Origin: a virus
Lineage: Duplodnaviria > Caudoviricetes
Virus record (IMG/VR): IMGVR_UViG_3300027815_000019
Span: 1 to 26,910 of that record
Direction: 5' to 3' (one strand)
DNA: 26,910 nt
Positions 1 to 26,910 of this stretch are shown piece after piece. The notes beneath the pieces were generated by a model that was given only the letters and a program-made list of their open reading frames with translations, had not been told where the DNA came from and made no database searches. Each line of letters opens with the position of its first letter. Within the stretch, counting starts at the first letter, position 1. The position numbers and the translations under genes are program-made.

Positions 1-10
1 CTTCCGATCT
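1..10 (+). other. Probable Illumina adapter remnant (CTTCCGATCT)
   Basis: The first 10 nt equal the 3' end of the TruSeq adapter/primer (...GCTCTTCCGATCT) and lie exactly at the window start. Confidence 0.75.
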
Positions 11-292
11 GTCAGTGACCAGGAAGCAGCGGTCCCCGGCCGGCTCTTTTAGGAACTTCCCGGCCGGCGTCTTGCCCTTCAGGTTGATATGCATGCCGCC
101 GAAGCGATCGGCGTCGAAGCCGGTCTCCATGCAATGCTGCGCGAGCTCGTGCGCAGCCGTTCCCTCGTCCGCATAAACAGACCCCTTGTCGGCGATGCCT
201 TCACTAAGGCGCACCGAGCCAGGGCAATTGAACCATCGCTTACTCGCCGAAGGGGAGAGCTTGGCGTGGCCGCGTTGAGTGTGGGCTGTCAT
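11..292 (-). CDS. DUF2800-family (Cas4-like/PD-(D/E)xK) phage exonuclease, N-terminal part, truncated at the window edge
   Basis: Own translation from ATG 292: MTAHTQRGHAKLSPSASKRWFNCPGSVRLSEG...ADEGTAAHELAQHCM. The HAxLSPS..RWxxCPGS and EGTxAH motifs are typical of the family. ATGA overlap with the upstream gene. Confidence 0.85.
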
Positions 293-468
293 GCCAGCGC
301 ATCCATGAGCGCGTCTTGCAAACACTCGCGCGCCGCATGTAGGCGTACCGCGTCTGCATAATCATCAACGTTTTTTGCTGCGGCAATGAACGTCTCTATG
401 GCGTCGACCAATGACTCCACACACAACTCACGCTCCTCACGCTCCCCCCATTCGGGCCGGCTACTCAC
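289..468 (-). CDS. Small hypothetical protein (59 aa)
   Basis: GTG start overlaps the previous stop (GTGA at 468-465), and its own stop overlaps the next ATG (ATGA at 292-289). Confidence 0.65.
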   Translation of the reverse strand: MSSRPEWGEREERELCVESLVDAIETFIAAAKNVDDYADAVRLHAARECLQDALMDALA

Positions 469-950
469 TTCGCCACCCACGCAGCGGCCGCCGCGACGAA
501 CGCCGCCCGCTTGCCGTCCGTGACTTCGCTCGCCGACTTCACGCCGAACTCGTCACGCAGCTTGCGGCATTGATCGACGCCGTGCTTGCTGGCGACATCG
601 CGCAGCGCGGCACGGATGTCGTCAGCGGTCAGCGGCTTCGCATCGGCGGGCTTGTCCGCGAGCTTGTTGACCGCGTCCTCGAAGTCCGCTTGCTCCGGTG
701 CGACTTCGCCGGCCTTCTTTGCCGTCTGGTCACGCTTCTTGCCTTCCGCCGGCTTTTCCGGGGGCAGCACTTCGACGTTCACGCCGGCGGCATGCTCGAC
801 AGCGGCATCCGATGTTTCGTTCGGCGGCTCGACTATATTCCCCTGCGCAGGCCGCGCACTGTTCGCCATACCGATAGCGAGCTTCAGCACTTCCCGCATG
901 ACGGACCCGGCATCTGGACCGCTGATCGTGATGGTAATGTTGTTCGACAT
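465..950 (-). CDS. Conserved phage protein with a helical C-terminal domain, of the type usually found upstream of DUF2800
   Basis: RBS AAGGA before ATG 950 (MSNNITITISG). C-terminus LTADDIRAALRDVASKHGVDQCRKLRDEFGVKSASEV. Gene context. Confidence 0.75.
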   Translation of the reverse strand: MSNNITITISGPDAGSVMREVLKLAIGMANSARPAQGNIVEPPNETSDAAVEHAAGVNVEVLPPEKPAEGKKRDQTAKKAGEVAPEQADFEDAVNKLADKPADAKPLTADDIRAALRDVASKHGVDQCRKLRDEFGVKSASEVTDGKRAAFVAAAAAWVAK

Positions 951-969
951 TGTTCGTTCCTTTCTACAG

Positions 970-2472
970 TTAGACCAAAAGTTCATTCAAGGCACTGGTT
1001 GAGGTCGATCGCTTCCGCAGCGGCGCGGATGAACTCGATCGCCGCTTCGCGGTTGATCGCGTTGCCGTAGGCGCGCAGTCGTCCCACGCGGTTTCGATCC
1101 CCATAAGCCAGCGGGAATGTCCCGCTCTCAACTGGCCGCGCTTTTCCGTCGGTGCAGGGAATCCAGCCGGCGTCTCGCCAGAAGCCGTTGACCGGGCCAG
1201 CAACGCAAAGTCCTGAAGGTTCGAGCCGTGGCGATCCGGCCCATGCGCCCTCTTCGCTTGGCCGCCGCGCTCCGCGTCGTGAACTGTCGGCGTCGGCCAG
1301 TTCGCGAGTTGCGCCACCAGCGACAGCCCCGTGGGCTTCGTGTTGTCGATCTTTATTCCCTTCGCTCGCGCTCGATCGAAACGATGTTGCTGTTCTTCTG
1401 GCGTCCCGCCCGGCTCGTGCGCCGCCGGGGTAGGCCAGCTCGCGAGCGTCGCTACTTGATTGAGACTCACTGTCGCTTTGCTGCCGTCCGGACGCCGACC
1501 CGTGGCGCTCGCATCTTTCCCCATCTGCGAGCCGTCCGCGTTGCCCTTCGTCGGGGTTGGCCAACTCGCCAAGCAGGCCGCTTGATTCAAGTCCTGCGGC
1601 CCGCCCTTGCGCTCGATCTCGCGCAAGGAGCCTTCCAGCGTACGAACATTCTTCTCGTCGTCCGATGCTCGCGCTGTAGGCCAAGAACCACAATCGCTGC
1701 CGGATGTGCGGCGCCCCGACGCCCGCAGCCGGTAGATCGACCGGCCCGAGGGTGTAACCAATTCCTTCCAAGTCAGCTTGAACAACGTGGAACCAAGGGC
1801 TGCCGTCCGGCGGCGCAAATTCTCTGCTAACTGCTTCGATAATTCGTTCGATCTCTGCCTCCGCTTGGCCAGCACGCCAAGCGCCAACTCCACCATCTTC
1901 TGCTCGCCCCAATCCCCCATTGCGCTGTTTACTGCGTGGCAAACCACGCGAATATTGGAGTGGAGGTACCCCGCTGACGATTCGATCCTGTCCAGTGATG
2001 GACTGTCCCATGTCCGACCGCCCTCCAAGTTGAACGGAAGTCCGGTCACTTCGCACGTCCCGTGGTTTATGCGCTGCTGAATGTTCAAAACGTAACTGTC
2101 GAGATTGAAAGGCACCCCCTTCTTCGTTGCTCGCTCCCTCGCGTGCCGGATCAAATCCTTCGCTCTGTTGTTCTTCCGATACTTCATTTGATACGCACGA
2201 TCCTTTTCCAGCACTACCAACGACCGCGGACGACGCGACTTGTTCACCGAAGATAACTCCGGGCCGGCACTCGGCGATAAGCCGGTAGAACTCCGGCCAA
2301 AGATGTCTCTCGTCGGCTTCGCCGCCGCGCTTCCCAGCCGCCGAGAAGGGCTGGCAGGGACACGATCCGGTCCATACTTCACGCTCATCGGGCCATCCGG
2401 CACCGCGGAGAGCTGCGGACCAGATGCCGATGCCGGCGAAGAAGTGACATTGCGTGTAACCTTTGAGGTCAT
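970..2472 (-). CDS. Overprinted methyltransferase beta polypeptide with an embedded HNH-like domain (true start uncertain: 2472, or ~2214/2187)
   Basis: 500-codon open frame overlapping the alpha gene. It contains CEVTGLPF..SPSLDRIESSAGY..NIRVVCHAVN (HNH-like), four WPT(P) repeats and GQLRAGHSRWLMG (motif IX-like). Confidence 0.75.
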   Translation of the reverse strand: MTSKVTRNVTSSPASASGPQLSAVPDGPMSVKYGPDRVPASPSRRLGSAAAKPTRDIFGRSSTGLSPSAGPELSSVNKSRRPRSLVVLEKDRAYQMKYRKNNRAKDLIRHARERATKKGVPFNLDSYVLNIQQRINHGTCEVTGLPFNLEGGRTWDSPSLDRIESSAGYLHSNIRVVCHAVNSAMGDWGEQKMVELALGVLAKRRQRSNELSKQLAENLRRRTAALGSTLFKLTWKELVTPSGRSIYRLRASGRRTSGSDCGSWPTARASDDEKNVRTLEGSLREIERKGGPQDLNQAACLASWPTPTKGNADGSQMGKDASATGRRPDGSKATVSLNQVATLASWPTPAAHEPGGTPEEQQHRFDRARAKGIKIDNTKPTGLSLVAQLANWPTPTVHDAERGGQAKRAHGPDRHGSNLQDFALLARSTASGETPAGFPAPTEKRGQLRAGHSRWLMGIETAWDDCAPTATRSTAKRRSSSSAPLRKRSTSTSALNELLV

Positions 2473-2593
2473 CTGCTTGAACGTCCTTTATGCTTCGATC
2501 GTCAACATCGCCCGGAGCAATGTGCCCCTTCGCGATAAGCTCCCGTAGCCACGCAACGCAGTACGGGTCGATTTCGTTGTAGTACGCACTCAC
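983..2593 (-). CDS. C5 DNA cytosine methyltransferase, alpha polypeptide (motifs I-VIII and X)
   Basis: GTG start overlapping the upstream stop. Motifs FFAGIG (I), GSCPCQPFS (IV), GEQV (VI), PHIRQRLW (VIII) and RLRAYGNAI (X). No motif IX is recognisable in this frame. Confidence 0.9.
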   Translation of the reverse strand: MSAYYNEIDPYCVAWLRELIAKGHIAPGDVDDRSIKDVQADDLKGYTQCHFFAGIGIWSAALRGAGWPDEREVWTGSCPCQPFSAAGKRGGEADERHLWPEFYRLIAECRPGVIFGEQVASSAVVGSAGKGSCVSNEVSEEQQSEGFDPAREGASNEEGGAFQSRQLRFEHSAAHKPRDVRSDRTSVQLGGRSDMGQSITGQDRIVSGVPPLQYSRGLPRSKQRNGGLGRAEDGGVGAWRAGQAEAEIERIIEAVSREFAPPDGSPWFHVVQADLEGIGYTLGPVDLPAAGVGAPHIRQRLWFLAYSASIGRREECSYAGRLLARDRAQGRAAGLESSGLLGELANPDEGQRGRLADGERCERHGSASGRQQSDSESQSSSDARELAYPGGARAGRDARRTATSFRSSASEGNKDRQHEAHGAVAGGATRELADADSSRRGARRPSEEGAWAGSPRLEPSGLCVAGPVNGFWRDAGWIPCTDGKARPVESGTFPLAYGDRNRVGRLRAYGNAINREAAIEFIRAAAEAIDLNQCLE

Positions 2594-2832
2594 AGCATAA
2601 ATTCGCTGACCGGCGGATACGGCCGCTGCATCACGCCGCGCAGCGAAACCTCGACTTCGTAAGCCGCCATCGCGCAGCCTGCGAGCGCCTTCATCTCCGC
2701 TATGTTCAGCGACCGTATCGGCCGCGCCGTGTTTATCGTCCCCTTCAGCCAGGCGACCATTTCGCGGGCTACGTGCTCGGTTGTCTTGTCCAGCCACTCG
2801 TTGTCAGGAGACGCTTGCTTTTTGCTGGTCAC
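2590..2832 (-). CDS. Hypothetical protein (80 aa)
   Basis: GTG start with GGGG upstream. Its stop overlaps the methyltransferase start (GTGA). Confidence 0.65.
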   Translation of the reverse strand: MTSKKQASPDNEWLDKTTEHVAREMVAWLKGTINTARPIRSLNIAEMKALAGCAMAAYEVEVSLRGVMQRPYPPVSEFML

Positions 2833-2846
2833 AACAAACCCCAACT

Positions 2847-3683
2847 TTATACAATGCCAAAACGCCGCAACCGATCGAAGAACTCCCCCTGCGCACGGAG
2901 CGGCGCCCACCGGATGATCTTCTCCGGCAACGGGGCGGCGTGCTCATAGCGAGCGCCCCACGGATATGGGCCAGGCCCCATCAAGTCGCGTTTCTCGGTC
3001 ATCAGCACCCGCATGTCGGCGGTATGAACGCCCTCCTTGATGTCCGTTGGCATCGGATATGTCAGCCCCGCTTTGGTGAAGATGGCGCGGTCGAGAGTTT
3101 CTTTAAGCGCCCGGATCGCCTCTTTGACGCCGCCACCCACAAGATGTGCTTCCATACCCCCGACAGCCGGCTGTGTGATGTCGCCGATGTACGCCTCGTG
3201 CGCATCGTGCAGCAGTCCGTATGCGCGCCAATAACCCGGCAGCATATCCGCGACGATGCACGAGTGCTGAGCGACGCTGTACGCCCCTGCGGCGCCGGCG
3301 AAGCGGTTGCTGAAAGACAAGTGACTGTTGATATCGTACCACCGGATGTCATCTGGCGACGTGCCAACCAGCGGGACACAATTGCCGGCGTATGTCTGCA
3401 TCCACGGACGGCCACCGAACGGCGCGGTCACTTCATCATGCCGTCGAGGGGGGATTCTTCCATTGCCGCAGAAGCCGTCTTTTTCGTGCTCGTGGATGGC
3501 ACCCACAGCTTGCGCAGCAGGAACAGCGGGAACCCGTATTCGTTCTCCACGTTGATGTCGACGCGCGGCGGCGTTAAGACGGGCGAGGAGGGTAGTTTCC
3601 GTTTCGGATTCATTCGTCATAGTCCCCCGTTCGTGGTCGTCGAATAGCAGATCGTAGATGGCTTGCAGTTCTTCGCCGGTCAT
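2847..3683 (-). CDS. HD-domain phosphohydrolase (YfbR/YfdR-like 5'-deoxynucleotidase); alternative start at GTG 3431
   Basis: Motifs RFAG..YSVAQHS, LLHDAHEAYIGD and ADMRVLMTEKRDL. ATG 3683 overlaps the upstream stop (TGATG). Confidence 0.85.
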   Translation of the reverse strand: MTGEELQAIYDLLFDDHERGTMTNESETETTLLARLNAAARRHQRGERIRVPAVPAAQAVGAIHEHEKDGFCGNGRIPPRRHDEVTAPFGGRPWMQTYAGNCVPLVGTSPDDIRWYDINSHLSFSNRFAGAAGAYSVAQHSCIVADMLPGYWRAYGLLHDAHEAYIGDITQPAVGGMEAHLVGGGVKEAIRALKETLDRAIFTKAGLTYPMPTDIKEGVHTADMRVLMTEKRDLMGPGPYPWGARYEHAAPLPEKIIRWAPLRAQGEFFDRLRRFGIV

Positions 3684-4693
3684 CAGAAATCTCCCTCGGC
3701 CACTTGCGCGCATGGCATGCCGATCTCGCGCCACATCTTCACAACCTCGGCGATTTCTGCTGCGCGCTTCTGTGCCTTGTCCCGCTTGGCGAGCAAGTCT
3801 GTGAATAACGACTCGTTCACTTTAAGATATGACTTGAGTACGTCTTCCTTTAATTTTTCTGGGTTATTCATTCTCGATAGTAAGCCGTCGTTGGTTTGCA
3901 GGTAACGGCAGAAATCTCGCAGTTCAGCATTGCGTTGAAGTTGCTTGGCGACTCCTTCGAAGCTGGTTCGTAATTTCTTGTCTTTGAGTATCAATTCCTT
4001 TTCTTTGGCGATCACTTCTTCAAGTTCTTCCTGTGTATTGATCTCGACATCCTTCCCCTCTGACTTTAGGTGGACGGAGTGCTTGGCATCAAAGAACCCG
4101 TTTTTTGCAAGGCTGTCTGCAATTTGCCCAGCATTGTAGTAAACAAACATTCCTTTCTTGAAGAAAGTGGAGCCATCCAGCAATTCGTTATAAGTACGGA
4201 TATATGTTTCTATCGCATCCTTCAGACCCTTTGTTCCAAGAGCGGTCATGACCTTCTCGTTGAACACCTTGTCGTACTCAATATCGGAAAAAATGGAGTC
4301 CTTTTGTTTTTGAACTTCATCCCGAACGCGCCCTAGCGCGACGAAAACATCGTCCCCGCTCGTAAACGCGGACGAAATTTCCGTTTCGAAATCGACGTTT
4401 GATTTTGATTGCTCGCTGATTGCAGCAAGGAGGGCATCCTTCGCGTCATTCGTAGGGCTCAAAAGACTCGTTAGTTCTTTTCTCAATTCAGAATTTACGA
4501 GGAGGACTGACGTTTGCCCACTTGGACCCAAGTCTGGATCGTAGGGCACGACCACAAGTACGCGCGGTCCCTCAACCGAATCACCCTTCTCATCTGTGAT
4601 GTTCCTCGTGGTCGCGTGCGCAGCAAAAATTCGATCTTTTGATTTTTCATTCTTGGAAGCATCTAGAAATGTTTGCGCAAACGATGATTTCAT
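3683..4693 (-). CDS. Chimeric ORF: internal fragment of a bacterial RloC/PrrC-like ABC ATPase fused to the last ~20 aa of the phage HAD phosphatase
   Basis: Starts at MKSSFAQTF (tail of a degenerate Walker A) and continues as a Lys/Glu-rich coiled coil, with no ABC signature or Walker B. Ends in VVKMWREIGMPCAQVAEGDF, a typical PNK-phosphatase C-terminus. GC is visibly lower than in the flanks. Confidence 0.7.
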   Translation of the reverse strand: MKSSFAQTFLDASKNEKSKDRIFAAHATTRNITDEKGDSVEGPRVLVVVPYDPDLGPSGQTSVLLVNSELRKELTSLLSPTNDAKDALLAAISEQSKSNVDFETEISSAFTSGDDVFVALGRVRDEVQKQKDSIFSDIEYDKVFNEKVMTALGTKGLKDAIETYIRTYNELLDGSTFFKKGMFVYYNAGQIADSLAKNGFFDAKHSVHLKSEGKDVEINTQEELEEVIAKEKELILKDKKLRTSFEGVAKQLQRNAELRDFCRYLQTNDGLLSRMNNPEKLKEDVLKSYLKVNESLFTDLLAKRDKAQKRAAEIAEVVKMWREIGMPCAQVAEGDF

Positions 4694-4995
4694 TACAGCC
4701 TACCACTGGTAAGGGGGGTTGTGAAGTGTAACGGTGCCCCTCCGGGCAGGGCGTGGCGGCGCAACCAGTCCTCGGTTGCCTCTCGGCACTGGTCACTGCG
4801 GCCGGAGATGTAGATGATCCTGGCGCCAGCCAGCGCCACGTCAATTGCAAGATTGATCATGTGCTGGATCGGGGCGTCATCCGGGCAGGCAGCGAAGAAG
4901 CCGTCCCAGTCCTTCGGGGTCTGCTGAATTAACGGCAAGCGATGCGAAAGGTCCGCGAGCGTCCCGTCGATGTCAAAAATGTAGCATCGGCTCAT
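4693..4995 (-). pseudogene. N-terminal part of a T4 PseT-like HAD 3'-phosphatase, interrupted by an insertion
   Basis: FDIDGTLAD (HAD motif I) and ISGR (motif II) are present. The motif III/IV segment (K...DD) is missing, and the C-terminal remnant lies at 3683-3745. Confidence 0.8.
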
Positions 4996-5483
4996 TTAAA
5001 CTGTTCCTCTCTCTGTTCTGGCTGCACCCCGCAGTAGCCTTCCGTGCACTTCATCTCGAATATCGCGATTGCGTCGGCCTCGTTGTCGTCGCCCGGCTCA
5101 TATCCCCAGCAACGCGCCGCATTCATCATAGCTGCCTTGTCGGCGTTGCCTTTGCCGGTCGCCCACTTCTTGATCGTGCCGACCGGGACGCCGGCGTACT
5201 CTACGTTATTCTGCACGCACCACGTCATCAGCGTTTGCGCCAGGCCGCCGTAGACCTGCGCGGCGTAGGTGCCGGCGTGGCGCTTCACTTCTTCGTAGAA
5301 GACGAAGCTGATTCCCAATTCGGATTGCAGCTTATCGAGCTGGCGAATGAACTTCACGCCGCGCATGCCGGCGCTTTCACCGCGGGCCGGCTTGAGCGGC
5401 CACGATCCGCTCGACGACGCGCCGGGGCGGCCAACTGCAAAGCCGGTGGTGGTGCCAAGATCGAGTGTTAGGATGTTAGTCAT
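4992..5483 (-). CDS. RuvC-like Holliday junction resolvase
   Basis: LTLDLGTTTGFA, FYEEV, IKKWATGKGNADK and DDNEADAIA. Confidence 0.85.
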   Translation of the reverse strand: MTNILTLDLGTTTGFAVGRPGASSSGSWPLKPARGESAGMRGVKFIRQLDKLQSELGISFVFYEEVKRHAGTYAAQVYGGLAQTLMTWCVQNNVEYAGVPVGTIKKWATGKGNADKAAMMNAARCWGYEPGDDNEADAIAIFEMKCTEGYCGVQPEQREEQFK

Positions 5484-5977
5484 GCAGGGTGCCGCTTGCC
5501 GTACGCCGCGCGGTACTCGCGCAAGGCGTTCTCGGCTTCCGGTGACATGGTCTCCTGTGCGCGGTCGAGACGATCCTGCTCAGTGATACAAGGCTTCTTC
5601 GCAAGTTCTTCGGCGGCAAGCTCGCTCGCCGTCTGCCAGCGCAATGTTGGGCGCGAAGTCGCAGTCACCGCCGGCAGCACCATCTCGCCGTAGCAGAGCG
5701 CATACCCGAGAATATCGACGACGCTGTCGCGGTAATCCGGCGTTTCAGCAAGGCGCGCGACCTTCATCAGGATCATGAGCAACGCGACATCGCGCGGATG
5801 GATGCCCCCGGCGAGTTGCGTTCCATTCGCGTCTCTCGGCGCGATGTTTGAGAAATGCGCGTTCCACATCCGCGCGATGCGAGCGAAGTTGTCTTCCGGC
5901 TTGCCATAAGCCGCGCGCTTGGTGCTGGTAACGATCTTTACCGCTTCCGCGGCGAGTTCCTGCTTGATGTCCGTCAT
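5480..5977 (-). CDS. DUF6378-like phage protein
   Basis: RAAYGKPEDNFARIARMW...DVALLMILMKVAR...DSVVDILGYA. RBS GGGAG. Confidence 0.75.
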   Translation of the reverse strand: MTDIKQELAAEAVKIVTSTKRAAYGKPEDNFARIARMWNAHFSNIAPRDANGTQLAGGIHPRDVALLMILMKVARLAETPDYRDSVVDILGYALCYGEMVLPAVTATSRPTLRWQTASELAAEELAKKPCITEQDRLDRAQETMSPEAENALREYRAAYGKRHPA

Positions 5978-6046
5978 GATGAGTCTCCCTTGCGTGTGTC
6001 ATAAGCACGACTCGTATACCGAAGTAAACAGACAAAAGCCGCAAAG

Positions 6047-6286
6047 TTATTCAGCGTGCTCACTGATAAACTTCAGCACGTTGTCGACGGTGGCCGTGTG
6101 GAACCCGCGGCGCCCGGCGCGCATGTGCCGCACGAAGTCGGTATTACCGGCCGCCTTCACCGAGAACGATGTCTGCGAGATCGTCTGCTTCGCCAGGAAT
6201 TCCTCGACGAGCGGCCGGAAGCGCGCAAGCACTGCTCGCGCCGCTCTGGCCTCTTGGCAGATTTGAGAAAGGGTGCGATCGGTCAT
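6047..6286 (-). CDS. Cro-like HTH DNA-binding protein
   Basis: VEEFLAKQTISQTSFSVKAAGNTDFVRHMRAGR resembles small alphaproteobacterial phage HTH proteins. RBS GAGGGG and ATGA coupling. Confidence 0.7.
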   Translation of the reverse strand: MTDRTLSQICQEARAARAVLARFRPLVEEFLAKQTISQTSFSVKAAGNTDFVRHMRAGRRGFHTATVDNVLKFISEHAE

Positions 6287-6393
6287 CGGAGCGTCCCCTC
6301 GGACCCATCAATCCACACGATTAAAGCAGCGCATAAAATTAAACAAATAAAGCAGGATAACAGCATAATTCCCGCTATTGCGATCGTGCTCAT
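6283..6393 (-). CDS. Small single-pass membrane peptide (36 aa)
   Basis: MSTIAIAGIMLLSCFICLILCAALIVWIDGSEGTLR, with ATGA overlaps at both ends. Confidence 0.55.
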   Translation of the reverse strand: MSTIAIAGIMLLSCFICLILCAALIVWIDGSEGTLR

Positions 6394-6476
6394 CGGATCA
6401 GCATTGCGATGACGTATACAAACAGCATCACTTGCACAAACACAAATATGAAGAAGAGTATGTCCGTGATTTTCAT
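6390..6476 (-). CDS. Small single-pass membrane peptide (28 aa)
   Basis: MKITDILFFIFVFVQVMLFVYVIAMLIR. RBS GGAGGG upstream; its stop overlaps the next ATG. Confidence 0.55.
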   Translation of the reverse strand: MKITDILFFIFVFVQVMLFVYVIAMLIR

Positions 6477-6499
6477 GTGCTGCCCTCCCTGCCATGTAC

Positions 6500-6575
6500 T
6501 GCTTCGACGAACTATGTTGACAATATGCGGCCATGTCTGAGACATTGTCAACAGTCTTTCGACAAAATCAGACAT
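6500..6575. promoter_or_regulatory. Divergent promoter region with a perfect 10-bp inverted repeat containing TTGACA on each strand
   Basis: TGTTGACAAT (6515-6524) / ATTGTCAACA (6544-6553), between the leftward operon and the primase gene. Confidence 0.6.
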
Positions 6576-6593
6576 CAGGGGGCGAGCTCCGGC

Positions 6594-8510
6594 ATGCCGC
6601 AGAGCGACACGATGCGCGACCGGGCAGTAACCCTTGCGCAACAAGGCTTCCGCGTTTTCAAGCTGCGTATTGGCTCCAAGCTGCCGGCCATAGAGGACTG
6701 GCCGAATCAAGCGACAAACGACCCGGAGAAGGTCCACGATGCGTGGTCTTGCCCCGCCACAGGTGAATCGCTCGACAACAACATCGGCCTGCTGACAGAC
6801 GGCCTCCTTGTGCTCGACGTTGACACGAAGAACGGAAAGCAGGGAGTGCAATCACTTGAGAGCCTTACCGATTTATTGGGCCTAAGCACCGAAACAAGGG
6901 CATCGGTAAGCCCGACCGGCGGCCAGCACCTGTTCTACAAGAAGCCGCCAGGGCTCTACATCCCGTCGCGCGCCGAAGTGCTCGGCTCAGGGCTAGACAT
7001 CAGATCGGATAAGGGATTTGTCGTCGCCGCTGGCTCTATCATCGGCGGCGTGCCCTACCGCTGGACGCGCGAGCAGGAACCACTCGACGCCCCGGAATGG
7101 CTGCTGAAGGCATGCGCCGCGGGGCCGCGGCCAGTGGAGCGCGATGTGCTGCCGCTGGTAGACCTCGACGAACCGGATGCAATCCGGCGATCGATCGAGT
7201 GGCTGGTCCACCGATCCCCTAAGGCCATCTATGGGCAGGGCGGCGATACGACCACGTTCCGCGTGGCGTGCCGCGTGAAGGACTTCGGCATCAGCGAGCC
7301 GCAGTGCGCCGAACTTATGCGCAATCACTGGAACGAGGCCAAGGCCCATCCGATATGGGATCCGGGCGAACTCGCAGACAAGGTCGCCCACGCCTATAAA
7401 TATGGGAAGCTGCCGCCGGGGATTGCCAGTGCAGCAGCGGATTTCGAGGCGGTAGAGATCGACGTGGGGCACCCGCGCGAGAGTTTGGCAAACGCCTCAA
7501 AAGCACCACCGGGCCAGCTCCGCGCATACAACTTCACCGATGCGCGAGACGCCGTCACGACGAACGACTACCTCATAAAGGGCCTGCTGAACCAGAAGAA
7601 CATGGCCGTCATTTACGGCGCGCCGGGAAGCGGCAAAACATTCGTCGCGCTCGACATGGCCTACAGCATCGCCCGCGGTGCGAAGTTCCAGGGGCGGCGC
7701 ACACAGCAGGGCCTTGTGGTCTACTTCGCGCTTGAGGGCCAAGACCGCTTTAAGAACCGCTTGGCAGCGCTGCACCGGCACCGGCCGGTAGGGGAGGGCG
7801 CGCGCGTACCGCTACGCATAGTCCACGGGCGGCTGAACGTGCGGCTTGGCGCTGATATGGCCCTTATGAAGGATCAGGTGCGCGCGGCCGAAGCAGAGTT
7901 TGGCGTGCCGTGCCGCCTGATAATCGTTGATACGCTGTCGCAGGCGGCGCCAGGCTTCGACGAAAACTCGTCCAAGGAAATGTCGGAGGCGATCAGTAGC
8001 GGCGCCGCCTTATCCCAGCACCTAGGCTGTACCTTCGCCTACATTCACCACACCGGCAAGAATGCCAAGAACGGGCCGCGCGGCCACTCCGTTCTTTCAG
8101 GGAACATCGACACCAGCATTCTTGTCGAGCCTGGGTTTTTGACCGCGGGCAAGGAACGTGACGAGGAAACCGGCGTTCGCTACCGCTTCCGGCTGAAAGT
8201 CCTGGAACTCGGCCGGGATCAGGACGGCGACCCGATCAGATCGTGCGTGATCGAATGGCTGACCGCCAGCGAGTTCGAGCGGCTGGAACTGACGCCCGTT
8301 GAATCAACCGTGTTCGAAGCCATTGATCTCGCGATATATGACGCCTGCGAGGAGACCGGGGCGGCGCCGGCAGATTTCGATTTCGATATTGCCTTCGTTA
8401 AGGAGAATGTTTCGGACGTCAGCCACTCACACCTGTACCGCCACATGAAGGCAATCGTCGAGAAAGCGTACCTAAAAAAGATCAAGCACGGCCGTTGGGC
8501 GCTGGCGTAA
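6594..8510 (+). CDS. Bifunctional primase-polymerase (Prim-Pol) fused to an AAA_25/RepA-like helicase
   Basis: NIGLLT..LLVLDVD and SPTGGQHLFY (Prim-Pol). GAPGSGKT (Walker A), IIVDTL (Walker B), HHTGK and RGHS. Confidence 0.9.
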   Translation: MPQSDTMRDRAVTLAQQGFRVFKLRIGSKLPAIEDWPNQATNDPEKVHDAWSCPATGESLDNNIGLLTDGLLVLDVDTKNGKQGVQSLESLTDLLGLSTETRASVSPTGGQHLFYKKPPGLYIPSRAEVLGSGLDIRSDKGFVVAAGSIIGGVPYRWTREQEPLDAPEWLLKACAAGPRPVERDVLPLVDLDEPDAIRRSIEWLVHRSPKAIYGQGGDTTTFRVACRVKDFGISEPQCAELMRNHWNEAKAHPIWDPGELADKVAHAYKYGKLPPGIASAAADFEAVEIDVGHPRESLANASKAPPGQLRAYNFTDARDAVTTNDYLIKGLLNQKNMAVIYGAPGSGKTFVALDMAYSIARGAKFQGRRTQQGLVVYFALEGQDRFKNRLAALHRHRPVGEGARVPLRIVHGRLNVRLGADMALMKDQVRAAEAEFGVPCRLIIVDTLSQAAPGFDENSSKEMSEAISSGAALSQHLGCTFAYIHHTGKNAKNGPRGHSVLSGNIDTSILVEPGFLTAGKERDEETGVRYRFRLKVLELGRDQDGDPIRSCVIEWLTASEFERLELTPVESTVFEAIDLAIYDACEETGAAPADFDFDIAFVKENVSDVSHSHLYRHMKAIVEKAYLKKIKHGRWALA

Positions 8511-8519
8511 GCAGCATGG

Positions 8520-8790
8520 ATATTAAAAATTTAGGCGGGGACAAACCCCCTGTTTTCTTCGATAATAAAAGAAAATATCATGAGAATATCGATGAGAATC
8601 TACAAAAAAAGATAGCGATATTCTCATGCCAAATTTTGCCGATAATATCATCCGTGAGAATATTCTCATTTTATAAACTCGTTTGTATTCAACGGTATAT
8701 CGTTCAAATTATCATAAATGAGAATATGCTTTTTTGGCCCGGCACCAAATTCTCATTTTCCCCTCCCCCCTTAAGGGGAGGGAAATGAAA
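8520..8790. other. Candidate replication origin (AT-rich, iteron-like octamers, hairpin)
   Basis: Seven (A/G)TGAGAAT copies in both orientations (8580, 8592, 8620, 8654, 8662, 8718, 8749) and a C/G hairpin at 8757-8785, directly after the primase-helicase gene. Confidence 0.65.
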
Positions 8791-8826
8791 TGCCCAAACA
8801 AAATAGGAGCCTAAAAGTTAAAGCCA

Positions 8827-9402
8827 ATGCAGCACGGATTCCATTTGATTCAGAATAGCGGCGGCCAAAACCGGAAAACCAAAACCTTGGCAAAACGAGC
8901 TAAAAGCATTCTTGAGAAATTGCTGCGGCGGGCGCGGCGGCCGATCGACCCGGCGTCGCTAGCCCGCCGGCGGCCGCGGCTGCCGCCGGGGAGCGCCGCG
9001 GGGCTGTGGCATTGGCGGAGGCTTAAGAAGGCGCGGGAGGACAAGCGGCGGCGCTTGCAACTGGCAGCGGCGGCGCTACGTGACGCGAGGCGGCGCGAAG
9101 CAGCGGCGGCGCGGCGTGCGGTGCGATCATCCGTGCCGTGCCTGGAACGGCTTTTGGCGGCCATGGCGCCGGGGGAGTGGTACGGCGCCGCGGAGCTCGG
9201 CCGCGCGGCCGAGCTGACGCGCAACAGCCTGCACGCTACGCTATATCAGAGGGCGGTTAGGCGCGCCCTGGTCGAGCGCGGGATTAACGGCGCGTACGAT
9301 AATCGGCTGCATGCGGCACAGCAGCCGACTATGGAGCCGCGGTACTTGTGGCGGTTGACTAAGGCGGGGGAGGCGGCGAGAGTCAGTGCAATGGGGGGTT
9401 AA
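8827..9402 (+). CDS. Arg-rich protein with a probable C-terminal winged HTH
   Basis: LLAAMAPGEWYGAAELGRAAELTRNSL...YLWRLTKAGE. Start codon uncertain. Confidence 0.6.
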   Translation: MQHGFHLIQNSGGQNRKTKTLAKRAKSILEKLLRRARRPIDPASLARRRPRLPPGSAAGLWHWRRLKKAREDKRRRLQLAAAALRDARRREAAAARRAVRSSVPCLERLLAAMAPGEWYGAAELGRAAELTRNSLHATLYQRAVRRALVERGINGAYDNRLHAAQQPTMEPRYLWRLTKAGEAARVSAMGG

Positions 9403-9678
9403 ATGCGCGCCATTTATTTCGCTGCACTGGCTTTTACGCTTTCGGCTTGCGCCGATGACGTGAAGGCGGATATGGCTAAATGCAATTTAAGCGCCAGTAC
9501 CAGCGGCGCATACGGCACGTCGCGGGACTTCCATGTCAGGTTATGCATGGAAGCGGCAGGATATGATGTATTGTGCGATTGGTATTTGTCAGACTGTTAC
9601 CGGTCACGCGGCTATTTGTCGCAGGCTAAGCAGATTGTTATTGACGCTGTGAAAGATAATGAAAAGCCCCGGCGTTAA
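9403..9678 (+). CDS. Predicted lipoprotein
   Basis: Signal peptide with lipobox MRAIYFAALAFTLSA-C. RBS GGGGG. Confidence 0.7.
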   Translation: MRAIYFAALAFTLSACADDVKADMAKCNLSASTSGAYGTSRDFHVRLCMEAAGYDVLCDWYLSDCYRSRGYLSQAKQIVIDAVKDNEKPRR

Positions 9679-9689
9679 CCGGGGCTTTT
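9662..9689. terminator. Bidirectional intrinsic terminator
   Basis: AAAAGCCCCGG-cgttaa-CCGGGGCTTTT between convergent genes. Confidence 0.85.
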
Positions 9690-9707
9690 GGTACGTTTGC
9701 CGGGTGT

Positions 9708-9893
9708 CTAGCGGGCGAAATGCCGGACGAGGCACCTTGCGAGGTCGAGCGGCAGCCAGCCATCGACCAGCGCCATTTTGTTCTGCTCCGTCACAATTTC
9801 AAATTGCATACGGATATCTGGTGTTTGCGCCGCCAGCGCATCGCTGGCCTGGACGGTCGTGTGGCGAGTCGTCACGTAGGTTTGCTTGCGCAT
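9708..9893 (-). CDS. Hypothetical protein (61 aa)
   Basis: ATG 9893 (MRKQTYVTTRH) preceded by AAGG; the ORF ends just before the terminator. Confidence 0.55.
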   Translation of the reverse strand: MRKQTYVTTRHTTVQASDALAAQTPDIRMQFEIVTEQNKMALVDGWLPLDLARCLVRHFAR

Positions 9894-10085
9894 CGGTTTT
9901 TGCCTTTCGGGCTGTGAGCGATCCAGGCGCGAAATGACCGAACCTAGACGGCCCCGCGCGTCTTTAGGCTTGCGCCCTGGACATGCACGCGCGGCCCCTG
10001 GACCTAGCAGTGTGGTAGCCGACTGACCGGAACGGTTTCGGCCAAGTTTCGGGCTTTCGGCCCGTGCGCTCATACGCGCACGGGC
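9894..10085 (-). ncRNA. Candidate structured RNA or 5' leader (no family recognised)
   Basis: Nested helices and GAAA/GCAA-capped hairpins, downstream of a TTGACA at 10100-10095. Confidence 0.35.
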
Positions 10086-10096
10086 TTGTTTATTTG

Positions 10097-10780
10097 TCAA
10101 GCCGGAATGAATGCGTGCGCGCTGTTCAACTTGTACGGCTTATCCGCTTCGATTCCATTTTCGCCGGCGTAGGCAATGGCGTGGCGATAGCGCGAGCCGT
10201 CGAAAAATTTAAGCATCAAGGTGCCGCAGGCGCCAGCCGTCGCGGTGCCGCGGATGCCAGCCGTCGCGGTGCCGTTGTCGCCAGCCGTCGCGGTGCCGCC
10301 GTAACCAGCCGTCGCGGTGCCGTAGCTGCCAGCTCTCGCGGTGCCGTTGTCGCCAGCCGTCGCGGTGCCGTAGGGGCCAGCCATCGCGGTGCCGTAGGGG
10401 CCAGCCATCGCGGTGCCGTCGTCGTCAGCCGTCGCTATTAAAAACGGAATCGCAAGATTGCGCGGCGCGGCTGCCGCGAGGAGTGCAGCGGCCTTATCAC
10501 GCGCCCCTTCGAACAAGAGCGTACATTCAGGGAATTTATGCTTTCCGCCGAGGTCAATAGCAGCGGAACCTGTATATTCGACAACCTGGAAAACAGAATC
10601 AGCGTGGAGATTGAGCAAAGATAAGTCGCCTTGACCCCATGGCAGCCCGTGGAGTCCGTTGCCACACAATGCGGCCGGTTGCCAGTCCGGCGCCTTGACG
10701 ATGGAGCCAATTTTACGGGGCCACTTGAATCCGTTGTAGCTCTTACGGTCTTTGTCAACCGTGCGCAGATAAAGTGTCAT
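10097..10780 (-). CDS. DUF7666-like phage protein with 8-aa ATAGxxGT repeats
   Basis: SYNGFKWP...CGNGLHG N-terminal domain, nine octapeptide repeats, C-terminal GENGIEADKPYKL. RBS GGGAG. Confidence 0.75.
   Translation of the reverse strand: MTLYLRTVDKDRKSYNGFKWPRKIGSIVKAPDWQPAALCGNGLHGLPWGQGDLSLLNLHADSVFQVVEYTGSAAIDLGGKHKFPECTLLFEGARDKAAALLAAAAPRNLAIPFLIATADDDGTAMAGPYGTAMAGPYGTATAGDNGTARAGSYGTATAGYGGTATAGDNGTATAGIRGTATAGACGTLMLKFFDGSRYRHAIAYAGENGIEADKPYKLNSAHAFIPA
10220..10435. repeat. 24-bp tandem repeat, nine units (coding)
   Basis: Units GCCAGCCGTCGCGGTGCC-N6 encoding ATAGxxGT. Confidence 0.9.
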
Positions 10781-10794
10781 GGCTGTTAGACTCC

Positions 10795-10878
10795 CTATGA
10801 TGTGGCGAGGACGGTTAAGGCGATCATGTACGCGGCGAAGGCGAGCCAGCGGGCGGCGTGGTACAGGGCTGTTGTCAT
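10795..10878 (-). CDS. Small membrane peptide (27 aa)
   Basis: MTTALYHAARWLAFAAYMIALTVLATS, with an ATGA overlap with the upstream gene. Confidence 0.5.
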   Translation of the reverse strand: MTTALYHAARWLAFAAYMIALTVLATS

Positions 10879-11105
10879 GCGCGCGTACCTCTGATTGGCC
10901 CGTTGTAGATTTCGTGATGTGAGCCTGCGCCGTTGGTGTGCAGCGCAAGGCAAATGCGTGCCATGTCCACTCCGTCCTTTTCGTAAAGATCGACGCACAC
11001 CGCGCCTTGCCATGATGCCGCTGTTATCTGCAAACCGGATGATTTGCCGCCGAGTCGTGATGCTTCGCCGCGTGCGCCTTGTATAGTTCCGCGAAAGTGA
11101 GCCAT
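10875..11105 (-). CDS. Hypothetical phage protein (76 aa)
   Basis: MAHFRGTIQGARGEASRLG. RBS AAGGA lies within the repeated element. Confidence 0.7.
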   Translation of the reverse strand: MAHFRGTIQGARGEASRLGGKSSGLQITAASWQGAVCVDLYEKDGVDMARICLALHTNGAGSHHEIYNGPIRGTRA

Positions 11106-11106
11106 G

Positions 11107-11143
11107 TGTCTTTCCTTTATGTTCGGATGATTCGACAAGTCAG
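11107..11143. repeat. Intergenic direct repeat, copy 1 (diverged)
   Basis: TGTCTTTCCTTTATGTTCGGATGATTCGACAAGTCAG, related to the copies at 12363 and 13379. Confidence 0.8.
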
Positions 11144-11163
11144 GCGAGATAAAGGCGCGGTCG

Positions 11164-12360
11164 TTAAATGCGCTTCGGCATCAGGACAAAACTGACGCCC
11201 CTATCCGCATCGCCGGCACCACGGATCAGCGCGGGCGAACCGGAATCGGCAAGCATGAAAGCGACCGAGTCGGATTCGACGTTGGCCAGGATGCTGCGGA
11301 GGTATTCGGAGTTGAATCCGATATCCATCGGGTCGCTGGCGTAGTCGCACGCCAGATCGGCCGATGCTGAACCGGTATCAGGGTCCATGCTGCAGAGGCG
11401 CAACCGGGAGTCCGTCATGCTCAGTTTGACGGATCGGCCGCGCTCCGGTGACAGCATCATCACTTGCTTGATGCTGGTATCCAGCGACTCGACAGCGATT
11501 GTCATTCGCTTGTCATTGCCGGACGGAACTACGCGCGCATAGTTGGGAAATGTGCCATTAATCAGCTTGGATGTGATGACGATATCGCCGATCACGAATT
11601 GTGACAGGCCGTCGCCGAGTCTGATCGTGACAGTTTCCGGCGCGCCCTTGCCGCGCGCCGCGTAGATCAGTTCCGCAACGGTTTGGCGGGGAACGATGAC
11701 GCCCGGCATTCCGGCGGAGCTCTCCGGAGCGGCGATATCGGCTATCGCCATTTTGTGGCCATCGGTCGCCACGAAGCGCAGTGTGCCGGGAGCGCCGTTG
11801 TGCATAAATACGCCATTGAGATAGTACCGGGTTTCCTCCGTCGAGATAGCGAACTCAGTCCGTTTCAAGGCGCGGACAAAATCAGCCGTGCGGAGAGTGA
11901 ATTCGTGCGCCCACGAGCCGGCGACAATCTGCGGGAAATCAACTGTTGGTAGAGTGTTCAGCATGACCTTGAGTCCGCTGAAGTCGAGAACCGCCATGCT
12001 GGCACCGGCCGTGATCGTCACGGTATCGCCCGCCTTGGCTTCCTTCAAGACCTTGGCCAGCACGTGAGCCGGAACCGTCACGGCGAAATTGGGCGCCACG
12101 GCGCCGGCCACCGGACAGGAAATCTCCCGGTCCAGATCGCTGCAGCGCAGGATCAATCCGGCGCCCGTTGCCTGTAGCAAGACATTGGCCAAGATCGGAA
12201 TCGACTTGCGATCCGCCGCCGCGCGGGCCACGGCATTGACCGCGGCGGAAAGTAGCGCGCGGCCCACAACAGCGGCCGCCGGGGCCGTTGGTAATGGCGG
12301 AGCGGCGGCAAGATCGCTTGAGTATGGGTGTGAAGCGGTGCTAAGGTCTGGTTTTGTCAT
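11164..12360 (-). CDS. dnaN: DNA polymerase III beta subunit (sliding clamp), phage-encoded
   Basis: IPILANVLL, SDLD, STEETRYYLNG, ATDGH, SKLINGTFPNY, IGFNSEYL and C-terminal VLMPKR. Confidence 0.92.
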   Translation of the reverse strand: MTKPDLSTASHPYSSDLAAAPPLPTAPAAAVVGRALLSAAVNAVARAAADRKSIPILANVLLQATGAGLILRCSDLDREISCPVAGAVAPNFAVTVPAHVLAKVLKEAKAGDTVTITAGASMAVLDFSGLKVMLNTLPTVDFPQIVAGSWAHEFTLRTADFVRALKRTEFAISTEETRYYLNGVFMHNGAPGTLRFVATDGHKMAIADIAAPESSAGMPGVIVPRQTVAELIYAARGKGAPETVTIRLGDGLSQFVIGDIVITSKLINGTFPNYARVVPSGNDKRMTIAVESLDTSIKQVMMLSPERGRSVKLSMTDSRLRLCSMDPDTGSASADLACDYASDPMDIGFNSEYLRSILANVESDSVAFMLADSGSPALIRGAGDADRGVSFVLMPKRI

Positions 12361-12362
12361 TA

Positions 12363-12399
12363 TGTCTCTCCGTTGTGTTCTGATGATTCGACAAGTCAG
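12363..12399. repeat. Intergenic direct repeat, copy 2
   Basis: TGTCTCTCCGTTGTGTTCTGATGATTCGACAAGTCAG; the first 31 nt are identical to 13379-13409. Confidence 0.9.
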
Positions 12400-12800
12400 T
12401 AGAGGTAAATCAGTCCATCGCCGCCGCGGTACAGGTCTATGAAGTCGAATTGCCTAGCGGCTTCCGTGAGGGCCGTTGCGTGCGGCTCGGACCAGTCACC
12501 GTCCCAAAATCCGCAGCCGTGGCCGTTGCGCGTGTACCAAAAATCGCGGCCGGCGTGTTCATAATCAAACCATTGCGATTTGAAAGCGTCCGTCGCCTGG
12601 AACGCCGCGCAGTCTTTGGCTATGCATTCCCATGATTCCGGGGCCAGCTCCGCGACGTTTGCGTGCTGTAGTTCGCCGTCTTCCAAGTCGCCGGTTTCCG
12701 TGAAAAACATCGCCTCCACATAGCCGCGCGTGAACGGATCAAGCGCGCAGTATTGTTCCGATGCTTGTGGCGTGCCGTGGTTGAGAATGAATTCAGGCAT
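12396..12800 (-). CDS. Conserved hypothetical phage protein
   Basis: 134-aa ORF containing AGRDFWYTRNGHGCGFWD. RBS GGAGG. Confidence 0.8.
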   Translation of the reverse strand: MPEFILNHGTPQASEQYCALDPFTRGYVEAMFFTETGDLEDGELQHANVAELAPESWECIAKDCAAFQATDAFKSQWFDYEHAGRDFWYTRNGHGCGFWDGDWSEPHATALTEAARQFDFIDLYRGGDGLIYLY

Positions 12801-12803
12801 GGC

Positions 12804-13136
12804 TCAATCCTCCAAATCGCACGGGGGACACCAATCGTCACCGTCTGGATGCAAGCAATCCGCGACCGATGGAAAGCGCGACAACGACCACGATCGAATG
12901 ACGCGCCGATTGCCCTGGTGCCGTTCGATTACGAGATCCGCTTGCGCAAGCGTTGCGTGCTGAAAGTCACCGTCATTCACTGCGCAGAGCACATGGTCGC
13001 GGAGTGTTCCCGGCTCGGACCAAAGTTTGTCCTGCCGCGCGATGTTGTAGCAGAGCGGTTTGAAGCATTCGCCGCAGCCGGGCTGCCAAATTTGGCCGAC
13101 GATGAAACCGTGTATGCTGATGCTAGTTATCGGCAT
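12804..13136 (-). CDS. Hypothetical protein (110 aa)
   Basis: ATG 13136 (MPITSISIHGFIVG) with RBS GGAG; packs tightly between its neighbours. Confidence 0.7.
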   Translation of the reverse strand: MPITSISIHGFIVGQIWQPGCGECFKPLCYNIARQDKLWSEPGTLRDHVLCAVNDGDFQHATLAQADLVIERHQGNRRVIRSWSLSRFPSVADCLHPDGDDWCPPCDLED

Positions 13137-13140
13137 GGCG

Positions 13141-13377
13141 CTACACTCCAACGAATGAAACAGGAGTCGCGTTATCGCCCCGGGGTAGTCCGAGCTCTTG
13201 CCGCAAATAGTTTGCGAGTACCGGCCGCGCGGGGTCCGGGAGGCCAATGGCGATTCTTGCGCCCAGTTTTGTGTGGCGCGGGTAGCGCAGTTGAATGTGC
13301 GATTCATCGCCTTCGATCCAGCAAGAGCATGAAAGTGTGGAGTAGCTTGCTTTCCATTTCTGGTTAAAGGTTCGCAT
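13141..13377 (-). CDS. Hypothetical protein (78 aa)
   Basis: ATG 13377 directly after repeat copy 3, which supplies the GGAGA RBS. Confidence 0.65.
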   Translation of the reverse strand: MRTFNQKWKASYSTLSCSCWIEGDESHIQLRYPRHTKLGARIAIGLPDPARPVLANYLRQELGLPRGDNATPVSFVGV

Positions 13378-13378
13378 G

Positions 13379-13409
13379 TGTCTCTCCGTTGTGTTCTGAT
13401 GATTCGACA
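13379..13409. repeat. Intergenic direct repeat, copy 3
   Basis: 31 nt identical to 12363-12393. Confidence 0.9.
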
Positions 13410-13560
13410 TTGCGATCACGGCGATGTTCACGCCATGGCCGCTTGCGCTCTTGCGCGTGGTCGGCGCGCGGTGGCGCGTCATCCCTGCTTCTGCGAACAT
13501 GCATTGGCTCAAAAGCCGGAAGGCATTCGAGGGAGTCCAGGTCTAGGGTGCGCATTGGCG

Positions 13561-13785
13561 TTAGTCTGTTGTGCGATGTTGCAAGGCGCCGCTCGCAACG
13601 TCGATTGCGTGGCGCAAGCGCGACGCGGCTGCGACTAGGCTGCGATAGCGGGAAGATTGTTTACCATCATAGAGAGACCAGCCAGGATTTTCGAATGTGA
13701 TGGTGATAGCTGGCTGCGCAAGTGCGCGATAGCGTGATGGGCTTTCGGTGGTGAAGGCGAGGCCGGCGATGGTGCGTGTTGTCAT
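13561..13785 (-). CDS. Hypothetical protein (74 aa), first gene of the leftward cluster
   Basis: RBS AGGTG before ATG 13785, with a promoter upstream. Confidence 0.65.
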   Translation of the reverse strand: MTTRTIAGLAFTTESPSRYRALAQPAITITFENPGWSLYDGKQSSRYRSLVAAASRLRHAIDVASGALQHRTTD

Positions 13786-13794
13786 GTGTCACCT

Positions 13795-13900
13795 ATAAGC
13801 GGCGCGGGATTGCCCCGCGTATAACGACAATGTGCACAACATTCTACAATTGTCAACGCCTAATGTAGAATATTGTCGAATGACGCGAGGGCGCGTAGAT
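13795..13900. promoter_or_regulatory. Divergent promoter region between the accessory cluster and terS
   Basis: Minus-strand TTGACA at 13856-13851, inside nested inverted repeats ATTCTACA/TGTAGAAT (13841/13864) and CGACAAT/ATTGTCG (13825/13872). Confidence 0.6.
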
Positions 13901-13907
13901 TGTCGCC

Positions 13908-14411
13908 ATGAACCGCAACGACATAACCACATTGAAGCTTTCCAAAAAAGAGCGGGCTTTCGTTTCTGCATTAGTCGAAGGGGGTGAGCCAACGGCCGCG
14001 GCCCTAAAATCGGGGTACGCGGAATCGGACGCGGCGACGGCCGGATGGGAGATGATGCACGCCCGGCGCATCGCCGCGGCAATTGACATTGAGATAAAGC
14101 GCGCCCTGGTCGCCGGCGCGGCCGTCGCCTCGCGGTTCCTGGTTAAGACTGTCAAAGACGAGACGGCGCCGGCCGGCGTGCGGGTGCAGGCAGCTAACTC
14201 GCTGCTCGACCGAGCTGGCTATGTGGCGCCGCGTCAGGACGCGCCGCGCGACGGCTCACGGCCTCTGACCGATCAATCTATCGACGAGCTCCGGACCCTG
14301 GTTGACCGGCTAGAGCGTGAGCGTGGCAGCAGCGCAAAGGACGTGACGCGCGGGGTTTTGCAGCATGGAAAGCCGTCTATCGGCGCAGAAACAACGGACA
14401 TATATGATTGA
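13908..14411 (+). CDS. Probable terminase small subunit
   Basis: N-terminal HTH LSKKERAFVSALVEGGEPTAAALKSGY; VRVQAANSLLDRAG. First gene of the rightward structural region. Confidence 0.7.
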   Translation: MNRNDITTLKLSKKERAFVSALVEGGEPTAAALKSGYAESDAATAGWEMMHARRIAAAIDIEIKRALVAGAAVASRFLVKTVKDETAPAGVRVQAANSLLDRAGYVAPRQDAPRDGSRPLTDQSIDELRTLVDRLERERGSSAKDVTRGVLQHGKPSIGAETTDIYD

Positions 14412-14593
14412 TCCTCGCCCAGCTAAGGCGGTGACAACGGCACGGCGCGGCATTGAGTGTGTCGCCAGGCCAGCACCCGCCCCCTGGGGAGGGGGTTGGC
14501 TCGCCGCGGCCGCCATTCGCGGAGCCGACTCGGGAAATTTTTTGGCGCTGGCGGACCTTTTCGACATTTGTCGAATAACAGGGAAAATGAAAA

Positions 14594-14755
14594 ATGGCGT
14601 TTCTGCTTGACCCCAAGATTTTCAACTACCTCATCATGTCGCTGTACGTGTTGACCGCCGGCCGGTGGGCGCTCAGCGGAAGTTGGGCCGACGTGAGCTA
14701 TTGGTTGTCGGCGTTCGCGATCACCGCGACGGTGACGTGGGGCTACACGCGTTGA
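14594..14755 (+). CDS. Small two-helix membrane protein (53 aa; not in the ORF track)
   Basis: Own translation: MAFLLDPKIFNYLIMSLYVLTAGRWALSGSWADVSYWLSAFAITATVTWGYTR. Confidence 0.65.
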   Translation: MAFLLDPKIFNYLIMSLYVLTAGRWALSGSWADVSYWLSAFAITATVTWGYTR

Positions 14756-14861
14756 GCGAAGTGTCTAATACGTAGACTTTTGGAGAAAGACAACGTAGAT
14801 TATCCAACGGCCCGAGCACCCGCGCCTCGCCAGCGGCCGCCCATCATCAAGGTAGACCCCG

Positions 14862-16346
14862 TTGGCACAGCCGCCGCCCTATAATCGTCAGTTCAACTTC
14901 CAGAATCAGCAGGCGTTGACTCCGGCGACGCCCCTGCTGGCCGACAAAGTCGATCTGGAATACAACTCGATCAAGATCACGATCGACCAGCTACTGGCGA
15001 AGCTCGCGCTCCTTCAGGCCGACGACGGCACACTGGCGCCCTACATCGTCGGAACCGCACAACTGAGCCCGACGCTCAGCCTTGGCTTCACGCCGCCGGT
15101 CGCGTGGTCCACCGGCGTAAACTTTTCCGTCAACGCTACGGTGTTCTTCGCGGCGAAGCTGTATATTTGCAAGATCGCGCACCTGTCCGGCTCGTTCACC
15201 GACGACCTGGCTGCTGTGCGCTGGTCGCTGCTCGCGGACTTCGTCGCTGCGGTGAACAGCGCTATCAACATCGCGTTTTCGCCGGCTGGAACGATCGTCG
15301 CCACCACCGTCCAGGCAGCGATCACCGAACTCGACAACGAAACGCAGACCGCGCTTACCGCGCGAGCGCCGGCCGCTGGTGAATATATCGTAGCGGCCGC
15401 CCATGCAGACTTGACTGCCGAGCGTGTCGCTACGAACACCCCAACGATCTCGTGGGACGTAAGCGTAGCGGCGCAGGCCAAGGCGAACATCATTGACGCG
15501 AGCGTGACGGCTGCGAAGTTGCAGGACGCCGCGGTGTCGGCGGTGAAGCTTGGCACCGATGCCGTAACGACCGCGAAGATTCTTGACGCGAACGTCACGG
15601 CGGCGAAGCTCGCGGCCGATGCGGTGACGACCGCGAAGATTCTCGATGCGAACGTCACGGCGGCGAAGCTCGCGGCCGATGCGGTGACGACCGCGAAGAT
15701 TCTTGACGCGAACGTCACGGCGGCGAAGCTCGCGGCGGACGCAAAGACACTACCTACTCGTCAAGTTTTATTGAGTGGAGGGGCAGCAACATATACAACC
15801 CCGGCGGGCTGCCGGCAGCTTCGTGTTCGCATGGTTGGCAGCGGTGGCGGCGGCGGCGCTGCGATCACCAATAATGGCGCTAATGGTGCCGCTACTATTT
15901 TCAATGCCATAAACGCTAATCCCGGTTCCGGTGGCGGCTCCGGCGGCGCAAGCGGCGCAAGCGGCGGCGCCGGCGGCTCCGGCGGCGGTGGTGCTGCGTC
16001 TTTTAGGATGGCAGGCAATCCGGGGCCAGCTTGGGCCAACGCCGCTGCGGCTGGTGTCAGCGGCTTCGGCGGGTCCAGCGTGTTTGGTGGTTCCGGCGGC
16101 TCGGTCCGCAGCTCTGCGGGCGCGGCGGCGGTGGCAAACTCCGGTTCTGGTGGTGGTGGCGGGGGAGGCGGCGACAACCAGCTTGGCGCCGGCGGGGGAG
16201 CGGGAGAATATGTCGAGTTAATCATCAACAGTCCCGCGGCAACATACATTTACACCGTGCCCGCTGGCGGCGCCGGTGGCGCGGCGGGTGTCCAGGCGGG
16301 AGGTAACGGCGGGAGCGGGATAATTATCATTGATGAGTTTTACTGA
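14862..16346 (+). CDS. Tail fibre-like virion protein with VTxAK(L/I) repeats and a glycine-rich C-terminal domain
   Basis: TTG start after AAGGT. 10-aa repeats VTTAKILDAN/VTAAKLAADA. Gly-rich domain GGGGGG...GGSGIIIIDEFY. Confidence 0.75.
   Translation: MAQPPPYNRQFNFQNQQALTPATPLLADKVDLEYNSIKITIDQLLAKLALLQADDGTLAPYIVGTAQLSPTLSLGFTPPVAWSTGVNFSVNATVFFAAKLYICKIAHLSGSFTDDLAAVRWSLLADFVAAVNSAINIAFSPAGTIVATTVQAAITELDNETQTALTARAPAAGEYIVAAAHADLTAERVATNTPTISWDVSVAAQAKANIIDASVTAAKLQDAAVSAVKLGTDAVTTAKILDANVTAAKLAADAVTTAKILDANVTAAKLAADAVTTAKILDANVTAAKLAADAKTLPTRQVLLSGGAATYTTPAGCRQLRVRMVGSGGGGGAAITNNGANGAATIFNAINANPGSGGGSGGASGASGGAGGSGGGGAASFRMAGNPGPAWANAAAAGVSGFGGSSVFGGSGGSVRSSAGAAAVANSGSGGGGGGGGDNQLGAGGGAGEYVELIINSPAATYIYTVPAGGAGGAAGVQAGGNGGSGIIIIDEFY
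15541..15742. repeat. 60-bp tandem repeat (~3.3 units, coding)
   Basis: Near-identical units start at 15541, 15601 and 15661, with a partial unit at 15721. Confidence 0.9.
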
Positions 16347-16686
16347 CGTGTCCGGCGGCATCAACCAGGTTTCGGAAGCAGTCGGTCAGCTTCGCGCGCA
16401 GATCACATCGTTGCATGGGCAAGCGAACGCCGCGCAGCGGCAGCTCGACCGCATGGACGATAAGATGGACGACTTGAATCTGCGCATGGCAGGTGTCGTG
16501 CGCGCCATCGGCGATATGATAGCCGACAGCAAAGAGGATCGCGGGCGTTTGGCCGCGGTAGAGATTGGCGTCGCCGACTACTACTTAGTGCGGCGCTTCG
16601 GCCTTTGGATCGGCGGCGTCTTCGCGACCGTCGTGCCGGCAGGTGTTTTTGCTTTACTGAATTGGTTGTCTAATAGGGAGGTTTGA
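16333..16686 (+). CDS. Coiled-coil protein with a C-terminal transmembrane helix (holin/XhlA-like architecture)
   Basis: Heptad-rich N-terminus followed by FGLWIGGVFATVVPAGVFALLNWL. Start is 16333 or GTG 16348. Confidence 0.6.
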   Translation: MSFTDVSGGINQVSEAVGQLRAQITSLHGQANAAQRQLDRMDDKMDDLNLRMAGVVRAIGDMIADSKEDRGRLAAVEIGVADYYLVRRFGLWIGGVFATVVPAGVFALLNWLSNREV

Positions 16687-18011
16687 TGCCAAAACATGCA
16701 GGTGGCAAACGCAAGCCAATAACTGACTCGGACATACGGCGCTGCGTCAAGCTGCGCGCCGCCGGAAAGTCCATTCAGCAGATAGCCGACGACACTGGAT
16801 GGACGCGCGGTCAGGTGCGCGAGCGGTTCAAAGCTGCGCACCGTGTAGAAAGTAGCGAAACTGTGGTAGCGACAATCGTCGGCTATCGCAAAGACGGCAC
16901 CGGATACAAGCCCGGCGGCGATGCGAAGGACCGCGAGATAATCCGGCTGCGCGATGAGAAAGCGCGGCTTGAGCGTGAGCTGAAGGAACAGCACCGCAGC
17001 AACATCGGCGAAAGCGAAGTGTCGCGTATGCTCGGCGTGCTCGCATCGGCGCCGAAAGACCCGCCCCCCTGGCTGGTCGACGCCACGAAGCGGCGCACCG
17101 GCGCGACGCCGGAAGTCCCGGTCTGCACGTTCGCCGACTGGCACGCCGGCGAGGTTGTGTCGCGCGCCGAACTTAATGGGGTAAACGAATACAACATGGA
17201 TATCATGGAGAAGCGCGCTCGCCGGCTGGTCGAGCGCGTGATCTCGCTCGCTAAAGAGTACGGTCCGGGCACGTATCCCGGCGCCGTAGTTAACCTTGTC
17301 GGCGACTTCGTGTCCGGCGGACTGCACGACGAACTCCTGAAGACCGACGAATGCGAGATTCTTCCGCAAGTGCTGCGCGTGCGCGACGTGCTGCATTGGG
17401 CGCTCGGGCAGATGGCGGATGCGTTCGGCCACATTTATGTTCCGTGTGTCGCTGGCAACCACGGCCGCGGCACCGCGCGGCCGGAATTCAAAAGGTACGT
17501 CTACAAGAACTTCGACTGGCTGATCTATAAGCTGTTGCAGCGGGATTTTGCGCGCGATGATCGCGTGCAGTTCGACATCCGGCCGTCGAACGAAGTGCTC
17601 TACCGCGTCTTCGGGCAGCGTTACTTCCTGATGCACGGCGATATGCTCGGCGTAAAGGGCGGCGACGGCATCATTGGGTCGATCGGGCCGATCATGCGCG
17701 GAGAGGTCAAGGTCCGCGGCTACGCCGACACCGCGCGCATGGCGTACGACATGCTCGTGCTCGGGCATTTTCATCAAGAGTTGTGGCTGCCACGGGCGAT
17801 TGTATCGAACTGTTTGAAGGGGCCTTGCGAATATGGCAAGAACCAGTTGCGCGCATCTCCCTCTGAGCCGGCGCAATCACTTTGGTTTGTTCACCCAAGG
17901 TACGGCATCACGTCGCGGTGGAGCGTCAAGGTGGGCGACCAGCCATTGGCGGCCGGCGCGGCGGCAATGCCGTGGGTGTCGGTGTTCGATCCGGGGAAGG
18001 AGGCAGCGTGA
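16686..18011 (+). CDS. HTH + coiled coil + calcineurin-like metallophosphoesterase
   Basis: GKSIQQIADDTGWTRGQV (HTH). ADWH, GDFVSG, GNHG, HGD and GHFH motifs. TGATG coupling. Confidence 0.85.
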   Translation: MPKHAGGKRKPITDSDIRRCVKLRAAGKSIQQIADDTGWTRGQVRERFKAAHRVESSETVVATIVGYRKDGTGYKPGGDAKDREIIRLRDEKARLERELKEQHRSNIGESEVSRMLGVLASAPKDPPPWLVDATKRRTGATPEVPVCTFADWHAGEVVSRAELNGVNEYNMDIMEKRARRLVERVISLAKEYGPGTYPGAVVNLVGDFVSGGLHDELLKTDECEILPQVLRVRDVLHWALGQMADAFGHIYVPCVAGNHGRGTARPEFKRYVYKNFDWLIYKLLQRDFARDDRVQFDIRPSNEVLYRVFGQRYFLMHGDMLGVKGGDGIIGSIGPIMRGEVKVRGYADTARMAYDMLVLGHFHQELWLPRAIVSNCLKGPCEYGKNQLRASPSEPAQSLWFVHPRYGITSRWSVKVGDQPLAAGAAAMPWVSVFDPGKEAA

Positions 18012-18184
18012 CCGATCCGCGCAAAGCGAAGACACTTGAGGAGGCGTGCGCCAACGGTGACGGCACGTACGACGGCGCGCGGCTGCTGTCGTGGCTGTCG
18101 GAAGCGCTGCATCCTGGTGAGGGCGCGTCGGAGGACGAAGTAAAATGTGTTTTTGAGTATGTGAAAGCGAAAACGGCAAAGTGA
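18008..18184 (+). CDS. Hypothetical protein (58 aa)
   Basis: GTGA overlaps at both ends. RBS GGAGG. Confidence 0.6.
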   Translation: MTDPRKAKTLEEACANGDGTYDGARLLSWLSEALHPGEGASEDEVKCVFEYVKAKTAK

Positions 18185-19821
18185 CCGAACAGCTAACCGA
18201 TATCGACACGCAGATTCGCGCCGTCCGCCGTATCCTGGCGGCGAAGGAAGCGCACGCGAGCCTGTTCAAGTTCATGCACTTCATGATCGCCGATCAGGTC
18301 GATCCCGACGACTCCACGATTTCGGAGTATCAGGACACTCGCCACGGCCGGCTGCTATGCGACCTGATCGAGCGCATCGAGCGCGGCGAGACGCGCAAGG
18401 CCGCCGTGTCAATTCCCCCGCAGCACGGCAAGACGTGGCATACATCGATCTACGGCGCGGCGTGGATTCTTGGACGTAAGCCACGAGCCAAGATAATTGT
18501 CGCGACCTATAACGAGACCCGCGCCGACGAACTCGGCGCGATGTTCCGCCGCGTGGTCTTGTCGCCGCAGTTCCGCCAGGTGTTCCCCGACTTCGAGTTG
18601 GAGACCGGCTCGAAGTCCAAGTCGGCGATGACGACAACCAAGGCTGGTACGATATTCTTTGTCGGCGCCGGCGGCACCGTCACGGGACGCGGCGCGGACT
18701 ACTTTTTCATCGACGACCCGATCAAGGACGACAAGGAGGTCCAGTCGCCGGCCTACCGCGAGGAGATGTGGCGCTGGTTCTTCTCGGTCGCCTATTCGCG
18801 CGGCTCGAAGAAGACCAGGTTCCTTGTCGTCCACACCCGCTGGAATTTCGACGACCTGATCGGCCGGTTGTGCGACCCGGCGCATCCGGAGCGCAACAAA
18901 CGATTCATCGGCATCGCCGACGACTGGTCGTATCTCAACATCTCCGGCGTCATTCAGGACAAGGGCCTCGCAGATGCTCTCGGGCTGCACCTGACGGCGC
19001 AGACCGACCCTACCGTCATCCGCGCGTTCGGCAGCAAGCCGATGGTCGCGCTGTGGGAGGAAGACAAAGACCTTCCGCACTTCGCGCGCTGGAAGCTTGG
19101 CGAGCCGGAGACGTTCAATGCACTGGTCATGGGCCGCCCCGGCCAGGATGACGGCGATTACTTCAAGGCCGACTGGCTGGTCGAGTATGACCTGCACGAA
19201 TTGCCGGACAACCTTGTGAAGTATGGCGCGTCGGACCATGCGGTGTCGGTTAAGCAGGGACGCGACTACACTGTGCTCGGTTGCGTCGGGCTTGACGAGC
19301 GCGACACTATTTGGGTTATGCCGGACATCGTTTGGGAACGCATGGAGACCGACCGCACGGTCGAGGAGCTGCTGCTGCAAATGAAGACCCACGATCCGGC
19401 GTATTGGTGGATGGAGTCCGAGCTCATTTCCAAGTCTTTCGGCCCGTTTCTACACAAGCGGATGGACGAGGACCGAGTCTATGTTCCGGTTGATCCGGTG
19501 GTGCCGTCGAAGGACAAGCGTACGCGGGCGCGGGCCATCCAAGGGCGCCTTGCGTCGAAAAAGGTCCGTTTTCCGCGCTTCGCGCCGTGGTGGCAGAGCG
19601 CAAAACAGCAGATTTTGCAATTCGATAAGGGTCCGAACGACGACTTCGTGGACTGGCTGTCGTGGATCGGGCTCGGGCTGGTCAAGCAGCACAAGCCCTC
19701 GACCGAAGTGTCGAAAGATGATAATAATGTCGTTCGCGTTGGTTCCATAAACTGGATTCTGCGGCAGACCGCCGTCCGGACCAGGCGTGAAAAGCGCGAA
19801 CGGAGCGCGGCCGGATGGTAG
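18181..19821 (+). CDS. terL: Terminase large subunit
   Basis: PPQHGKT (Walker A), GRGADYFFIDDPIKD (Walker B), HTRW, ASDHA, DYT and NDDFVD (nuclease). Confidence 0.95.
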   Translation: MTEQLTDIDTQIRAVRRILAAKEAHASLFKFMHFMIADQVDPDDSTISEYQDTRHGRLLCDLIERIERGETRKAAVSIPPQHGKTWHTSIYGAAWILGRKPRAKIIVATYNETRADELGAMFRRVVLSPQFRQVFPDFELETGSKSKSAMTTTKAGTIFFVGAGGTVTGRGADYFFIDDPIKDDKEVQSPAYREEMWRWFFSVAYSRGSKKTRFLVVHTRWNFDDLIGRLCDPAHPERNKRFIGIADDWSYLNISGVIQDKGLADALGLHLTAQTDPTVIRAFGSKPMVALWEEDKDLPHFARWKLGEPETFNALVMGRPGQDDGDYFKADWLVEYDLHELPDNLVKYGASDHAVSVKQGRDYTVLGCVGLDERDTIWVMPDIVWERMETDRTVEELLLQMKTHDPAYWWMESELISKSFGPFLHKRMDEDRVYVPVDPVVPSKDKRTRARAIQGRLASKKVRFPRFAPWWQSAKQQILQFDKGPNDDFVDWLSWIGLGLVKQHKPSTEVSKDDNNVVRVGSINWILRQTAVRTRREKRERSAAGW

Positions 19822-21968
19822 GCGAGTCGCCCACGACAGAGTTCAAGGACGCGCCGCGGGCTGCCGAGGCGCGAACAGGCGACTCGTATTCCGGCGACAA
19901 GCCGGACGTGCCGGAGGCGCGCAAGAACCTCGTCAACGAGTGGCTTGAGAAGATTAAGAAGGCCGCGAAGCACCACAAGCCTGCGTTCGACCGCATGGAT
20001 AAGTGTATGAAGATCGCGGTCGATGGCACCGCGGAGAAGACGTGGGTCGACGGCGACAGTTACGTCGTGCCGATCGTCAACCGCCACATCAACCAGTGCG
20101 TTTCACAGCTTTACGCCAAGGATCCGCGATTGCTCGCGAGCCGGCGCAAGAAGCTGATGTTCCAGCTTTGGGACGGCGACCCGAACACCTACCAGGCGGC
20201 GCTTGTGGCAACACAGCAGCCGACGATGATCGATCCGGCTGGCAACCAGCAAGCGCCCGATCCAATGTGGCAGCCGGACCCGAACGCGGCCGCGCTCGTG
20301 CAGGAAGTGCAGCAGGCACAGGAATATATCGCTCGCGTCGACAAGATCGGCAAGTCGGTAGAGCTTCTGTGGAGATACTTCACCGCCGAGCAGGCGAACG
20401 GTTTCAAGCAGCAGATGAAGGCGCTGGTCCGGCGCACGAAGGTCTGCGGCGCCGGCTACGTCGAACTGGCGTTCCAGCGCGATTTGGAGCGCAGCCCGGA
20501 GATCGACGCGCAGATCGACGATGCGACCGATCAGGTCAAGAAGATCGCCGCCGGCATGGAGGCCGCGGAAGCCGGAAAGATTGAGGAAGATTCCGCGCGA
20601 GCGGAGGAGTTGCGGTTGCTCATTGAGCAGTTGCAGCGGCAGGTCGAGGTCATCGCCCGCGAGGGGCCGCTATTCGACTTCCCGCGCTCCAAGGACATCA
20701 TCGTCGACCTTGACTGCAAGCACCTGAAGACGTTCACCGGCGCGCGATGGGTCGCGCGCAAGTTCGACAAGACGCCGGAGAAGGTGAAGACGGACTACGG
20801 CGTCGACATAACCGGCTGTTTTACCGCGCACAAGCCGGCTGACGGCGACAAGAACTCCGAAAAGGCGAAGTCGCTGGCGCGGCTCTATCGTGTGCAGGAC
20901 AAGGAGAACGGGCAGGTCTTCGTCGTGTGCGAAGGCTACCACGATTTTATCGTCGCGCCGAAGGAACCGGACGTCAAGATCGAGCGGTTCTGGACGACGT
21001 TCCCGCTCGTGTTCAACGAGGTCGAGAGCGAAGACGACCTATATCCCCCGTCCGACGTGTGGCTGCTGCGGCACCCGCAGGCAGAGATGAACCGCTCGCG
21101 CGAGTCGCTGCGAGAGCACCGGATGGCTAACCGGCCGAAGTACGCCGCCGCTAAAGGCGCGCTGGAAAAGACCGACAAGGATTTGCTGGCGACCGCGCCG
21201 GCGCACTCCATCCTGGAATTGAAGTCGATCAAGCCGGGGCAGGACGTCAATCAGCTTTTGATGGCGATCAAGGGGGCACCGATCGATCCGAACTTGTATG
21301 ACGTCAGCCCGTTCTACATGGACGTGCTGCGCGGTGTCGGCACGCAGGAAGCCAACCTTGGCGGCACGTCCGACTCTACCGCGACCGAGAGTTCGATCGC
21401 CGAGCAGTCGCGCAATGCGTCGCTGGCGGACAATGTGGATGATCTCGACGACCTGTTGACGGAATTGGGCCGCGGCTTCGGCCAGCTTTGTTTGATGGAG
21501 CTATCACAGGATACGGTCGCGGAGATCGTTGGGCCAGGCGCTACGTGGCCCGGCCTGCAAGGCGGCCGCGAGCAGATCGTCAAGGATTTGATGCTTGATA
21601 TTCAGGGCGGCTCGTCCGGCCGGCCGAACAAGGCCGCCGAACTCGCCAACATGGAGCGCGGCATCCCGTACCTGCTTCAGATGCCGGGCGTCAATCCGAA
21701 GGTGCTGGTGCGCAAGTACACGGCGCTGCTCGACATGGATGCCGACGAGATTTCAGCCGAAGGGCTTCCGTCGATCACTGCGCTCAACGCGCTCGCCAGT
21801 AAGGCGGCCGCGGGCGGCGGCGATCCGAATGACCCGAAGGCGCAAGGGCCGCAAGGTTCGCAGAATACCAAGGGGCCGCAGCAGAACGAGAACGAGCCAG
21901 GCGGGCAGCCGGCGTATCCGGTCATGGACTTTGACCAGATGGGCAACCGCGTTGGGGCGGCGGCATGA
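19815..21968 (+). CDS. Portal protein
   Basis: 717 aa immediately after terL; TATESSI motif and helical content typical of P22/podovirus-like portals. Confidence 0.8.
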   Translation: MVGESPTTEFKDAPRAAEARTGDSYSGDKPDVPEARKNLVNEWLEKIKKAAKHHKPAFDRMDKCMKIAVDGTAEKTWVDGDSYVVPIVNRHINQCVSQLYAKDPRLLASRRKKLMFQLWDGDPNTYQAALVATQQPTMIDPAGNQQAPDPMWQPDPNAAALVQEVQQAQEYIARVDKIGKSVELLWRYFTAEQANGFKQQMKALVRRTKVCGAGYVELAFQRDLERSPEIDAQIDDATDQVKKIAAGMEAAEAGKIEEDSARAEELRLLIEQLQRQVEVIAREGPLFDFPRSKDIIVDLDCKHLKTFTGARWVARKFDKTPEKVKTDYGVDITGCFTAHKPADGDKNSEKAKSLARLYRVQDKENGQVFVVCEGYHDFIVAPKEPDVKIERFWTTFPLVFNEVESEDDLYPPSDVWLLRHPQAEMNRSRESLREHRMANRPKYAAAKGALEKTDKDLLATAPAHSILELKSIKPGQDVNQLLMAIKGAPIDPNLYDVSPFYMDVLRGVGTQEANLGGTSDSTATESSIAEQSRNASLADNVDDLDDLLTELGRGFGQLCLMELSQDTVAEIVGPGATWPGLQGGREQIVKDLMLDIQGGSSGRPNKAAELANMERGIPYLLQMPGVNPKVLVRKYTALLDMDADEISAEGLPSITALNALASKAAAGGGDPNDPKAQGPQGSQNTKGPQQNENEPGGQPAYPVMDFDQMGNRVGAAA

Positions 21969-22375
21969 AGATCGCGCGCATCCACAACGAGCAGGGCGAG
22001 CCGCAGGAGTTCAACTTCCCGCCGGAGACCGGGGACGGCGCCATTCAGGCGTTCGTTCGCAAGCAACTCGGGCTTCCCGACATGGAGATGATCGGGAAGG
22101 ACGGCGCGAACGTCGCTGCGCTGCAAGGGGTGGCTTCAGCACTGACCGAGCTGGCGCGGCAGCAGGCAATGGGCGCGCAGACAAACATGGCCGTCGCGGA
22201 GCAGTCCGCTCGCGCGATGATGCAGGCCATCAACATGCTGGCCGAGGTCGCTACGCGCTTGGAGACGCAGACGCAACGCCTTGAGCGCGCGCTGATGTCG
22301 CCGAAGCGGCTGGTCTACGACGCAAAAGGTAATTTAATCGGGATGACGCCGGGCGATCCGGGAGCCGGCGCATGA
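21965..22375 (+). CDS. Hypothetical coiled-coil protein
   Basis: ATGA coupling at both ends. C-terminal PKRLVYDAKGNLIG. Confidence 0.7.
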   Translation: MKIARIHNEQGEPQEFNFPPETGDGAIQAFVRKQLGLPDMEMIGKDGANVAALQGVASALTELARQQAMGAQTNMAVAEQSARAMMQAINMLAEVATRLETQTQRLERALMSPKRLVYDAKGNLIGMTPGDPGAGA

Positions 22376-23178
22376 CGATCCTAAAGGCGGGAATCACGGG
22401 CGGCAGAGAAACCCTGACCGCCAACCGCACGTACTACGTCCGCACGGACGGGTCGGACTCTAACACAGGCTTGGTGGACAGTGCAGGCGGCGCGTTCCTG
22501 ACCATCCAAAAAGGGATTGACGTGGCAGCGGCGCTCGATGCCGCGATTTACAACGTCACGGTTCAGATTAGAAATGGGACGTATACCGGGACAAACACGC
22601 TTAAGAGCTTTGTTGGTTCCGGCTATATGGAAATCAATGGCGACACGGCTACGCCCGCAAACGTCATCATTAGCGTTACTGGCGATAATTGCTTCACGAT
22701 GGGAACCGGGGAGGGGATTTTCTACCTGCGTGGCTTTCGGTTGCAGACGACGACCGCTGGCCACGGCATCGTGAACAATTCGTCGCGTGGCATTTTGTGG
22801 TTTGATAATATTGACTTTGGTGCCGTGCCTGCGGGTCACGCACATCTGCAACTTAGTGCGTCTAACACCCAAGCGACGGGGAATTATAGCATTAGTGGCG
22901 GAGCGGGGTATCACATCAACGCGGGGGAAGGTGCGCTAATCAACACCGCTGGCCGCACGGTTACTCTCACCGGAACGCCCGCGTTTGGCAGTGCGTTTAT
23001 ACAGGTGGCGAATCTTGCATTCGCGCTCGCTAACAGCATAACGTTCACAGGTGGGGCAACAGGCCCGAGGTTCATTACATCTGTCAACGGTGTTATCCAG
23101 ACGAACGGCGGGGGAGCGTCGTACTTCCCCGGCAATGCAGCCGGGACCGAAGAAACAGTCTATGACACTTACCGGTAA
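22372..23178 (+). CDS. Beta-helix-like fibre/spike or decoration domain protein
   Basis: TYYVRTDGSDSNTG...AFLTIQKG...GTY, an N-terminal motif common to phage fibre and pectin-lyase-like domains. Confidence 0.65.
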   Translation: MTILKAGITGGRETLTANRTYYVRTDGSDSNTGLVDSAGGAFLTIQKGIDVAAALDAAIYNVTVQIRNGTYTGTNTLKSFVGSGYMEINGDTATPANVIISVTGDNCFTMGTGEGIFYLRGFRLQTTTAGHGIVNNSSRGILWFDNIDFGAVPAGHAHLQLSASNTQATGNYSISGGAGYHINAGEGALINTAGRTVTLTGTPAFGSAFIQVANLAFALANSITFTGGATGPRFITSVNGVIQTNGGGASYFPGNAAGTEETVYDTYR

Positions 23179-23194
23179 CTCGTAAGGAGATCGC

Positions 23195-23584
23195 ATGGCT
23201 TACAGCGTTCAGAATTGGTATTGGAAGGTCGCTGGCGATGCGGCGCGGTTCTTTTCGAGCGCCACCGGCAACTATGTTCTGGCGAACGATCCGGCATTTG
23301 CTGCTTGGCTTGCAGTACCCGGCAACGTGCCCACGAACATCCTCAATGAGGCTGAACTTGGCGAAGTTCTTGCCGATGCAATTGTTCGCCCGCAAGGCAA
23401 CGGTATCCTCAATGGCTATCGGCGCAAGAATGCGCGAGACGCCATGCGGGGGCCACTTGGCAAGTATCTGTTCAAACTTGAGAACAGAACGCGCTCTATC
23501 GAGCGCCAACTTGTCCTTAACGGCAGCCCTCCGAACCTCACGACAGCGGCTCAGTTTATTGCCGCAGTGGACGGGGATATGTGA
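23195..23584 (+). CDS. Hypothetical protein, possible fibre chaperone
   Basis: RBS AAGGAG. NWYWKV...FFSSA...DPAFAAWL. Follows the fibre-like gene. Confidence 0.7.
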   Translation: MAYSVQNWYWKVAGDAARFFSSATGNYVLANDPAFAAWLAVPGNVPTNILNEAELGEVLADAIVRPQGNGILNGYRRKNARDAMRGPLGKYLFKLENRTRSIERQLVLNGSPPNLTTAAQFIAAVDGDM

Positions 23585-23694
23585 TGCGCAGCACTATCCG
23601 GCGTATTCTGTTGTGGCTGCTACGCGATCCTGGTGCCGTTACGGCCACACATGACCCGGCAGGATTGGATGAAATAAGACGGGGGCTTGCTTAG
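23584..23694 (+). CDS. Small hypothetical protein (36 aa)
   Basis: TGATG coupling. MRSTIRRILLWLLRDPGAVTATHDPAGLDEIRRGLA fills the gap exactly. Confidence 0.5.
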   Translation: MRSTIRRILLWLLRDPGAVTATHDPAGLDEIRRGLA

Positions 23695-23697
23695 GCC

Positions 23698-24948
23698 ATG
23701 TATATAGGGGACTTCGCAACTGGCATTACGCTAGACACCAAGTTCAATACGCAAAAAGCGGACGGGACGCCGATAACGCTTGCTGGAACGCCATCACTCG
23801 CGGTCTACAAGGACAACGGAACGGTAGAAAGCACGTCGGGGCTTACGCTGACCGTCGATTTCGACGCCAAAACCGGGCTGCACAATGCGCGCATTGATAC
23901 CAGCTTGGATGGCGCTTTCTACTCCTCCGGCGCTAACTTTCAGGTGATGATAGCCGCGGGCACGGTCAACGGCTTCTCTCAAGTTGGGGTAATCATCGCG
24001 GAGTTCTCGCTTAACAACCGCTCGGCGCTGCGCCCGACAACTGCGGGCCGCACCTTGGATGTGTCCGCCGGCGGCGAAGCCGGCCTCGATTGGGCCAACG
24101 TGGGCAGCCCAACCACAGCGCTCGGCCTGTCCGGCACGACGGTCAAGACCGCAACCGACGTCGCGACCCAAGCAACGGACATCCAGGCGCGGCTTCCGGC
24201 CGCACTGGTCGGCGGGCGCATAGACGCCAGCATCGGCGCCGTTGCTGCCGGCGTCATCGCCGCGGCGAGCTTTGCGGCCGGCGCGCTCGATGCGGTGTGG
24301 TCTACCGCAGCGCGGCTGCTAACAGCCGGAACCAATATCGTGCTCGCGAAGGGGACCGGCGTTACCGGGTTCAACGACTTGGATGCGGCCGGCGTGCGCT
24401 CCGCTGTCGGGCTGGCGAGCGCCAGCCTCGACACGCAGCTTACGGCGATCGACGATTTCATCGACACCGAAGTTGCTTCCATCCTGGCCGCGGTAGACAC
24501 CGAGGTTGCAGCGATCAAGGCGAAGACGGACCAACTGGCATTTACCACGGCTAACCGCGTGGACAGTCAGGTGTTTGGTATGCAGGCCGGAACGGTGACG
24601 GCGGCCGCCATCGCCACCGACGCGATCGACGCGGACGCTCTTGCGGCCGATGCGGTCACAGAAATACGGGCGGCGCTTAACAACCTGTCCGCTGCGCAGG
24701 TCAAGACTGAGGTCGTAAACGCACTGTCGGTGGACACCTACGTCGAACCGGGGCAAGGCGTTCCCGGCACCACGGTCCCGCTCACCACCAAGATCGGCTT
24801 CCTGTACAAAGCCTGGCGCAACACACACACGCAGACCATGGATGAATACGCGCTGTTTTCCGACGACGGAGGTACGAAGGACCAGAAGGCCGTCGTCACG
24901 GACAACGGCACGTCGTTTGTACGGTCGAAAGTGACAACCGGGGCCTGA
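23698..24948 (+). CDS. Ala/Thr-rich probable virion structural protein
   Basis: 416 aa with a beta-rich N-terminal domain and Ala-rich helical repeats, located in the head gene cluster. Confidence 0.7.
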   Translation: MYIGDFATGITLDTKFNTQKADGTPITLAGTPSLAVYKDNGTVESTSGLTLTVDFDAKTGLHNARIDTSLDGAFYSSGANFQVMIAAGTVNGFSQVGVIIAEFSLNNRSALRPTTAGRTLDVSAGGEAGLDWANVGSPTTALGLSGTTVKTATDVATQATDIQARLPAALVGGRIDASIGAVAAGVIAAASFAAGALDAVWSTAARLLTAGTNIVLAKGTGVTGFNDLDAAGVRSAVGLASASLDTQLTAIDDFIDTEVASILAAVDTEVAAIKAKTDQLAFTTANRVDSQVFGMQAGTVTAAAIATDAIDADALAADAVTEIRAALNNLSAAQVKTEVVNALSVDTYVEPGQGVPGTTVPLTTKIGFLYKAWRNTHTQTMDEYALFSDDGGTKDQKAVVTDNGTSFVRSKVTTGA

Positions 24949-24949
24949 T

Positions 24950-25273
24950 ATGCCCATTGACACTCGCGACAAGCGGTCGAGCGCGATCAACATCGGCTCG
25001 CCGTGGCGAAGCAAGCTGCCGGCTCCGGATGGTACGGTCCGTGGGTTCGACAAGGCGCATGCGCTCGGGTACTACGGCGCGCTACTTCAGGCAGCGTCGC
25101 GCATCGTTAATGCTTTCGGCTACCGCCGGCGCAGAAAGCCGGAGGACATCCAAGACGAAATCGACGCCGCTCTCGTGGCCGACCGCGCCGCCATCGCAAA
25201 GTTGATTTCGTCAAATGCCGTATTGCGGCGCCAGCAGCATTTCGCGGGTGTGGCGCTCCTTCTTGACCTATAA
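24950..25273 (+). CDS. Hypothetical protein
   Basis: 107-aa ORF starting 1 nt after the previous stop. Confidence 0.65.
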   Translation: MPIDTRDKRSSAINIGSPWRSKLPAPDGTVRGFDKAHALGYYGALLQAASRIVNAFGYRRRRKPEDIQDEIDAALVADRAAIAKLISSNAVLRRQQHFAGVALLLDL

Positions 25274-25321
25274 GTCGAAACATGCGAAGTATGTCTATCG
25301 ACACGTTTTGAAAGGACTTGC

Positions 25322-26356
25322 ATGCCGGGTTCGTCCCCCGAAGATACAGCTGCGATTGAGGCCGATCCCGCCGGTACGGCGGGTGTCACCGAAAGTTCGC
25401 AGCAGGACGTAAAGACCGCAGAGTCGTCCACCGCGGAGAACCAGGGCAAGTCGCTGTTCGACTCCGTCACGGAGGCGTTGCAGCGCAAGGAGAGTTCGCC
25501 CGACTCCGCGCAGGATCCGAAAGCCGATTCTGCTGTCCCCGCCGAAGGCACGATCGAAGCGAAAGCCGAGGTCAAGCCCGAGGAACCGCTCGGTGATCTC
25601 ACCGACGACGAATTAAAGAGGTACGGTCCCAAGACGCAGAAGCGCATCAAGCAGCTTCTTGCGCAGCGCGACGAAGCGATCGAGACGAACACCGGCCTGA
25701 AATCAAAGGCCGACAACTTCGACAAGATCGACGAGTATATTCGCGTCAACCGCATATCGAACGACGACCTCGCGGTCGTCTACGAACTAGCGGCTCTGAT
25801 AAAGAATGATCCCGTGAAGGCATACGAGCGGCTGACGCCGATCTACAACTCGCTTGCCACGATGACCGGGAATGTGCTGCCGGAAGACCTGCGAGAGCAA
25901 GCGCGGCTCGGCTATATCACCGAGGCGCATGCGCAAGAACTGGCGAGGCTACGGTCTAAGGCCGCGCTCAGTGACAACCGGCTAAAGGAAGTCACGAGCC
26001 GCGACGCCGAAGACCAGCAAGCCAGGGCGTTTGAAGGCCAGCGCGGCATGTGCCGCGATGCCTCGAATGAGTGGGAAACAGCGAAGAAGCGATCTGATCC
26101 CGATTGGCACCTGAAGCAGGAACGCATCGGGGAATTGATCGAGCTCTCGCTGCACAAGTCCGGTTTTCCGCCGACCAAGGCTAAAGTCGTCGACATGCTC
26201 GACGGCATCCTCAAGAAGGTCAACACGGAACTCACGCGCTTTGCGCCGAAACTGAAGGCGATCACTCCGGATGTTGGGACTGCTTCGACTCGGGCGAATG
26301 CCGAGCCGAAGACCGTCAAGGATGCGGTCATGGAGGCTCTTGGCACTCGCTCCTAA
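25322..26356 (+). CDS. Probable capsid scaffolding protein
   Basis: Acidic disordered N-terminus plus coiled coil, immediately upstream of the capsid gene. RBS AAGGA. Confidence 0.7.
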   Translation: MPGSSPEDTAAIEADPAGTAGVTESSQQDVKTAESSTAENQGKSLFDSVTEALQRKESSPDSAQDPKADSAVPAEGTIEAKAEVKPEEPLGDLTDDELKRYGPKTQKRIKQLLAQRDEAIETNTGLKSKADNFDKIDEYIRVNRISNDDLAVVYELAALIKNDPVKAYERLTPIYNSLATMTGNVLPEDLREQARLGYITEAHAQELARLRSKAALSDNRLKEVTSRDAEDQQARAFEGQRGMCRDASNEWETAKKRSDPDWHLKQERIGELIELSLHKSGFPPTKAKVVDMLDGILKKVNTELTRFAPKLKAITPDVGTASTRANAEPKTVKDAVMEALGTRS

Positions 26357-26377
26357 TTCGGAAGGATCGAGAACCAC

Positions 26378-26910
26378 ATGCCGTTCACAGCAGAACAAGT
26401 TGAAAATGCCGCAAACGCGGCCCTCAACTTTCACATGAAGAAGGGGACTCCCCGCGACCAGCACATTCAGGACAAGCCCCTCCTGAGCAAGCTGCGCGGA
26501 AAGCAGCGCAGCATTCCCGGCGGCAAAGGCCGTGTGGAAATGCCGGTCGTGATGGAAAACGTCTCTACGCTGCAAGGCTTCGAGTACGACAATTCTGTCA
26601 GCTACGGGTCGCCGGCGAAGATTCGCCGGGTCAGCTATCCATACCGGCTGTTCCACATCGGCGTCAGCTTCAGCATGCACGAACTGATTCACGACGGCAT
26701 CTCCGTCGTCGACTCGGCGGCCGGCAAGAACACCGTTCAGCATTCTGAGCGCGAAGCGACCATGCTTGCGAACATCCTGGATCACAAGATTCGCGATATG
26801 CAGGAAGGCTTCGACAAGGGTCTGAACGAACTGTTCTGGAAAGACGGCACGCAGAGCGCGCTGGCATTTCCCGGACTGTTGTCGCTGATCGTTGACAATC
26901 CGGCAGCCGC
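26378..26910 (+). CDS. Major capsid protein, N-terminal part, runs off the window
   Basis: Own translation MPFTAEQVENAANAALNFHMKKGTPRDQHIQDKPLL...LNELFWKDGTQ..FPGLLSLI, open to the window end. RBS AAGGA; follows the scaffold gene. Confidence 0.85.
   Translation, partial: MPFTAEQVENAANAALNFHMKKGTPRDQHIQDKPLLSKLRGKQRSIPGGKGRVEMPVVMENVSTLQGFEYDNSVSYGSPAKIRRVSYPYRLFHIGVSFSMHELIHDGISVVDSAAGKNTVQHSEREATMLANILDHKIRDMQEGFDKGLNELFWKDGTQSALAFPGLLSLIVDNPAA

Follow-up and report, generated by a model that had tools for sequence, protein, structure and literature searches.

A methyltransferase gene read in two frames

The window, meaning the whole 26,910-nt stretch of viral DNA analysed here, is a contig of phage-like character that has genes for a terminase, a primase-helicase and a clamp. 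On its minus strand lies a C5 DNA methyltransferase gene that encodes two chains, alpha and beta, in two frames. The alpha motif names below follow the established scheme for C5 methyltransferases.

2593-983, minus strand: alpha ORF, C5 DNA methyltransferase catalytic chain, 536 aa, reading through the insert
2443-2426, minus strand: alpha motif I
2365-2342, minus strand: alpha motif IV
2248-2237, minus strand: alpha motif VI (GEQV)
1711-1694, minus strand: alpha motif VIII (PHIRQR)
1078-1055, minus strand: alpha motif X
2472-970, minus strand: beta ORF, +1 frame relative to alpha, 500 aa, matching phrog_1008 (E 1.2e-22)
1137-1099, minus strand: motif IX-like block of beta, GQL..HSRWLMG

Alpha starts at a GTG that overlaps the TGA of the upstream gene, and it matches PF00145 (E 4.9e-12) and phrog_363 (E 7.6e-71). 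Candidate beta starts are the in-frame ATGs at 2472, 2388 and 2187. Beta comprises, in order, an N-terminal part of about 80 aa, an HNH domain, a helix of the pattern S-x2-L-x3-L-x3-L, four WPT(P/A) repeats and the motif IX-like block; Pfam and NCBIfam searches of beta and of the insert returned no match. The third frame across alpha/beta contains many stops, and in all 76 insert-free alleles beta runs without a stop for 75 or more codons upstream of GEQV. The gene has the M.EcoHK31I-type layout, in which alpha carries motifs I-VIII plus X and the second chain lies in another frame inside alpha. At the expected place of motif IX, beta has a conserved family block, GQLNP..SRWLMG.P..W, which by its resemblance may be motif IX; the window copy deviates from it (LRAGH, GIE) and reads LRAGHSRWLMGIE against the consensus LNPAHSRWLMG.P. 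A search of the coding strand over 900-3000 found no promoter-like site. A clamp-binding-like QL.LF at the beta start was considered and rejected (present in 3 of 76 insert-free alleles and 8 of 49 carriers).

Elsewhere on the minus strand, a PNKP-type HAD phosphatase gene (3683-4995) looks interrupted: its N-part lies at 4693-4995, and its C-part ends a 336-aa ORF (3683-4693) whose first ~314 aa are encoded at low GC (45%) and share 39-47% identity with plasmid-borne bacterial genes for 'phage infection protein'/AAA ATPase. At 11164-12360 (minus strand) the phage encodes a homologue of the DNA polymerase III beta clamp (TIGR00663, E 2.4e-63). Tandem peptide repeats of the G-T-A-T-A-G type lie at 10097-10948 in an ORF that weakly matches YdhT, and tandem AADAVTTAKILDANVTAAKL repeats at about 15400-15750 in ORF 14862-16346.

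An insert that is open in both frames

1811-2230 (approximate), minus strand: insert, 420 nt, 140 codons relative to insert-free alleles

Motifs VI and VIII lie 179 aa apart in the window. The motif was located in 77 of the closest viral relatives, and 74 of these have a spacing of 39 aa, so the insert amounts to 140 codons; the other three comprise one truncated locus, one regular-expression artefact and one carrier (L045). The first-pass annotation had placed about 140 extra codons at 1805-2220. The comparison bears this out with limits at about 2230-1811, and the segment is not of equal length in all homologues. Read in the alpha frame, the insert is a Gly/Ser/Arg/Glu-rich spacer between motifs VI and VII; read in the beta frame, it matches phrog_3322 'endonuclease' (E 6.5e-25). 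Both frames are open, as had been described, and alpha reads through. Synonymous recoding of the window beta core predicted 4.07 alpha stops (P(0) = 0.011), and the two-frame openness of the insert is more than chance.

Identical DNA was present in Logan contigs of two runs at ~16x; these contigs are not independent support, since they are possibly the source of the window. The reads of the two runs contained no insert-free version of the same allele, and a distant allele, 483 nt shorter, lay on another contig of the same runs. The earlier statement that no intron or intein signature is visible held: an Rfam search over 800-3000 gave a best match of E 7.5, outside the insert, with no group I/II intron ribozyme core, and Pfam gave no intein match on alpha, whose peptide in the insert has no intein-type ends. 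The nuclease fills nearly the whole insert and so leaves no room for a ribozyme.

The beta-frame domain resembles PacI

1855-2214, minus strand: PacI-like beta-beta-alpha (HNH) domain in the beta frame, from AF2, VIA, Foldseek and profile alignment
Minus strand, beta numbering: predicted active site D161 (1992-1990), R162, Y169 (1968-1966), N173, R175, N182 (1929-1927)

An AF2 model built from 110 sequences reached a pLDDT of 95.8; an earlier model, built from only 12, could not be relied on around the active site and was set aside. Among 48,161 chains, the top VIA match of the model was PacI 3m7k (rmsd 4.0, 106 aligned, 17% identity) with a modest Z of 8.1, the tool warning that Z under 8 is common, and further HNH nucleases came below PacI in the list. 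Foldseek matched 3ldy (TM 0.60, E 0.044) and returned no match at E 0.001 or better. Insert-family profiles retrieved PacI from the PDB at E 0.052 and 0.032; a PDB search with the single sequence missed it. The HNH fold proposed for the beta frame was thus recovered by the structural comparison.

At 16-17% identity, PacI D92, R93, Y100, N104, R106 and N113 aligned without gaps to beta D161, R162, Y169, N173, R175 and N182. The aligned PacI stretch D92-N113 has only one tyrosine, Y100, which we take to be the catalytic one. Among the 120 proteins listed by whole-beta similarity, 109 had the domain; Tyr, Arg and both Asn were kept in 109/109 of these and Asp in 108/109, the residue after Asp being R in 91 and Q in 18. 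PacI lacks the active-site histidine, uses a loop tyrosine instead and binds its metal by Asp and Asn, according to the consulted parts of two sources (PMC5714182, PMC4081073). The first-pass annotation had noted DR at the histidine position and concluded that the domain may only bind DNA. This is not supported: since the residues align to those of PacI and are near-invariant, the DR site is better read as PacI-type than as dead. The fold closest to PacI and the Asp/Asn metal ligands with a loop Tyr in place of His are present, and the two Cys4 sites of the PacI group are lacking: the N-terminal Cys4 finger is absent from the window copy (it occurs in at least 37 of the 109 homologues, in longer carriers), and the second zinc site is reduced to C..C-H. 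A homodimer model, which may recall PacI, scored 0.61 against 0.00 for the best control, with contacts agreeing to at least 85% and pLDDT of at least 84; 20 of 30 solved dimers attain the mark applied, as does 1 of 23 monomers. The nuclease domain is predicted to dimerize.

Fused, nested and free-standing relatives

In the series of ARRANGEMENTS, 65 of 110 rows are fused into beta as in the window. Another 12 are nested with a stop of their own (3 after motif VI, 5 after VII and 4 after VIII), the flanking motif being repeated. Outside the gene, 5 lie just after it and 1 just before it, 7 form a group behind a DNA-polymerase-like gene and 20 lie elsewhere, some by terminase-like or primase-like genes (neighbor genes were named by eye). 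Sites beside core phage genes are typical of homing genes, according to the consulted part of one source (PMC10448857). In all 12 unfused nested copies, the nuclease ends in a stop of its own, and a new start of beta follows about one codon away or less, at the conserved helix; in the four motif-VII cases that were scored, the upstream beta frame has acquired stops. From these 12 copies it follows that fusion is not required in the family, either for the nuclease ORF or for beta. The predominance of the fused form (65 of 77 nested) fits long residence.

Several single loci add detail. In L174 and L253, the beta restarted right after the nuclease stop begins MQLSIFD and MQPTLFD, starts that in our estimation resemble a clamp-binding motif. 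Five fused carriers (L084, L045, L181, L206 and L224) have a beta-frame stop at most 24 codons upstream of GEQV, and because of it their beta must start at or inside the insert. In L243, a free-standing nuclease gene follows the methylase and at its 3' end runs into a second, degenerate copy of motif X (GIGNAIVAELAA vs GYGNAIVPQLAA), a doubling just like that of nested sites. In L192, the nuclease gene directly precedes the methylase, and over the final ~45 codons of the nuclease gene the alpha frame has no stop, possibly an intermediate towards nesting. L269 (1117-2455) is the cultured Klebsiella phage SBP (OP114730), which has a two-frame methylase followed by a nuclease of the insert family; its beta ORF (1226-1900) is unannotated. 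None of the 33 matching cultured-phage records and neither of the 2 plasmids covered 80% of the insert-plus-junction query, and GTDB yielded 2 loci.

A doubled segment and changed wobble bases

2231-2272, minus strand: upstream copy of a 14-codon segment, alpha C-R-P..F-G-E-Q-V kept, beta leucines lost
1811-1852, minus strand: downstream copy of the 14-codon segment, beta helix S-NE-L-SKQ-L-AEN-L kept, alpha GEQV lost

In insert-free alleles, codons -8 to +5 around GEQV are used in both frames. We compared profiles of 47 carriers with those of 76 insert-free alleles. The upstream copy of the carriers scored 0.99-1.0 for alpha P, G, E, Q and V and 0.40, 0.28, 0.24 and 0.06 for beta S/L/L/L, and the downstream copy 0.74, 0.68, 0.60 and 0.78 for beta and 0.02-0.34 for alpha. 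The two window copies are identical at only 14 of 42 nt and the doubled segment escaped a search for direct repeats, so the duplication is visible only at the level of family profiles. The proposal of a duplicated flank divided in function therefore stands for the family profiles; as a likeness between the two window copies, it does not.

The alpha wobble base at codons -5, -1 and +3 was T in 100%, 97% and 100% of 69 insert-free alleles and in 30%, 23% and 6% of 53 carriers. Judged by these frequencies, alpha wobble bases are pinned by the overlap in insert-free alleles and are largely altered in carriers. The change can be accounted for by relaxation or shared ancestry; we infer that it may also be an escape from self-cleavage.

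Selection keeps the alpha frame open through the insert

Protein and motif scans gave 115 distinct loci with the nuclease motif. Six were left out of the trees and stop counts: L191, L221, L248, L267 and L186, which are frameshifted or cut short, and L250, whose peptide is the same as the window's. The nested copies in L191, L221, L248 and L267 are apparently frameshifted, by decay or assembly error.

In 49 loci, motifs VI and VIII were both detected around the nuclease, in its -1 frame; no alpha stop lay between the motifs, as against 4-21 stops in the third frame. The full core was present in 106 loci, 75 nested and 31 free-standing. The alpha frame was stop-free in 75/75 nested cores (about 2.6 such cores expected from synonymous recoding) compared to 0/31 free-standing cores; 64 fused loci had been classed without looking at alpha and 11 unfused loci after seeing it, and the fused class alone was stop-free in 64/64. 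T-ending codons before AA, AG or GA, which create alpha stops, numbered 0/1669 in nested copies vs 249/738 in free-standing ones. Identity among carriers in the insert was 0.29 in the alpha frame, 0.32 in the third frame and 0.52 in beta. Alpha stops in the insert are selected against. Since the frame is stop-free and its peptide unconserved, the insert in alpha is in effect a sequence-free spacer that must be translated, and the purged stops, together with the lack of an Rfam match in the insert, argue against splicing or ribosomal bypass.

Nuclease similarity does not follow the alpha flanks

2249-2296, minus strand: candidate co-conversion tract, 16 codons upstream of GEQV, which tracks the nuclease and not the distal gene

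Flanks and nuclease were compared by Mantel tests in 26 fused loci with all parts. Alpha-N and alpha-C were correlated (rho 0.54, p 0.001), whereas the nuclease followed neither alpha flank (rho 0.045 and 0.012), unchanged with GC controlled. A flank tree was built from 26 fused loci, 5 others and 34 insert-free alleles drawn at random from 67 de-duplicated ones (173 columns, quick search). On this tree, which has short segments, long branches and an insert-free set chosen as closest to the window alpha, carrier monophyly was rejected (AU p 0.003), 11 changes were needed for 26 carriers, and the rows nearest to the window were insert-free. Over 47 loci, the 16-codon tract tracked the nuclease (Mantel rho 0.26, p 0.002, the best of 8 segments), and the distal 5' part of the gene did not (rho -0.14). 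A flank that tracks the nuclease is the pattern expected from co-conversion, going by the consulted part of one source (PMC2988022); the signal could instead reflect co-evolution of the fused beta N-terminus.

The nearest nuclease relative of the window among the loci is only ~70% identical, so no recent jump was caught, and a search for very close carrier/non-carrier pairs found none (best alpha-N identity 0.89). A nuclease tree from a quick search, with 110 rows and 110 columns, would fit one origin of the fused copies or several. Judged by these comparisons, the insert behaves as mobile, and ordinary phage recombination can also explain the patchy carrier distribution.

Interpretation and alternatives

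We consider it probable that the insert is a selfish, non-splicing gene for a homing endonuclease of PacI type, an HNH enzyme that uses tyrosine, lodged in a two-frame methyltransferase. It would never be spliced out, serving in one frame as a domain of the beta chain and in the other as a stop-free spacer that alpha would tolerate as a surface loop. The nuclease would be translated from the beta start as a nuclease-beta fusion, which would answer how a hidden HNH is made. When two phage genomes share one cell, the insert-free allele would be cut at or just upstream of motif VI, and repair from the carrier would copy the insert together with ~50 bases upstream. Doubling of the segment would leave motif VI to alpha and the helix to beta and would likely have removed the carrier's own target. 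The first option of the first-pass annotation, an invader that does without splicing because both frames through it are open, is supported.

A stronger version is conceivable, and we advance it tentatively: the homing nuclease may exploit the dual-coding gene itself, with locked wobbles as an inescapable target, the doubling un-overlapping the genes and the beta start being borrowed. If this were true, the target around motif VI could not escape by synonymous change (T at Val+3), the invader's own copy would be freed to mutate to immunity, and the splicing-free route of invasion would be open to overlapping genes only.

The insert might alternatively be part of a domesticated one-locus modification/restriction (or nicking) enzyme, its beta-borne nuclease cutting unmethylated methylase sites in host or competitor DNA and alpha/beta methylation protecting the phage. 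We think this unlikely. The commonest nested form is indeed the beta fusion, the active site is conserved and PacI itself is a restriction enzyme, but nuclease similarity follows neither methylase flank, the insert occurs in only 1 of the 77 close alpha relatives, and members of the same family sit where no methylase is in view, next to polymerase-like and terminase-like genes. Moreover, all 12 unfused nested relatives have their own nuclease stop and a beta restart, and 3 of them fall among fused copies on the nuclease tree, a quick one. The domesticated option of the first-pass annotation is thus weakened by the patchy distribution, by these 12 relatives and by the copies outside the gene. 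We also find it rather improbable that the insert is a nuclease cassette, active now or formerly, which phage recombination moves around passively and which today has no drive of its own in the gene. Such shuffling would leave unexplained why catalytic residues are near-invariant across copies ~40-70% identical, why the nuclease arrived repeatedly by four conserved motifs of one gene and why a short upstream tract follows it, even though phage genomes do recombine within genes, 5 of the 115 motif loci seem to be frameshifted or truncated, and the closest carrier/non-carrier pair is no nearer than 0.89 in alpha-N.

That the domain is a catalytically dead DNA-binding or dimerizing module, kept as a help to the methylase, strikes us as very improbable. 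The absence of a canonical His, the R/Q variation after Asp, the reduced zinc ligands and the annotation of family relatives as 'Srd/sigma decoy' in PHROGs would suit it; the Asp, Tyr and both Asn nevertheless match PacI and are kept in 108-109/109, and unfused and free-standing relatives keep the residues too, though they were found by a motif containing them. Homing endonucleases within conserved motifs are usually carried by introns or inteins, and the segment might accordingly be removed at the RNA or protein level (by an unrecognized intron, ribosomal bypass or an intein), the open alpha frame being incidental. We give this almost no credence: the best Rfam match lies outside the insert, a ribozyme has no room, purging of alpha stops would be needless if the RNA were removed, and the alpha-frame peptide is unconserved and without intein-type ends.

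The preferred reading, a selfish homing gene that does not splice, would carry a kind of selfish element so far scarcely described, with one computational paper and two brief mentions in the literature covered, over to a large and separate family; the stop counts supply selection evidence that translation of the host frame does run through the insert. The reading also suggests phage homing relatives for PacI, a restriction enzyme that lacks a methylase. The locus would also be a natural case of three functions on one DNA stretch, with an overlap undone by duplication. Annotation pipelines record such loci as a single hypothetical protein or a single methylase.

Comparison with known systems

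R.PacI (3LDY/3M7K, His-Me finger group 20) shares with the insert domain the fold and the D-R-x6-Y...N-x-R...N pattern, and its homodimer has a predicted counterpart here. PacI differs in that it stands alone as a restriction enzyme, has two zinc sites and is without a cognate methylase, as given in the consulted parts of three sources (PMC5714182, PMC4081073, PMC3384342). Its N-terminal Cys4 finger is shared by the longer carriers and not by the window copy.

The consulted part of a paper on M.EcoHK31I describes an alpha chain with motifs I-VIII plus X and a beta chain with motif IX, beta being encoded in the other frame inside alpha and having a partly dispensable N-terminus; that part places the TRD in alpha and describes no nuclease insert, whereas the window host has one (PMC2836561). 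In the window, the TRD is more likely in beta, because beta has the four WPT(P/A) repeats and alpha is of low complexity between VIII and X.

Intron-less homing endonucleases that split a host gene are Aeh1 mobE in nrdA and T4 mobA in the topoisomerase gene. In the consulted part of the source, they resemble the insert in entering a critical region without splicing and in the co-conversion of flanks, and their coupled stop-start junctions are like those after the unfused nested relatives (PMC2988022). According to the same part, they split the host protein in two (PMC2988022), whereas the window alpha stays one chain by read-through.

The closest precedents are the hidden out-of-frame HNH genes of ShiLan and Pacc40, which are read through, unspliced, by mycobacteriophage methylases and were described by computation only (Arsenault, Gosselin, Gogarten 2025, PMC11855218). 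Like the window insert, they place an HNH out of frame in a phage methylase whose frame is stop-free, with no intron or intein, and both show a disjunct distribution and free-standing relatives by related methylases; the host frame of ShiLan/Pacc40, predicted to be disordered, is a further likeness (PMC11855218). In those elements, an 11-residue terminal similarity links the insert start and the downstream flank (PMC11855218), and a short similarity of this kind is shared by the present family. Their hosts, ShiLan gp65 and Pacc40 gp60, are named 'DNA methylase' (N-4 for Pacc40), have no motif match to the window alpha and lack a long second frame, whereas the window host codes in two frames. 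Their HNH occupies the +2 frame and has a start and a stop of its own, and the window nuclease lies in +1, fused into beta; a start and stop of its own inside the insert is absent from the window, and an own stop is present in the 12 nested relatives. The ShiLan HNH did not match the insert-family profile, and that of Pacc40 shares only a DRID..Y..N stretch (E 0.003 among 13 sequences). In its workings the window element is like that of ShiLan, but by sequence it represents a separate family.

The first-pass annotation knew of no description of this architecture. As regards a read-through HNH, this no longer applies, since one has been published (PMC11855218); as regards the host it holds, those methylases being different and single-frame, and a literature search covering few subscription journals found no description of the two-frame fused form. 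The published study left the translation of the hidden HNH open (PMC11855218), and fusion to a second host protein is a possible answer to it. What the present locus and its family add to these systems is the two-frame host, the fusion to its second subunit, the selection tests, the un-overlapping by duplication and the PacI-type active site.
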